DNA from: Dehalococcoidia bacterium
GTDB lineage: Bacteria > Chloroflexota > Dehalococcoidia > UBA2979
Reading direction: 5' to 3'
NCBI GenBank assembly: GCA_963667465.2
Contig: CAXXDN010000001.1
Span: 512,001-576,000, forward strand
Length of the DNA stretch: 64,000 nucleotides
Part shown: piece after piece, positions 1 to 64,000 of the stretch
Numbering within the stretch: position 1 is the first letter of the stretch
Layout: each line of letters begins with the position of its first letter
Translations under genes and position numbers: made by a program
The notes under the pieces: generated by a model
Database searches by the model: none
The model's input: only the letters and a program-made list of their open reading frames with translations
Told to the model about the DNA's origin: nothing

Positions 1-1
1 G

Positions 2-580
2 AAGGCGCGCCGCTACGGCGCTCCGATCTTCGCCAACGCCGCCGTGGTGCGGATGCGCCGCACGAATCCGCCCGGCCCGCGCCCGCTGCGCCGCCGCAAG
101 GTCTCCGACCGCGGCCTGCAGCTGAACGAAAAGCAGAAGGTGCGCTACGCCTACGGCCTGATGGAAAAGCAGTTCCGCCGCTACTACGAGCGTGCGGTCC
201 GGCACCCCGGCGTCACCGGCGACCAGTTGATGATCTCGCTGGAGCGCCGCCTCGATAACGTGGTCTACCGCCTCGGCCTTGCGGGTACGCGCGCCCAGGC
301 GCGCCAGTTGGTGACGCACGGCCTGATCTCCGTCAACGACAAGAAGCTCGACATCCCCAGCGCCGAGACTTCGGTCGGCGCGCTGATCGGCTTCAGCGCT
401 CGCGGCAAGCGCTCGAAGTACCTCGACGTCCTGCGCGAGGAGATCCAGGCGCGCGAGGTGCCCGGCTGGCTCGAGGTCGACCGCGAACAACTCTCCGGCC
501 GTGTCGTCGCGCTCCCCGGGGCCGGCGATTACGAGCCCCATTTCAACCCGAGCGCGATCGTTGAGTACTACTCACGCTGA
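2..580 (+). CDS. rpsD: 30S ribosomal protein S4 (5' end outside window)
   Basis: Frame is open from nt 2 (KARRYGAPIF...). Contains QLNEKQKVRYAYG, LERRLDNVVYRLG and C-terminal IVEYYSR. Directly upstream of rpoA. Confidence 0.97.
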   Translation, partial: KARRYGAPIFANAAVVRMRRTNPPGPRPLRRRKVSDRGLQLNEKQKVRYAYGLMEKQFRRYYERAVRHPGVTGDQLMISLERRLDNVVYRLGLAGTRAQARQLVTHGLISVNDKKLDIPSAETSVGALIGFSARGKRSKYLDVLREEIQAREVPGWLEVDREQLSGRVVALPGAGDYEPHFNPSAIVEYYSR

Positions 581-630
581 GCAAGTGACAGGCAGCCCGC
601 TCCACTGGCGAGCACGCAGCGAGGTGACTT

Positions 631-1755
631 TTGGCGGCTGAATTGCAAGACCCGACCCTCCGCATCGAAGAGTCGGAGATGGACTACGCGAAGCTGGTGA
701 TGGAGCCGCTGGAGGCGGGCTTCGGCACCACGATCGGCAACGCCCTGCGGCGCGTGCTGCTCTCCTCGCTGCCCGGCGCAGCGATCACCTCCGTCCGCAT
801 CGACGGCGTCGAGCATGAGTTCTCGACCGTCCCGCACATGCAGGAGGACGTGACGGAGCTGCTGCTCAACCTCAAGGACGTGCGGCTGCGCGCCTTCGCC
901 GACCGGCCCGCGCGGCTGTCGCTGGACGTCGCCGGCGAGACGGCGATCACGGCGGGCGACATCCGCGCCACCGCGGACTACGAGGTCGCCAACCCCGATC
1001 ACCACCTCGCGACGCTCGGACACGAAGAGGCGTCCCTCGTGATCGACCTCAACGTCGAGACCGGCCGCGGCTACATGCCGGCGACAGTCAGCGAGGGCCT
1101 GCCGATCGGCGTGATCCCGGTCGATGCGCTGTTCACCCCCGTGAAGCGGGTCAACTACAACGTCTCGCACACGCGCGTGGGCCAGGACACGAACTTCGAC
1201 CGCCTGGAGCTGGAGGTCTGGACGGACGCCACCATCGACGGCCAGACCGCGATCGCGATGGCAGCCGGCATCCTGCGCGAACAGTTGGTGGAGTTGCAGC
1301 AACTCGGCCGCGCCGAGGTGGCCACGGAGCGAGCGAGCGACGCCGCACAAACTGTCGACGGCCACGACACCCCGATCGAGACGCTCGAGCTGTCCGTGCG
1401 CGCCTACAACTGCCTCAAGCGCTCCGGCCTCGTGACGATCGGCGCGATCCTCGAGCGCTCCGAGGAGGAGTTGCTCGCACTGCGCAACTTCGGCGAGAAA
1501 TCGTACGAGGAGCTGCGCGACAAGCTGGTCGCGAACGGCTTCCCCGCGCCGCGCGGCGAGGCGCCGCGCTCGCGTCAGCCGGTCGCCGTGGCCGGGCCGG
1601 CCGCCGCGAGCGGGGCCGAGGACGCCGAGCCGGCGTCCGCGGCCGCTGCTCCGGACGAGGATAGCGGCGAGGAAGTCGGATCGCTCGGCGCGGCGCTGAT
1701 CCAGGCGCTGCGGGAGGCCGGCGAGGACGCGCCGGATCTGAGTGAGCGAAGCTGA
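631..1755 (+). CDS. rpoA: RNA polymerase alpha subunit
   Basis: [27 protein letters not shown] and alpha-[19 protein letters not shown]...NFGEKS; long low-complexity C-terminal tail. Confidence 0.98.
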
Positions 1756-2105
1756 TGCGTCACAAAGTCGATGGCCGCAAGTTCGATATGCCGACCGCGC
1801 AGCGGATGGCGATGCTGCGCAACCTCACCACCGACGTGCTCAGGCACGGCTCGGTGACCACCACCGAGGCGCGCGCCAAGGAGGCGCGCCGCTTCGTGGA
1901 CCGCATGATCACGCTCGGCAAGCGCGGGACGCTGCACGCGCGCCGGCAGGCGCTCGCCTTCGTCTACGACCCGAAGGTGGTCACGCGCCTCTTCGATGAG
2001 ATCGCGCCGCAGTACGCAAGCCGCCCCGGCGGCTACACGCGCGTGCGCAAGCTGGGGCCCCGCCGCGGAGACGCGGCGCGGATGGCGGAACTGGAACTGG
2101 TCTAG
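1755..2105 (+). CDS. rplQ: 50S ribosomal protein L17
   Basis: MRH start, [17 protein letters not shown]...RRGDAA; overlaps the rpoA stop. Confidence 0.98.
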
Positions 2106-2110
2106 GCGTC

Positions 2111-2935
2111 ATGTCCTCCCCGAACGCGCCCCGACACCTCGCACTGCTCGTCGAGTACGACGGGACGGAGTTCTCCGGCTCGCAGTCGCAGCGCGGCCGG
2201 CGCACGGTGCAGGACACGCTGGAGGACGCGATCGCTGACTACTGCGGCGAGCCCGAGGGCGGCCGCCGCCGCATCAGCCTTGCCGGCCGCACCGACGCGG
2301 GCGTGCACGCTCGCGCGCAGGTCGCCGTGATCGACTGCCCGCGCCCGGACGCCCTCGAGACGGTGCGCGACGCCCTGAATCACTATCTCCCGGCGGACCT
2401 GGCCGTACGCGCGGCCTGCGAGGCGCCCGCGGACTTCGATCCGCGACGTGACGCCGTCGCGCGCCGCTACTGCTACCGCATCCGCGACGGCGGCACGCGC
2501 TCACCGCTGCACCGCCGCGACGTCTGGCAACGCCCGCACCCCCTCGACGCCTCGGCGATGGCCGCTGCCGCGGCCGCGCTGCCGCGCGGTCGGCGCGACT
2601 GGGCCGCCTTCGCCGGCGCGCCCAGCGGGGGCGGCTCCACCGTTCGCACACTGACCAGCATGGCCGTGCGTCGGCGCGGCGTGCATGAGATCGAGATCTC
2701 GATGGAGGCCGACGCCTTCCTGCCGCACCAGGTGCGGCGCACCGTCGGCGCCCTCGAGCGCGTCGGCGCGGGCGCGACTTCGCCGCGCGAGTTCGCCGCG
2801 CTTATCGACGCGCCGGCGAGCAGCGTCGGCCCGGCGGCGCCGCCGCAGGGACTGACGCTCGAGGCGGTCCGCTACCCCGCGGGCGCCGTCGACTGGGGGC
2901 TGGACGGCGAAGCCGAGCAGGGATTGGTGGCCTGA
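2111..2935 (+). CDS. truA: tRNA pseudouridine(38-40) synthase
   Basis: EYDGTEFSG, AGRTDAGVHA, DAFLPHQVRRTVG, APPQGLTL. Confidence 0.95.
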   Translation: MSSPNAPRHLALLVEYDGTEFSGSQSQRGRRTVQDTLEDAIADYCGEPEGGRRRISLAGRTDAGVHARAQVAVIDCPRPDALETVRDALNHYLPADLAVRAACEAPADFDPRRDAVARRYCYRIRDGGTRSPLHRRDVWQRPHPLDASAMAAAAAALPRGRRDWAAFAGAPSGGGSTVRTLTSMAVRRRGVHEIEISMEADAFLPHQVRRTVGALERVGAGATSPREFAALIDAPASSVGPAAPPQGLTLEAVRYPAGAVDWGLDGEAEQGLVA

Positions 2936-2936
2936 G

Positions 2937-3572
2937 GTGACGACGAAGACCTACCGGCTGAGCGCCAAGCAGTTCGATCGCCGCTGGCAGGTGGTGGACG
3001 CGGGCGGGCGGCCCCTCGGGCGCGTCGCCAGCGAGGCCGCCCGGCTGCTGCTCGGCAAGCACAAGCCGGACTACGAGCCGCACCTCCCGATGGGCGATTA
3101 CGTGATCGTGATCAACGCCGCCGAGGTGGCGCTGACTGGCAACAAGGCGCAGCAGAAGATCTACTACCGGCACTCCGGCTACCCGGGCAACCTGCGCCAG
3201 CGCACCTTCGAGGAGCAGATGGAGCGCGACCCGCGCAAGGTGTTGGAGCGCGCGATCCGCGGGATGCTGCCGCACACGCGTCTCGGCCGTGAGCTGTTCC
3301 GGCACCTCCGCGTCTATTCCGGCGCGGACCATCCGCACGAGGCACAGCTGCGCGCCGGTACGGGCGCGCGCGCCCGCCGCCGGGCCGCCGCCGAGGCCCG
3401 CGCCACCGAGGCGGCCCTGGCCGAGCCGCCGCCGGAGGAGCTGGTCGAGGACGAGGTCGCGGCGGACGAGCCCACAGTGGACGAGACTGCCGCTGACGAG
3501 GCCCCCGCTGCCGAAGAGACTGACGCGGCCGCCGCCGAGGCGACCGAAGACGCCGATGCGAACAACGAGTAG
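2937..3572 (+). CDS. rplM: 50S ribosomal protein L13 with acidic C-terminal extension
   Basis: WQVVDAGG..LGRVA, GKHKP, GDYVIVINA, YYRHSGYPG, HPHEAQ. Confidence 0.97.
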   Translation: MTTKTYRLSAKQFDRRWQVVDAGGRPLGRVASEAARLLLGKHKPDYEPHLPMGDYVIVINAAEVALTGNKAQQKIYYRHSGYPGNLRQRTFEEQMERDPRKVLERAIRGMLPHTRLGRELFRHLRVYSGADHPHEAQLRAGTGARARRRAAAEARATEAALAEPPPEELVEDEVAADEPTVDETAADEAPAAEETDAAAAEATEDADANNE

Positions 3573-3596
3573 GGACGCGAGGGGCAAGCCGTAACG

Positions 3597-3998
3597 ATGA
3601 CGAACGAGCAGCAGCACTACTACTACGGCCTCGGTCGCCGCAAGTCGGCGGTCGCCCGCGTCCGGCTCACACCCGGCAACGGCGCGATCGTCGTCAACGG
3701 CAAGCCGCTGGAGGAGGTGGTCTTCCGCGCCTCGATGCGCCAGGACCTGCTGCGCCCGCTCTCCGTCACCGAGAACGCGAACCGCTTCAACGTGCAGGTC
3801 AAGGTCAGCGGTGGCGGCATCTCCGGCTGGACCGGCGCGATGCGCCTTGGCATCGCGCGCGCCCTCGTGGCCGCCGACGAGGGCTACCGCCGCCCGCTGC
3901 GCCAGCAGGGCCTGCTGACGCGTGACGCGCGCGAGAAGGAGCGCCAGAAGCCCGGCCTCAAGCGCGCCCGCAAGGCCCCGCAGTACACCAAGCGTTAG
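3597..3998 (+). CDS. rpsI: 30S ribosomal protein S9
   Basis: YGLGRRKSAVARV, GGGISG, LLTRDAR..ER.KPGL..ARKAPQYTKR. Confidence 0.98.
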   Translation: MTNEQQHYYYGLGRRKSAVARVRLTPGNGAIVVNGKPLEEVVFRASMRQDLLRPLSVTENANRFNVQVKVSGGGISGWTGAMRLGIARALVAADEGYRRPLRQQGLLTRDAREKERQKPGLKRARKAPQYTKR

Positions 3999-4087
3999 TC
4001 TCCGCGAGTCTCGGTTCCTCAGCTCATTGAGCCTGCCCATCGGGCGAGCTTTGTGTAGCTGACACGGGTGTTTCGGCTCCGGAGTCC

Positions 4088-4315
4088 CCCTGACTCTCGC
4101 CCTCTTCCGCGAGGGGAGAGGGGATCGGAGGGCTGCCCTCGAGGCGCTCGTTGCCCCTCGGGCCTTCGGCGTGCGCCTCCCTGACTCTCGCCCTCTTCCG
4201 CGAGGGGAGAGGGGATCGGAGGGCTGCCCTCGAGGCGCTCGTTGCCCCTCGGGCCTTCGGCGTGCGCCTCCCTGACTCTCGCCCTCTTCCGCGAGGGGAG
4301 AGGGGATCGGAGGGC
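4088..4315. repeat. About 2.5 tandem copies of a 91-bp unit containing a REP-like palindrome (CCCTCTTCCGCGAGGGGAGAGGG)
   Basis: TGACTCTCGCCCTCTTCC recurs at 4091, 4182 and 4273 (exact 91-nt period); lies between the convergent rpsI and xdhC-like genes. Confidence 0.9.
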
Positions 4316-4469
4316 GTTCGTGCGGGGGCGTGGGGCGTAGCCCCACAAAGGAAAATCCGAGGGCGGGTGGGTGGGCCCAGCGGCGCGTAGCGCCCGCTCT
4401 CCCGGATGGGGGTGTGGGGGCGTAGCCCCCTCAGCAGAGAGGCACTCGCCCTCGAACGGGGGGCGCGCG

Positions 4470-5519
4470 CTACGCGCCGCGTGGATCGCGGCCGTAGCGG
4501 ACGGCGAGCATCTCCGCGAGGATCGAGACGGCGATCTCCGCAGGCTCGCGGCCACCGATGTCGAGGCCGATCGGCGCGCGCAGCCTCGAAAGCGCCGCGT
4601 CGTCACAACCCTGCTCGCGCAGCTGTTCGAGGCGCCGCTCGTGCGTGCGGCGGCTGCCCATCACGCCGATGTAGCCGGCCTCCGAGCGCAACGCCGGGAC
4701 CAGCGCCGGCACGTCGAACTTCTCGTCGTGCAGCAGCATCACGATGTAGGCGTGCGGCCCCAGCTCGGCCGCCTCGATCGCCTCGTTGGGCCAGCCGACG
4801 ATCACCTCGTCGGCGCTCGGGAAGCGCTCGCGCGTCGCGAAGGCGGAGCGCGGGTCGACGACCGTGACGTGGAAGCCCGCCTCGCTCGCCATCCGGGCGA
4901 GGGGCGGTGCGGCGAAGGCGGCGCCGAGCAGGAAGAGGTGCGGCGACGGACGAAACGCCTCGAGGAAGACGCCGCGCTCCGTGCCCGGCTCGCCGAGCGC
5001 GAGCCGCCGCGTGCCGCCCTCGATCAGCAGGTCGCGAGCTCGCTCGGCGATCGCGCCGTCGAGGTCCGCGCCGACGCTGCCGGTCGCTGCGCCGTCCTCG
5101 AAGACGACCATGCGCCGTCCCGCGATCGAGGCTGGTTCGAGGCCGACCGCGAGCACGGCGGAGCGCTGGCCGAGCAGCGCCTCGCGCAGTGTCTGCCAGA
5201 CGGCGTCGGGCCGGAACGGCTCGACGAGCACCTCGATCTCCCCGCCGCAGCTGAGGCCGGCCTCGAAGGCAAGCTCATCGGAGATTCCGTACTGCACGAC
5301 CGCGGGCCGGTCGCCGTCCAGTACCTGCATGGCGTGCTCGAAAAGGTCGGCCTCGATGCAGCCGCCGCTGACGGAGCCGCTGACCTCGCCCGATCGCGTC
5401 GCGCAGAAACGGGCGCCTGGGAGCCGCGGCGCGGAGCCGCGCACCTCGGTGAGTGTCGCGATGGCGACCTGCTCGGACTGGCGTTGCCAGCGGTCCAGAT
5501 CGTCCAGCACGTCCCGCAT
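4470..5519 (-). CDS. XdhC/CoxI-family molybdoenzyme maturation factor
   Basis: Start reassigned to MRDVLDD (5519). GSAPRLPGA, GSVSGGCIE, GLSCGG, GYIGVMGSRR, APIGLDIG..PAEIAVSILAE. Confidence 0.9.
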   Translation of the reverse strand: MRDVLDDLDRWQRQSEQVAIATLTEVRGSAPRLPGARFCATRSGEVSGSVSGGCIEADLFEHAMQVLDGDRPAVVQYGISDELAFEAGLSCGGEIEVLVEPFRPDAVWQTLREALLGQRSAVLAVGLEPASIAGRRMVVFEDGAATGSVGADLDGAIAERARDLLIEGGTRRLALGEPGTERGVFLEAFRPSPHLFLLGAAFAAPPLARMASEAGFHVTVVDPRSAFATRERFPSADEVIVGWPNEAIEAAELGPHAYIVMLLHDEKFDVPALVPALRSEAGYIGVMGSRRTHERRLEQLREQGCDDAALSRLRAPIGLDIGGREPAEIAVSILAEMLAVRYGRDPRGA

Positions 5520-5544
5520 GAGGTCGCTCCGGCGCGCGGCGGCG

Positions 5545-6159
5545 TCAGCGCCGCGCGGCCTGCGGCCCGGAGTCGGCGCGCACCGCCTGGTAGTCCTGCC
5601 AGGTGTCGACGTCCCTCGGGAGCGGCCGGTCCACCTCGACGTCGTGGATCCAGTCCCGGTGGCGGTCGAGGATCTTCCAGGCGGCCTTGTCGCCGTGCAA
5701 CTCGTGCAGGAGGTCGAACAGCTTGCGTGAGAAGAGCAGCGGGTGGCCTCGTTCGCCCTGGTAGGAGACGGCCATGATCCGCGCATCCGTCCGCCGCCAC
5801 TCGGCCACGAGGCGGTCGATGTCCGCCGTCTCCACGCCGGGCTGGTCGCCGAGCGTCACGACCACCGCTGCGGCCTTCGGATGCAGCGCGGCGAGGCCCG
5901 TCTGGTACGAGGCCGAGCAGCCGTCTTCGTAGTCGGGGTTCTCCACGACCTGCGCTCGCCCGAGCGTGAGCTGCGGGCGCACCTCGGCCGAGGCGCCCCC
6001 GATCACGACGGTCACATGCTCGAGGCTCGAGGCGGCTGCGACGGTGCGCACGACCCAGTCGACGAGGATTGTGCCGCGGTAGGGCAGGAGCTGTTTCGGC
6101 TGGCCGAGGCGTCTGGAGCTGCCCGCCGCGAGGACGAGCCCGCAGACGGGCGCGCTCAT
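5545..6159 (-). CDS. MocA-like molybdenum cofactor cytidylyltransferase
   Basis: Start reassigned to MSAPVCGLVLAAGSSRRLGQPKQLL. LGDQP, GHP, GDKAA, DVDTWQDY; in the cox cluster. Confidence 0.88.
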   Translation of the reverse strand: MSAPVCGLVLAAGSSRRLGQPKQLLPYRGTILVDWVVRTVAAASSLEHVTVVIGGASAEVRPQLTLGRAQVVENPDYEDGCSASYQTGLAALHPKAAAVVVTLGDQPGVETADIDRLVAEWRRTDARIMAVSYQGERGHPLLFSRKLFDLLHELHGDKAAWKILDRHRDWIHDVEVDRPLPRDVDTWQDYQAVRADSGPQAARR

Positions 6160-7169
6160 CGCAGGGCCCCGGCGTAACGCTCCGGCTCCTGCTCGAAGCG
6201 CTGGCGGCAGCCGGCGGCGCAGAAGTAGACCGTGTGTCCCTCGTGCTCGCTGGTATGGCGGGCGGTCGCCACGTCGACCGTCATCCCGCAGATCGGGTCG
6301 AGCGCCTGCTCGCCGCCAGCTGCGGAGACCGGGGTGAGGATCAGCGGCTCGGGCGCCGAGGCGGCGGCATTGGGCTGCCTCGCGGGCTGCTCCCGTCGCA
6401 CCTGCAGGATCTCGGCGGCGATGCTCAGCGCGATCTCCGAGGGCGTCACCGCGCCGAGGCTCAGCCCGGCGGGGCAATACAGCCGCTCCAGCGCGTTCGC
6501 GCCGAAGCCGCTCCCCCGCAGGTAGTCGAGGACGGCCTCGGCGCGCTTCACGCTCGCGACGAGGCCCACGTAGGCCGCCTCGGAGCGCAGCACGGCGGCC
6601 AGCGCAGCCTCGTCGTACTGTCCCTGTGTGGCAACGACCACGTAGCTGTCGGCGTGCAGCCGCGCGGCGGCTGGGTCGAGGTCGGTGAGCAGCAGATCGG
6701 CGTCGGGGAACGCCTCGGCGGTTGCGCCGGGGTCGGAGACGGTGACGTCGAACTCGATCAGCTTGCCGGCGCTTGCGAGGGCCTGCGCGAGCGGGGTCTC
6801 ACCGATCACGACGAGTTCGGGGCGGGGCAGGAACGGCTCCACGTAGATCTCCAGTGCGCCCTGGCTCTGGCAGGGCATCGCCAGCTCGATCACGCCCTCC
6901 CCGGGCTCGCCGAGACCGGGGTCGGGGCTGATGCGCAGCAGGCGCGGCTTGCCGTCCTCGAGAGCCGCGAGCGCCTCGCGCAGCACCAGCGGCTGGGCGC
7001 AGCTGCCGCCGACCCAGCCGCTGAACGCGCCCTCGGCGTCGATCAGCGCCTTCGCGCCGGGGTAGGCCGAGGTCGGGCGGCGGCAGGCGACGACGGTCGC
7101 GAGGGCGAACGGCTCGCGCCGCTCGCGCAGCGCGACCGCCAGGCCGAGCGGGTCATCCGATGCCGACAT
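6156..7169 (-). CDS. XdhC/CoxF-family protein with C-terminal YHS domain
   Basis: GWVGGSCA, YVGLVAS, PAGL.LGA.TP.EIALSI, followed by DPICGMTV...YFCAAGCRQRF. Confidence 0.88.
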   Translation of the reverse strand: MSASDDPLGLAVALRERREPFALATVVACRRPTSAYPGAKALIDAEGAFSGWVGGSCAQPLVLREALAALEDGKPRLLRISPDPGLGEPGEGVIELAMPCQSQGALEIYVEPFLPRPELVVIGETPLAQALASAGKLIEFDVTVSDPGATAEAFPDADLLLTDLDPAAARLHADSYVVVATQGQYDEAALAAVLRSEAAYVGLVASVKRAEAVLDYLRGSGFGANALERLYCPAGLSLGAVTPSEIALSIAAEILQVRREQPARQPNAAASAPEPLILTPVSAAGGEQALDPICGMTVDVATARHTSEHEGHTVYFCAAGCRQRFEQEPERYAGALR

Positions 7170-7218
7170 GGCCGTCTCCGTAGGCGCGGCCGGCCGCCCG
7201 GCGGGCGGGCGCGCCTGG

Positions 7219-9591
7219 CTACTCCGTGATCCCGTGCTCGCGCAGGATCGACCACACCTTGTCCGGCGTTATCGGGATGTCGATGTGGCGCACGCCCAGG
7301 TGCGAGAGTGCGTCGACCACGGCGTTGGCGATCGCCGGTGGCGCGCCGACGGTGGCCGACTCGCCGATGCCTTTCGCGCCCAGCGGGTGGTGCGGCGAGG
7401 GCGTCGTGGTGTTTGCCGTCTCCCACTTCGGGGTCTCGACTGCCGTCGGCACGAGGTAGTCGACGAACGACGCGCTGAGCGGGTTGCCGCTCTCGTCGTA
7501 CGCCAGCTCCTCGTAGAGCGCCGGCGCGAGGCCCATCGTCAGTCCGCCGTGGACCTGACCCTCGACGATCATCGGGTTGATGATGTTGCCGCAGTCGTCC
7601 ACCGCGACGAAGCGGCGCACGTGCACCTCGCCCGTTCCCTTGTCGATGTCCACCACGCAGATGTAGCTGCCGAAGGGGAACGTCAGGTTGGGCGGGTCGT
7701 AGTAGGAGACGGCCTCGAGGCCGGCCTCCATCCCCTGCGGGTGGTTCGTGTAGGCGGCGAGGGCGATCTCCTGGATGGTGACGCCTTTCTCGGGGTCGCT
7801 CCGCACGAAGAAGCGGCCGGGCTCCCACTCGAGGTCGTCCTCGGTCACTTCCTCCGCCTCCAGCAGGTGCGCCGCGATCGCGCGCGCCTTGGCGCGCACC
7901 TTGCCCGCCGCGATGGCGCCAGCCGCGCCGGCGGTCGGCGTGCTGCGGCTGGCGTACGTCCCGAGGCCGTACGGGGCCGTGTCGGTGTCGCCCTCCTCGA
8001 CGGCGATGTCGCTGGCGGGGATGCCGAGCTCCTCGGCGATGATCTGGGCGTAGGTCGTCTCGTGACCCTGCCCCTGCGACTTTGTGCCGAAGCGGGCGAT
8101 CGCCTTGCCGGTCGGGTGTACGCGCAACTCGCAGCTATCGAACATCTTCAGCCCGAGGATGTCGAAGTGCTTCGAGGGCCCCGCGCCCACGATCTCGGTG
8201 AAGCTGGAGATGCCGATGCCCATCAGCTCGCCGCGCGCGCGCTTCTCGGCCTGCTCGCGGCGCAGCTCGTCGTAGCCGATCGTCTCCATCGCGAGGTTGA
8301 GCGCGCCCTCGTAGTCGCCGCTGTCGTACTCCCAGTCGAAGACCGACTGGTAAGGGAACGCGTCCGCCGGGATGAAGTTCTTCTTGCGCACGTCGGCCGG
8401 ATCCAGCTGCAGTTCCGTCGCAAGCACGTCGACGAGCCGCTCGATGGCGTGGACGGCCTCGGTGACGCGGAACGAGCAGCGGTAGGCGATGCCTCCCGGC
8501 GGCTTGTTCGTGTAGACGCCGTCCACCTCGGCGAAGGCGTCCTTGAAGTCGTACGAGCCCGTGCAGATCGAGAACAGCCCCGCCGGGAACTGCGAGGGGT
8601 TCGCGGCCGCGTCGGTGTAGCCGTGGTCGGCGAGCGTCTTGATGCGCAGCGCCTTCATCGTGCCGTCGCTGTCGGCGGCGATCTCGGCGGCCATGTGGTA
8701 GTCGCGGGCGAACGAGTCCGCCTGCAGGTTCTCGATGCGGTCCTCGATCCACTTCACGGGGTGCCCCGTGACGACCGCGGCGGCGACCGCGATCACGTAG
8801 CCGGGGTAGACCGGCACCTTGCCGCCGAAGCCTCCGCCGATGTCCGGCGAGATGATCCGGATCTTCTCCTCGGACAGCCCGACGTGCCCCGCGACCAGCG
8901 CGAAGACGGTGCGGATCGCGTGCGGCGCCTGCGTCGTCATCCAGACCGTCAGTTGCCCCGATACCGAGTCGAACTCGGCGACGCATCCGCAGGTCTCGAT
9001 CGAGGCGACGTGGATGCGTGGCAGGTAGATGTCCTGCTGCACGGTCACGTCGGCATCCTCGAAGGCGCGGTCCGTCGCGGCCTTATCGCCGACCTCCCAG
9101 TGGAAGATGTGGTTGTCGGTCTTGCCTTCCTTGTCGTCGCGCAGCACGGGCGCGTCGGGCTCGAGCGCCTTGAACGGGTCCATCACCACGGGCAGCGGCT
9201 CGTATTCGACCTCGACGGCCTCGACGCCGTCGGCGGCCGCGTAGCGGCTGGTCGCCACGACGGCGGCGACTTCCTGGCCGGCGTACATCACCTTGTCGAC
9301 CGGGAGCACCATCTGGGTGTCCGACATCAGCGTCGGCATCCAGTGCAGGTTGTACGCCTCCAGCGTCTCGCCGGTGATCACCGCGAGCACGCCGTCCACT
9401 TCGAGGGCGGCGTCGCTGTTGATGTTCTTGATGCGGGCGTGCGCGTAGGGGCTGCGCACGATGTCCAGGTAGAGCATGTTCGGCCGCACGATGTCGTCGA
9501 CGTAGTTGCCGCGACCGCGGATGAAGCGCGCGTCCTCCTTGCGCTTGAGGCTATGGCCCATGCCTCCGATTTCGGGGCTTGTCGTGGTCAC
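7219..9591 (-). CDS. coxL: Aerobic carbon monoxide dehydrogenase large subunit, form I
   Basis: Form I active-site motif AYRCSFR, GGGFGGK, QGQGHETT, AKGIGES. Confidence 0.95.
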   Translation of the reverse strand: MTTTSPEIGGMGHSLKRKEDARFIRGRGNYVDDIVRPNMLYLDIVRSPYAHARIKNINSDAALEVDGVLAVITGETLEAYNLHWMPTLMSDTQMVLPVDKVMYAGQEVAAVVATSRYAAADGVEAVEVEYEPLPVVMDPFKALEPDAPVLRDDKEGKTDNHIFHWEVGDKAATDRAFEDADVTVQQDIYLPRIHVASIETCGCVAEFDSVSGQLTVWMTTQAPHAIRTVFALVAGHVGLSEEKIRIISPDIGGGFGGKVPVYPGYVIAVAAAVVTGHPVKWIEDRIENLQADSFARDYHMAAEIAADSDGTMKALRIKTLADHGYTDAAANPSQFPAGLFSICTGSYDFKDAFAEVDGVYTNKPPGGIAYRCSFRVTEAVHAIERLVDVLATELQLDPADVRKKNFIPADAFPYQSVFDWEYDSGDYEGALNLAMETIGYDELRREQAEKRARGELMGIGISSFTEIVGAGPSKHFDILGLKMFDSCELRVHPTGKAIARFGTKSQGQGHETTYAQIIAEELGIPASDIAVEEGDTDTAPYGLGTYASRSTPTAGAAGAIAAGKVRAKARAIAAHLLEAEEVTEDDLEWEPGRFFVRSDPEKGVTIQEIALAAYTNHPQGMEAGLEAVSYYDPPNLTFPFGSYICVVDIDKGTGEVHVRRFVAVDDCGNIINPMIVEGQVHGGLTMGLAPALYEELAYDESGNPLSASFVDYLVPTAVETPKWETANTTTPSPHHPLGAKGIGESATVGAPPAIANAVVDALSHLGVRHIDIPITPDKVWSILREHGITE

Positions 9592-9595
9592 TGGC

Positions 9596-10066
<471 letters not shown>

Positions 10067-10070
10067 CGGT

Positions 10071-10937
10071 CTACCCTCCTGCCCGCTCGACGGCGCGCCG
10101 CAGGGCTCGCAGGGTGAGCACCCGCACCATGTCTCGCTTGTACTCCTCGGAGCCGCGCAGGTCGGCAGCCGGATCCGAGGCGGCCGCCGCCAGGTCGGCG
10201 GCGGCGCGCAGCGCGTCGTCGTCGAGGCTGCTGCCGATCAGCGCGTCCTCGGCCTCGCTCGCGCGGATCGTCGTCGGGCCGACGGCGGTGAGGCCGATGC
10301 CTGCCGCGCTGCAGCTGCCGTTCGAGCGCGTGATCTGCACTGCGACAGCCGCCGTCGCGAAGTCGCCGACCTTGCGCTCGAGCTTCTCGTAGGCGCCCCC
10401 GCTCCCGTCCGTGGGCTGGGGCACGCGCACCTCGGTGAGGATCTCGCCCTCATCGAGCGTGGTCATGAACGGGCCGAGCAGCAGCTCGTCGATCGACAGC
10501 GTGCGAGCGCCGCCGGGCCCGGCGACGCCGACCGCGGCGCCCAGCGCGGTCATCACCGCGCCGAGGTCGCCCGCCGGGTCGGCGTGGGCGAGCGAGCCGC
10601 CGGTCGTGCCGCGGTTGCGCACCAGCGGGTCCGCGATCACTGCGGCGGCGTCCGCAATCAGCGGGTAGCGCGAGGCGATCAGCTCCGAGCGCTCCAGCGC
10701 CGAGTGGCGCGTCAGCGCGCCGATGCGCAGCTGCCCGTCGGACTCCTCGATGCCGCTCAACGAGTCGACCGCGTTGAGGTCGACGAGGACGGCCGGGGAG
10801 GCGAGCCGCAGCTTCATCAGCGGGATAAGGCTCTGGCCGCCGGCCAGCACCCGTGCGTCGGAGCCATGCTCCGCGAGTAGTGCCAGCGCCTCGTCCAGCG
10901 TCGAGGGGGCGTGGTATTCGAACTGTCCGGGAATCAT
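10071..10937 (-). CDS. coxM: CO dehydrogenase medium (FAD) subunit
   Basis: [47 protein letters not shown]. Confidence 0.95.
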
Positions 10938-11029
10938 CGGGTACTCCTTGGCGTTCGCCCGGGCGGATGCTACAAGGCAATCACGAGTCTAGTAGGAACC
11001 GGCCCGCTTGTGGGCGAGGAGCAGGTGCG

Positions 11030-11476
11030 ATGGAGATCAAGATCGAGAAGACCTTCAAGGTGAACGCGCCGATCGATCGTGTCTGGGACTTCCTCACGGA
11101 CCCCGCGCAGGTCGTCCAGTGCATGCCCGGCGCTGAGCTGGACGAGGTGATCGACGAGCGCAACGTCCGCGGCCGCGTCGGGGTGAAGGTCGGACCCGTC
11201 GAGGCCCGCTACCGTGGCCAGGCGACCTTCGAGGAGCTCGACGAGGAGAACCACCGCATCCGCGTGGTCGGCCAGGGCATGGGCGACGGCAGCGCCGACA
11301 TGCAGCTGGCGGGCGAGCTGCGCTCCCTCGACGACGGCAGCACGGAGGCCGAGTTCGCGGCGCTCGTCAACGTCGGCGGCCGCATGGCGCAGGTCGGCTC
11401 GCGGCTGATCAAGTTCGTATCGGACCGGCTCTTCGACCAGTTCGTCTCACGCGTCCGTGAGCACGTCGAGACGTAG
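11030..11476 (+). CDS. coxG: CoxG/SRPBCC family protein
   Basis: Start MEIKIEKTF after a GAGGAG SD. VWDFLTDP..V..CMPGA, VKVGPV, GRMAQVGSRLI; divergent from coxM. Confidence 0.82.
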   Translation: MEIKIEKTFKVNAPIDRVWDFLTDPAQVVQCMPGAELDEVIDERNVRGRVGVKVGPVEARYRGQATFEELDEENHRIRVVGQGMGDGSADMQLAGELRSLDDGSTEAEFAALVNVGGRMAQVGSRLIKFVSDRLFDQFVSRVREHVET

Positions 11477-11533
11477 CTGCGGCACGGTTCAGGCAGCCGC
11501 CGCAATGCGTGGCGATCTCAGGCCGGGGGCCGG

Positions 11534-12721
11534 TCACTCTGCAGGATCCAGCGGGAGCGTGGCCGGGTCGTCCGCGCCGAGCAGGATGCTGCCGACCGAC
11601 TCGTAGTGGTCCCTCGAGGCTGCAACGTGCTGCTTCGCCACATTGAGGTCACGGAGAGCGCGCTCGATGCGATGCTCGGTGAATATGGCATTGCTGCCCG
11701 CGGCGTCGTAGAGCAGTTGCACCGCTCGCAGCGCCTCATGCGCCGAGTGCATCAGCGCCAGCCGCGCGACCCAGATGCGCCTCAGCGCGTCGGGCGCGTC
11801 CTCGTTTGCCGCGACCCAGGCCGCCTCGACCGCCTCGAGCAGGAAAGCGCGGGCGCTGCGCACGATCGCCTCGGCCTCGGCGATTGCGCGTTGCACATGC
11901 GGGCGGTTGCGCAGCAGCGTGGTCGAGTGCTTCGAAGCGTGCGTCTGGGCGAGCGCGGTCAGATCCTCGATTACGCCGCGAGCGATGCCCAGCGAGTTGC
12001 CACCGTGCAGCGACCAGCCCCACGTGCCGGCGTACGGCCTGCGGTAGCGCGGGCCGGGGAACGCTGCAGGGTCGGCGTACCACATCGTTCGCTCGGCCGG
12101 GACGAAGCGGTCGCGCACGACGAAGTCGTTGCTGCCCGTGCCGCGCATGCCCATGACGTTCCACGTATCGAGGACCTCGCCGTCCCCGTGCGGGATGAAC
12201 GCGATGCGCTGCAGCGGTTCACCGTCCGCGCCAACGCGCCGTTCGCCGCCGCGGCGGTCGAGGATCCAGCAGCCCCCGAGGATCCAGTTGGAGTGCATGA
12301 CCCCGCTGACGAAGTCCCAGTGTCCGTCGATCAGGTAGCCGCCCTCGACCTCGACGGCGGTTCCCTGGGGCAGATTTGCGCCGCCGACCATGATGTCCGT
12401 GACGCCGCGACTCTCGAGGGCGCGCATGCCCGCGATCGCCTCGGAGGAGAGCCAGCCGAGCAGCGCCGACTCGAACGATCCGTTCTGTGCCAGCCAGCCC
12501 GCAGAGCCGTCGGCGCTCGCGATCAGCTCGACGGCGCGAATGGCGGTGGTGGGCTCGGCCTCCGCGCCGCCGTAGGCAGCGGGCGCCAGCAGGGTGAACA
12601 GCCTGGCCTCGGCCATGGCGTCAACGATCTCGTCCGGCAGCTGGCGCTCGGCCTCGATCGTGTCGGCGGCGGCACGGATTCGGGGCGCGATCGCCGCTGC
12701 CGCAGCTACGACATCGAACAT
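11534..12721 (-). CDS. Acyl-CoA dehydrogenase-fold flavin-dependent hydroxylase (HsaA/NcnH-like)
   Basis: IASADGSAGW, GHWDFVSG, DTWNVMGMRGTGSNDF, IERALRD. Confidence 0.8.
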   Translation of the reverse strand: MFDVVAAAAAIAPRIRAAADTIEAERQLPDEIVDAMAEARLFTLLAPAAYGGAEAEPTTAIRAVELIASADGSAGWLAQNGSFESALLGWLSSEAIAGMRALESRGVTDIMVGGANLPQGTAVEVEGGYLIDGHWDFVSGVMHSNWILGGCWILDRRGGERRVGADGEPLQRIAFIPHGDGEVLDTWNVMGMRGTGSNDFVVRDRFVPAERTMWYADPAAFPGPRYRRPYAGTWGWSLHGGNSLGIARGVIEDLTALAQTHASKHSTTLLRNRPHVQRAIAEAEAIVRSARAFLLEAVEAAWVAANEDAPDALRRIWVARLALMHSAHEALRAVQLLYDAAGSNAIFTEHRIERALRDLNVAKQHVAASRDHYESVGSILLGADDPATLPLDPAE

Positions 12722-12796
12722 GGGACGCCGAGCATAGCAGCCGGGGTGCCCGCGTACGCCGCCGTCGCTACCAGGGTGGAGTCTCAGGCGGCCCCG

Positions 12797-14221
12797 CTAC
12801 AGCGTGACGCCGGCGAGGGCCTGGCCCTGTTCGATCGCCTGGCGGACCTGCGAGGCCGAGGGCAGCTCGGCGTAGATGCGGAGCAGCGGCTCGGTGCCGC
12901 TGAAGCGCAGCAGCAGCCACCAGCCGCCCTCGAGGGTGAAGCGGTAGCCGTCCAGCGTGTCGCGTGCGACGACGCGCAGCCCCGCGATCTCCGAGGGCGT
13001 CGCGGCTGCTGCCTGTTCCGCGATCGCGTCGCGCTCCTCCTCGCGCAGGGTGACGTCGACGCGGTCGTACGCGTGCGGTCCGAGCTCGGCGTACAGCTCG
13101 GCGAGGAGCTGCGAGGCCGGCTTGCCGGTCTGCACCATGTAGTCGAGCAGCAGCAGTCCGGACAGTACGCCATCGCGCTCCGGGATGTGGCCGCGGAAGG
13201 CGTAGCCGCCCGACTCCTCGCCGGCAACGACGGCGTCCTCCTTGATCATCCTCGGACCGAGGTGCTTGAAGCCGACCGGCGTCTCGATGACGGGGCAGCC
13301 GTGGCGCTCGCCGAGCAGGTCGACCATCCGCGTCGTCGTGATGGAGCGCACGATTGCGCCGCGCTCGCCGCGCACCTCCAGCAGGTAGCGTACGAGCAGC
13401 GCAAAGACCTGCAACTGGTTGAGGAAGCGCCCCTGCTCGTCGACCAGCCCGAAGCGGTCGCCGTCGCCGTCCGTCGCGAGGCCCACGTCGTGCCCGCCGC
13501 CCTCGAGCAGCCGCATCAGCGCGCCGAGGTTGGGCGCGATCGGCTCCGGCGCGCGCATACCCGGGAAGGCCGGGTTCGGCTCGCCGTGCAGCTCGTGCAC
13601 GGTGGTCTCGCCCTCGCCGATCGCCGCCGCCGTCAGCCCGCCCGCCGCGCCGTACATCGAGTCGACCACGACGCGCAGTCCGGCCTCGCGGATGCGTTCG
13701 AGGTCCACGAACTCGCGCAGCGCGGCGAGATAGGGCGGATTCGGGTCGAAGCGCTCGATCTTCGCTGCGGCGCCCCCGTTCGCGCCGCCCGCCGCCCCGC
13801 CGCCGTCGAGGATGGCGGGCACGGCCTCCTCGATCTCACGCGTGATCTCGGGCGGGGCGGAGTTGCCGGAGGCCTGTTTGACCTTGAAGCCGTTCCAGCG
13901 CGCCGGGTTGTGGCTGGCCGTGATCACCACGCCCGCCGCCGCGCCGCGGTCGAGCACCGCGTGCGATAGCGCGGGCGTCGGCGCGGCCCTCGATCCGAGC
14001 GCGACGGCGATGCCGTTGGCGGCGAGGACCTCGGCGGTCGCGTTGGCGAAGGCGGCGGAGAGGAAGCGCGTGTCGTAGCCGACGACCACACCGCTGCGGC
14101 CTTGCCCCGTGCGGCGCAGCCAGCCGGCCGTCGCCTGCGCGACCGCGCGCACGTGCTCGAAGGTGTAGTCCTCGGCGATGACGGCGCGCCAGCCGTCCGT
14201 GCCGAAGCGGATCTCGGCCAT
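12797..14221 (-). CDS. Phosphoglucomutase/phosphomannomutase
   Basis: FGTDGWR, ITASHNP, DGDGDR, GEESGG, RFSGTEP. Confidence 0.93.
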   Translation of the reverse strand: MAEIRFGTDGWRAVIAEDYTFEHVRAVAQATAGWLRRTGQGRSGVVVGYDTRFLSAAFANATAEVLAANGIAVALGSRAAPTPALSHAVLDRGAAAGVVITASHNPARWNGFKVKQASGNSAPPEITREIEEAVPAILDGGGAAGGANGGAAAKIERFDPNPPYLAALREFVDLERIREAGLRVVVDSMYGAAGGLTAAAIGEGETTVHELHGEPNPAFPGMRAPEPIAPNLGALMRLLEGGGHDVGLATDGDGDRFGLVDEQGRFLNQLQVFALLVRYLLEVRGERGAIVRSITTTRMVDLLGERHGCPVIETPVGFKHLGPRMIKEDAVVAGEESGGYAFRGHIPERDGVLSGLLLLDYMVQTGKPASQLLAELYAELGPHAYDRVDVTLREEERDAIAEQAAAATPSEIAGLRVVARDTLDGYRFTLEGGWWLLLRFSGTEPLLRIYAELPSASQVRQAIEQGQALAGVTL

Positions 14222-15360
14222 CAGGCCTCGCCCCCCGCTCCGAGGGCTGACGCGGCGAGTACCCCGCCGTCGCGGTAGCCGTCCTCCGGGTCCAGCAGCG
14301 TCCCGGTGGGTGGCCGCTCGCCGGCCTCGACGGCTGCGCCGTGGGCGAGCACGACACCCTCGAGGACCGCGCCCGCGCCGACGTGCGCGCCCTCGGCCAG
14401 CACCGAGTCGCGCACCCGCGCGCCCTCGCCGATCTCGACGCCGTCCCAGAGCACGCTGCCGGCCACCGTCGCGCCGCGCCCGATCGCGCAGCCCGCCCCG
14501 GCCACCACGCCGCCCTCGAGGATCGCGCCCGCGCCGACGCGGGTCCCGGCGCCGAGCAGCGCCGGGCCCTCGATGCGTGCGTCCGCGGCGAGCTCCGCCG
14601 CGCCGATCGCGCGCCCGTCCTCGGGCCAGCCCGCGGGCAGCAGCGCCGGAGCCGCACCCGTGAGGAGATCGAGGTTGGTTTGCAGGTAGGCCGCGGGGTT
14701 GCCGACATCGGCCCAGTAGCCCTCGTGGCGGTGGCCGAAGATGCCGCGTCCGTGTGCGGCGAGGTCGGGGAACAGCTCGTCCTCCACCCGGTTGAAGCGG
14801 TCGGCGTCAGGCATGCGCCCGACGGTGGACTCGAAGAGCCAGAGCCCGGCGTTGATCAGCCTCGAGGGCGCCTCCTCGCGCGGCGGCTTCTCGACGAAGC
14901 GCGTGATGCGCGCGCCCTCGCCGAGCACGACCACGCCGAAGCGCGAGGGGTCCTCGACCTCGAAGAGCGCGAGCGAGAGCTCGGCCCCGCGCTGCCGGTG
15001 CGTCTCTGCGAAGGCGCCGAGGTCAATGTCGCTGACAATGTCGCCGTTGCAGACGAGGAAGGGCTCATCCCAGCCCCCCGAGGCGTTGGCGATCGCACCG
15101 CCGGAGCCGAGCGGTTCGCCCTCGAAGACGCACTTGATCTCAAGGCCGGGCGGCGCGGCGTCGCCGCTGAACGCGGTCTCGATCGCCGCGTTGCGCTCGG
15201 TCATCGCGAAGGTGATGCGCTCGAAGCCGTGGCTACGCAGGGCGTCGAGCAGGTAGGAGAGGAGCGGGCGGTTGAGGATCGGGACGAGCTGCTTCGGCGT
15301 CCGCCACGAGAGCGGGCGCAGTCGCGTCCCCTTGCCGCCGATGAGCACGATCGCGCGCAC
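14221..15360 (-). CDS. NDP-sugar pyrophosphorylase (mannose-1-phosphate guanylyltransferase-like) with hexapeptide-repeat tail
   Basis: Start reassigned to GTG 15360. GGKGTRLRPL...PKQL, EPLGSGG, NGD, FVEKP, INAG, and a left-handed beta-helix tail. Confidence 0.9.
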   Translation of the reverse strand: MRAIVLIGGKGTRLRPLSWRTPKQLVPILNRPLLSYLLDALRSHGFERITFAMTERNAAIETAFSGDAAPPGLEIKCVFEGEPLGSGGAIANASGGWDEPFLVCNGDIVSDIDLGAFAETHRQRGAELSLALFEVEDPSRFGVVVLGEGARITRFVEKPPREEAPSRLINAGLWLFESTVGRMPDADRFNRVEDELFPDLAAHGRGIFGHRHEGYWADVGNPAAYLQTNLDLLTGAAPALLPAGWPEDGRAIGAAELAADARIEGPALLGAGTRVGAGAILEGGVVAGAGCAIGRGATVAGSVLWDGVEIGEGARVRDSVLAEGAHVGAGAVLEGVVLAHGAAVEAGERPPTGTLLDPEDGYRDGGVLAASALGAGGEA

Positions 15361-15520
15361 GGCGGGGATCGTACACCGCACCCCGCCCGCTGGGTATTGA
15401 GCGCTGGGTCGCGCGGTGGTCGCCGAAGCAGTCGATCGATCCCACGGATGAGGATTCGGTGTAGCGTCCAAGGCCGCGATTGGGTTGACCAGGACTAGCC
15501 GGAGTGTCCGATTCGCCCGT

Positions 15521-15550
15521 TTGACAATCGGTTGGACGCGTGCTGATACT
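15521..15550 (+). promoter_or_regulatory. Sigma70-type promoter upstream of the NYN gene
   Basis: Perfect TTGACA at 15521-15526, 18-nt spacer, GATACT at 15545-15550. Confidence 0.6.
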
Positions 15551-15556
15551 CGCGAC

Positions 15557-15615
15557 ACCCCTCCGGGGGTAAATCCTCCCCGCCGTCCACTGCCTCAGGT
15601 GGTGAACTGGCGGGG
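15557..15615 (+). ncRNA. Candidate structured RNA leader (two hairpins) before the NYN gene
   Basis: ACCCC-TCCG-GGGGT (15557-15570) and CCCCGCC...CCAC...GTGG...GGCGGGG (15578-15615), between the promoter and the ATG. Confidence 0.4.
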
Positions 15616-15641
15616 TTATCTATGTAGGGCATCCCGTCACT

Positions 15642-16253
15642 ATGGCAGATCGAGTCGCAGTGTTCGTCGATATGCAGAACGTGTACGGGGGAGCGCGCCG
15701 CACCTTCTACTCCGGCGTCTCCGCTCACCACACCGACGGTCAGATTGACCCGTTGGCTCTCGGTAATCTGATCTGCAGCCGCCCGCCACCGGGACTCACG
15801 CGTACTCTGGGCGAAGTCCGCGTCTACACCGGGCGGCCCGAATCGACCAAAGAGCCGAAAACGTATGGGGCGCACATGCGCCAGTGCGAGGCGTGGGAAC
15901 GAGCGGGAGCCGTCGTCATCCCCAGGCCACTGCGCTACCCAGGCGACTGGCCAGCTACCCGAGCCGAACAGAAGGGCGTGGATGTCCAGCTTGCCATCGA
16001 CTTCGTGGCGGGGGCGATCGACGATCGATACGATGTTGGGGTGGTGTTCTCGACTGATACCGACCTGCGACCGGCGCTGGAGTTCGTCACCGACCGTTTC
16101 GAACGGTATCCGCGTGCTGAAGTTGCGGCGTGGCGTGGTTCTGGCGCCAATCGCGCACTTCGCGTGCGCGGTGGTCGACGTAGCACGTGGGTGCATTACC
16201 TCGATTGGGACGACTACCTGGCAACTCGCGACCGAACCGACTATCTCCTGTAG
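15642..16253 (+). CDS. NYN domain (PIN-like) ribonuclease
   Basis: VFVDMQNV, EQKGVDVQLAID, VFSTDTDLRP acidic motifs. Confidence 0.9.
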   Translation: MADRVAVFVDMQNVYGGARRTFYSGVSAHHTDGQIDPLALGNLICSRPPPGLTRTLGEVRVYTGRPESTKEPKTYGAHMRQCEAWERAGAVVIPRPLRYPGDWPATRAEQKGVDVQLAIDFVAGAIDDRYDVGVVFSTDTDLRPALEFVTDRFERYPRAEVAAWRGSGANRALRVRGGRRSTWVHYLDWDDYLATRDRTDYLL

Positions 16254-16282
16254 ACCTGAAACCGGCTCTTGCAGTCGTTGCG

Positions 16283-17512
16283 CTACCCGCCGAGGGCGTC
16301 GAGGCCCGCGCTCTGGCGCAGCGCGTCCACCGTGTCCAGCTTCTCCCACGGCAGGTCGAGCAGCGGGCGGCCGAAGTGCCCGTAGGCCGCGGTCTGCTGG
16401 TAGATCGGGCGGCGCAGCTCGAAGCGGTCGATGATCGCCGCGGGGCGCAGGTCGAAGTGCTCATCGATCAGCCGCACGAGGTCCGCGTCGGGCAGCTTTC
16501 CCGTCCCGAACGTCTCGATCGCAACCGAGGTGGGCTGCGCCACGCCGATCGCGTACGAGACCTGGACCTCGATGCGGCCGGCCAGCCCCGCCCCGACGAT
16601 GTTCCGCGCGACGTGCCGGGCGGCGTAGGAGGCGGAGCGGTCCACCTTCGTCGGATCCTTGCCGCTGAAGGCGCCGCCGCCGTGGCGGGCGATGCCGCCG
16701 TAGGTGTCGACGATGATCTTGCGGCCCGTCAGCCCGGCGTCGCTGGCCGGCCCACCCGACACGAAGCGCCCGGTCGGGTTCACGAAGATCTTGTCCTCGT
16801 CGAGCCCGGCCAGCAGGTCGTCCGGGCAGACGTATTCGATCACGAGCTTGCGCACGTCCTCGCGCAGCTGCTCGATGGGCACGTCCGGATCATGCTGCGT
16901 GGAGACGACGACGGCCTCGAGGCGCTTGGGGACGCCGTACTCGTACTCGATCGTGACCTGCGACTTGCCGTCGGGGCGCAGGTAGGGCAGCACGCCGCTC
17001 TTGCGCAGCGCCGCCAGCCGCTGCGCGAGCCGGTGCGCGAGCCAGAGCGTGAGCGGGATGTGATCGGGAGTCTCGTCGCAGGCGAAGCCGATCATCATTC
17101 CCTGGTCGCCCGCGCCAATCTGGTCGTACACGTCCTCCGAGCCACGCTCGCGCGCCTCGATTGCGGCGTCCACACCGCGTGCGATGTCGCTGGCCTGCTC
17201 CTTGAGCGAGGAGATAACACCGCAGGTCCGCCAGTCGAAGCCGACCTCGGAGTCGTCGTAGCCGACCTCGCGGATGGTCTGGCGCACGACGTCCTGGAGG
17301 TCGACCCAGGATGTCGTGCTGACCTCGCCGAAGACGAACACCAGGCCGGTGTTGACGGCCGTTTCGCAGGCCACGCGGGCGTTGGGATCGCCCTCGATCA
17401 GCGCGTCGAGCACGGCGTCCGAGATCTGGTCGCAGAGCTTGTCCGGGTGCCCCTCGGTAACTGACTCGCTGGTCAGCAGCAAGGACGGCGAGTCGAAGAA
17501 GGTGTTGCTCAT
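16283..17512 (-). CDS. metK: S-adenosylmethionine synthetase
   Basis: [33 protein letters not shown]. Confidence 0.98.
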
Positions 17513-17584
17513 GCCCCCTGCCTTCCGCGCGTCTCTGCCCCCGATTGGACCGCAGTTCTGCCGCAGCCGCCATCACTGCGGCGC

Positions 17585-18868
17585 TCAGGCGGTGCCCAGC
17601 TCCCACGAGCGCAGGTAGTGCTCCTGCTCCTCCGTCAGCGTATCGATCGCCACGCCCATCGCCGCCAGCTTGAGGCGCGCGACCTCCTCGTCGATCTCGC
17701 GCGGTACGTCGTACACGCCTGGCCCGAGGCTCGCGTGCTGGCTCGCGAGGTATTCGAGGCAGAGCGCCTGGTTCGCGAACGACATGTCCATCACGCTCGC
17801 CGGGTGCCCCTCCGCCGCGCCGAGGTTGATCAGCCGCCCCTCGGCCAGCACCACCAGTTGACGCCCGTCGCTCAGCGTCCACTCCTCGACGAACGGGCGC
17901 AGCTCGCGCCTCGCCTCCGTCATCGCCGCGAGCGCCTCGAGGTTGATCTCGGCGTCGAAGTGGCCGGAGTTGGCGAGGATCGCGCCGCTCCGCATCGCCT
18001 CGAACGCCGGGCGGTCGATTACGTTGATGTCGCCCGTCGCCGTTACGAAGATGTCGCCCTCGGCCGCCGCATCGGCGATCGGCATGACGCGGTAGCCGTC
18101 GAGCAGCGCCTCCAGGGCGCGCGTCGGTTGGACCTCGGTGACGACCACGTGTGCGCCGTGTCCCTGCGCGCGCATCGCGATGCCGCGCCCGCACCAGCCG
18201 TAGCCGCAGACCACAACGGTCTTGCCCGCCAGCAGGATGTTGGTCGCGCGGATGATGCCGTCGAGGGTGGACTGGCCGGTACCGTAGCGATTGTCGAAGA
18301 AGCGCTTCGTCTCCGCCTCGTTGACGGCGACGATCGGGTAGCCGAGCGCGTCGTCGTCCGCCATCGCGCGCAGCCGGATCACCCCGGTCGTCGTCTCCTC
18401 GGTTCCGCCGGCGACGCCGTCGAGGAGGTCGCGTCGCTCGCGGTGCAGCAGCGCGGTCAGGTCCGCGCCGTCGTCGATCGTCAGTTGCGGCCCGACGCCC
18501 GGCGCGTGCTCGATCGCGAGGTCGAGGTGGCGGAAGTAGGTGGGGTGATCCTCGCCCTTGATCGCGAAGGTCGGCACGCCGTACTCGGCGACGAGTGCGG
18601 CTGCCACGTCGTCCTGCGTGGAGAGCGGATTCGAGGCGGCGAGCCGCGTCTCCGCGCCGCCGTCGCGCAGCGCCAGCAGCAGGTTCGCGGTCTCCGTGGT
18701 GACGTGGGCGCAGGTGCTGACGCGCAGGCCCTCGAGGGGGCGCTCGGCGGAGAAGCGCTCGCGGATCCGGGCCACGACGGGCATCTCGCGCGCCGCCCAC
18801 TCGATGCGGCGTACGCCCGCGGCAGCGAGTCCGGGGTCGGCGATCTCGCCGGCGGTCGCGTTGCTCAT
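17585..18868 (-). CDS. ahcY: Adenosylhomocysteinase
   Basis: [47 protein letters not shown]. Confidence 0.97.
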
Positions 18869-18892
18869 CGATTCCTCCCGACGGGTGCCACC

Positions 18893-19822
18893 TTACGTGC
18901 CGGGCGCGACGCGCACGAGGCGCTCGCCGTCCGGGCCGCGCTGCGCGAAGCGACGCCGCAGCAGCGCGCCCAGCCCGAGCCCGTCGCGGCGCTGGAAGCG
19001 CGCCTCGTGCACCGGCGCGCCCCGCACGTAGCCGAGTCGCTCGTAGGCGCGCAGCGCAGGGGCGTTCTCCGGGTCGACGGTCAGCGTCACTTGCCAGCAG
19101 CCGCGCTCCAGCAGATCGGCCGTGACCGCCGAGGTGACGCGCGTCGCGAGCCCACGCCCGCGTGCGGAGGTGCGCGTGAAGACGTTGCCGACCACAGCGA
19201 TACCCATGCCGGGCGAGACGAGGTGCGTCCCCGCGACGGCGGCGAGCGAGCCGCCCTCGAAGACGCCATGGTAGACGCCCTGCTCGATGTGCTCGCCGCG
19301 GTAGCCGGTGGGGCCGCCGCCGGTCGCGTAGAGCGCGTTCAGCTGGCGCGCGTCGCGCGCCGTGAGGCGCTGCACGGAGCGCTGGCCGATGCCCGTACCG
19401 GCCGGGCGGAAGCTGTCGGCGTCGACGGACATGCGGATCATCGAGATCAGACCGCCGAGCGTGTAGACGCCGCGCAGCGCCGGCAGGTGCTCCGGGGCGC
19501 AGGTTGCGAGGTAGCCGCCTCGCGGGCCCGGGTGCAGGGACAACGTCGCGGCGGCCGCGGCCGGGTCGCCGCTGATCACGCTCATCTTGCCCAGCGAGCC
19601 GTTGGCGTGCATCACCACCGCGTGCTCGCCGGCCGGCCCTTCCGCCGTCCAGAACCGCGCAGCGGCGAAGAGCCCGCTATCGAGGTGGCCGAGCGCGAAC
19701 GCAGCGTGGGCGCGGTCCTCGCCCAGCAGGGCGAGCAGGCGCTGGTTGTCGCGCTCCTCGTGAACGCGGTAGAGCGCGGCGTCGTCCGCGGCGGCGCGAT
19801 CGTGCGAGAGCGTGCGCGTCAT
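18893..19822 (-). CDS. GNAT-family acetyltransferase
   Basis: C-terminal VGNVFT..SARGRGLA and N.PALRAYERLGY. Confidence 0.8.
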   Translation of the reverse strand: MTRTLSHDRAAADDAALYRVHEERDNQRLLALLGEDRAHAAFALGHLDSGLFAAARFWTAEGPAGEHAVVMHANGSLGKMSVISGDPAAAAATLSLHPGPRGGYLATCAPEHLPALRGVYTLGGLISMIRMSVDADSFRPAGTGIGQRSVQRLTARDARQLNALYATGGGPTGYRGEHIEQGVYHGVFEGGSLAAVAGTHLVSPGMGIAVVGNVFTRTSARGRGLATRVTSAVTADLLERGCWQVTLTVDPENAPALRAYERLGYVRGAPVHEARFQRRDGLGLGALLRRRFAQRGPDGERLVRVAPGT

Positions 19823-20703
19823 GGCTCGTCCGGCGGCTCGCCGTGGTAGCGCCGCAGCAGCAGCGCGAGCCGCCGTCGCGTCTCCAGTGGCACGAGATCG
19901 GGCGACGTCACCAGTGCCGAGGCGAGCGCGTCGCCGCAGCCGCAGTCCCCGCGCTCGCCCAGTCCGGCGACCGTCCGCACCAGCGCCTGGCGGCCGCGCG
20001 CGGCGTTCCTCGCGAGGTTCTCCAACACCATGTCGGCGCTCACGTCCTCCTCCGATTCGCGCCAGACGTCGTAGTCGGTGACGAAGCAGAGCGCGGCGTA
20101 GCAGAGCTCGGCCTCGCGGGCGAGCTTCGCCTCCGGGAGCGCTGTCATGCCGATGATCGTGCCGCCGGCGTCACGGTTGATGCGCGCCTCGGCGCGCGTC
20201 GAGAACGACGGCCCCTCGCTCACCACCAGCGCGCCGCCTCGATGCGTCGTGACGCCGCTCGCCTCGGCTGCGTCGGCCAGCGCTGCCGCGAGGTCGGCGC
20301 AGAACGGGTCGGCGAAGCCGATGTGCGCGACCATGCCGTCGCCGAAGAAGGTGTGCGGCCGCTGCCAGTTCGTCCGGTCGATGATCTGGTCGGGCGTCAC
20401 GGCGTGCAGCGGCTCGATCTGCTCGCGCAGCGAGCCGACGGCGGAGAGCGAAATCACGCGCTGCGCGCCGAGCTGCTTGAGCGCGTGGATGTTGGCGCGC
20501 GCGGGCACCTCGGAGGGCAGCAGGCGGTGCCCCTCGCCGTGCCGCGCGATGAAGGCGATGCGCCGGCCCTCGATCGTTCCGGCGACGATCGGCCCGCTTG
20601 GCGCGCCGAAGGGCGTCTCGACCTCGAGCCGCTCGGCACCGCGCAGCTCCTCGAGCTGGTAGAAGCCGGACCCGCCGATAACGCCGATCTCCGCCGTGCT
20701 CAT
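19819..20703 (-). CDS. mtnP: S-methyl-5'-thioadenosine phosphorylase
   Basis: IGVIGGSG, ARHG, SAVGSL, EGPSFSTRAE, GMT..PEAKLARE, VTDYD.W. Confidence 0.93.
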   Translation of the reverse strand: MSTAEIGVIGGSGFYQLEELRGAERLEVETPFGAPSGPIVAGTIEGRRIAFIARHGEGHRLLPSEVPARANIHALKQLGAQRVISLSAVGSLREQIEPLHAVTPDQIIDRTNWQRPHTFFGDGMVAHIGFADPFCADLAAALADAAEASGVTTHRGGALVVSEGPSFSTRAEARINRDAGGTIIGMTALPEAKLAREAELCYAALCFVTDYDVWRESEEDVSADMVLENLARNAARGRQALVRTVAGLGERGDCGCGDALASALVTSPDLVPLETRRRLALLLRRYHGEPPDEP

Positions 20704-20724
20704 GCCTGATCCTCCATGTTGCCG

Positions 20725-21258
20725 TCAGACGATCGAGTCGCTCTTCTGCCGGTTACAGTCTCCACACAGGATCTGGATGTTGTCGATCGCGTTGCCGCCG
20801 CCCTTCGCAACCGGGATGACGTGGTCAAACTGCAACTCGTCCTCGCTACCGCACTGTACGCAGCGGCCGGCGTCGCGCTCCCAGACGAACGCGCGCACCT
20901 CGTCGGGGATGCGCTCGCGGCGGGCCGACGCGACCTCCTCGTCCCGCGCGCGGATCTTGCGCAGGCGGTCCAGCCGCGAGTCCTGCCGCCGCTGGCGATC
21001 CCAGACGAGGAGCTCGACGTCCTCGCCCGACAGCTCCGGATCGGCCCAGAACAGCCCCGCGTTCGTCCACCACAGCACGCGCTCGTCCTCGCGACCGATC
21101 CGGACCGCGCCCGCCGCCTCGAGCTCCCTGGAGGCGCGTCGGTACTCGCTGTTGGTGAGGTCGAAGTAGCGGGTCTTCGCGGTAAAGAACTTCCAGTTGG
21201 TGAAGACCCAGAAGCCGCTTTTCTCGATCCGCCCACTGCTGACCTTCCTGAGGCTCAT
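20725..21258 (-). CDS. HNH endonuclease with uncharacterised N-terminal domain
   Basis: VWERDAGRCVQCG, FDHVIP..KGG, NIQILCGDCNRQK. Confidence 0.88.
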   Translation of the reverse strand: MSLRKVSSGRIEKSGFWVFTNWKFFTAKTRYFDLTNSEYRRASRELEAAGAVRIGREDERVLWWTNAGLFWADPELSGEDVELLVWDRQRRQDSRLDRLRKIRARDEEVASARRERIPDEVRAFVWERDAGRCVQCGSEDELQFDHVIPVAKGGGNAIDNIQILCGDCNRQKSDSIV

Positions 21259-21268
21259 GTCGCCCCTC

Positions 21269-21808
21269 TCAGTACGTCACCAGCGACGTTACCCCGTGCG
21301 GGGCCAGCCGGTCGCGTCCGCCGAGCTCGGCGAGCTCGACGACAAAGGCGAAGCCGGCCACCTCGCCGCCGAGCTTGGCGACCAGCTGCGCCGCCGCCTC
21401 GGCGGTCCCGCCGGTCGCGATCAGATCGTCGACGATCGCGACGCGGTGGCCGTCCACGGAGGGGTCGCGATGCGCCTCGAGCGACGCGCTCCCGTACTCC
21501 AGCTCGTAGGCGACGGAGGCCCGTTCGGCGGGCAGCTTGCCCGGCTTGCGCATCGGCACGAACGGCACGCCGAGGCGCTCCGCGACCGGCACGCCGAAGA
21601 TGAAGCCGCGCGCCTCGATCCCGGCGATGAGGGTCGCGCCGTAGTCGCGCGCCACCGCGGCGAGGGCGTCGTTGGTTTCGCGCAGGCCGGCGGGGTCGTG
21701 CAGCAGCGGCGTGATGTCGCGGAAGAGGATGCCGGGCTCCGGGAAGTCCGGGATCGCGCGGATCAGCGCGCGCAGGCGTTCGCCGTCCAGCGGGGCAGAT
21801 GCCGTCAT
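21269..21808 (-). CDS. apt: Adenine phosphoribosyltransferase
   Basis: Start reassigned to ATG 21808. PDFPEPGILFRDIT, EARGF, RKPGKLP, VDDLIATGGT. Confidence 0.96.
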   Translation of the reverse strand: MTASAPLDGERLRALIRAIPDFPEPGILFRDITPLLHDPAGLRETNDALAAVARDYGATLIAGIEARGFIFGVPVAERLGVPFVPMRKPGKLPAERASVAYELEYGSASLEAHRDPSVDGHRVAIVDDLIATGGTAEAAAQLVAKLGGEVAGFAFVVELAELGGRDRLAPHGVTSLVTY

Positions 21809-21895
21809 GCGTCGATGCTGAGCCGCGCCGCGAACCGGGTCAAGCGCGCCCGGCTGCCTGTCCGTCGCTCGCGGCGTGGTGCTAGCATCGCGCGA

Positions 21896-22711
21896 ATGCT
21901 GGAGCCACCCGTCGACCCCTTCGCGCAGATCGCGCCCTTCTACGACCTCGATCTCGAGGGCTTCGACGACGATCTTGCGCTCTATCTCGCGCTCGCCGAC
22001 CGAGCGGCGGCGCGCGACAGCGGCGAGGACGTGCTGGAGCTTGGCTGCGGCACCGGCCGCGTCGCCCACGCCCTCGCCGGCGCCGGGTTCGGCGTCGCTG
22101 GCGTCGACTACAGCGCGGCGATGATCGAGGCCGCCCGCGTGCGCACCGAGGGCCTGCCCGTCCGCCTCGTCGAGGGCGACATGCGCAGCCTCGCGCTCGC
22201 TGAGCGATACGGCCTTGTGCTGATCCCGCTCGGCGGCCTCCAGCATCTCGAGACGACCGAGGACATCGCGGCGGCCTTCGCCAGCGTCGCCGTGCATCTC
22301 GCGCCCGACGGGATCGCGGCCGTCGACGTCGAGGCGCCGCACGCCGACGACTGGCTGCCGGGTCCGCGCCCGCTGGTCGAGCACTGGACGCGCGCGCTGC
22401 CCTGTGAGGACGGCGACGCGCGGGTGACGAAGCTTGTCGCCGTCGAGGGCGTGCCGAGCGAGTCGCTGCGCCTCGTGACGTGGCACTTCGACGTCCAGCC
22501 GCCGTCCGGGCCGCTGCGCCGCGTCACGCAGCAGTTCGCGCTGCGCGTCATCACCGCGGGCGAGATCGAGCTGGCCGCGCGCCTTGCCGGCCTGCGGGTC
22601 GACGCCTGGTACGGCGACTACGAGGGCGGCCCGCCGCGCGACGGCGACGAGCGGCTGATCGCCGTGCTCTCGCACGACGCGGACGCCGCCGAGCCGGGGG
22701 ACGCGCCGTGA
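21896..22711 (+). CDS. Class I SAM-dependent methyltransferase
   Basis: Start reassigned to ATG 21896. VLELGCGTGR, GVDYS..M, GDMR. Confidence 0.85.
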   Translation: MLEPPVDPFAQIAPFYDLDLEGFDDDLALYLALADRAAARDSGEDVLELGCGTGRVAHALAGAGFGVAGVDYSAAMIEAARVRTEGLPVRLVEGDMRSLALAERYGLVLIPLGGLQHLETTEDIAAAFASVAVHLAPDGIAAVDVEAPHADDWLPGPRPLVEHWTRALPCEDGDARVTKLVAVEGVPSESLRLVTWHFDVQPPSGPLRRVTQQFALRVITAGEIELAARLAGLRVDAWYGDYEGGPPRDGDERLIAVLSHDADAAEPGDAP

Positions 22712-23709
22712 CCCGCATCGCGCTCGATGGGATGGGCGGCGATTTCGCGCCCGCGGCGACGGCCGAGGGCGCGATCACGGCGGCTCGCGAGGGCATCCAG
22801 GTCGCTCTCGTCGGTGACGGGCAGCGTCTCCAGGCTGAGATCGAGCGGCTTGGCGGCGCGCCTGCGGGGCTGCGCGTGGTACACGCCCCGGACGTGATCG
22901 AGATGGGGGACCAGGCGGCTCGCGAGGCGGTCCGCCGCAAGGCGTCCTCGGCGTATGTGGGCGTCCGGCTCGTCCACGACGGCGAGGCGGACGCTTTCGT
23001 CTCGGCCGGCAACACGGGCGCCGTCTTCGTCGTTGCCCTGCTCGTGCTGGGGCGGCTGCCGGGCGTCGAGCGGCCTGCGATCGGCGCGCCGATTCCCTTC
23101 CCGAAGGGAATCACGCTACTGCTCGACGCCGGGGCGAACGCGGAGTGCCGCGCCTCCCACCTCGTGCAGTTCGCGCACCTCGGCAGCAGCTACATGCGCG
23201 CCGCGCGCGGCGTGGCCGAGCCGCGGGTCGGCCTGCTCAACATCGGCGAGGAGGGCAACAAGGGGTCGCCGCTCACCATCGAGACGTACGAACGACTCAG
23301 CGAGTCCGGCCTGCGCTTCGTCGGCAACATCGAGGGGCGCGACCTGGTCGAGAACCGCGCCGACGTGGCGGTGACGGACGGCTTTACGGGCAATGTCGTG
23401 CTCAAGCTCGGCGAGGGCCTGATGGAGCTGCTGATGGGCGAGCTGCGGAGTGCCGTTGAGACCTCCTGGCGAGGCCGCCTCGGCGGGCTGCTGATTCGCC
23501 CGGCGGCGCGCAAGGTGCGCGATTCGCTGGACTACCGCGCGCACGGCGCCGCGCCGCTGCTGGGTATCGACGGCTCCGTCTTCATCGCGCACGGCACGAG
23601 CGACGCCTTCGCGATCGCGAACGCGCTGCGCAGCGCCGCCGCCGATGTGGAGCGCGGCGCGCTTGCCGCGCTGCGCGGCGCGATGGAGGCGCAGTCCGGC
23701 GGGGAGTAG
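22708..23709 (+). CDS. plsX: Phosphate acyltransferase PlsX
   Basis: GTG start. IALDGMGGDFAP, SAGNTGA, LDAGAN, LNIGEE..KG, DGFTGN..LK. Confidence 0.95.
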   Translation: MTRIALDGMGGDFAPAATAEGAITAAREGIQVALVGDGQRLQAEIERLGGAPAGLRVVHAPDVIEMGDQAAREAVRRKASSAYVGVRLVHDGEADAFVSAGNTGAVFVVALLVLGRLPGVERPAIGAPIPFPKGITLLLDAGANAECRASHLVQFAHLGSSYMRAARGVAEPRVGLLNIGEEGNKGSPLTIETYERLSESGLRFVGNIEGRDLVENRADVAVTDGFTGNVVLKLGEGLMELLMGELRSAVETSWRGRLGGLLIRPAARKVRDSLDYRAHGAAPLLGIDGSVFIAHGTSDAFAIANALRSAAADVERGALAALRGAMEAQSGGE

Positions 23710-23808
23710 CAGGGCTCCGGCCGCAGTCAGGCGGGCGCGCGCTGGCGCTGCGTGAGATACTGGATCGAGGCCCGACGGGTGCCGGTGACTGAAGGGGGAA
23801 TGCACGCC

Positions 23809-24135
23809 ATGGCGATGCCGACCGACACGACGGACGCGACGTTCAACTCGGACGTGATCGAGAACGATGACCCGGTGCTGGTCGACTTCTGGGCGCCCTG
23901 GTGCGGTCCCTGCCGCATGGTCGCCCCGATCGTCGAGGAGCTCGCCGAGGAGTACGACGGCCGCGTGAAGTTCGTGAAGCTCAACACCGACGAGAACCCG
24001 ATGACCGCCGGCCAGTACGGGATCCGCTCGATCCCCACACTGCTCGTCTTCAAGGGCGGCGAGCCGGTCGGCCAGATCGTCGGCTTCCGCCCCAAGGGCG
24101 ACCTCGCGAAGCAGCTCGACGCCGCGCTGGTGTAG
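23809..24135 (+). CDS. trxA: Thioredoxin
   Basis: VDFWAPWCGPC and SIPT; SD GAAGGGG upstream. Confidence 0.96.
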   Translation: MAMPTDTTDATFNSDVIENDDPVLVDFWAPWCGPCRMVAPIVEELAEEYDGRVKFVKLNTDENPMTAGQYGIRSIPTLLVFKGGEPVGQIVGFRPKGDLAKQLDAALV

Positions 24136-24166
24136 CCCGCGCGGCGCACAAGAGCCCGAAGCTGAA

Positions 24167-24199
24167 ACGGGCGCCCCGCCAGTTGGCGAGGGCGCCCGT
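24167..24199. terminator. GC-rich hairpin after trxA (putative terminator)
   Basis: ACGGGCGCCC-CGCCA-GT-TGGCG-A-GGGCGCCCGT inverted repeat between convergent genes. Confidence 0.5.
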
Positions 24200-24226
24200 C
24201 GCGTGTCGGCGGCGCGCGCCGCCGCC
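24185..24226. repeat. 42-bp direct repeat, copy 1 (copy 2 at 24876-24917)
   Basis: GGCGAGGGCGCCCGTCG(C/T)GTG(T/G)CGGCGGCGCGCGCCGCCGCC; 2 mismatches between copies. Confidence 0.85.
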
Positions 24227-24291
24227 GCGACGGAGCGGCGGCCTCCGCTCTGCCCCGGCGGGACTGGCCGACGGCAGGCGCGGAGCCCCGC

Positions 24292-24855
24292 TCAGAAGTA
24301 CTTCTCGCTGCCGCCGTAGCCCAGTTGCCTCCCCCGCTCCGTAGCCTTGATGAAACTCCGCAGGCGGCTTTCGAACACCTCCGGGCGCGCCCTGCCGGTA
24401 TCGATGTACGCCACGCGGATGCGGCGGTATGCGGCGGAGAAGCCCTCGTAGTGCGTCCACGCCTGATCGTTCGCCCGGATCGCGTCGAGGATGTCCTCAG
24501 GGAACACGAACTCCTCGCGCAGCACCTCCTCGACCGGCGCGCGAACGGAGGGGTGCAGCAACCCTTCGCCGGCAAGCCAGCGCAGTCGTTCCCTGTTCAG
24601 CTGGGAGTAGCGGCTGCCCCGCCTCCTCGGCGAGAACCGCTGCGCGGCCCGCAGCTCGTCCGGCTTCTTCACGATGCTGTCGATCCAGCCGAAGCAGAGC
24701 GCTTCCTCCACCGCGTCGTTGTAGGGAATGCGCGGTTCGCCCGACGCCTTGTTCGGGTAGACAAGCCAGATCTCAGGCGCCGTGCCGAAGTTCGCCTCCA
24801 GCCAGCGGCGCCACTCCGTGCGGCCGGTGACGTAGAGCGTCTCCCCGATCTCCAT
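24292..24855 (-). CDS. YdeI/OmpD-associated family protein
   Basis: WRRWLEAN...EIWLV, AVEEALCFGWIDS, QRFSPRR..S..S..N. Confidence 0.85.
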   Translation of the reverse strand: MEIGETLYVTGRTEWRRWLEANFGTAPEIWLVYPNKASGEPRIPYNDAVEEALCFGWIDSIVKKPDELRAAQRFSPRRRGSRYSQLNRERLRWLAGEGLLHPSVRAPVEEVLREEFVFPEDILDAIRANDQAWTHYEGFSAAYRRIRVAYIDTGRARPEVFESRLRSFIKATERGRQLGYGGSEKYF

Positions 24856-24875
24856 CGCGTGCTTCCTCGGCCGGC

Positions 24876-24917
24876 GGCGAGGGCGCCCGTCGTGTGGCGG
24901 CGGCGCGCGCCGCCGCC
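24876..24917. repeat. 42-bp direct repeat, copy 2, with palindrome GGCGGCGGCGCGCGCCGCCGCC
   Basis: Matches 24185-24226; immediately after the FTR stop codon. Confidence 0.85.
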
Positions 24918-24919
24918 CG

Positions 24920-25360
24920 TTACTTCTCGATCTTGCGGCCCTGCTTCTCCTCGAGGCGTGCGAGGGCGCGCCCCTTGTCGGGGTGCGGGTCCTTCACGAG
25001 GCCGTAGATCTCGCGGCCCTCGTGGTCTTCTGGCAGGTGTTCGGTGATGGGAAGACCTTCCTCATTACAGAACAGCAGTCAGTGGCAGTATTTGTACTTC
25101 TGCATCTCCTCGCAGGCGCAGATCCAGGTGCTGCGCTTCACCTCTTCCTCTTTGTCCTCGTAGAAGTTACAGGGGCAGAGCGGACGCCCGAGGTCGTCGA
25201 CGTGCTTGGCGAGGCCGATTACGAGGAACTCGGTGATCTCGCGCTGCGGGTGGAGGTATGAGCCGCTCTTCTCCGCGAACTTCTCCGCGAACTTCCACAT
25301 CTTATCGAGCGATTTCCCGGACGCCTGCATGCGGTCCGCATCGGTCGGTTGCTCGACCAT
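24920..25360 (-). CDS. Ferredoxin:thioredoxin reductase catalytic subunit, probable selenoprotein (TGA at 25079-25081 read as Sec94; 146 aa)
   Basis: CPC-x16-CAC-x8-CH-TGA matches the FTR motif CPC-x16-CPC-x8-CHC. The frame continues LLFCNEEG...KIEK to TAA at 24920. A SECIS-like hairpin follows the TGA. Confidence 0.88.
25038..25074 (-). promoter_or_regulatory. Bacterial SECIS-like element
   Basis: mRNA UGUUC..AUG-A-GGAA-GGUC-UUCC-CAU..GAACA; the apical GGUC loop starts 21 nt after the UGA. Confidence 0.75.
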
Positions 25361-25441
25361 GACACCTCTCCGTCCGTCCCGCTCGCGCTGCGGATCGAGC
25401 GTACCACGGCCGGCGGCCCGCGCCCTGATTCGCTCCGTTCG

Positions 25442-25470
25442 TTGACAGTTGCGCGGCCCGCCGTGACCAT
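25442..25470 (+). promoter_or_regulatory. Sigma70-type promoter for an apparently leaderless transcript
   Basis: TTGACA, 17-nt spacer, GACCAT, then GTG 7 nt later. Confidence 0.6.
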
Positions 25471-25477
25471 CCGGGCC

Positions 25478-26488
25478 GTGAGCGACGCCCCCTTCCTCGC
25501 CGTCCAGACCGAAACGTCCGACCAGGACCGCTACGCGATCGAACGCTCGATCATCGAGGCTGCCGGCGGGCGGCTGGTCGTGGCGCAGGCGGGGGGCGAG
25601 GACGAGCGCATCGAGCTGCTGCGCGAGGCGCAGGCGGTGCTCGTCAGCTCCGCGCAGATCAACCGGCGCGTGATCGAGGGGTCGCCGCGGCTCCAGCTGA
25701 TCATTCGCTACGGCGTCGGCCTCGATACGCTCGACATCCCTGCGGCGACCGAGCACGGCGTCGTTGTCGCGCACTACCCGGACTTTTGTCAGCCGGAGGT
25801 CGCGAACCACGCGATCATGCTGCTGCTTGCCGTCGCCAAGAAGCTGGTCGTGCACGACCGCGCGATCCGCGCCGGCCGCTGGGGCAGCGTCGACCGCGCC
25901 CCCGCCCCCGCGATCCACGGCCAGACGCTCGGCCTGATCTCCTTCGGCGCGATCGCCCGCGAGGTCGCCGTGCGTGCGCGGGCCCTCGGCATGACCGTGA
26001 CCGCCTACGACCCCTACGAGGGGGCCGCGACCTTCGAGGCCTGCGGCGTCCGGCGCGCCGAGAGCCTCAAGGAACTGCTGCGAGGCGCCGACCATGTCTC
26101 GGCGCACCCGCCGCTGACGGCGGAGACGCGCGGCATGATGGGCGCGGAGCAGTTCGCGCTGATGAAGCCGGGCGCGATCTTCCTCAACACCTCGCGCGGG
26201 CCGGTACACGACGAGGCGGCGTTGATCGCCGCCCTCGAGACAGGCGAGATTGGCGGTGCGGGCCTCGATGTATTCGAGTCGGAGCCGCTGGCGGAGGACT
26301 CGCCGCTGCTGGCGATGGACAACGTGGTGCTGACGCCACACTCCGCCTCGTACTCGGACCTCGCGTTCCAGCGGATGAAGGAGCGCGTCGGCAACACGGT
26401 GGTGTCGGTGCTGCGGGGGCGCTGGCCCGCGGAGTTCGCGGCGCTGCCGAACCGGCAAGCGGTCACGCCACGCGTGCCGCTCGAGTAG
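25478..26488 (+). CDS. D-2-hydroxyacid dehydrogenase (CtBP-like)
   Basis: RYGVG.D, EVANHA, FGAIAREVA, NTSRG, GLDV...EP, LTPHSA. Confidence 0.88.
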   Translation: MSDAPFLAVQTETSDQDRYAIERSIIEAAGGRLVVAQAGGEDERIELLREAQAVLVSSAQINRRVIEGSPRLQLIIRYGVGLDTLDIPAATEHGVVVAHYPDFCQPEVANHAIMLLLAVAKKLVVHDRAIRAGRWGSVDRAPAPAIHGQTLGLISFGAIAREVAVRARALGMTVTAYDPYEGAATFEACGVRRAESLKELLRGADHVSAHPPLTAETRGMMGAEQFALMKPGAIFLNTSRGPVHDEAALIAALETGEIGGAGLDVFESEPLAEDSPLLAMDNVVLTPHSASYSDLAFQRMKERVGNTVVSVLRGRWPAEFAALPNRQAVTPRVPLE

Positions 26489-26549
26489 CGCGCCGCGGGA
26501 CGCACGAAGCGCAAGCACGCGCCCGCGGGCGCTTGGGAGGAGACACGAA

Positions 26550-27338
26550 ATGCGACCGAACAAGGTGCTGCGAGCATGGCGTGAGGGACGGCAGACCATC
26601 GGCGGCTGGCTGTCCACGCCCTCGGGACACTCCGCCGAGGTGATGGCCAACCTCGGCTTCGACTGGCTCTGCATCGACATGCAGCATGGGGCGGTCGACT
26701 ACTCCGATGTGATCGAGATGTGTCGCGCGATCTCGACCACGGAGACCACGCCGTTCGTGCGCGTCCCCTGGAACGACCCGGCGATGATCATGAAGGTGCT
26801 CGACGCCGGCGCCTACGGCGTGATCGTCCCCCTCGTGAACAACCGCGAGGAGGCCGAGCTGGCTGTCTGGTCCTGCCGCTACCCGCCGGACGGTGGGCGT
26901 TCCTCGGGCCCCACGCGCGCCGCGATGTACGGCGGCGCCGGCTACCAGGACGAGGCCAACGACGAGATCGCCGTGATCTGCATGATCGAGACCGAAGAGG
27001 CGCTCGAGAATCTCGACGAGATCCTCTCCACGCCCGGTGTGGACTGCGCCTACATCGGACCGTCCGACCTCGCCTATGCGATCGGCATCACGCCGACCGG
27101 CGACAACGCCGACCCGAAGCACCAGGAGACGGTGCTGGGCATCCTCGAGGCCTGCCGGCGGCACGGCGTCGCCGCGGGCGTCCACACCGGCAGCCTGGAG
27201 TACACGGTGAAGTGGCTGCAGGCGGGCTTCGACACGGCGATGCTCAACAACGACGTCGGCTTCATCCGCCAGGCGGCGGGCTCGCAGCTCGCCGAGGCGC
27301 GCTCCACTACCGGCGTCGCCAACGTTCACGAGGCGTAG
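26550..27338 (+). CDS. HpcH/HpaI-family aldolase
   Basis: DWLCIDMQHG, LDAGA.GVIVP, MIET, IGPSDL. Confidence 0.88.
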   Translation: MRPNKVLRAWREGRQTIGGWLSTPSGHSAEVMANLGFDWLCIDMQHGAVDYSDVIEMCRAISTTETTPFVRVPWNDPAMIMKVLDAGAYGVIVPLVNNREEAELAVWSCRYPPDGGRSSGPTRAAMYGGAGYQDEANDEIAVICMIETEEALENLDEILSTPGVDCAYIGPSDLAYAIGITPTGDNADPKHQETVLGILEACRRHGVAAGVHTGSLEYTVKWLQAGFDTAMLNNDVGFIRQAAGSQLAEARSTTGVANVHEA

Positions 27339-27341
27339 CCG

Positions 27342-28457
27342 TTGCCGGTTGTCGCGCCCGACGATCTGCGGCGCTACCTCGCGCGCATCTTCGAGGCGAC
27401 CGGCGCCCCCGCGGATGACGCCCGGGAGGTCGCCGGCCACCTTGTGGAGGCGAACCTCAAGGGCCACGACTCGCACGGCGTGATTCGCACCGCGCCGTAC
27501 ATCCTGTCGGTGCAGGAAGGCCGTGTCCGGCCGGGGGCGCCGACCGCGGTCGAGCGCGAGACGGAGACGACGGCGCTCGTCAACGGCAACTGGAACTTCG
27601 GGCAGGTCGTCGCCCGCGACGCGATGGCGATCGCGGTCGCCAAGGCGCGTGCGCAAGGCCTCGCGGCGGTTGGCGGCTACCAGGCGGCGCATATCGGGCG
27701 TGCGGGCGCCTACGGCGAGCAGGCCGCGGCGCAGGGCATGGTGGCGCTCGGCTGGGTCAACGGGCACGGCGCCAGCGCCTTCGTCGCCCCGTTCGGTGGC
27801 ACGGCGAGGCGGCTCGCCACCAACCCGCTTTTCGTCGCCGCGCCAACCGGCGACCCGGAGGCCCCGTTCGTGCTCGACATGGCGACGCCGGTGATCGCCG
27901 AGGGCAAGGTGCGGGTGGCGCGCAACCGCGACGCCGCGCTGCCGCCCGGTCGCATCATCGACGGCGACGGTCGGCCCTCGACGGACCCGCACGACCTCTA
28001 CGGCGGCGACCCGCCGGGGTCGAGGGCGGAGGGCGCGCTGCTGCCGCTCGGCGTCGCGCCGGACTACGGGGCTGGCGGTGACGGCGGCGTCGGCCACAAG
28101 GGCTACGCGCTCGCGCTCGCCATCGATCTGCTCGGCGGCGCGCTAACCGGGGCGGGCGCGACCAGTAGCAGCGGAAGCCGCGGCAACGGCTTCCTCTTCA
28201 TCGTCGTCGACCCCGAGCGCTTCGTCGGCCTCGAAGGCCTCGAGGGCGAACTCGCGAGCCTGCTCGGCTACGTGAAGCAGCCTCCATACGCCGAGGGCTT
28301 CGACGAGATCCTGACGCCGGGCGAGCCGGAACGCCGCCGCATGGCCGAGCGCCGCGACGGCATCCCCCTCGAGGACGCGACCTGGCAGCAGATCGCCGAG
28401 GCGGCCGCCTCGGTCGGCGTCGGTCCGTATGACGGGAAGATCGTCGAGGGCGGCTAA
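27342..28457 (+). CDS. Type 2 malate/L-lactate dehydrogenase family oxidoreductase (Ldh_2)
   Basis: GHDSHG, HIGRAG, TNP, LDMAT, GHKGYAL, PGEPE. Confidence 0.88.
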   Translation: MPVVAPDDLRRYLARIFEATGAPADDAREVAGHLVEANLKGHDSHGVIRTAPYILSVQEGRVRPGAPTAVERETETTALVNGNWNFGQVVARDAMAIAVAKARAQGLAAVGGYQAAHIGRAGAYGEQAAAQGMVALGWVNGHGASAFVAPFGGTARRLATNPLFVAAPTGDPEAPFVLDMATPVIAEGKVRVARNRDAALPPGRIIDGDGRPSTDPHDLYGGDPPGSRAEGALLPLGVAPDYGAGGDGGVGHKGYALALAIDLLGGALTGAGATSSSGSRGNGFLFIVVDPERFVGLEGLEGELASLLGYVKQPPYAEGFDEILTPGEPERRRMAERRDGIPLEDATWQQIAEAAASVGVGPYDGKIVEGG

Positions 28458-28846
28458 CTGGAGCTGTTGTCCAGCGTCAGCGGGTTCTCGCCGATCAGGT
28501 GGTCCGGCGCCGGGCGGCCCTGGCCCAGGTCCTCGGCGATGACGCGATCGAGGGCGTCCGGGGTCAGGCCCGCGTACCAGCGGCCCTCGGGGTAGACTAC
28601 GGCCACGGGCCCGCTCTCGCAGATGCGCAGGCAGCCGGCCTTCGTGCGGTAGATCGGGGGCCGGTCGCCCTCGGCGTTCAGTTCGCCGACGCGGCGCTTC
28701 AGCCGCGCCCAGGCGGCGGCGCCCTCCTTCTTCGTGCAGCAGTCCGGACCGATGCAGATGAAGACGTGGCGACCGTAGCCGCCCACGCCGCGCCGTTCCG
28801 CCTCGGCGCGTGCGTTCGACAGAGCCTTGTTCGTCTTGTCTGCCAT
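28454..28846 (-). CDS. Thioredoxin-like [2Fe-2S] ferredoxin
   Basis: HVFICIGPDCC and GCLRICESGP...VYPEG.WY. Confidence 0.85.
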   Translation of the reverse strand: MADKTNKALSNARAEAERRGVGGYGRHVFICIGPDCCTKKEGAAAWARLKRRVGELNAEGDRPPIYRTKAGCLRICESGPVAVVYPEGRWYAGLTPDALDRVIAEDLGQGRPAPDHLIGENPLTLDNSSS

Positions 28847-28859
28847 GCGTCCCTCGCCT

Positions 28860-29840
28860 CTAGCCCAGCACCTCGGGATTGACGATCGCGGGCGGCGTCG
28901 CGCCGCCCACGACGGCGATCAGGTTCCGCACCGCCAGCTCGCGCATCGCGCGCCGCGTCTCCACGGCGGCGGTGCCGATGTGCGGGAAGGTGATCACGTT
29001 CGGCAGCCGCACGATCGGGTCGTCCGGGTCCGGCGGCTCCGCCTCGAGCACGTCGAGGCCCGCGCCGGCAATCGTGCCGCTCTCGAGGGCCGCGACAAGC
29101 GCCACCTGATCGATCACCGGGCCGCGCGCCGTGTTCACGATGTAGGCGCTGGGCTTCATCAGCGCCAGCTCGCGCGCGCCGATCAGGTGGTACGACTCCG
29201 CCGTCAGGTTGGTGTGGATCGTCACGAAATCGGACTCGCGCAGCAGATCGTCGAGCGGACGGTAGGGCGCGTCCGCGACATCGTCGATCGTTGTAGTCGC
29301 GGCCCCCTCGAACACGTCGTACCAGATGATGCGCAGCCCGATCGCCTGCATGCGGCGCGCGACCTCGCGCCCGATCCGCCCGAAGCCGATCACGCCGAGC
29401 GTCTTGCCGTTGATCTCGTGGGCGAGCGGCGGGAGCGGCTCGCCGCGCGCCCAGGCGCCGCTGCGCGAGAAGGCCTCGAACTCCCAGAGCCGCCGCGCCA
29501 GCGAGATGATGATCGCCATCGTCAGGTCCGCGACGGCGGCGTTGAGGACGGCCGGCGTATTGCAGACCGCGACGCCGTGCCTCGTGGCCGCGGCGACGTC
29601 GATGTTGTTGTAGCCGACGGCGTGCTGAGAGACGACGCGCAGGCCGGGCACGGAGGCAAAGAACTCCTCGCCGAGACTGAAATGCGTCGGACTGATCATG
29701 CCGTCCACGCCGCGCAGCGCCGCGATCAGCTCCTCGAGCGACGCGCCCGGCTCGACGTGTACGACCTCGCAAGCGGCGGCGAGTTGCGCCGTGAGGTCGT
29801 CCTCGAGCGCGGTGGCGATGCAGATCGTGGGTCGGGTCAC
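28860..29840 (-). CDS. D-glycerate dehydrogenase/glyoxylate reductase family
   Basis: AVGYNNID, GVIGFGRIG, NTARG, GLDV..EP, PHIGTA. Confidence 0.88.
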   Translation of the reverse strand: MTRPTICIATALEDDLTAQLAAACEVVHVEPGASLEELIAALRGVDGMISPTHFSLGEEFFASVPGLRVVSQHAVGYNNIDVAAATRHGVAVCNTPAVLNAAVADLTMAIIISLARRLWEFEAFSRSGAWARGEPLPPLAHEINGKTLGVIGFGRIGREVARRMQAIGLRIIWYDVFEGAATTTIDDVADAPYRPLDDLLRESDFVTIHTNLTAESYHLIGARELALMKPSAYIVNTARGPVIDQVALVAALESGTIAGAGLDVLEAEPPDPDDPIVRLPNVITFPHIGTAAVETRRAMRELAVRNLIAVVGGATPPAIVNPEVLG

Positions 29841-29844
29841 CGCG

Positions 29845-30072
29845 CTAGAACCCCTCGTCGAGGGGGCCGCCGGGGTCGAGCACGGCGCCGTCGAGGGCGA
29901 TCAGGCTGGGGCGCTCGTTGCAGTAGATCTCGCTCTCGCACTTGTCGAAGCTGAACGCGCCGCGCTCCTTGTCGTAGCGGATCACCCACGTGCCGAGGAC
30001 GTGCCCTTCGCGGCCGAGTTCGGTCTGCCCGCGCAGCACCTCGATCAGCGCCTCGAGTTCCTTCGCGCCCAT
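29845..30072 (-). CDS. Small hypothetical protein (75 aa)
   Basis: ATG 30072 preceded by a GGAGGT SD; fills the gap upstream of the dehydrogenase on the same strand. Confidence 0.65.
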   Translation of the reverse strand: MGAKELEALIEVLRGQTELGREGHVLGTWVIRYDKERGAFSFDKCESEIYCNERPSLIALDGAVLDPGGPLDEGF

Positions 30073-30147
30073 CTCACACCTCCGCCGGTCCCGGAGCCCG
30101 CTTCCGCTCGGCGGGCACGCGCCTACAATATGCCGGGCGGGGGGCGC

Positions 30148-31221
30148 ATGAGCGACAAGGCGAGCAGCGGCAACTACTTCGAGGACCTCGAGACCGGTCT
30201 CGAGATCCGCCACGCCGTTCCGCGCACGCTCACCGAGGGCGACGCCGCGCTCTACATCGCGCTTACCGGCGACCGCTATCCGCTGCACTGCAACGCCGAG
30301 TTCGCCCGCGCGCTCGGCTACCCGCGTGAGACGATCAATGACCTGCTGGTCTTCCACACGGTCTTCGGCAAGTCCGTGCCCGACGTCTCCCTCAACGCCG
30401 TCGCCAACCTCGGCTACGCCGACGTGCGCTTCGGCGTGCCAGTGCTGCCGGGCGACACGATCAGCTCGACGACCACGGTGCTCGGCCGGCGCGAGTCGCG
30501 GGGCGGGGACACGGGCGTCGTCTGGGTGCGCACCACGGGTGTGAACCAGCGCGGCGAGGAAGTGCTGACGCTGATCCGCTGGGTGCTGATGAACAAGCGC
30601 GACCCCTCGACGCCGACCGGCGCGAACGACGCCCCGGAGACGCCCGAGGCCGTGGCCCCCGAGGCGCTGCGCGCGCCGGAGCAGCTCGATCTCTCGCGCT
30701 TCCCGGCGGAGGTCAGCGGCGGCCGCGCCTGGTGGGAGCACTACGAGCCGGGCGAGCGCATTCACCACGTCGACGGCATGGCGATCGAGGAGGCCGAGCA
30801 GCAGATCGCGACGCGCATGTACCACAACACGGCGCGCGCGCACTTCAACGCCTACGCCCTCGCGGACTCGCGCTTCGGGCGCCGCGTGATCTACGGCGGG
30901 CACATCATCTCGATTGCGCGGGCGCTGTCCTTCAACGGGCTGGAGCACGCCCTCGGCATCCTCGCCTTCAACGGCGGGACGCATAGCAACCCGACCTTCG
31001 CGGGCGACACGGTCTTCGCCTGGACGGACGTGCTCGAGCGCATCGACCTCGGCCGCGCCGACTGCGGCGCGCTGCGCCTGCGGCTCGTCGGCGTCAAGAA
31101 CGCCGACCCCGCGAGCGAGGATGTCGAGCTGAAGCAGACTTCCGGGGACGGGCGCGAGCGCTACCACCCGAACGTGGTGCTCGACCTCGACTACACCGTG
31201 CTGCTGCCTAGGGCGCGGTGA
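30148..31221 (+). CDS. mch: Double-MaoC dehydratase, mesaconyl-C1-CoA (2-methylfumaryl-CoA) hydratase-like
   Basis: GNYFEDL, VFGKSVPDVSLNAVANLGY, YHNTA..HF, YGGH.IS.ARALSFNGL, VLDLDY. Confidence 0.8.
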   Translation: MSDKASSGNYFEDLETGLEIRHAVPRTLTEGDAALYIALTGDRYPLHCNAEFARALGYPRETINDLLVFHTVFGKSVPDVSLNAVANLGYADVRFGVPVLPGDTISSTTTVLGRRESRGGDTGVVWVRTTGVNQRGEEVLTLIRWVLMNKRDPSTPTGANDAPETPEAVAPEALRAPEQLDLSRFPAEVSGGRAWWEHYEPGERIHHVDGMAIEEAEQQIATRMYHNTARAHFNAYALADSRFGRRVIYGGHIISIARALSFNGLEHALGILAFNGGTHSNPTFAGDTVFAWTDVLERIDLGRADCGALRLRLVGVKNADPASEDVELKQTSGDGRERYHPNVVLDLDYTVLLPRAR

Positions 31222-31267
31222 GAGGAAGACAGGAAGGCGCGGAGGCGCGCAGCGAACGGAGCAGGCC

Positions 31268-32929
31268 GTGACCAGCACCGGAGTGGACATCGACGCCGTC
31301 GCCGTCGCGCGCAGTCTCGTCGACGCGGCGGGCAGCGCCATCGACGCGGCGGTCGCGCACGCGGCCGGGGTCACCGAGGGCGGCGCGCTGATTGACGATC
31401 ACCAAGTGCACACCGAGCGCATCGCCTACCTCGCCACGCAGGTCCGCGCGGCGAGCGCGCTGGTCGCCTCCAGCGAGGCGCTGCGCGAGGCAGGCGTCCG
31501 CGACGAGCAGCAGGAGGACGCGGCCCTTGTCTACGCCGCCGAGGCGACGCACGCGCTGCGCTCGGCGATCGAGGCGGCCCGCGACGACTTCGGCATCGCT
31601 GCGGCCGCGGACGCCCTCGCTGCGCCCGAGCTGCGCTCGGCCGTGCGCGCCGGTCTCGATGAGTCGCGCGTGCGCGCACTCGGGCGCCGCGCGCTCGCCT
31701 CGCTCGGCGTCAACAACCTCGATCTGCGCGACGACGCGGCGCTGCTCACGCGCGAGACCGCGCGCGAGTTCGCGCGCAACGAGGTCGCCCCGATCGCGCA
31801 GGAGATCCACCGTGAGGACCTGCTGGTTCCGGACAGCCTGCTCGATCGCTTCTCCTCGCTCGGCTTCTTCGGCGCCTCGATCCCGGAGCAGTACGGCGGC
31901 ACCGGCATGGGTTACCTCCCGATGGTGGTGATGACCGAGGAGCTGTCGGCGGCCTCGCTCGGCGCGGCCGGCTCGCTGCACACGCGGCCGGAGATCCTGG
32001 CGCACGCGTTGCTGACGGGCGGCACGGACGCACAGAAGGAGGAGTGGCTCCCGAAGCTCGCCTCCGGCGAGGTGCTGGTCGCGATCGGCGTGACCGAGCC
32101 GGACGTCGGCTCGGACAACGCCAACCTCCAGGTGCGCGCGACGCCGACCGACGTCGACGGCGTGCGCGGCTGGCGCATCAACGGCGCGAAGGCCTGGAGC
32201 ACCTTCTCGGGTCGTGCCAACGTGATCTCGATGCTCGTGCGCACGAACCCGAACCCCGAGGCCGCCGGCCGCGGCCTCTCCGTGCTGATCGTTCCCAAGG
32301 ACGCGCACTACGGCCACGAATGGACGCAGACCCAGCCCGAGGGCGGCTCGATGAGCGCCACCGCCAACCCGACGCCCGGCTACCGCGGGATGCACTCCTT
32401 CACGGTCGCGATCGACAACTACTTCGTGCCGCACGCCAACCTCGTGGGCGAGGACGCCGGGATGGGCCGCGGCTTCGCGCTGCAGATGGGCGGCTTCGCC
32501 GTCGGGCGGCTGCAGACCGGCGGGCGTGCCTGCGGCGTCGCGCAGGCAGCGCTGGAGAAGGCCTGCCAGTACGTCACGCAGCGCGAGCAGTTCGGCAAGC
32601 CGATCGGCGAGTACCAGCTCACGCAGTTCCGCATCGGCGAGATGGTCGCCCGCCTCGCCGCCGCCCGGCAGCTCACGTACGCCGCGGCCAACGACTTCGA
32701 CTCGCGCGGCCTGCCCGCGCCGATGGCGAAGCTGCTTGCCTGCGATGTCGCCGTCGATGTTTCGCAGGCCGCGCAGCAGCTGCACGGTGGCTGGGGCTAC
32801 TCCGAAGAAGACCCGATCTCGCGCTACGTCTCCGATGCGCTCGTGCTCCCGATCTTCGAGGGCGTCAAGCCAATCCTCGAGCTCAAGGTCGTCGGTCGCC
32901 AGTTGCTCGCGGCTGCCGCCAGCCGGTGA
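31268..32929 (+). CDS. Long acyl-CoA dehydrogenase, (2S)-methylsuccinyl-CoA dehydrogenase-like
   Basis: N-terminal extension plus EELS.ASL...GSL.TRPEI, TEPDVGSD, GYRGM, RLQT..RA.GVA, IFEG; adjacent to mch. Confidence 0.75.
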   Translation: MTSTGVDIDAVAVARSLVDAAGSAIDAAVAHAAGVTEGGALIDDHQVHTERIAYLATQVRAASALVASSEALREAGVRDEQQEDAALVYAAEATHALRSAIEAARDDFGIAAAADALAAPELRSAVRAGLDESRVRALGRRALASLGVNNLDLRDDAALLTRETAREFARNEVAPIAQEIHREDLLVPDSLLDRFSSLGFFGASIPEQYGGTGMGYLPMVVMTEELSAASLGAAGSLHTRPEILAHALLTGGTDAQKEEWLPKLASGEVLVAIGVTEPDVGSDNANLQVRATPTDVDGVRGWRINGAKAWSTFSGRANVISMLVRTNPNPEAAGRGLSVLIVPKDAHYGHEWTQTQPEGGSMSATANPTPGYRGMHSFTVAIDNYFVPHANLVGEDAGMGRGFALQMGGFAVGRLQTGGRACGVAQAALEKACQYVTQREQFGKPIGEYQLTQFRIGEMVARLAAARQLTYAAANDFDSRGLPAPMAKLLACDVAVDVSQAAQQLHGGWGYSEEDPISRYVSDALVLPIFEGVKPILELKVVGRQLLAAAASR

Positions 32930-32950
32930 CATCGGGGTAGGGGGCTACCG

Positions 32951-33400
32951 ATGCGGATCGCCGTCGCCTCCGATCACGCCGGGTTCGCCTACAAGCAGTC
33001 GATCAGCGCCTTCCTCGCGGGCGAGGGGCACGAGGTGGTGGACTTCGGCACGGACTCGGAGGGGTCGTGCGACTACCCGCTCTTCATCCGTCCCGCCGCC
33101 GAGGCGGTCGGCCGAGGTGAGTGCGAGCGCGGCATCGTCGTCGGCGGATCGGGGAACGGCGAGGCGATCACGGCGAACCGCGTGGCGGGCGTGCGCTGCG
33201 CGCTCTGCTGGAGCGTCGAGTCGGCGGAGCTGGGCCGCCGCCACAACGACGCCAACATGATCTCGATCGGCCAGCGCATGATCAGCGAGGAGACCGCCCT
33301 CGCAATCGTCCGCACCTGGCTCGAGGAGCCGTTCGACGGCGGCCGCCACGCCCGCCGCATCGGGCAGATCGACGCCCCGCCGGCGGGCGCCCCCTCGTGA
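32951..33400 (+). CDS. rpiB: Ribose-5-phosphate isomerase B
   Basis: ASDHAG, DYP, GGSGNGE, RHNDAN, GGRH.RRI. Confidence 0.93.
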   Translation: MRIAVASDHAGFAYKQSISAFLAGEGHEVVDFGTDSEGSCDYPLFIRPAAEAVGRGECERGIVVGGSGNGEAITANRVAGVRCALCWSVESAELGRRHNDANMISIGQRMISEETALAIVRTWLEEPFDGGRHARRIGQIDAPPAGAPS

Positions 33401-33651
33401 GCGACGAGGGTGCGGCGACGGCGCACGAGCACGGCGAGGAGTGCGACGCGCTCTACCACGAGTGGCGGCGCTACCACGCGGCGGTGATCGACCCGGCGGG
33501 CCGCTACTCCCGCCAGCAGCAGCTGCTCGCGCGCCACGAGCGTGAGCGCTTCGAGCGCCAACTGCGCGCGATCGGCTGCTCGGGCGAGGCGCGCCGCGAG
33601 GCGGAGCGCGACGCCGAGATCGCCGAGCACGGCCACCCGACGCTGGCCTGA
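33397..33651 (+). CDS. Small His/Cys-containing hypothetical protein (84 aa)
   Basis: GTG overlaps the rpiB stop (GTGA); fills the gap before 33666. Confidence 0.65.
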   Translation: MSDEGAATAHEHGEECDALYHEWRRYHAAVIDPAGRYSRQQQLLARHERERFERQLRAIGCSGEARREAERDAEIAEHGHPTLA

Positions 33652-33665
33652 GCGCGATCGCCCGC

Positions 33666-34616
33666 GTGTCCGAGCCGCGCACTCCCAACCTCCCCGGCTC
33701 CGATGAGTGGCCGACCTGGACGCTGATCGAGCGCGAGCGGCTGGAGGTGGCGCGCGAGGAGCGTCCCTTCCTCGAGGCCGCCGCGGGCCTGGTGACGGAG
33801 TTCGGGGAGCTGGCCGCCCTGCTGGTTCGGGCCTGGTCGCCGCCACCCGAGGACGCCCGGGCGTCCGCGCGCGACGAGGCGATCCTCTGCGCGCTCACGG
33901 TGCGCATCGTGAAGCTGACACGCCGCCTCGCGGCCGAAACCTACGAGGGCCGCGCGGAGCTGCAGCTGCTGCTCGACCGCGAGATCTTCGTCTCCACCTC
34001 GGCGATGGCCTACCTGCTGCGCGGCAGCGGCGAGCGTTTCGAGGCGTTCGTGCGCGACAGCCTGCGCGCCGATCGCGCCGTCTGGCGGCACCTCGACGGA
34101 AACCGCGATCTGCGCGCCGGCGAGGTGCTGCCGATGGAGCAGCGCATGCGCGATCGCCTCGCGCGCTCCTTCGAGCTCGGGGGCGTCGACCCGGAGGAGG
34201 ACGACGAGGCCGAGTCCGGCTGGCCTTCGCTCGACGAGCAACTGGCGGCGATCGGCGAGCCGGCCGCGCACCGCATGCACCAGCTCGGCGCGGACAGTAT
34301 CCACGGCCTCTGGAACGAGCTGCACACCCACCACCTGCGCGCCGGGGAAGCAGCCGCGGGCGATCTCGAACCGCGGCTGGAGTGGACGGCGGCGCAGGTG
34401 CAGCCGCTCACCGCCGTCGCCATCCAGGCGAGTCGTGTGATGGCGGCCTGGTCGCGCCGCATCGGCCACGAGGCAGCCGAGGCGTTCCGCGACAAGTTTC
34501 TGGATCTCGCGGGGCGCGCCGCCCTCGTCGATCGCTTCCACGAGGAGTACCTGGCGCGATCGGAGCGGCCGGGGATGGACGACCTCGCGGGCGGCTCGGA
34601 GGGCGCGGGCGGCTGA
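33666..34616 (+). CDS. Hypothetical helical protein (DUF5677-like)
   Basis: Long ORF with host-like codon usage; L..R.IF and S..IHG.W..L...HL patterns. Confidence 0.6.
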   Translation: MSEPRTPNLPGSDEWPTWTLIERERLEVAREERPFLEAAAGLVTEFGELAALLVRAWSPPPEDARASARDEAILCALTVRIVKLTRRLAAETYEGRAELQLLLDREIFVSTSAMAYLLRGSGERFEAFVRDSLRADRAVWRHLDGNRDLRAGEVLPMEQRMRDRLARSFELGGVDPEEDDEAESGWPSLDEQLAAIGEPAAHRMHQLGADSIHGLWNELHTHHLRAGEAAAGDLEPRLEWTAAQVQPLTAVAIQASRVMAAWSRRIGHEAAEAFRDKFLDLAGRAALVDRFHEEYLARSERPGMDDLAGGSEGAGG

Positions 34617-34623
34617 GCGGCGG

Positions 34624-35130
34624 TTACGCGGGAGGCGTCACCACCGGCGGCGGCCGGGTGGCCACGTAGTCCTCGACGTAGAGCAGGTTGTCGCCGGCGC
34701 GGCGCACGACCTTGAGCAGGTCGTCCATCGTCGAGACCTCCTCAAGTTGCTCGTCGACGAACCACTGGAGGAAGCCGCGCGCGAGGTGATCGCGCTCCTC
34801 GATGGCGAGGTCCATGAGGTCGTCGAACGCCTTCGCGACGCGCAGCTCGGCGTCGAGGGCAAGCTGGACGGCCGCCTCAACAGAGTCGAAGCCTGCGTCG
34901 CCCTGCGGGATGGAGGGCACCTCGGCGACGCCGCCCGCCTCGGTGACGTAGTCGACGATCTTCTGGGCGTGCATCAGTTCCTCGGCGACCTGGGTGCGGA
35001 ACAGGCCGGCGAGCTGCGGGAGCGCCTCGCGGCTGAAGTAGGAGGAGATCATCGTGTACTGGATGGCGGCCCAGTACTCGTTGGCCAGGTGCTCGCTAAG
35101 CGCCTTCGCCATCCGTTCGGAGATCAGCAC
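34624..35130 (-). CDS. Ferritin
   Basis: NEY...Y, EELMHA.K, QWFVDEQLEE ferroxidase motifs. Confidence 0.9.
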   Translation of the reverse strand: MLISERMAKALSEHLANEYWAAIQYTMISSYFSREALPQLAGLFRTQVAEELMHAQKIVDYVTEAGGVAEVPSIPQGDAGFDSVEAAVQLALDAELRVAKAFDDLMDLAIEERDHLARGFLQWFVDEQLEEVSTMDDLLKVVRRAGDNLLYVEDYVATRPPPVVTPPA

Positions 35131-35211
35131 TGGCGTAGTCCTCTCTGAGTCTATGTGTCTATTTTACCGCTGCGGGGTGCGGAAGACGATTCGAGCTTCC
35201 GCAGCAGGCGC

Positions 35212-35505
35212 TCAGCCCGCCGGGAACAGCTCGCGCGCGCGGTCCGCGAACTGCGGTCCCGTCATGGGGCACCGCACAAGGTCGTCGAACTCATCGGGTG
35301 AGAGTTCAGTCACCTTGAGGAGGGAGCGCTGTACGGACTTGCTCCACTCGCTGTGCGCCTTCGGCATGATGACCCGAAAGAGCTTCCTGCCGTCGAGTGT
35401 GTACCAGCCCGATCGGTGTCTGCTCCCGGAGAGGCGGATTCCCAGCTTTGTCTCGAATGCTCGGCTCAGCGCTCTGGGCGCATAGCTACGGCGCGGACTG
35501 GACAT
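35212..35505 (-). CDS. Putative HicA-like toxin
   Basis: 97 aa, basic; GSRH, V.MPK.H, SPDEF; overlaps the upstream HicB-like gene. Confidence 0.5.
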   Translation of the reverse strand: MSSPRRSYAPRALSRAFETKLGIRLSGSRHRSGWYTLDGRKLFRVIMPKAHSEWSKSVQRSLLKVTELSPDEFDDLVRCPMTGPQFADRARELFPAG

Positions 35506-35878
35506 AGCGACGCAATACTGAGCGCATCACTCGCGTGTTTCGCGTCAACTCGGAGTCGGCAGCAGAGTTCAGGTCATGCCAGACGGTGTGAATCTCCTCG
35601 CGCAGGCTCTCGATGGCCTCGTTCTCGTTGCGGCCCATGCCGTAGAGGCCAGGCTCGATCCAGCGAGCGACCGCGTCGTCTGCGCTCTCCTCGACGAGGA
35701 TCGGAATCGGCTGATGCAGTTCCAGTCCTGGCAACACGGACAACTCGGCGGGGTAGGCGGCCTCGTCAGCGAGATCACGGACCTGGCGTCCGAGGTCCTC
35801 CACCGCGCGTTCGAGTTCGGCCAGCCGTTCCTCGAACGACATCGCCGGCGTGTCCGCGACCCGTGCCTCAGTTGTCAC
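35486..35878 (-). CDS. Putative HicB-like antitoxin (start uncertain)
   Basis: PILVEES...VARWIEPGLYGMGRNENEAIESLREEI resembles the HicB partial RNase H fold. Confidence 0.55.
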   Translation of the reverse strand: MTTEARVADTPAMSFEERLAELERAVEDLGRQVRDLADEAAYPAELSVLPGLELHQPIPILVEESADDAVARWIEPGLYGMGRNENEAIESLREEIHTVWHDLNSAADSELTRNTRVMRSVLRRYVQSAP

Positions 35879-36013
35879 GTTGTGTCTCCAGGCTGTCGGC
35901 AAGCGGTGTGCGCACCATGAGGATCATACGCTCTCGGCAGGTGCGCCGCGTGGCGGGTTACTCGGCGGCCCCTGCCGTTAGGTTGGATGCTCGCACAGCT
36001 GACAAGAGTGTGC

Positions 36014-36229
36014 CTACTGCTCGTAGAGCTTGACCACCCGCACGGCGTCGCCCGCGGCCTCGATGCAGAGGTCGCAGAGGGTGCACTCGTCGAGGTTGGA
36101 CTCGACGGTTTCGAGGCGCTCGCCCTCGAGGGCGAAGATGTCGACGGGGCAGATCTCGGTGAGGCGGGCGCGGAGATCTGCGTCCTGCTGGACGGAGTCG
36201 TCGATGTCGACGCGGATGAACATCGCCAT
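36014..36229 (-). CDS. 4Fe-4S ferredoxin
   Basis: ICPVDIF and ECTLCDLC. Confidence 0.8.
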   Translation of the reverse strand: MAMFIRVDIDDSVQQDADLRARLTEICPVDIFALEGERLETVESNLDECTLCDLCIEAAGDAVRVVKLYEQ

Positions 36230-36231
36230 GG

Positions 36232-37149
36232 CTACGCTGTCCCCCCGTCCGAGGCATCCAGTCGTTCGCGCAGCAGCGCCGGAATCTCCTCGATACGTTC
36301 GGCGACGGCGATCCCGGCCGCCTCGAGGCGCGCGATCTTGTCGGCGGTCGTGTCGGCGCGGCCCTCGACGATCGTGCCGGCGTGGCCGAAGCGCATGCCG
36401 GGCATCTCGTCCATGAAGCGCCCCGCCATGAACGCCACCACCGGCAGCCGCGATGCGTGCTCCGCCATATGCGCCGCCAGCTGCGCCTCCATCGGCCCGC
36501 CCGGCTCCGAGTAGATCGCGATGCCCTGCGTCTGCTCGTCCGCCTCGAAGAGCGGCATCAGCTCAGCGTAGGTGGAGCCGATCATCGCGTCGCCGCCGAT
36601 CGAGACAGCGGTCGAGACGCCGAGGCCGGCCTCGGAGAGCGCGTTCGCAATCTCCGTCGTCATCCCGCCGGACCGCGACATCACGCCGACCACGCCGGGC
36701 ACGAAGGCGCGTCGCGTCGCGTCGGCTGCCCCACCGATGCCGCCCATCTTCGACTTGCCCGGCGAGATCACGCCCAGGCAGTTGGGGCCGATGATGCGCG
36801 CGCCCTCCTGCGAGGCGTACTCGATGGCGCGCGCGACCTGCGCGCGCGGGATGCGCTCCGTGACGACGACGATCAGCTTCACGCCCGCCTCGATCGCCTC
36901 GAGCACGGCGTCGGCGGCGAAGGCGGGCGGTACCGCGACGATCGAGCCGTCGACGTGCAGCTGCTCCGTGAGCGCGCGCACGGTGTCCTCGACGGGCACG
37001 CCGTGTACGTCGCGGCCCTTGCGGCCGGGCGTCACGCCGCCCACGACGCGCGCGCCGTAGTCGAGCAGCTCGCGGGTCATCGTCACCGCCTCGCGGCCGG
37101 TGATGCCCTGGATGATGAAGGTGCTGTCGGCGTCGATCAGGATGGACAC
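36232..37149 (-). CDS. Succinate-CoA ligase alpha-like subunit
   Basis: QGITG, GGVTPG, IIGPNCLG, SRSGG, SIGGD, phospho-His motif FGHAG. Confidence 0.88.
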   Translation of the reverse strand: MSILIDADSTFIIQGITGREAVTMTRELLDYGARVVGGVTPGRKGRDVHGVPVEDTVRALTEQLHVDGSIVAVPPAFAADAVLEAIEAGVKLIVVVTERIPRAQVARAIEYASQEGARIIGPNCLGVISPGKSKMGGIGGAADATRRAFVPGVVGVMSRSGGMTTEIANALSEAGLGVSTAVSIGGDAMIGSTYAELMPLFEADEQTQGIAIYSEPGGPMEAQLAAHMAEHASRLPVVAFMAGRFMDEMPGMRFGHAGTIVEGRADTTADKIARLEAAGIAVAERIEEIPALLRERLDASDGGTA

Positions 37150-37151
37150 GG

Positions 37152-38375
37152 CTACCCGCCCCCATTCCCGGCGGCGGCTGCGGCCTTCTCGACCGCGCGC
37201 TGCGCCGCCTCGTGCATCGAGACGGAGCGGTCCACGTACTCGACGCCGTAGCGCTCGAGGATCTTGACGCCCTCTTCCTCCCACGAGCCGGGGATGCGGA
37301 AGATCGCGATCGCCTCGGCGGGGTCGCGACCGGCCTCGACCACGCCCTTGATCACGCCGCGCGCCATGATGTCGACGCGGGTGTTGGAGACGACGTTCAT
37401 CATCACGGCGATCTTCTCGACGCCGGGCTTGGACATCACCAGCCTGGTCAGCGCCGCCGCCTTTGCGACCGAGGGGTTGCCGCCGATCTCGCAGTAGTTC
37501 GCCGGATCGCCGCCGGCCCCGCGCACGGCGTCGAACAGCGTCAGCGAGCCACCGCCCGCGCCGATGATCAGCCCGAGGTTCCCGCCGAATTCGACGACGC
37601 GGCCGGCGACGCCGCGCGTGTCGGCGGCGTCCACCTGCGCGCCGGCGATCTCGAAGTCCGTCGGCGGGCGCGCCTGGCGCGTGTCCTCCTCGGGAATGCC
37701 GAGCTCGGCGAGGAGCCGTGCGTGCGTGCCGCGCGCCTCCTCCTCCATATCGATGTGCGAGTCGAGGGCGACGAAGGCGCCGCCGGCGAGGCGGCCGATC
37801 GGGTTGATCTCGGCCAGCGTCAGGTCGTACGCGAGGAAGACCTGCACGAGCGCGCCGACGATGCGGCTGAGCCGGTTGAGCTCGTTGCCAGTCACGCCAG
37901 TGCGCGAGACGGCCAGCTTCGCCTCGAAGTCCGAGACGGGGCGCAGGTTGGAGAGGTGCGTGCGCGAGAGGTGCTCCGGGTGCTGCTCGGCGACCTCCTC
38001 GATGTCGATGCCGCCCATGTCGCTGAAGATCACGACCGGGCGGCGCACGGCGGCGTCCCAGGTGACGGCGGCGTAGTACTCCTGCTCGACCGCGCCGCGC
38101 TCCTCGACGAGCACGCCCATCGGCTCCAGCCCGTTGATCTCGATGCCGAGGATCGCCGCGGCGGCCTCGGCGGCTTCCTCGGGCGTATCGGCGAAGCGCA
38201 CGCCGCCCGCCTTCATCCGTCCGCCGCTGAGCACCTGCGATTTGAGTACGACGGGGCCACCGAGGTCGCTCGTGGCTGTGGCGGCTTCCTCGGGGGTGAG
38301 GGCGACGCGGCGCTGCGGCAGCGGCACGCCGTGCCGCGCCAGCAGGTCCTTCGCCTCGTGCTCGTAGAAGCGCAT
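37152..38375 (-). CDS. Succinate-CoA ligase beta-like subunit (ATP-grasp), divergent
   Basis: YEHEAK, KSQV..GGR.KAGG, GG.DIEEV, EINP; has GAGGGSL in place of the SucC NGAGL motif. Confidence 0.85.
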   Translation of the reverse strand: MRFYEHEAKDLLARHGVPLPQRRVALTPEEAATATSDLGGPVVLKSQVLSGGRMKAGGVRFADTPEEAAEAAAAILGIEINGLEPMGVLVEERGAVEQEYYAAVTWDAAVRRPVVIFSDMGGIDIEEVAEQHPEHLSRTHLSNLRPVSDFEAKLAVSRTGVTGNELNRLSRIVGALVQVFLAYDLTLAEINPIGRLAGGAFVALDSHIDMEEEARGTHARLLAELGIPEEDTRQARPPTDFEIAGAQVDAADTRGVAGRVVEFGGNLGLIIGAGGGSLTLFDAVRGAGGDPANYCEIGGNPSVAKAAALTRLVMSKPGVEKIAVMMNVVSNTRVDIMARGVIKGVVEAGRDPAEAIAIFRIPGSWEEEGVKILERYGVEYVDRSVSMHEAAQRAVEKAAAAAGNGGG

Positions 38376-38474
38376 CGGCCGCTCCTCGGGTCTCGCCTCG
38401 CTTCAGCGCGCACTATGCCACGGCGCGGCCTACGGGGGCAGGGGGCGATGCGCGCGGGTATCATCCATCGGGAC

Positions 38475-40904
38475 ATGTCCTCCGAGGGCTCCGGGCGACC
38501 CCTGACATCCGGCGACGAGCCGACTCCGGCTGCGGCATCCGCTGGCGCACTGGCCGGCGTGCTGGTCATCGATGCGAGCGAGGGCGTGGCCGGCGGCTAT
38601 GCCGGGCGGCTGCTCGCTGACCTTGGCGCGGAGGTCGTGAAGGTCGAGCCGCCCGCGGGCGACCGGCTCCGCGCGCTCGGACCGTTCCCCGGCGACCAAC
38701 TCGACCTCGAGGCGGGCGGCCTCCACCTCGCGCTGAACGCCGGCAAGCGCTCGCTGGTGCTGGACCTCGAGTCTCGCGAGGGGCGGGAGCGGCTCCGTGC
38801 GCTGGCCGCGCTGGCCGACATCCTGCTCGAGGGCGCCGGCCCCGGGGTGATGGAGGGCCGGGGCCTCGGCCCCGAGCGGCTGCTCGCGGCCAACCCGCAG
38901 CTGGTCTACGCCTCGCATTCTCCGTTCGGGCTGACCGGACCCTACGCGGGGCGGGTCACGAGCGAGATCGTCGACTGGGCGATGGGCGGCTACCTGTACT
39001 TCGGCGGCGATCCGGGGCGGTCGCCGATCATGGTGCACGGTCACCAGGCGGAGCTGCACGCAGGCATGCAGCTCGCCGCGGGAGCGCTCGCGGCGCTGTG
39101 GCACGCGCGGCGCACGGGCGCCGGGCAACACCTCGAGGCCACCACGATCGAGTCCGTGCTGAATGCGCACGTCTGGCTGACGACGATGTGGACGCACGAG
39201 GGCCTGATCCAGACCCGCGAGCCCTCGCCACTGATTCCCTGCGCCGACGGACACGTGGTCTGGCTGGGGACGCCCAACCTCGACATCTTTGTGCTGATCG
39301 AGCGGCCGGACCTGATCGACGACCCGCGCTGGGCGACGCCCGAGGGCTGGCGCGAGTCCGTGCCGGAGATTCGCGCCCTGCTGGCCGAGTGGGCGGCCGA
39401 CCGTCCACGCGCCGAGATCTGCGAGAAGGGCCAGACGCTGCGGCTGGCCGTCACGCCGGTCAACACCGTCGAGGAGCTCGCGCAGTCGGCGCAGCTCCGG
39501 GCGCGGGGCTGGTGGCGAGAGACGCCGCACCCGGAGCTCGGCGCCCTGCTGCTTCCCGGTCCGCCGTGGCTGCTGTCGGGCACGCCCGCCGGTCCGCGCG
39601 GCGCGGCGCCACGGCTCGCCGCCGACGCCGGGTACGAGCCCCCTCCTCGCGAGCGGGCGACGCCGGGGGCCGCCGACCCGGACGCGCTGCCCCTCGAGGG
39701 CGTCAGGGTCATCGAGGTTACGGGTAACTGGTCGGGACCGCTGGCCGGCCGGCACCTCGGGGACCTCGGGGCGGAGGTGGTGAAGATCGAGCTGGCGCGG
39801 CGGCCCGCCACCCGCGTCAGCCACCCGCCGGGGAACGAGGGCTGGGAGACGTTCTACAACCGCTCCGGCTACTTCAACCTCCTCAACCGCAACAAGCGCG
39901 ACCTCTGCCTCGACCTTGGGACCGAGCGCGGGCGCGAGCTGTTCCTGCGACTCGTCGAGGATGCCGACGTCGTGCTCGAGAACAACAGCGCGCGCGTCTT
40001 CCCGCAGCTCGGCCTCGACTACGAGACGCTCGCGAGGCGCAATCCGCGGATCGTGATGTGCTCGATCGCGGGCTATGGCGCCACCGGCCCGGAGCGCGAT
40101 TACCTCGCGTACGGCTCGAACATCGAGGCCTCCTGCGGGCTGGCGGCGCAGACCGGGTACGGCGACGGGGCTCCGCGCGGCACCAACTCGTACTACGCGG
40201 ATCCGATCACCGGGGCGCACGCCATCGTCGGCATCCTCGCGGCGCTGCACGCCCGCGAGCGCACCGGCCGGGGGCAGCAGCTCGACATGGCGCTCCAGGA
40301 ATCGGGGGCGGCGTTCATGATCGAGTCGATCATGGACTACCGGCTCAACGGCCGGGTCGCGCGCCCTCGCGGGAACCGCTCGACGCGAATCGCGCCGCAG
40401 GGCGTGTACCGCTCGCTCGGGACCGACTGCTGGCTCGCGATCGGCGTCGAGACGGACGAGCAGTGGCGGGCGCTGTGCACGGTGATCGAGCGCCCCGAGC
40501 TCGCCGATCGCTTCCCCATGCTCGAGGACCGGCTCGCCGCCCACAACGAGATCGACGCCGCCATCGAGGGCTGGTCCGGGTCGCGCAATCACAACCGCGC
40601 CACCGAGGCGCTGCAGGAGGCCGGCGTTCCGGCGGGCCCGGTGCTCGCGAACTGGGAGATCGTCAGCGACCCGCACCTCTACGAACGCGGCTACTTCGTC
40701 GACATCGTGCACCCGGACGTCGGGCATCAGCGCTGGGAGGGCTTCCCCTGGCGACTCTCGCGGACCCCGGCGCGCGTCCGCCGGCCCGCCCCGCTGTTCG
40801 CTCAGCACACCGACGAGATCCTCGGCGAGCTGGGGCTCAGCTCCACGGAGATCGCGCGACTGCGCGACGACGGAGTAGTCGGCTACGAGCCGCTGTACGG
40901 CTGA
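38475..40904 (+). CDS. Fused two-domain CaiB/BaiF (family III) CoA-transferase
   Basis: Two LADLGAEV.K.E / LN..KR modules; start reassigned to ATG 38475. Confidence 0.88.
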   Translation: MSSEGSGRPLTSGDEPTPAAASAGALAGVLVIDASEGVAGGYAGRLLADLGAEVVKVEPPAGDRLRALGPFPGDQLDLEAGGLHLALNAGKRSLVLDLESREGRERLRALAALADILLEGAGPGVMEGRGLGPERLLAANPQLVYASHSPFGLTGPYAGRVTSEIVDWAMGGYLYFGGDPGRSPIMVHGHQAELHAGMQLAAGALAALWHARRTGAGQHLEATTIESVLNAHVWLTTMWTHEGLIQTREPSPLIPCADGHVVWLGTPNLDIFVLIERPDLIDDPRWATPEGWRESVPEIRALLAEWAADRPRAEICEKGQTLRLAVTPVNTVEELAQSAQLRARGWWRETPHPELGALLLPGPPWLLSGTPAGPRGAAPRLAADAGYEPPPRERATPGAADPDALPLEGVRVIEVTGNWSGPLAGRHLGDLGAEVVKIELARRPATRVSHPPGNEGWETFYNRSGYFNLLNRNKRDLCLDLGTERGRELFLRLVEDADVVLENNSARVFPQLGLDYETLARRNPRIVMCSIAGYGATGPERDYLAYGSNIEASCGLAAQTGYGDGAPRGTNSYYADPITGAHAIVGILAALHARERTGRGQQLDMALQESGAAFMIESIMDYRLNGRVARPRGNRSTRIAPQGVYRSLGTDCWLAIGVETDEQWRALCTVIERPELADRFPMLEDRLAAHNEIDAAIEGWSGSRNHNRATEALQEAGVPAGPVLANWEIVSDPHLYERGYFVDIVHPDVGHQRWEGFPWRLSRTPARVRRPAPLFAQHTDEILGELGLSSTEIARLRDDGVVGYEPLYG

Positions 40905-40913
40905 GGCAGGCGG

Positions 40914-41975
40914 CTACTCCAGCCCGTAGGCCTCCGCCAGTTCCGGGTCTTTCGAGGCCAGCAGCTCCGCCAGGTCGAGCATGACGAGCGCCTGCTTGTA
41001 GGTCGCGTCGTCCTGCATCTTGCCGTCCAGCATCACCACGCCCGAGCCGTCGCCCATGTGCTCGACGATGCGCCTGGCGAAGGCGACCTCGTCCGCAGGG
41101 GGGCTGAAGACGCGCTTCGCGATCTCGATCTGGTTCGGGTGCAGCGTCCAGGCGCCGACGCAGCCCATCAGGAAGGCCGCGCGGAACTGATCCTCGCAGG
41201 CCAGCGGGTCCGCGATGTCGCCGAACGGCCCGTAGTAGGGCAGTGCGCCGGCCTCGACGCAGGCGTCGACCATGCGCGCGAGCGTGTAGTGCCAGAGATC
41301 CTGCTGCGCCGTCGGGCGCGGCGCCTCGTCGTCATCGGGCACCGGATCGCTGCGCACCAGGTAGCCGGGGTGACCGCCGCCGACGCGCGTGGTCTTCATC
41401 CGCCGCGAGGCGGCGAGGTCGGCCGGCCCGAGGCTCATGCCCTGCACGCGCGGACTCGCCTGCGCGATCTCCTTGACGTGGTTCACGCCTCCGGCGGTCT
41501 CGAGGACGGCGTGGATCAGGTAGGGCCGCGTCAGCCCGTGCCGCGCTTCCAGCTGCGCGAGCAGCTGATCCGCCCAGTGGATGTCCCACGGCCCGGTGAC
41601 CTTGGGCAGCATGATCACCTCGAGGCGCTCGCCGAGGGCAGCCGTCAGCTCGATCAGGTCGTCCAGCACCCAGGGACTGTCGAGGCTGTTGACGCGCGTC
41701 CACAGCGCCGTCTCCCCGAGGTCGCCGCTCTGGCCGACCTCGATCAGGCCGGCGCGCGCCTCCAGCTTCTTGTCGGACGGGATCGCGTCCTCGAGATTGC
41801 CGACCAGCACGTCGACCTGCGCGGCCATCGACGCGACGCGCGCGCGCATGCGCTCGTTGGAGGGGTCGAAGAAGTGCAGCATCCGCGTCGGCGTGACGGG
41901 AATCTCGTCGGGCGGCGGTGGTGCGCCGAGGGCCAGTGGCTTGCGCCATTCGCGGGGCGTGCGTGTCGCGCTCAT
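40914..41975 (-). CDS. mcl: Malyl-CoA/beta-methylmalyl-CoA/citramalyl-CoA lyase
   Basis: [50 protein letters not shown] (Chloroflexus-type signature). Confidence 0.85.
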
Positions 41976-42092
41976 CGGCAGCTCCCGGTGATCCAGACTG
42001 TCGTTCCGTGCAGGCGGCCGGACCCGCCGGCGCGTGCGCAGCCTAGCCGGGGCGGCGACGCCACGCCAGCGCCCGCCGTGCCGCGGCGGCGC

Positions 42093-43016
42093 CTAGCGAT
42101 CGAGGTCGGCGGCGCGGCGGGCGGCGCGCCGGTCGGAGGTTTCCAGGAGGCGGTCGAGCGCGAGCGCGGGCAGCAGGATCGCGGCGCCACCGATCGCCAT
42201 CAGCAACCCGTTGCGGATTGGCCCGCTGGCGAGCGTGTCCATGATCGAGCGCACCTCGTTGCCGATCGCGCCGTCGTCGGCGAGAACGCCGAACAGGAAG
42301 CGGATCAGCAGCGCGCCGAACAGCACGAGCGCGCCCGCGAGCAGGGTCGCGCCGCCGAGGCGGATCAGCCGGCCGAAGCCCACGCCGAGCAGCAGCAGCA
42401 CCGCAGCCAGCGCCGCCGCGACATAACCGAGCGGCGTCACGAACGAGCTCCAGCGATCGTGCTCGCTCGCGCGCAGGCGCACGATCAATTGGTCGAGCAG
42501 CCCCGCGCTCGAGAAGCGCGAAGGCGGCGTGATTGCGCCGTCGGGGTCGCGGAACGCTACGAGCCCCTCCTCGCGGAGGAGCAGCGCGCTGCGCTCCACG
42601 AGCGCTGCGCGCAGCAATCGAAGGTCGAACGCGCCATCGGCGCCCGTCGCCGCCGAGGCCGGGACGGACACGTTCAGCGGGTAGCCGGGCACGTCGATCA
42701 GGCCGCCGGCGAGCGCCTGTTCCTCGAGATTCTCAGCGTGCACCTCGAGCAGGCCGTCGACGCCGGTGAGCACGATCGCGGCGCGGGTGATGGCGGGGAG
42801 GGCGGCCTCGGGGGTGGTGGCCTGCGCGAGGCTGAAGGCGGAGAGCCAGGCGGTGAGCACGACGGCGAGCAGCAGGCCGGCCGCGCCGAAGGCGAAGTCG
42901 CGCAGGCCCGCGGTCGCGTTGAACTCGTCGAAGGGGTCCGGGATCACGTCCCAGGGGCCGCTCCTGCTCACCACCGGCGCCGGCCGCCGGCCGACCGGCG
43001 GATCGAGGCGGCTCAC
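42093..43016 (-). CDS. Hypothetical membrane protein
   Basis: GTG overlaps the upstream stop; several hydrophobic segments. Confidence 0.65.
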   Translation of the reverse strand: MSRLDPPVGRRPAPVVSRSGPWDVIPDPFDEFNATAGLRDFAFGAAGLLLAVVLTAWLSAFSLAQATTPEAALPAITRAAIVLTGVDGLLEVHAENLEEQALAGGLIDVPGYPLNVSVPASAATGADGAFDLRLLRAALVERSALLLREEGLVAFRDPDGAITPPSRFSSAGLLDQLIVRLRASEHDRWSSFVTPLGYVAAALAAVLLLLGVGFGRLIRLGGATLLAGALVLFGALLIRFLFGVLADDGAIGNEVRSIMDTLASGPIRNGLLMAIGGAAILLPALALDRLLETSDRRAARRAADLDR

Positions 43017-43558
43017 GAGCGTCGCACCAGTCGCGTGCCGGCGATCCAGTCGTGCGGCAGGCGTCCGTGGGGCCGCTCGCGCTTGCGCGCCGCGCTCACG
43101 GCGAGCGACGCCAGCCAGAAGGCGCCGCCTCCGACGGCGATGAGCAAGCCGACGACCAGCGCCAGGACCGGGTGCACCCCCGCCAGCAGCGAGGTGAGCA
43201 ACAGCCAGCCCCAGAGCAGCAGCGAGAGCGGGTGCAGCAGCAGTCGCAGCGCGCGCCTCCAGCGCGGGCCCTCGACGGCGAGGCCGAGCCGCGCCTGCCC
43301 GAACGTCGCGCCGAGGCGGTAGAGGCGGAGCGCCTGCCAGGCCGTCCAGGCGGGCACGATCGCTCCGATCAGCGAGGTGGCGATCAGCGTGTCTCCCGTC
43401 TCCGCGTCGTAGCGACCCGCCGAGCTGCGGATCAGCAGCCAGACGAACGCCACGACCAGCCCGGCCAGCAACAGCAGCAGCAGCGTCGCGGCGTCGATCA
43501 CGACGGCCACCAGCCGCACGAGGCGTCCCGCCCGCTGCTGGCCGCCGACGCTGCTCAT
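43013..43558 (-). CDS. RDD-like membrane protein
   Basis: RLVAVVID, GATFGQ..LGL.V, R.PHD.IAGT.LV. Confidence 0.7.
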   Translation of the reverse strand: MSSVGGQQRAGRLVRLVAVVIDAATLLLLLLAGLVVAFVWLLIRSSAGRYDAETGDTLIATSLIGAIVPAWTAWQALRLYRLGATFGQARLGLAVEGPRWRRALRLLLHPLSLLLWGWLLLTSLLAGVHPVLALVVGLLIAVGGGAFWLASLAVSAARKRERPHGRLPHDWIAGTRLVRRS

Positions 43559-43608
43559 CGCTCCCGACTATACGACGGCGCGCCGTCAACGATTACGCTG
43601 GATACCTG

Positions 43609-44793
43609 GTGAGATCGAGAGTTCAGGCGGCGGCCGGCCGGGTGGCGCGCGGCGCGAGGGCGGCAACGCCCTCGCTCGCGGCATTCGCGACGGGCCTCCT
43701 CGCCGCGCTCCTGCTCTGGAGCGCCCTGTTCGCGCTGCAAGGGGGCGCTGCGCACGATGAGTTCGATGTCGCCCACTTCGCGCGGTGGGAGCTGGGGGCG
43801 CTCACGAACAAGTGGGTCTTCGCCGCGGGCGAGCCGCTGCGCGACGACCCGCCGGCCGACGAGGCAATCGCCGCCTGGTTCGCCCTCCGCGATCGCGACA
43901 GCGACGAGGCGCGGCGCCTCGAGAACGTCGCCGAGGCGGCGATCGAGGGTCGCGTCGACGCGGCGATCCGCGAGCAGGGACTGAGCTTCCCGCTGACGCT
44001 GCCCGGCCCGCTCGCGGTCTGGCCGCCGCTGGACATCGAGTTGACCCCGTCGCCGCACGTGCTGGTCATTTCGCCCCGCACCGCGATCCGGCGCCAGGAG
44101 CAGCGCATCCTGCAACTCGACCTCGGGCTCGAGGAGCTCTACCGGATCGAGCGCGAGGCGGAGGAGCGTGACGACTCGATCGCCGCCTTCGTGGCGCCGA
44201 CGGGCGGCGTCGCGTTCTATCCGGCGATCGTCAGCGACGAGAGCAGCTACCGCGGCGCGGTGAGCACGGCGGCGCACGAATGGGTGCACCACTACCTCAT
44301 CTTCTATCCGCTCGGGCGCGCCTACTTCACCGACGATGACGCGCAGACGATCAACGAGACGGTCGCCAGCCTCGTCGGTTGGGAGTTGCGTGACGCCGTG
44401 CTCGAACGCTTCGGCGACCCCACGCCGTCGCGTGCCTCTACGCCCGCATCCGCCCCGACCGTCGACCGCAGCGAGGTGCTGCGTGAGCTGCGCCTGGAGG
44501 TGGACGCGCTGCTCGAGGAGGGCAAGGTGGAGCAGGCGGAGCGGCGCATGGAGGAGGTGCGGCTGATGCTCGCCGATCACGGCGTCTCGATCCGCCGCAT
44601 CAACCAGGCGTACTTCGCCTGGTACGGGACATACGCCGCGCGTCCGGACGCGGTGGACCCGCTTGGCGGCCAGTTGCGCGAGCTTCGCGAGCGTGCCGGG
44701 TCGCTCGCCCGCTTCCTGGAGCTCGTGCGCGGCGTGACCACGCGCGTGGGCGTCGAGGCGCTGCTCGCGAGCACCGACGAGTCTCCGGGGTAA
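43609..44793 (+). CDS. Membrane-anchored HEXXH metallopeptidase-like protein
   Basis: N-terminal TM segment; AAHEWVHH, NETVA, INQAYFA..G.Y. Confidence 0.65.
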   Translation: MRSRVQAAAGRVARGARAATPSLAAFATGLLAALLLWSALFALQGGAAHDEFDVAHFARWELGALTNKWVFAAGEPLRDDPPADEAIAAWFALRDRDSDEARRLENVAEAAIEGRVDAAIREQGLSFPLTLPGPLAVWPPLDIELTPSPHVLVISPRTAIRRQEQRILQLDLGLEELYRIEREAEERDDSIAAFVAPTGGVAFYPAIVSDESSYRGAVSTAAHEWVHHYLIFYPLGRAYFTDDDAQTINETVASLVGWELRDAVLERFGDPTPSRASTPASAPTVDRSEVLRELRLEVDALLEEGKVEQAERRMEEVRLMLADHGVSIRRINQAYFAWYGTYAARPDAVDPLGGQLRELRERAGSLARFLELVRGVTTRVGVEALLASTDESPG

Positions 44794-44830
44794 CACGCCG
44801 CGCGCGAGGTGGCGACGCGCGGGGCCCCGA

Positions 44831-47800
44831 TCACGGTGCGCCGTTGTCGACGCGCACGCGCACGGTGGCGACGGCATTCCCGAACTGCCCGTCGCTCACG
44901 GTCAGCCGGATCGTGTAGAGGCCATTGTCGTAGCCGGTCGTGTCCCAGTAGGCGATTGCGCCGCTGGTTGCCGGCTCCTCGGAGCGGTGGATCTCTGTCC
45001 AGCTGGCCGGCTCGGTTCCCGCGCCCACGTCCAGGCGCAGCTCCTCGAACCGGCCGGAGGAGGCGAAGCCGTCGATCGGCGCGTTGCCGCCGATCACCTG
45101 GTCCGTGATCGGCCGCGTGATGCGCGCGACGGGTGGGGCGTTGCCGTTGGACGCGGCCTCACCGTTGGCGATCACCACCGGGACGGCGTAGCGCCACCTG
45201 CCCAGTTCCGAGTCTTCCAGCCGCACGCGCAGCGTGTAGGCGCCGTCCGGCAGCTGTGTCGTGTCCCAGCGCGCCAGCACGCCGCCCTCGATTGCCTGTA
45301 CCGAGGCCGCGAAGGCGACCCACGCCGACGGGTTGGTGCCACGCCCCCACTCCACCACGTAGCGCTCGAAGGTGGGGGAGGCCGCGCGCCCGATCACGGC
45401 GACCGATCCGGAAAGCCGCTTGCCCGCGACGGGCGAGGAGACCTGCAGGAGATTCGCGCCGGCTGCACTGTCCAGCGTGGGGGCGAGCAGGTGCAGGACG
45501 CCGTAGCCCCTGGCCCACTCCTCGATGTTGTCCCATTCCTCGATCTCTTCGTCGGGCAGCACCAGCCGCACCTCGCGCCGGATGAAGGCGGGCGGCGTGT
45601 CCTCCGTCGCGCGCAGCCCGGTGCGGGAGTCGATCTCGACCTCTTGCCACCAGGTGTCCTGCAGCTCCTCCAAGTCGTGGGTAGCGAGCACGTCGAACGC
45701 GTAGAGGCCGTTGTAGCGGTGGATCTCGGGGCAGAGCTCGCTGGGCAGGCGGCCGGAGGGCCAGCACAACTCGCGGGACTCGATGCCCGCGGGCTGCACG
45801 AAGTTCTTCGCCTCCAGTCCGTAGTAGTCGTGCGCGTACTCCATGAAATCGCGCCAGGCCTTCCAGGCGATGGTCGTCGAGTAGATGCCCTCGATCGGCG
45901 AGTTGTCCGAGTTGCCTGCCCAGATCCCGGACACGAGGTCGGGCGTATAGCCGAAGGTCCACGTCTCGCCGATCTCCTTCGAGTCCTCGAAGGGCTCGCT
46001 CGTTCCCGTCTTCTTACCGGACGGCCGGTCCTCCAGCTCCAGCGCGCCGCAGCTGCTGAAGATGATGCACTGCGTGTCCGGGTCCGAGATGATCGAGGTC
46101 ACGAGGTAGGCGTAGTTTTCCTCGACCACGCGCCGCTCGACGGGCGCCTGGAAGTCGTACAGCAGAGCGCCCTCGGAGTTGGTGACGCGCAGCAGCGCGA
46201 CGGGGTCGAGCGTGCGCTCGCCGGCGCCGTGCGGCTCCAGCACCTCCTGGCCGCGCATCACGCCGCCGTTGGCCAGCACGCTGTAGGCGTAGGTCAGATC
46301 CTCGAGCGTGATGTCGGCGCCGCCGAGCGTAAGTGCCGGTCCGTAGCCGCGCGGCGAGTCGAGGGTCGTCAGCCCCACCTGACGCATGAGCGTGGTGGTG
46401 TTGCCGACCCCGGCGAACTGGATCGTCTTGAAAGCGGGGATATTCAGCGAGTTGCCGAGGGCGTTCGCGGCGCTGATCGTGCCCGTAAAGAAGTTCGGCG
46501 GACCCGGGTTGGTCGGCTCGAAGAACTCGCCCGTGGCCGGGTCGATCACCTTCGTGGGGACGTCGAGGATACCCGCGCCCGTGCTCCAGCCCCGCATGAA
46601 GGCGGACATGTAGGTGAACGGCTTGAGCGTCGAACCCGGCGAGTTCTCAGCGATCACGTTGTCGTTGCGGCCCTCGATGTCGTCGCGGAAATAGTCGCGG
46701 CTCCCGACGTAGACGAGGATCTGCCCCGTGTGCGGATCGAGGGCGTAGAAGGCGCCGTTGTGGCTCCGGTGCTCGAACTCGTCGGTGGAGATGCGCCGTT
46801 CCAGGATGCGCAGCGCCTCGTGCTGCAGGCCGAGGTCGAGCGTCGTGATCACCTCGAGGCCGTCTTCGTAGAGGGCGCGCTCGCCGAAGCGCAGCGCGAT
46901 CTCCTCCGCGACGCGCCCGAGCACGAAGTGCGGCGCCTCGATGTCGAAGCGGTTGGCCTTGAAGACCAGCTGCTCGCGGCGCGCAGTGTCGGCCTCGGTT
47001 GGCGTGATCAGACCGTGGCGCACCATCAGGTCCAGCACCACGCGCTGCCGGATGATCGAGGCTGTGGGGTTCTCGAGCGGGTTGTAGAGCGCGGGCGACT
47101 GCGGGATGCCGGCGAGCAGCGCCGCCTCCGCCAGCGTCAGCTCGCTCGCCTGCTTCCCGAAGTAGCCCTCGGCGGCGGCCTGGATGCCGACGTAGATGCC
47201 CCCGTAGGAGATCGAGTTGAGGTACCACTCGAGGATCTGGTCCTTCGTGTAGCGCCTCGTCAACTCGATCGCGATCGCGGCCTCCCGCAGCTTGCGCTCG
47301 ACCGTGCGCTCGGATCGCTGTTCCTTCGGGATGTAGACGTTCTTGGCAAGCTGTTGCGTGATCGAGGATCCGCCGGTGCCCCCGAGGAACTCGGTGTCCG
47401 AGAACGGGGTGAAGTTCTCGACGCCGGCGCGGGCAAGACCGCGCACGTTGAGGCCGTTGTTCGTGAAGAAGCTCGCGTCCTCGGTCGCGATCGTCGCGGC
47501 GATCACCCACTCGGAGATCTGGTCGATCGGCACTGGTCGCCGCAGTCCGCCGAACTCGTCGATGAACTCGTAGAGCAGCACGCCGTTGCGGTCGTAGATG
47601 CGCGCGCCACCGCGCGGCAACGAGGCGAGCAGTTCCTCGGGAGGCGCGACGTAGGCGATGAACTCGTCGTATTTCTGCTGGCCGTAGAGCACGCTGCCCG
47701 CCGCCGCGGCGCTGCTCGCGATGAGCAACACGCCGAGCAGGCCAACGAAGAGCAAGAGCACGCGGCTGATGCGGCGGCCGCCACTCGCGGCCGGCGTCTG

Positions 47801-47848
47801 CCGACGCCTGCGGGCGCGCCGTCGCCGCGCGCGCTGGCTGATGGTCAC
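44831..47848 (-). CDS. Class A penicillin-binding protein (transglycosylase/transpeptidase) with two C-terminal Ig-like repeats
   Basis: ATEDA.F, GGSSITQQLAKN, RKLRE, S-T-L-K, SLN, KTGT; start reassigned to GTG 47848. Confidence 0.92.
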   Translation of the reverse strand: MTISQRARRRRARRRRQTPAASGGRRISRVLLLFVGLLGVLLIASSAAAAGSVLYGQQKYDEFIAYVAPPEELLASLPRGGARIYDRNGVLLYEFIDEFGGLRRPVPIDQISEWVIAATIATEDASFFTNNGLNVRGLARAGVENFTPFSDTEFLGGTGGSSITQQLAKNVYIPKEQRSERTVERKLREAAIAIELTRRYTKDQILEWYLNSISYGGIYVGIQAAAEGYFGKQASELTLAEAALLAGIPQSPALYNPLENPTASIIRQRVVLDLMVRHGLITPTEADTARREQLVFKANRFDIEAPHFVLGRVAEEIALRFGERALYEDGLEVITTLDLGLQHEALRILERRISTDEFEHRSHNGAFYALDPHTGQILVYVGSRDYFRDDIEGRNDNVIAENSPGSTLKPFTYMSAFMRGWSTGAGILDVPTKVIDPATGEFFEPTNPGPPNFFTGTISAANALGNSLNIPAFKTIQFAGVGNTTTLMRQVGLTTLDSPRGYGPALTLGGADITLEDLTYAYSVLANGGVMRGQEVLEPHGAGERTLDPVALLRVTNSEGALLYDFQAPVERRVVEENYAYLVTSIISDPDTQCIIFSSCGALELEDRPSGKKTGTSEPFEDSKEIGETWTFGYTPDLVSGIWAGNSDNSPIEGIYSTTIAWKAWRDFMEYAHDYYGLEAKNFVQPAGIESRELCWPSGRLPSELCPEIHRYNGLYAFDVLATHDLEELQDTWWQEVEIDSRTGLRATEDTPPAFIRREVRLVLPDEEIEEWDNIEEWARGYGVLHLLAPTLDSAAGANLLQVSSPVAGKRLSGSVAVIGRAASPTFERYVVEWGRGTNPSAWVAFAASVQAIEGGVLARWDTTQLPDGAYTLRVRLEDSELGRWRYAVPVVIANGEAASNGNAPPVARITRPITDQVIGGNAPIDGFASSGRFEELRLDVGAGTEPASWTEIHRSEEPATSGAIAYWDTTGYDNGLYTIRLTVSDGQFGNAVATVRVRVDNGAP

Positions 47849-48138
47849 CGGGAGCCCTCGGGCCCACTGTGTCGGATCATGCTGCTCGCAGGTGCGTTCG
47901 CGATCGGGGCGCCTCCTGCCCGCCGCCGAGGCGCGGGCACGACCTCCCGCCAGCCTCGATCGTATCCGCTCGGCTCGCCTCGCCGCCACCGCGGCCGCGC
48001 CCCGGGCGGCGCGCGGATGGTGCGAGCCGCCCGACCGCACATATAGTGCGTACTCATTGGACGAACAGCGGGCGACACGACCCGCCAGGCGCAACCGGCG
48101 CCACTCATCCAGACGTCAGACGGCGCCCGGAGGTTCCC

Positions 48139-48441
48139 GTGGATCTGAGCAGCGACGAGGTCCGCCACATCGCCCGGCTCGCCCGCATCGCGCTCACCGA
48201 CGAGGAGGCGGAGCGCCTTCGCGGCGAGCTGTCGAGCATCCTCGGGCACTGCCAGGCGCTCAGCGCGATCGACACCTCGGGCGTCGCCCCGACGGCGCAG
48301 TCCTTCTCGCTCGTTAACGTCGAGCGCCCGGACGAGGCCCGGCCGTCCGAGCCGGTCTCCGAGGTGCTCGCCAACTCCCCCGCCCGCGAAGGCGACTACA
48401 TCCGCGTGCGCGCGGTCCTCGAACAGGGCCCCGATGGCTGA
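48139..48441 (+). CDS. gatC: Asp/Glu-tRNA amidotransferase subunit C
   Basis: EVRHIARLARI, IDTSGVAPT, N..R.D, GDYIRV; GTG start after GGAGGT. Confidence 0.92.
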   Translation: MDLSSDEVRHIARLARIALTDEEAERLRGELSSILGHCQALSAIDTSGVAPTAQSFSLVNVERPDEARPSEPVSEVLANSPAREGDYIRVRAVLEQGPDG

Positions 48442-49942
48442 TTCCGCGCGCTCTCCTGGACCGGCGATCGACCTCGATCGCAGCGCGCACGAGCATGCGG
48501 CGGCGCTGCGCGCGGGCGAGTACAGCGCACGCGCCCTGGCCGAGGCGACGCTCGCGCGTGTGGAGGCGCAGGAGCGCGATCTCAACGCCTACATCCGCGT
48601 CACTCCCGACGAGGCGCTCGCCCAGGCCGACGCCGCGGACGAGCGGCTGCGTGAGGGCGACCTCGCGCCGCTGACCGGCATCCCCGTCGGGGTCAAGGAC
48701 GTCCTCTCCACCCGCGGCGTGGAGACGACCGCCGGCTCGCGCATCCTCGAGGGCTTCACGCCGATCATCGACTGCACCGTCGTCGCGCGGCTGCGCGAGC
48801 AGGGCGCCGTCTTCGTCGGCAAGACCAACCTCGACGAGTTCGCGATGGGTTCCTCGACCGAGCACTCTGGCTACGGCGCGACGCGCAACCCGTGGGATCT
48901 GACGCGCGTGCCGGGCGGATCGTCCGGCGGATCGGCGGCCACCGTCGCCGCCCGAGGCGTGCCGATCGCCCTCGGCACGGACACGGGCGGCTCGATCCGG
49001 CAGCCCGCCGCCCTCACGGGCATCGTCGGCCTCAAGCCCACCTACGGCCGGGTTAGCCGCTACGGCGTGGTCGCCTTCGCCTCCTCGCTCGAGCAGGTCG
49101 GGCCGTTCGCCCGTGACGCGCGCGACGCTGCGACGCTGCTGCAGGCGATCGCCGGGCACGACCCCAACGACGCGACCACCGCCCCGGAGCCCGTCCCCGA
49201 CTACAGCGAGCGCTTCGATCGCGGCCTCGAGGGTCTGCGCGTCGGCGTCCCCGGCGAGGGGCTTGTCGCGGGCCTCGAGGACGGTGTGCGGGAGGCGTTC
49301 GAGCAGGCGGTGACGTTGTTCGAGCGCGAGGGCGCGGTCGTCGATCGGTCCGTCACGCTGCCCTCGCTCGAGGTCGCGCTGTCCGCGTACTACATCATTG
49401 CGCCGGCTGAGGCGTCGGCGAACCTCGCCCGCTACGACGGCGTCAAGTACGGTTATCGCTTCAGGGGCGGCGAAGGCATGTGGGACGAGATGGAACGGAC
49501 CCGCGGCAACGGCTTCGGCGATGAGGTGAAGCGCCGCATCATGATCGGGGCCTACGCGCTCTCGGCCGGCTACTACGACGCCTACTACCGCAAGGCGCAG
49601 CAGGTGAGGACGCTGGTCCGCGCTGAGTTCGGGACCGCCCTCGCGGACAACGACCTGCTGCTCACCCCGACGACGCCGACCGTCGCCTTCCCGCTCGGCG
49701 AGAAGCTCGACGACCCGCTTGCGATGTACCTCAACGACCTGCTGACGATCCCCGTCAACGTCTCCGGCAACCCGGCGGTCAGCATCCCCGGCGGCTTCTC
49801 CGAGGGCCTGCCCGTGGGCATCCAGTTGATCGCCCGGCCGTTCGAGGAGTCGACGCTGCTCGGCGCCGCGCACGCCTGCGAGGCGCTGACCGACTGGAAC
49901 AGGCAGCGACCGCCGCTCGCCGGGATCGGAGTGCCCTCGTGA
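48434..49942 (+). CDS. gatA: Asp/Glu-tRNA amidotransferase subunit A
   Basis: [51 protein letters not shown]. Confidence 0.97.
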
Positions 49943-51174
49943 CGAGTGACGGCCACTCCGGGTTTACCGCCGGCGGGAGCGACGGCCACCAGGCGCGCCG
50001 TGGGCTGCACTCGGAGACGGTCGCCGGCCTCCCGGCCTCCGGCATCCGCCGCTTCTTCGAGCTGCTGGACCGGGCGGAGGGTGTGATCTCGCTGGCCGTC
50101 GGCCAGCCGGACTTCGCAACGCCCGCGCAGATCACCAACGCTGCCGCCGAGGCGATGCTCGCCGGGCACACCGGCTACACCAGCAACTACGGCCTGCCCG
50201 AGCTGCGCGAGATGCTGAGCAGCCAGCTCGAACGCCTCTACGGCGTCCGCTACAACCCGGCCAACGAGCTGATGCTCACCACCGGCGTCTCCGAGGCGCT
50301 CGATATCGCGATGCGCGCCCTCGTCGACCACGACGACGAGGTGCTGACGCCGGAGCCCTGCTACGTCGCCTACCAGCCGGTCGTGCTCATGGCCGGCGCG
50401 CGCTACGTACCCGTGCCGACCTACCCCGATGACGCGTTCATGGTCACCGCCGAGGCGATCGAGGAGCGCATCACCCCGGCCACCAAGGCGATCCTGCTCG
50501 GTTACCCCTCGAACCCCACGGGCGCGGTGCTCGACCGCAAGACGATGGAGGAGATCGCCGCCGTCGCCGAGGCGCACGACCTGTTCGTGATCTCCGATGA
50601 GCTCTACGACCGCCTGACCTACGACGCCGAGCACGTCTGCTTCCCGACGATCGAGGGCATGCACGAGCGCACGATTCTGCTCGGCGGCTTCTCGAAGGCC
50701 TACGCGATGACGGGCTGGCGGCTCGGCTGGGTGGCGGCGCCGCCGCACCTGCTCGAGGCGATGATGAAGATCCACCAGTACGTGATGATGAGCGCCCCCA
50801 CCGCCGCCCAGTACGCCGCCGTCGAGGCGCTCGCCTCGGCCGAGGAGGACGTGCGCGGGATGGTCGCCGAGTACGACCGCCGGCGTCGCATGGTGGTCGC
50901 CCGGCTGCGCGCGATGGGCCTCCCCACGGTGGAGCCGCGCGGCGCCTTTTACGTCTTCCCGGACATCCGCACCACCGGCCTCGACGACCTCGCCTTCGCC
51001 GAGGCGCTGCTCGAGGAGGAGAACGTCGCGATGGTGCCGGGCTCCGCCTTCGGCGAGAGCGGGCGCGGCTTCGTGCGGATCTGCTACGCCGCCGACTACG
51101 ACGACATCGCCGAAGCGATGGACCGCACCGAGCGCTTCGTCGCGAGGCGGGTCGCGGCAGTGGGCCCGAAGTAA
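49939..51174 (+). CDS. Class I/II PLP-dependent aminotransferase
   Basis: SGIRRFF, GQPDF, SNPTG, DELY, FSKAYAMTGWRLG. Confidence 0.92.
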   Translation: MTSDGHSGFTAGGSDGHQARRGLHSETVAGLPASGIRRFFELLDRAEGVISLAVGQPDFATPAQITNAAAEAMLAGHTGYTSNYGLPELREMLSSQLERLYGVRYNPANELMLTTGVSEALDIAMRALVDHDDEVLTPEPCYVAYQPVVLMAGARYVPVPTYPDDAFMVTAEAIEERITPATKAILLGYPSNPTGAVLDRKTMEEIAAVAEAHDLFVISDELYDRLTYDAEHVCFPTIEGMHERTILLGGFSKAYAMTGWRLGWVAAPPHLLEAMMKIHQYVMMSAPTAAQYAAVEALASAEEDVRGMVAEYDRRRRMVVARLRAMGLPTVEPRGAFYVFPDIRTTGLDDLAFAEALLEEENVAMVPGSAFGESGRGFVRICYAADYDDIAEAMDRTERFVARRVAAVGPK

Positions 51175-51244
51175 CGCCGGTCGTGCGGCGCTGAGCGAGT
51201 CCGCCGCCGGCAGCCCGGACGACCTCGTCCTCTCGATCCGCGAC

Positions 51245-51883
51245 GTGCGCGCGCAACCCGGCGAGGAGCCCGGCGAGCTGGCGCTGGAGATCGACACCTC
51301 GCGCGGCACGATCCTGGCCGCGCTCCGCCCCTGCGAGGGCAAGACCGGCTGCGCCGTCTTCCTCGGCGGCGCGATGGGCGGCGGCGACGGGCCTGCCGAG
51401 GGCGTCTACCTGCGCCTCAGCCGCGAACTGACCGGGATCGGGGTCACCTCGTTGCGTGTCGGCTACCGTGAGCCGGGCGAGTTCGACGAGTGCGTGCTGG
51501 ACGCGCTCGCCGCCTGCTCGTTCCTGCGCGGCATCGGCGCGGAGCGGGCGGTCATCGTCGGGCACTCCTTCGGCGGGGCGGTGGCGATTCGGGCCGGTGA
51601 GCTGGCCCCGCTCGCGAACGCCGTCGCGGCCCTCTCCCCGCAGCGCTTCGGTACGCAGACCGTCGAGCAGCTCGGCAAACCGCTGCTGCTGATCCACGGC
51701 TCCGACGACACCGTGCTGCTACCCCAGGCCTCCGAGGACATCTACGAGCGCGCGCAGCAGCCGAAGCGCCTCGTCATCCTCGAGGGCGGCGGCCACTCCC
51801 TGCGCGAGGTCGCCGCCGACGTCCACACCTTGCTCACCCAGTTCATCAGCGACGCCGCCGGATACCTCGAGGAGCCGGAGTAG
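51245..51883 (+). CDS. Alpha/beta hydrolase (true start may lie upstream, e.g. CTG 51191)
   Basis: GHSFGG nucleophile elbow, HGSDD, GGHS. Confidence 0.8.
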   Translation: MRAQPGEEPGELALEIDTSRGTILAALRPCEGKTGCAVFLGGAMGGGDGPAEGVYLRLSRELTGIGVTSLRVGYREPGEFDECVLDALAACSFLRGIGAERAVIVGHSFGGAVAIRAGELAPLANAVAALSPQRFGTQTVEQLGKPLLLIHGSDDTVLLPQASEDIYERAQQPKRLVILEGGGHSLREVAADVHTLLTQFISDAAGYLEEPE

Positions 51884-51895
51884 GGCGCCGGGCGT

Positions 51896-52309
51896 CTATC
51901 CCCTGAGGAGGGCGACGAACCCCGCCTGTTCGAAGTCCCGGTCGTACGCCAGCGCCTCGCGGAGTCCTCGCTCCTCCATAACCAGGAAGCTGGCGCAGTC
52001 CGTGAGGCTCCACCTCTGGTCCGGCCGGGCTGCGTAGCGCTCGACTGACGCCCGGAATTGCGCGGCGGTCTGCGGAACGATCTCCACGTCCGGGTCTTGC
52101 TCCAGTTCCCGGACCATCTGTACCGCAAGCCCGCGATGGAACGCGCCCGCGCCCGCCATCGCGTTGAGCGCCTCGGTCAGAACCAGTTGTGTCGTGACGA
52201 CAGCCGTCGTTCCCATGCGCTCCGCCACGGCCATCGCCCGCTCGTACAGCGCATCGCGAGGCCTCCAGAGCGCGAGCCAGTAGGCTGCGTCAGCGAAGAC
52301 GGTCGTCAT
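51896..52309 (-). CDS. PIN-domain (VapC-like) toxin
   Basis: VFADA, LTE, WSLTDCASF..M, D.DFEQAGF. Confidence 0.88.
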   Translation of the reverse strand: MTTVFADAAYWLALWRPRDALYERAMAVAERMGTTAVVTTQLVLTEALNAMAGAGAFHRGLAVQMVRELEQDPDVEIVPQTAAQFRASVERYAARPDQRWSLTDCASFLVMEERGLREALAYDRDFEQAGFVALLRG

Positions 52310-52562
52310 GCGCCCTCTTCTTTGGGATGGCCGTAGAGGTAGTGCTTCTTGTTGCGGGCGAGGTCGGTGGGAAGCTCGTCCCGTGCCTCCGGCGGCATGG
52401 TCTTGTGGAGGTCCCTGGCCCGCCTCGCGATGGCGGCCAGTCCTCCGCCCGTCGCGGGCTCATCCTCGATCGACAGCGTCACCTCTGTGCCCTCCTCGAT
52501 GTCGAGGGGCTCCGAGGCGCGAGCACACCGTTGGCGTAGATGGCCTTCACGATGGTCACCAT
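52306..52562 (-). pseudogene. DUF104/AF2212-like antitoxin with a 1-nt frameshift
   Basis: MVTIVKAIYANGVLAP is in one frame and SEPLDIEEGTEV...PTDLARNKKHYLYG in another. ATG to stop is 257 nt, one short of a multiple of 3. The stop overlaps the toxin ATG. Confidence 0.75.
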
Positions 52563-52680
52563 TGGCTCATCCTCCCGGTACGCGCACTCACCTCTCCTAT
52601 CCTATCGCGCAGCCTCCGTCGGCGTGGTCGCCGCGCCGCAGTGAGTACCCTGGGTGCCTGTCCGCAGCGCCGACTGCCTG

Positions 52681-53424
52681 CTACACGCCCCCGAGCGGCG
52701 CGATCGCCTCGGGCGACGGCACGACGATCCACGTCGCGCGCGCGACCGCGACCGTGTGCCCGCCCGGCGCGAGTAGCGCCGACTCCGCGTGGCGGCGGTT
52801 GCCTTCGACGCCGGTCAGGCGCGCCACGGCGACGTAGTCCTCGCCGGCGCGCACCGGATCGAGGACGCGCGCGGTCATCCGCCCCAGCACGGCGCTCAGG
52901 CGATCGTCGACGTGCGCCCAGCCGGTCGGGCAGTCGATCGCGGCCCAGACGATCGGCTCCGCCACGACGCCGTCCGCGCCCGCGAGGTCGGCCGAGGGCG
53001 TCCATGGTGCGGCGACGACCCCGGAGGCCCCGGGGACGGGGCCCGTGAAGATGCGCAGGCCGTCACCGGCGGCGCGTTCGGGGCCGCAGACGAAGCAGCC
53101 TGGGAACGGATGCTGCTCGAACCCGCGGAAGCGGCTTACCGCCTCGATCGCCTCGGCGGGGCTCACAAGCGGCGGCGCTGCCGGTTCCAGTGAGGTGGGC
53201 GCGGCCTCCGCCACCAGGTGCTCACCGTCGAACAGCAGCGCGCGATCGCCCTCGTGGCGCACCTCCATCGCCCGGTCGAGCGGAGGTGGGCTGCGCAGCG
53301 TCAGCTCGGCCGTGGGCGCGTCGAGCTGACGCGCCAGCAGTGCACAGGTGTAGCCGCCGTTGCCGGACTGCGGTGGGCCGCGAAAGCGCCGGGGGATCAC
53401 GATCGTCGCCGTGCTGCCGGCCAC
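52681..53424 (-). CDS. Double hotdog-fold/thioesterase-like protein
   Basis: FRGPP.SGNGGY, HPFPGCFVCG, WAAIDCP. Confidence 0.7.
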   Translation of the reverse strand: MAGSTATIVIPRRFRGPPQSGNGGYTCALLARQLDAPTAELTLRSPPPLDRAMEVRHEGDRALLFDGEHLVAEAAPTSLEPAAPPLVSPAEAIEAVSRFRGFEQHPFPGCFVCGPERAAGDGLRIFTGPVPGASGVVAAPWTPSADLAGADGVVAEPIVWAAIDCPTGWAHVDDRLSAVLGRMTARVLDPVRAGEDYVAVARLTGVEGNRRHAESALLAPGGHTVAVARATWIVVPSPEAIAPLGGV

Positions 53425-53489
53425 CGGGCCCGTCCTTCCTCGTCCGGCGGTCGCGTGAGGAACTCGCGAGCCGTGCGGAGCGCCCGCCG

Positions 53490-54563
53490 TCAGCCGTCGA
53501 GGTAGTTGAGGCCGAGGGCGGAGCGTACGTCCACCATCGTGTCCTGCGCGACAGCGCGCGCGTACTCCGTGCCGCGGGCGAGCGCCGCGCGGACCTCGGC
53601 CGGGTTCGCCTCGTAGTGCGAGCGGCGCTCGCGGATCGGGTCGAGGAAGGTATTGAGTGCTGCCGCGAGCTTGCGCTTCACCTCCACGTCGCCGACGCGC
53701 CCCCCGCGGTAGCGGTCCTTGAGGTCGTCGACCTCCTCGGTGTCGGGGTTGAAGGCGTCGTGGTACATGAAGACCGGGTTGCCCTCGACGTGGCCGGGGT
53801 CGGTGGCGCGCAGCCGTGTCGGGTCCGTGTACATGCGCATCACCTTGCGCTCGACCGTCTCCGCGTCGTCCTTCAGGTCGATCGTGTTCCCCAGCGACTT
53901 GCTCATCTTCGCGTTGCCGTCGATGCCGACGAGGCGCGGCACGCGGCCGACGAGGCCGTCCGGCTCCGGGAAGACGTAGCCAAAGCGGCGGTTGAAGCGG
54001 CGTGCGACCTCGCGCGTCAGCTCGATGTGCGGCAGCTGGTCTTCGCCGACAGGCACGAGGTGCGCGCGCGGCATCAGGATGTTGGCGACCTGCATGATCG
54101 GGTAAGTGAAAAAGGCGACGGGCACGGCCCCGCGCTCGCGCACCACCTGGCGCTTGCCCTCGCGCTCGGCGTCCTCGAAGGACATGCCGCGCTCCTCGAG
54201 CTCGTCCATCTCAGCCTTGAGGGTCGGGTTGCGTTCGAGCCGGCCCATGCCGATGAACCAGCTGAGCAGCGTCGTCAGCTCGGCGTGCTCCGGCACCAGA
54301 CTCTCGATTACGAAGTGCGAGCGGTCCGGGTCGAGCCCGACGGCGAGCCAGTCCGTGGCGACCTCGATGACGGCCTCGCGGACGCGCTCGATGTCGTCGG
54401 CGTGGTCGGAGACCTGGTAGTCGGCGATGAGAAAAAAGCACTCGTACTCGTCCTGGAGCCGGAGCCAGTTCTCGAGCGCGCCCGCGTAGTGCCCGAGGTG
54501 CAGTGCCCCGGTGGGCCGCACCCCGGTCAGGATCCGCTGCTGCTCCTCGCCCGCCTCGCTCAT
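53490..54563 (-). CDS. trpS: Tryptophan--tRNA ligase
   Basis: TG.RPTG.LHLGH, VPVGEDQ.PH.E, KMSKS. Confidence 0.96.
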   Translation of the reverse strand: MSEAGEEQQRILTGVRPTGALHLGHYAGALENWLRLQDEYECFFLIADYQVSDHADDIERVREAVIEVATDWLAVGLDPDRSHFVIESLVPEHAELTTLLSWFIGMGRLERNPTLKAEMDELEERGMSFEDAEREGKRQVVRERGAVPVAFFTYPIMQVANILMPRAHLVPVGEDQLPHIELTREVARRFNRRFGYVFPEPDGLVGRVPRLVGIDGNAKMSKSLGNTIDLKDDAETVERKVMRMYTDPTRLRATDPGHVEGNPVFMYHDAFNPDTEEVDDLKDRYRGGRVGDVEVKRKLAAALNTFLDPIRERRSHYEANPAEVRAALARGTEYARAVAQDTMVDVRSALGLNYLDG

Positions 54564-54590
54564 CGCGCCCTGCCTCCTCGCGCGTCGAGG

Positions 54591-54625
54591 GTATCGCGAG
54601 TGGGGGAGGGGGGCGAGGGAGGGGG
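54591..54625 (-). repeat. 35-bp direct repeat (promoter-like), copy 1, upstream of trpS
   Basis: GTATCGCGAGTG(G/C)GGGAGGGGGGCGAGGGAGGGGG; second copy at 55344-55378, 1 mismatch. Confidence 0.85.
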
Positions 54626-54680
54626 CGAGCCGGTGAACGTCGGTCGCTCTCGCGGGCGGCCGTGATCGCGAAGCGGGAAC

Positions 54681-55316
54681 CTATCCGCCGGGATCGGACC
54701 AGAGCATGCGGCCGTCGGCGTCGGCGAGATCCCGCACTGCGGCATCCGCCGCAGCGAGATCGAAGGCGTCCACGTCGAGCGGGAGGTCGATGAACTCTTC
54801 GGCCCACTCCCTCAGTTCCGCGTCGTGCTCCGGGGAAGGGTTGGTCAACGCCTCGCGCAGCTCGTGGTAGCCGCCGACGCCTCCGCAGTCCTCCGGCGGA
54901 CACGCGCCGCGTCCGGCGATGCAGGCAGGCGCGTCCGGTAGCGATTGCTCGCCGCTCCGGACCGCCACGAGCTCGACGTGGTGTTCCCAGGAGTCACCGA
55001 AGTCGTACTCATAGCGGAGCGTGTCGCGGGGCGCGCGCAGGACATCCGCCACGACCACATCGGACTCATCGGCATAGCCGAGCTCATCGAGGCTGGAGTC
55101 ACCGTACGTGACTCCATCGGGCGTGGTGAACGCATGCAGATGCGAGTTAGCCCAGCCCATGGCGGCCTGGATGACCAGATGGAGGTCGGCGAGCGTGATT
55201 TGGTCCGGGATCACCACGCGCCGCTCGATGTCCGGGTCGGCATCGACAAGGGCGATCAGAATCTCGTACTGCCGATCTGTGCCCTCAGCAGGCGCACCCG
55301 AGTTGTTCGCCGCCAT
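54681..55316 (-). CDS. Plasmid pRiA4b ORF-3 family protein
   Basis: LADLH.VIQ.AMGW...HLH.F, YEYDFGD.WEH, ACPPEDCGG..GY. Confidence 0.9.
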   Translation of the reverse strand: MAANNSGAPAEGTDRQYEILIALVDADPDIERRVVIPDQITLADLHLVIQAAMGWANSHLHAFTTPDGVTYGDSSLDELGYADESDVVVADVLRAPRDTLRYEYDFGDSWEHHVELVAVRSGEQSLPDAPACIAGRGACPPEDCGGVGGYHELREALTNPSPEHDAELREWAEEFIDLPLDVDAFDLAAADAAVRDLADADGRMLWSDPGG

Positions 55317-55343
55317 CACGCTCCTCCTGCACTCACGCGGAGC

Positions 55344-55378
55344 GTATCGCGAGTGCGGGAGGGGGGCGAGGGAGGGGG
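55344..55378 (-). repeat. 35-bp direct repeat, copy 2, upstream of the pRiA4b ORF-3 gene
   Basis: Matches 54591-54625. Confidence 0.85.
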
Positions 55379-55439
55379 TGCTAGACTGGTTACCGCAGGA
55401 CCGTAGGCGATGCTGGCGGGTGGTCGAGGGGGCGGGAGC

Positions 55440-55742
55440 ATGGTTGCCGAGGCGCCGGAGCAGCTGCGGGAAGCGGCGGTCCAGTACTTCCGCGAGGAGG
55501 AACTGCCGGAAGCCCTGTGGTGGGTCGCCGATCTCAACCCGCTGCAACTGCGTCTCTTCGCAGTCGAGCTTTCGGACACGCTCAAGACCGCGCTGATCAC
55601 CGGCGACAATCTCCCGCTGTGTCGGGTGATCGAGAGCTGGGAAGCCACGGCCGAGGTCATGTCTTCCCCTGAGATGATCGCCGCGCTCACGCGGCCCATC
55701 GACGAGAGCGAGTACGCGCCGCTGTCCGAGTTCACCGAGTGA
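55440..55742 (+). CDS. Acidic putative antitoxin (Phd/YefM-like C-terminus)
   Basis: ESWEATAEVMSSPEMIAAL resembles the Phd/YefM toxin-binding helix; GGGAG SD upstream. Confidence 0.6.
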   Translation: MVAEAPEQLREAAVQYFREEELPEALWWVADLNPLQLRLFAVELSDTLKTALITGDNLPLCRVIESWEATAEVMSSPEMIAALTRPIDESEYAPLSEFTE

Positions 55743-56054
55743 TGCTCCCGGGTCGGCTCCGCCGCCAATCCGCGTGCGGGCCGACGTAGACGACTCGCAC
55801 CCTCCTGCGTTCCTCATCCACGCGAAAAATGAGCCTGCGGCGTCGACTCACGCGCAGTTGGTAGTGGTCCTCGAACGGCGCATTGAGTTGCTTGAGCCTG
55901 CCGGGGATCGGAGTAGTCGGCGTGCGGCTCGCGTAGTCTTGCAGGAAGGCGAGAGTCACCTCCCTCTCACGTTCGTTCCACGATCGGAGTTCCGCCCGGT
56001 CTCGGCGTCGGAGCCGGATCTCGTAGAGGGGTGTTCGGATTCCTCGTCCACCAT
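55732..56054 (-). pseudogene. RelE/ParE-superfamily toxin, apparently frameshifted near its N-terminus
   Basis: LYEIRL...GRLKQL....HYQLRV....RLIFRVDE....V.VVYVGPH. ATG 56054 is 1 nt out of frame, at the G-run 56028-56031. Confidence 0.65.
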
Positions 56055-56059
56055 CGCCC

Positions 56060-57721
56060 CTACATCCGCTCCGGCGCCGAGATGCCCATCAGGCCGAGCG
56101 TGCGGGCGAGGGTGAGGCGGGTGGCCTCGAGGAGCAGGAGGCGCGCGCGGCTCAGCGCCTCGTCGTCGCCGAGCACGCGGCACTGCGTGTAGAAGACGTG
56201 GAAGGACTGCGCCAGCTCCTGCGCGTAGTGCGGGAGGCGGTGCGGCGCCAGCTCCTCGACGACCTCCTCGATCACCTCGGGCAGCAGCAGCAGCTTGCGG
56301 ATCAGCGCCTGCTCCGCCTCGTGCGTCAGCAACGAGGGCTGCGCACCCTCGGCGGACAGTCCCTGCTCGACGGCGTTGCGCAACACCCCGGCGATGCGCG
56401 CGTGCGCGTACTGCACGTAGTAGACCGGGTTGTCGTCCGACTGCCGCTTCGCCAGCTCCAGGTCGAAGTCCATCGCCGACCCGGCCGAGGAGAGCAGGAA
56501 GAAGAAGCGCGCCGCGTCGCGGCCGACCTCGTCGACGACCTCGCGCAGCGTCACGATCTCGCCCGCGCGCTTGGAGAGCGGGACGACCACCCCGTTCCGC
56601 TTGAGCGTCACGAGCTGGTAGAGCAGCACATCCAGCGCGTCGCCGTCGCCGCCCGTCGCCGTCACGCCGGCCTTGACGCGCGAGACGTGGCCCTGGTGGT
56701 CCGCGCCCCAGACGTCGATCACGCGGTCGAAGCCCCGCTCGATGAACTTGTCGTAGTGGTAAGCGATGTCCGTGGCGAAGTAGGTCGGCTGGCCGTCCGA
56801 GCGGATCAGCACGTTGTCCTTCGACTCGCCGAGTTGCGAGGAGGCGAACCAGACCGCGCCCTCGCGCTCGACGACGTGGCCGTCCCCGCGCAGCAGCGAG
56901 AGCACGCGGTCGTAGGGGCCGCCCTCGACCTGCAGCGAGCGCTCGGCGAACCAGCGGTCGTAGCGCACGCCCATCGCCTCGAGGTCCTCGCGGATCTGCT
57001 CGACCATGAGCCGGATGCCCTCGTCGCCGAGCCGGGCGGCGGGCTCCTCGCCCTCGGGGCGGAGGAAGGAGTCGCCGTGCTCGCCCTGAAGGCGGGCGGC
57101 GATCTCGCGCACGTACTCGCCGGGGTAGCCGTTCTCCGGGATCTCCACGTCACGGCCGTAGAGCTGCTGGTAGCGGGCGTAGAGGGTGCGGGCGAAGATC
57201 GCGACCTGCTGGCCGGCGTCGTTGATGTAGTACTCCTCCTCCACCTCGTGCCCGGTCGCGCGCAGCACGGCGGCGAGCGTGGAGCCGATGGCCGCCCCGC
57301 GCCCGTTGCCGACGTGCACCGGCCCGGTCGGGTTGGCGGAGACGTACTCGACCTGCGTCTTGCTGCCGCCGCCGAGGTCGAGTTGCGGCCAGGCCTCGCC
57401 CTCCTCGGCGATGGCGCGCGCCCGGTCGGCGGCCCAGGCGGGGTCGAGGTAGAGGTTAAGGAAGCCGGGCGGGGCGACGCTGACTTCGCCGACGGCGGGG
57501 TGGTCGGGCATGCGCGCGCGCAGCGCCTCGGCGACATCAAGGGCGCGCATGCGGGCGAGGCCCTGGATGCGCAGCGGGAGGTTGGCGGCGAAGTCGCCGT
57601 GCTCGGGGCGCTGGGGGTGCTCGAGTGTGACCTCGGGCGCGGCGAACGCGGGCAGGTCGCCCGCCTCCTGCGCGGCGACGAGCGCTCGTTCGACCAGTTC
57701 CCGCAGCTCTTCGCGAATCAC
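56060..57721 (-). CDS. argS: Arginine--tRNA ligase
   Basis: VEYVSANPTGP.HVGNGR, WGADH, SKRAG, YVQYAHAR, APERM. Confidence 0.97.
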   Translation of the reverse strand: MIREELRELVERALVAAQEAGDLPAFAAPEVTLEHPQRPEHGDFAANLPLRIQGLARMRALDVAEALRARMPDHPAVGEVSVAPPGFLNLYLDPAWAADRARAIAEEGEAWPQLDLGGGSKTQVEYVSANPTGPVHVGNGRGAAIGSTLAAVLRATGHEVEEEYYINDAGQQVAIFARTLYARYQQLYGRDVEIPENGYPGEYVREIAARLQGEHGDSFLRPEGEEPAARLGDEGIRLMVEQIREDLEAMGVRYDRWFAERSLQVEGGPYDRVLSLLRGDGHVVEREGAVWFASSQLGESKDNVLIRSDGQPTYFATDIAYHYDKFIERGFDRVIDVWGADHQGHVSRVKAGVTATGGDGDALDVLLYQLVTLKRNGVVVPLSKRAGEIVTLREVVDEVGRDAARFFFLLSSAGSAMDFDLELAKRQSDDNPVYYVQYAHARIAGVLRNAVEQGLSAEGAQPSLLTHEAEQALIRKLLLLPEVIEEVVEELAPHRLPHYAQELAQSFHVFYTQCRVLGDDEALSRARLLLLEATRLTLARTLGLMGISAPERM

Positions 57722-57793
57722 GTCCCGCCCAGTCTAGCGCGCCCCGCGTCGCGCGCGAGGGGTGCGGGCGAGGAGTAGCGGTATACTCGGAGC

Positions 57794-58057
57794 ATGGGTA
57801 CGAACGAGAAGCTGCTGCAACCTCTCGGGTTCCTCGCGTCGCTGCGCAGACTCGTCTCGCGTGCGCCGGCGAGCGTGACCGAGGTGGAGTTGCCTGCAGA
57901 ACAGCTGTCCGGACCGTCTGACCTGCCCGCCGGGTCGCTGCGCGTGCGGGAACAGGGCGCGAGGCTACTTCCGGTGCCTGACTCGGATGGTGTTGGCCCC
58001 CCGGGTCCCTCCGGCATCCCGGCAGGTCCATTGCGCGTCGAGAAGCGCGGGCTATAG
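57794..58057 (+). CDS. Small hypothetical protein
   Basis: TATACT -10-like hexamer 7 nt before the ATG; no recognisable motif. Confidence 0.4.
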   Translation: MGTNEKLLQPLGFLASLRRLVSRAPASVTEVELPAEQLSGPSDLPAGSLRVREQGARLLPVPDSDGVGPPGPSGIPAGPLRVEKRGL

Positions 58058-58068
58058 GCGAACTTCAG

Positions 58069-58578
58069 TTACAGCGAGGCGATGATGACCACCGCCACAC
58101 TGGCGGAGATCGCCTCGGCCATGACTGCGTAGGCAAGGTACTTGTAGCGCCTGTTCTTCGTGAGCATCAGTGCGGCATTGCGTTCGACGGAGTGGTACAC
58201 GTGCTCAGCCAGCCACTGCCGAACCGGGCCTTCCCCCCGGTCGGCTGAGAGCACCAGTAAGCGCCGGCTGTCGGGGCCCAGGTGTAGATTCGCCGCCTCC
58301 TGACAGCGGAAGAAGAGCAGCACGGCGCAGAGGAAGACGCCGATCACTACGGCTGCCGGGGCCAGGAGCCACCACGGCTCGCTCACCCCGCCCCACTGGA
58401 ATGTGCTGGCTCCCGAGAAGAGGGCGAGGATCGCGACCGCGAGTGTCAGCGCACGTTCGGCCTTCGCGTCGATGTCCTTGATTGTCTGGAGCTGCTCGTC
58501 AAGGCTCCATATCGCGAATTCGAGGGCAGCGCCGGCGCCCTCGTACTCCACAGCCGGTTGAGGCTCGTCGCTCGCCAA
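58069..58578 (-). CDS. Three-TM membrane protein
   Basis: TTG start after GGGGGA; IDAKA then TM1-TM2, a loop, N...K and TM3. Confidence 0.6.
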   Translation of the reverse strand: MASDEPQPAVEYEGAGAALEFAIWSLDEQLQTIKDIDAKAERALTLAVAILALFSGASTFQWGGVSEPWWLLAPAAVVIGVFLCAVLLFFRCQEAANLHLGPDSRRLLVLSADRGEGPVRQWLAEHVYHSVERNAALMLTKNRRYKYLAYAVMAEAISASVAVVIIASL

Positions 58579-58628
58579 CGCTCGGTCCCCCGGCCTGTGT
58601 CGCCCGAGCAGTCTAGCAAGTTTATGTC

Positions 58629-59915
58629 CTACGCCCTGATCACCCCGTCCCGTCGCAGCGCGGCGATCTCCGAGGGCGCAAGGCCTGCCTCGGCGAGCAC
58701 CTCGGAGGTGTGCGCGCCGATCGGCGGGGAGGCGCGCTCGATCGCGGTTGGCGTGGCGGAGAGCTCGACGACGGGGGCGACGACACGCTGCGGGCCGGTC
58801 ACTTCGTGCTCGATCTCGCGCATGTGGGCCGCGGCGACGACCTGCGGCTCGTCGGCGAGTTCCTCGGGGAGCAGGACGGGGGCGATCGGGACGCCCCCCG
58901 CGCCGAGGTCGTCCATCCACTCGGCCGTCGTGCGCTCGGCGAAGCGCGCGGTCATGTAGGTGACCCGCTGGTCGCCGTAGGCAATGCTCGCGGGGTCCGA
59001 GGCGTCGTAGTCCGGGTCGTCGGCGTGGTCGTCCGTGATCTCGAGCGCCTCGCGCACGAGCGCGCGCGTGCGAGGCGTGATCGCGCCGAGCATGATCAGG
59101 CCGCCGTCGGCGGTCTGGTAGGCGTGGCTGAAGCCGCGCAGCGCCGCCGTGTCCGATTGCCGCTGCCCCGCCCGCACCGCGAGGACCTCCTCGTAGCTGC
59201 CGCCGCGCGCGCGGATCGCCTGTACCTCCTCGATCATCGGGTCGCGCGTCACCGCGTCGCTGACCGGCTCGCGCATCACGACGGTGTCCTGGATCGCCAG
59301 CGAGGAGCGCAGCAGCGAGGCCTCGACGCGCTGGCCCTCGCCGGTGCGCTCGCGGTGGAAGAGCGCCGCGAGGATGCCCGCCGCGCCGGAGAAGCCCGCC
59401 GAATAGTCCGCAAACGCGCTGGCGGCGAGGTGCAGCGGTTCGCCCTCGGGACCGACCTTGGCGCCGCCGGCGATGATGCCGGCGTAGGCGGTCATCGTCG
59501 GGTCGGTCGCCGTGCGGTCGCTGAGCGGTCCGCCGTGGCCCCAGCCGGTGATCTCGCAGTAGACGAGGTCCGGGCGCAGCTCGCGCAGCGTCTCGTAGCC
59601 GAGCCCGTAGCGCTCGGCGGCGCCGGGCCGCAGGTTCTGCGTCACCACGTCGAAGTGCGGGACGAGCCGCCGCGCGAGGTCCCTCCCGGCGGGTTGGCCC
59701 AGGTCGATCGCGACGCCGCGCTTGTTGCGGTTGAGCGACTGGAAGCGCTTGCCCTCGTTGGGGACGATCGCGCCCCAGCGGCGGTGCTGGTCGCCGTCCG
59801 GCGGCTCCACCTTGACGACGTCCGCGCCGAGGTCGGCGAGCACGCAGCCGAGGAACGGCGCGGCCACTACCTGCGAGAACTCGAGGACGCGGACGCCCGC
59901 GAGCGGTCCGCTCAC
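58629..59915 (-). CDS. CaiB/BaiF family III CoA-transferase
   Basis: PLAGVRVLE, LADLGADVVKVE, LNRNKR, IGAHT.EVL. Confidence 0.9.
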   Translation of the reverse strand: MSGPLAGVRVLEFSQVVAAPFLGCVLADLGADVVKVEPPDGDQHRRWGAIVPNEGKRFQSLNRNKRGVAIDLGQPAGRDLARRLVPHFDVVTQNLRPGAAERYGLGYETLRELRPDLVYCEITGWGHGGPLSDRTATDPTMTAYAGIIAGGAKVGPEGEPLHLAASAFADYSAGFSGAAGILAALFHRERTGEGQRVEASLLRSSLAIQDTVVMREPVSDAVTRDPMIEEVQAIRARGGSYEEVLAVRAGQRQSDTAALRGFSHAYQTADGGLIMLGAITPRTRALVREALEITDDHADDPDYDASDPASIAYGDQRVTYMTARFAERTTAEWMDDLGAGGVPIAPVLLPEELADEPQVVAAAHMREIEHEVTGPQRVVAPVVELSATPTAIERASPPIGAHTSEVLAEAGLAPSEIAALRRDGVIRA

Positions 59916-60694
59916 GCGCGGCCCTCCTGGCGGCCGCGCCAGGGCTCGTGCTGCTTCGCGCTGCCGCGTGTCTGGTAGAGCATCATCTGGCGGAAGAGGT
60001 CGGCCTGCTCGGTGGCGGCAAGGCCGGCGTCGTAGCCGTAGCGCAGCGACTCGCGCGCCAGGCGCAGCGCCTGCGGCGGGTAGGAGATGATCTCCTGCAT
60101 CGTCTCGCGCGCTGTGGACAGCAATTCGTCCGGTTCGTGCACGGAGACGACGAGGCCGATGCGCTTCGCCTCCTCGGCGCCCACGGGGCGTCCGGTGAGC
60201 GCCATGTGCAGCGCGTTGCCGCGCCCCACGAAGCGCGCGAGGCGCAGCGTGCCGCCGTAGGCGGGCAGGATGCCGAGGCTGGTCTGTGGCAGCCGGAAGT
60301 TCGCCTCGGTACTGGCGAGGATGAAGTCCGTGCAGCAGCACATCAGGCAGCCGACGCCGATCGCGTAGCCGTTGACGGCCGCGATCACGGGCTTCGAGTA
60401 GGCCCCGAGCACGTCGAAGATCGGACTGCCCTGGTGCTCCTCCAGGTAGGACTCGGCGTCGTCTACGTTGTGCGTGGACTCCTCCTTGAGGTCCGCGCCG
60501 GCGCTGAAGGCGCGGCCCGCGCCGGTGAGGATGACGCCGCCCACGTCCGGGTTGGCCTCGGCGGCGATCAGCTCCTCGACGGTGTGCGCGCTGACCTCGC
60601 TGCCCCAGGCGTTGAGGCGCTCGGGGCGGTCGATCGTGACGACGGCGATGCCGTCACTCACCTCGGTGCGTGCGTAGCGGGGCGAGTCGCTCAT
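59912..60694 (-). CDS. Enoyl-CoA hydratase/isomerase family protein
   Basis: RPERLNA, AFSAGADL, PVIAAVNGYAIG.G. Confidence 0.9.
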   Translation of the reverse strand: MSDSPRYARTEVSDGIAVVTIDRPERLNAWGSEVSAHTVEELIAAEANPDVGGVILTGAGRAFSAGADLKEESTHNVDDAESYLEEHQGSPIFDVLGAYSKPVIAAVNGYAIGVGCLMCCCTDFILASTEANFRLPQTSLGILPAYGGTLRLARFVGRGNALHMALTGRPVGAEEAKRIGLVVSVHEPDELLSTARETMQEIISYPPQALRLARESLRYGYDAGLAATEQADLFRQMMLYQTRGSAKQHEPWRGRQEGRA

Positions 60695-61293
60695 GCGTCG
60701 CCTCCCCAGCGCTCCCAGTGCAGCACCTCGTCGATCGGCTTGCGGCCGAGCGGGCCGAAGCGGCCCAGCGGCCAGCCGACCGGGATCGTCGAGCCGATGT
60801 AGACGTCGTCGGGGATGCCGAAGTGGGCCTTGATCTCGGCCTCGGCGCCGGCCTGGAAGGTGGTCATCGCGGCGCCGAGGCCGAGGCCGCGCGCGGCGAG
60901 CAGCAGGTTCTGGGTGGCGGGGAAGATCGTCGACCACATGGTCGCGCGGATTGGATTCTCGGTGTTCGGGTAGGCGTTGCGGATGCAGCAGAAGATCACG
61001 GCCGGCGTCTCGGCGAAGTGCGTGATCAGGTAGCGCACGGCACGCATCATCCGCTCCTGCGTGTCGTCAGCCGGGGTCCGGCTGAACTGGCCCATGCGGC
61101 GCTGCAGGATGTCCGCGAGGAACTGCATGTCCTCGCGGTTGGTGACGACGACGAAGCCCCAGTGCTGCGAGTTGCCCGCCGAGGGCGCGCGCGTCGCCGC
61201 GTGCACGAGCTGCTCGAGCAGCTCGCGCGGTACCGGGTCCGGCTTGAGCCTTCGCATCGCGCGGTTCGTGTCCATCGCCTCGAAGAGGTCCAT
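60691..61293 (-). CDS. Nitroreductase family protein
   Basis: RAMRR, APSAGNSQ.W.F, QNLLLAARGLGLG. Confidence 0.9.
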   Translation of the reverse strand: MDLFEAMDTNRAMRRLKPDPVPRELLEQLVHAATRAPSAGNSQHWGFVVVTNREDMQFLADILQRRMGQFSRTPADDTQERMMRAVRYLITHFAETPAVIFCCIRNAYPNTENPIRATMWSTIFPATQNLLLAARGLGLGAAMTTFQAGAEAEIKAHFGIPDDVYIGSTIPVGWPLGRFGPLGRKPIDEVLHWERWGGDA

Positions 61294-61348
61294 CGCGGCT
61301 TCCTTCCAGTCGTTGCGTTGGTCAGTCGTTGCGCTGTTCTGTGGGTCG

Positions 61349-62236
61349 CTACCCGCGGTAGGCCTCGATGAAGTTCGTGATCGCGTCGATGTGCTGTTGC
61401 GGCGAGGTGAGGCCGGCGTTCATCGTGTTGAACGAAAGGTGCGTCGCGCCCGCGTCCTCCCAGCTCTCGGCCATCGCGAGTTGCGCGTCGAGGTCGCCGT
61501 CGAGGACGGCGGCGCGGGTGCAGAGCGCGATGGCGTCGGGGTCGCGGCCCGCCTCGCGCGCGTGCTCCCTGATGCGCCCGAAGCGGAAGAGGATGTCGTC
61601 GCGGTTGCGCTCGTGATCGTCGGGGAACTGGTCGCGCGGGATGAAGCCCGAGCCGTAGCGTCCGCAGCGGCGCAGCACGGGGCTGGACATGCCGCCGAAC
61701 CAGAGTGGGATCTCGCGCTCCGGCCGCGGGTTGATGCCGGCGTGGCGCACCGTATCGAAGCGCCCCTCGAAGGTGACGAGCTCCTCGGTCCAGAGCCGCT
61801 GGAGCAGCTCGAGCTGCTCATCGGTGCGGCGGCCGCGGTGGTGGTAGTCCTCGCCCAGCACCTCGAACTCGACCTGGTTCCAGCCAACGCCGACGCCGAG
61901 GATCAGCCGGCCATTGGAGAGCAGGTCGACCTCGGTGACCTGCTTGGCGACGAGGGCGGTCTGGCGCTGCGGCAGGATCAGGATGCCCGTCACCAGGTCG
62001 ATCCGCTGCGTGATCGCCGCCAGGTAGCCGAACAGCACGAACGGCTCGTGGAACATCGACTCGTGCGTGTACGGCCCGATCAGCGTGTGCTTCGAGGGGT
62101 CGGCGCCGATCACGTGGTCGAAGGCGACGAAGAAGTCGTAGCCGAGTTCTTCCGCGGCGACGGCGAAGTCACGGACCGGTCCGGGATCACTGCCGATCTC
62201 CGTCTGTGGGAACACCGCGCCGAGTTGCATCGTCAC
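61349..62236 (-). CDS. LLM-class (probably F420-dependent) oxidoreductase
   Basis: FPQTEIG, DHVIGA, ILPQRQTALVAKQ, GVGVGWN..E. Confidence 0.88.
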   Translation of the reverse strand: MTMQLGAVFPQTEIGSDPGPVRDFAVAAEELGYDFFVAFDHVIGADPSKHTLIGPYTHESMFHEPFVLFGYLAAITQRIDLVTGILILPQRQTALVAKQVTEVDLLSNGRLILGVGVGWNQVEFEVLGEDYHHRGRRTDEQLELLQRLWTEELVTFEGRFDTVRHAGINPRPEREIPLWFGGMSSPVLRRCGRYGSGFIPRDQFPDDHERNRDDILFRFGRIREHAREAGRDPDAIALCTRAAVLDGDLDAQLAMAESWEDAGATHLSFNTMNAGLTSPQQHIDAITNFIEAYRG

Positions 62237-62278
62237 CCGCCTTCCGGCTGCCGCGCCCCGGCGGTCGCCTCCGTGGGG

Positions 62279-63958
62279 CTAAGTGTACGCGTCGCCCGCG
62301 CCGGGCAGATCGGCGAGCGAGATGATCGGCGAGGCGTCCTGCGCGGTCAGCGCGTCGATCAGGTACGGCCCCGGTGTGGAGAGCGCCGTTTGCAGCGCCA
62401 CCTCGAACGCCTCGAGGTTCGTGACGCGCTCGCCCTGGCCGCCCATCGCCCGCGCGACGCCGGAGAAGTCGACATCGGAGAAGAGCGAGCGCAGCGGCTG
62501 CTCGCGCCGCGCCTCGATGTGCGTGATCCAGGCGAGCGCGGCGTTGTTGAGCACGATGTAGGTGAGGTCCAGCCCGAGCCGCGCGGCCGTCTCGAACTCG
62601 CTCAGGCAGTAGCCCCAGGCGCCGTCGCCGGTGAGCAGCACCATGCGCCGATCGGCCGGCGTCGCCAGCCGCGCGCCGACCGCGCCGCCGCCGCCCCAGC
62701 CGATGCCGGCGAGGCCGCGCGGCGCGATGAAGGAGCGGGGCCGGCGCACAGGCACGAAGGCCGCGCCCCAGCCGGAGGAGAGCGAGGCGTCGCAGACCAG
62801 CACGTCGTCCTCGCGCAGCGCCTCGCCGAGCACGTCGGCGAGCAGATGCGGCGGGATCGCGCCCGCCGGGTCGGGCTGCGCGGCGCCGCCCTCGCCCTCG
62901 AGCGATTCGAGCCAGTTGGCGCGTGGTGCGCGCCCCTCGAGGGCGTTCGTGATGGCGCTGGCGGTCTCGCGCGCGTCGGCGACGATGCCGAGCGCGACCG
63001 GGCCGGTGCGCCCGATCTCCTCGCCGTCCAGATCGGCGTGGATCACGGCCTGGCCGGGTCCGGGGATCTGCCAGGAGTGCGTGGTCAGCGAGCCGAGCTT
63101 GCAGCCGAGCACCAGCACCACGTCGGCGGCCTGCAGCGCGGCGTTGCCGCGCACGGTGCCGAACTGGCCCGCCGCGCCCGCGGCCAGCGGACTGGTCTCG
63201 TCGATCGTGCCCTTGCCGCTGATCGAGGTGGTGACCGGGATCTGCTGCGCCTCGGCCAGCGCGCGGACGGCCAGCGAGGCGTCGCTGAAGGTCACGCCGC
63301 CACCGGCGAGGATCAGCGGCCGCTCGGCCGCGGCGAGCAGCGCGGCGGCCTGCTCGACGGTCTCGGGCGGCGGCGCGCTGCGGTGGCGCGGGTAGGCGAA
63401 GTCTGCCGGGCTCCAGTCCAGCGGTCCCGGGGGTGGCTCAACCGCCTCGGCGGAGAAGACGTCCTCGGGGATCTCGAGCACCACGGGGCCCGGCCGTCCG
63501 CCGGTCGCGACGCGCAGCGCCTGCGCGAGCACCGGCTCGAGGCTGTCCGCCGTCTCCACGCGGCCGACCCACTTCGTGACCGGGGCGAGCAGCGCCGCCT
63601 GGTCGAGGGCCTGCGAGGCGGCGGCGCGCCGCCTGAGGTGCGCCCGATCGCGGCGGATGTCGGCGACGATCGCGATCACGGGGATCGAGGAGCCGTACGC
63701 CTCGGCGAGGCCGGAGACGAGGTTCGTCGCGCCCGGTCCGACCGTGGCGTCGCAGAAGCCGACGCTGCCCGAGAGCCGCGCGTGAGCGTCGGCGGCGCAG
63801 GCGGCGGCGCGCTCGTCGCGCATCAGCACGTGCTGCAGGCCGGCGTCCTCGACGGCGGCGTAGAAGGGCAGCGTCTGCCCGCCGGGGACGCCGAAGACCG
63901 CGCCGACTTCGCCGGCGGCGAGGATGCGCGCGAGGCGGGCGCCGACGGTCTCGCTCAT
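62279..63958 (-). CDS. Thiamine pyrophosphate-binding enzyme (acetolactate synthase-like)
   Basis: FGVPGG, RDER.A, GPGATN, GDGA...NN TPP motif. Confidence 0.88.
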   Translation of the reverse strand: MSETVGARLARILAAGEVGAVFGVPGGQTLPFYAAVEDAGLQHVLMRDERAAACAADAHARLSGSVGFCDATVGPGATNLVSGLAEAYGSSIPVIAIVADIRRDRAHLRRRAAASQALDQAALLAPVTKWVGRVETADSLEPVLAQALRVATGGRPGPVVLEIPEDVFSAEAVEPPPGPLDWSPADFAYPRHRSAPPPETVEQAAALLAAAERPLILAGGGVTFSDASLAVRALAEAQQIPVTTSISGKGTIDETSPLAAGAAGQFGTVRGNAALQAADVVLVLGCKLGSLTTHSWQIPGPGQAVIHADLDGEEIGRTGPVALGIVADARETASAITNALEGRAPRANWLESLEGEGGAAQPDPAGAIPPHLLADVLGEALREDDVLVCDASLSSGWGAAFVPVRRPRSFIAPRGLAGIGWGGGGAVGARLATPADRRMVLLTGDGAWGYCLSEFETAARLGLDLTYIVLNNAALAWITHIEARREQPLRSLFSDVDFSGVARAMGGQGERVTNLEAFEVALQTALSTPGPYLIDALTAQDASPIISLADLPGAGDAYT

Positions 63959-64000
63959 GCGGAGCCTCCATCCGTGGCCGCTGGAGCCGTCGATTCCTCG

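Follow-up and report, generated by a model that had tools for sequence, protein, structure and literature searches.

A predicted selenocysteine-containing homolog of the ferredoxin:thioredoxin reductase catalytic subunit, interrupted by an in-frame TGA, in Dehalococcoidia

In a 64,000-nucleotide stretch of Dehalococcoidia DNA (the whole stretch analysed, hereafter the window), a minus-strand open reading frame breaks off at a TGA exactly where the catalytic subunit of ferredoxin:thioredoxin reductase (FTR) has its last redox-active Cys. This locus raises the question of whether the TGA is a stop codon, an error or a codon for selenocysteine (Sec, U), and, if the latter, what kind of reductase is encoded. 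All sequences considered here come from metagenome-assembled genomes.

Reading frame, motif and family

When the minus strand was translated with TGA read as U, one 146-residue frame with a single in-frame TGA (25081–25079) was obtained from the ATG at 25360 to the TAA at 24920. The order of codons is ATG, 92 sense codons, TGA (25081–25079), 52 sense codons and TAA (24922–24920), and the protein reads M-VEQPTD...LCPC-NFYEDKEEEVKRSTWI-CAC-EEMQKYKY-CH-U-LLFCNEEG...KIEK-stop. The features of the locus are as follows.

24920..25360, minus strand: predicted gene for a Sec-containing homolog of the FTR catalytic subunit (translation with TGA as U; PF02943; relatives match over the full length)
25079..25081, minus strand: in-frame TGA, predicted U94, counterpart of the last Cys in CHC, residue 87 of 1dj7_A (translation, alignment)
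25085..25177, minus strand: cluster and redox motif (six residues invariant in a 33-sequence alignment; aligned with CPC...CPC...CHC of 1dj7_A)
25177–25175, 25171–25169 and 25120–25118, minus strand: motif codons of C62, C64 and C81
25114–25112, 25087–25085 and 25084–25082, minus strand: motif codons of C83, C92 and H93
25067..25069, minus strand: TGT codon of C98, at +4 from U94
24923..25060, minus strand: conserved C-terminal extension, about residues 101–146, past the Pfam FTR domain (Pfam match ends at 101)
25365..25371, minus strand: Shine-Dalgarno-like GGAGAGG, 4 bases 5' of the ATG (sequence inspection)

The motif is spaced C62-P-C64, x16, C81-A-C83, x8, C92-H93-U94, followed by LLF. 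Tested against CPC-x16-CPC-x8-CHC, it contains five Cys and one Sec, with His before the last position and Ala replacing the middle Pro. Mechanical ORF listing ends the frame at TGA 25081–25079, which bears out the statement of an earlier note on this DNA that the ORF track ends there; the frame, the TGA position, the 52 downstream codons and the TAA at 24920 given in that note were likewise accurate in every detail.

We assigned the protein to its family by profile and structure searches in which U was written as C. The protein matched PF02943 (FeThRed_B, FTR catalytic beta chain) with 86.8 bits against a cut-off of 22, residues 17–101 falling on profile positions 1–89 of 106, and this gene is the only PF02943 copy in the genome. 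The Synechocystis FTR chain 1dj7_A aligned without gaps over 87 residues (E 1.8e-23; query 14–100 = chain 7–93) and its sequence shows CPC-x16-CPC-x8-CHC-MLF, in line with the canonical spacing, then xLF, that the earlier note had quoted. Because the alignment is ungapped, U94 lies on chain residue 87, so that the TGA falls, as had been claimed, exactly on the last FTR Cys. A protein database search returned 1760 homologs; the best 120 of these 1760 carry PF02943, and some are named FTR catalytic chain. An AF2 model built from the 33-sequence alignment had a mean pLDDT of 77.4 (65–69 over residues 81–100), and in a Foldseek search of the PDB its ten best matches were all FTR catalytic chains (probability 1.00, target-normalised TM 0.64–0.67, although with a poor rmsd of 9–10 Å), followed by the FDR-type relatives 7pwe_B and 4tpu.

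The protein shares with the Synechocystis and plant FTR catalytic subunits (PDB 1dj7, 2puk, 2pu9, 7bzk, 7c3f) the pattern CPC-x16-CxC-x8-CHx and the fold. However, it has Sec where they have Cys87 and CAC where they have CPC as the middle motif, and it differs further in about 45 extra C-terminal residues, in the lack of a variable subunit gene and in its non-photosynthetic host. In the 33 sequences, 15 columns past residue 100 are invariant (G102, P104, T106, E107, L109, P110, H113, E114, G115, Y119, G120, D124, P125, G130 and R131).

Decoding of the in-frame TGA

We collected all loci matching the strict motif, which yielded 82 distinct related coding sequences from Dehalococcoidia genomes, and found that the codon at the U94 column was TGA in 69, TGC in 12 and TGT in one. 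Several sequences that do not fit the pattern stand outside this count, namely two distant relatives (L042, L043) and five Cys-form paralogs or orthologs (L040, L041, L121–L123) in which 11 extra residues (such as DGNWPEGLYLP) separate the first CPC from the CAC; genome G020 holds an insertion-bearing copy in addition to its normal Cys copy. In a six-frame search of 41 related genomes, a full-length match with one in-frame TGA was present in this genome (G000); of the 18 other genomes of the genus, 17 had one too. All of these matches span residues 1–146 or 2–146, and TGA-bearing full-length matches also occurred in four further genera of the family (G021–G024), with stop-free copies in G019, G020, G027 and G039. 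That the same TGA recurs in nearly the whole genus indicates that its in-frame position is not due to chance. In a scan of one genome per species, the best 80 of 284 relatives were kept, and all but one were titled Dehalococcoidia, Chloroflexi or Chloroflexota; one kept relative bears the title Thermoflexus hugenholtzii, a Chloroflexota species, and the lone exception, L115, is titled Verrucomicrobia.

Sec and Cys forms are alike in that the same conserved sequence runs on in frame 3' of the column. Crude Nei-Gojobori comparisons of 66 pairs with G000 gave pN/pS values of 0.26 for codons 14–93, 0.24 for codons 95–106 and 0.17 for codons 107–141, figures that are rough, the comparisons with G000 being not independent and one pS exceeding 1. 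Synonymous change was lower over codons 95–106 (pS 0.31 versus 0.44–0.46), in keeping with the SECIS hairpin proposed below. Judged from these ratios, the 52 codons 3' of the TGA are under purifying selection.

The machinery for Sec insertion is recognizable in the genome (2.97 Mb in 2 contigs, 93.6% complete). Profile searches detected SelA (425 bits), the SelB winged-helix domain in a 617-residue frame and SelD (358 bits; gene L003, G000:C1:106747-107682), and tRNA-Sec was found with 77 bits and the ARAGORN anticodon tca. SelA was also present in both of the other Sec-form genomes tested (G022, G024); among three tested genomes with Cys forms only, it was present in G027 and not found in G020 and G039. 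The selD gene itself reads as a selenoprotein gene, having one in-frame TGA in the context CGG-U-AGK with a hairpin after it.

Shortly 3' of the TGA, we further identified a candidate SECIS element.

25047..25065, minus strand: proposed SECIS hairpin, starting 13 bases past the TGA (conservation in TGA forms, pair counts)

In this hairpin, 25065–25063 pairs with 25049–25047, A25062 is bulged, 25061–25058 pairs with 25053–25050, and the loop is GGUC (25057–25054). The 12-mer GGAAGGTCTTCC (core GGAA-GGUC-UUCC), 18 bases past the TGA, is exactly conserved in 68 of the 69 TGA forms and in none of the 13 Cys forms. Part of E-E-G-L-P is encoded by this 12-mer with codons that the genome uses rarely, namely GAA, GGT and CTT (15 of 123 Glu, 12 of 188 Gly and 8 of 148 Leu codons, respectively, in six neighbouring genes), and in the Cys forms the matching residues (E-E/D-G, mostly L, P) are written in other codons. 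Across 19 distinct sequences, 95.5% of cells were paired in the bulged hairpin, compared with 22.6–60.2% in controls slid by 1–3 columns; an ungapped 7-pair hairpin without the bulge was rejected, with 65.4% of cells paired against the 95.5%. Covariation was observed at one pair that changes from UA to CG (24-40) and at another that shows GC, GU, CG and UG; since four of the seven pairs never vary, the covariation rests on two pairs and few sequences. The hairpin is short, and general folding and family searches did not single it out: the single-sequence fold of 65 bases past the TGA was no better than that of shuffles (z -0.82; 37/200 fold as well), RNAalifold picked another stem (columns 31–37 with 58–64) that lacks compensatory changes, and an Rfam scan of 24900–25400 with E up to 10 returned only chance-level mir-1184 and WT1-AS_4 and no SECIS family. 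The SECIS of Escherichia coli fdhF has a GGUC apical loop. The present hairpin resembles it in lying shortly 3' of the UGA, but its stem is shorter, its loop lies at +25 to +28 from the U of the UGA, and no Rfam model matched it.

These observations can be set against the possibility that the TGA is a true stop, in which case the product would have 93 residues and lack the last redox residue, and the following 52 codons would be untranslated or belong elsewhere. Standard ORF calling does end at the TGA, and TGA is an ordinary stop in this genome, as in the OmdA-family gene immediately downstream. However, the downstream frame is kept at the protein level across the 82 coding sequences, with the low pN/pS given above for codons 107–141, and in the 13 Cys forms it follows the upstream part without a break; moreover, a 93-residue product would be short of one of the two redox-active residues, and there would be no explanation for the conserved hairpin or for the complete Sec machinery. 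We therefore regard a true stop as very improbable.

If the UGA is read through, near-cognate decoding or an altered code might instead place Trp, Cys or Gly at this position, and from sequence data alone the inserted residue is indistinguishable. Against such decoding, the column holds Cys in 13 of 13 non-TGA homologs, the genome has tRNA-Sec, SelA, SelB and SelD, and a gene-specific hairpin accompanies the TGA. In addition, TGA terminates the neighbouring gene, which implies that the genetic code is not globally changed. Insertion of another amino acid is thus, in our view, hardly to be expected.

The TGA might also stem from a mistake in sequencing or assembly, or from a nonsense mutation that recently turned the gene into a pseudogene. 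In two other studies, sequencing runs yielded contigs that match this DNA letter for letter across the TGA: record 20 of X6 covers 24960–25126, and record 13 of X2 covers the whole 701 bases, although the present DNA may itself derive from X2. Among the matches listed, no difference was seen at 25079–25081 for any of four runs. Contigs from RNA libraries (X15 record 2; X16 records 7 and 8) also span the TGA, but spanning contigs do not show transcription. One related sequence, L099, which has a TGA without the hairpin and Val at +4, and whose contig title gives a coverage of 1.2x, may well be such an error or pseudogene. For the TGA studied here, the agreement of independent-run contigs at the site, the occurrence of TGA together with the hairpin in 68 distinct coding sequences from many assemblies, and the purifying selection that continues downstream make this explanation extremely unlikely.

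Taken as comparative evidence, these results indicate that the TGA is almost certainly read as Sec at one of the two catalytic Cys positions. The earlier note had read it as Sec in an FTR homolog that gene callers shorten, a reading that the column, the hairpin, the selection and the machinery all support. The checks it had proposed also came out in its favour: homologs have TGA or Cys at the column and conserve the approximately 50 downstream residues, selA, selB, selC and selD are all present in the genome, and contigs from independent runs carry the same sequence across the TGA.

Phylogeny and relation to known Sec-containing homologs

In a quick maximum-likelihood tree of the 82 proteins, computed with C in place of U and with the +4 column included, the 68 hairpin-bearing Sec forms make up one clade (SH-aLRT 97), which is nested among the Cys forms under a midpoint root used for drawing only. 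As the 68 forms are one clade, they reflect a single old Cys-to-Sec replacement, kept since then, rather than 68 independent events. The Sec/Cys label changes twice on the tree, and the second change is L099, which is placed among the Cys forms. The TGA of L099 probably results from an error or a nonsense mutation; the sequence serves as an internal negative control.

At +4 (position 98), 66 of the 69 TGA forms have Cys, whereas every one of the 13 Cys forms has Val; besides L099, two hairpin-bearing Sec forms (L087, L103) have Val. On the tree, the change from Val to Cys98 falls at the root of the Sec clade and is reversed once. A sign test of Sec against +4 Cys on the tree had 1–2 independent pairs and hence no power, so that the association amounts to a single event, and because the change lies on a single branch, the +4 Cys is statistically untestable. 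It could equally reflect a constraint at the RNA level. We found no description of such a Sec-clade-specific Cys at +4.

Sec-containing FTR homologs as such are known. The earlier note had suggested that they may have been predicted before, and rightly so: in the relevant passages of Zhang and Gladyshev 2008 (PMC2398784), homologs of the FTR catalytic subunit are among 7 new selenoprotein families from the GOS ocean metagenomes, represented by 2 sequences with Sec and 10 homologs with Cys; in one read, both redox-active positions are Sec, and a SECIS prediction is shown. A 2022 review (PMC9312934) tabulates Sec-FTR with the motif CxU. Compared by description only, the GOS Sec-FTR (a COG4802/FtrB homolog) is similar to the present protein in having Sec in place of a redox-active Cys, CxU corresponding to CHU here, and its prediction was likewise based on an in-frame TGA, Cys homologs and a bacterial SECIS (PMC2398784, PMC9312934). 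However, the GOS paper highlights the two-Sec read, whereas the Dehalococcoidia protein has a single Sec. Chloroflexi or Dehalococcoidia are not mentioned in the passages of PMC2398784 or in PMC9312934 (0 occurrences in the review), and our literature searches found no biochemical study of any Sec-FTR and no mention of Sec-FTR in Chloroflexi.

We compared the protein with NCBIfam NF041072 (FtrB family double-selenoprotein), and it scored 39.2 bits against a cut-off of 160, which indicates that it is not a member. The two share the same Pfam domain and Sec at the last position of C-x-C; however, members of NF041072 read CPU...CPC...CIU, while the Dehalococcoidia protein has one TGA and CPC as its first motif, together with another spacer and a long conserved C-terminal extension.

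To place the gene within its class, PF02943 matches were surveyed in 401 sampled Dehalococcoidia genomes, 206 of which had a match. By hand count, 77 of the 150 matches listed had one TGA (one of them from the unpublished genome G250), 4 had two and 1 had a TAG, while the remaining 68 were free of stops. Two further types occurred among these matches in other Dehalococcoidia. The first consists of double-TGA FtrB genes (L132–L135) with CPU...CPC...CIU, and the two that were scanned, L132 and L133, are members of NF041072 (195 and 194 bits). The second (L136–L140) reads CPC...CPC...CYU, with a single TGA at the same column, and the one gene of this type scanned against Pfam has a C-terminal rubredoxin-like domain; this type is an FDR-like selenoprotein for which no NCBIfam model scored above its cut-off. 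Taking the single-Sec gene, the double-Sec FtrB and the rubredoxin-fused form together, Sec occupies this position in at least three FTR-domain subfamilies of Dehalococcoidia.

The combined evidence from sequence comparison leads us to conclude that the locus is a real selenoprotein gene, shortened by standard annotation, and a new member of a kind of selenoprotein published in 2008. The single-Sec Dehalococcoidia group is possibly an uncurated subfamily.

Putative mechanism, partners and implications

We propose, with a probability of about 0.92, that the gene, from an uncultured member of the Dehalococcoidia (Chloroflexota), encodes a full-length, 146-residue homolog of the FTR catalytic subunit in which UGA 94 specifies Sec through SelB, tRNA-Sec and the GGUC hairpin, and in which C64 and U94 form the redox pair. 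The UGA at codon 94 would be decoded by SelB and tRNA-Sec, steered by the GGUC-loop hairpin 13 bases past it. FTR works in one-electron steps, in which residue 87 becomes bound to the cluster and its partner Cys attacks thioredoxin. Cys87, the position of U94, is presumably the member of the disulfide that bonds the [4Fe-4S] cluster during turnover; a literature search for Cys57, Cys87 and FTR together found no paper. By homology with this enzyme, C62, C81, C83 and C92 would hold a [4Fe-4S] cluster, and C64 and U94 would be the redox-active pair, with a selenenylsulfide replacing the disulfide. A ferredoxin-type donor may then give electrons singly, the C64-U94 bond opening as in FTR; Se at position 94 would attach transiently to the cluster while C64 attacks the thioredoxin disulfide; and, after a second electron, U94 may resolve the mixed disulfide. 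Homology is thus the basis for the bound cluster, the type of electron donor, the choice of thioredoxin as substrate and the Fe-Se intermediate; the enzyme would be a ferredoxin-driven reductase of thioredoxin or another disulfide, with U94 paired with C64.

A likely substrate is encoded nearby.

23752..24135, plus strand: thioredoxin gene (WCGPC), convergent with the reductase gene; likely substrate (PF00085, 115.6 bits)

Here, an OmdA-family gene (24292–24855, minus strand) lies between the thioredoxin and reductase genes; in most relatives of the genus, the thioredoxin gene directly follows the reductase gene. Among related loci of at least 6 kb, surveyed by motif detection only and from related genomes that are not independent, an ORF with the thioredoxin motif was found within 3 kb downstream in 25 of 61 (25 of 49 TGA-form and 0 of 12 Cys-form loci). 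The genome also encodes two flavoproteins that resemble TrxB but score under the curated cut-off (284 and 243 bits), so thioredoxin reduction need not depend on the Sec-containing reductase. A 130-residue ORF (28454–28846, minus strand), which lies 3.1 kb 5' of the reductase gene in the same orientation, has no Pfam match at E 0.001 but shows weak similarity to thioredoxin-like [2Fe-2S] ferredoxins (NF041612, E 9.7e-11, under its cut-off), and it is conceivable that this ORF encodes the electron donor.

Alternatively, the protein could be a genuine selenoprotein that acts as an FDR-like ferredoxin-dependent disulfide reductase on a substrate other than thioredoxin. Methanosarcina acetivorans FDR (PDB 4tpu), which combines FTR and rubredoxin domains, is a more distant relative (E 1.8e-08 for 4tpu_A), and the Dehalococcoidia protein lacks the rubredoxin domain and is much nearer to true FTR. 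In favour of such an activity, FDR-type relatives appear both among the structural matches (7pwe_B, 4tpu) and in the sequence search (4tpu_A), the conserved 45-residue C-terminal extension lies outside the Pfam domain, and the thioredoxin neighbour, found at fewer than half of the 61 loci, is convergent and not co-transcribed. The FTR variable subunit (PF02941) also had no match in the genome, which is 93.6% complete. However, passages of PMC9025218 describe the variable subunit as exclusive to oxygenic phototrophs and FTRC as occurring in many bacteria, and its absence is therefore to be expected here; the heterodimer with PF02941 defines the classical plant and cyanobacterial FTR, not bacterial FTRC. 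Furthermore, the match to true FTR chains is far stronger than that to FDR (E 1.8e-23 versus 1.8e-08), and the thioredoxin neighbour recurs beside Sec-form loci only. We consider a substrate other than thioredoxin unlikely, though not negligibly so, and retain the FTR-like reading.

With regard to Cys98, we tentatively entertain the idea, which we consider rather doubtful, that its gain alongside Sec introduced a redox step absent from classical FTR and that an Fe-Se intermediate is favoured across the Dehalococcoidia subfamilies. Such a step may involve, for example, a U94-C98 selenenylsulfide.

Although the concept of Sec-FTR itself was already known, these results bear on how the family is annotated and studied. 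Gene callers end this gene at residue 93, and the sole curated NCBIfam model for Sec-bearing FTR relatives misses the protein, whereas an in-frame TGA is present in about half of the PF02943 matches listed from the 401 sampled Dehalococcoidia genomes. Because the replaced residue presumably bonds the [4Fe-4S] cluster in classical FTR, the protein may offer a natural system in which to test selenium-iron chemistry within a disulfide reductase. If the idea regarding Cys98 is true, a U94-C98 bond could park Se off the Fe-S cluster or guard it from over-oxidation in an oxygen-exposed host, and the recurrence of Sec in three FTR-domain subfamilies would point to a selective advantage of the Fe-Se intermediate.
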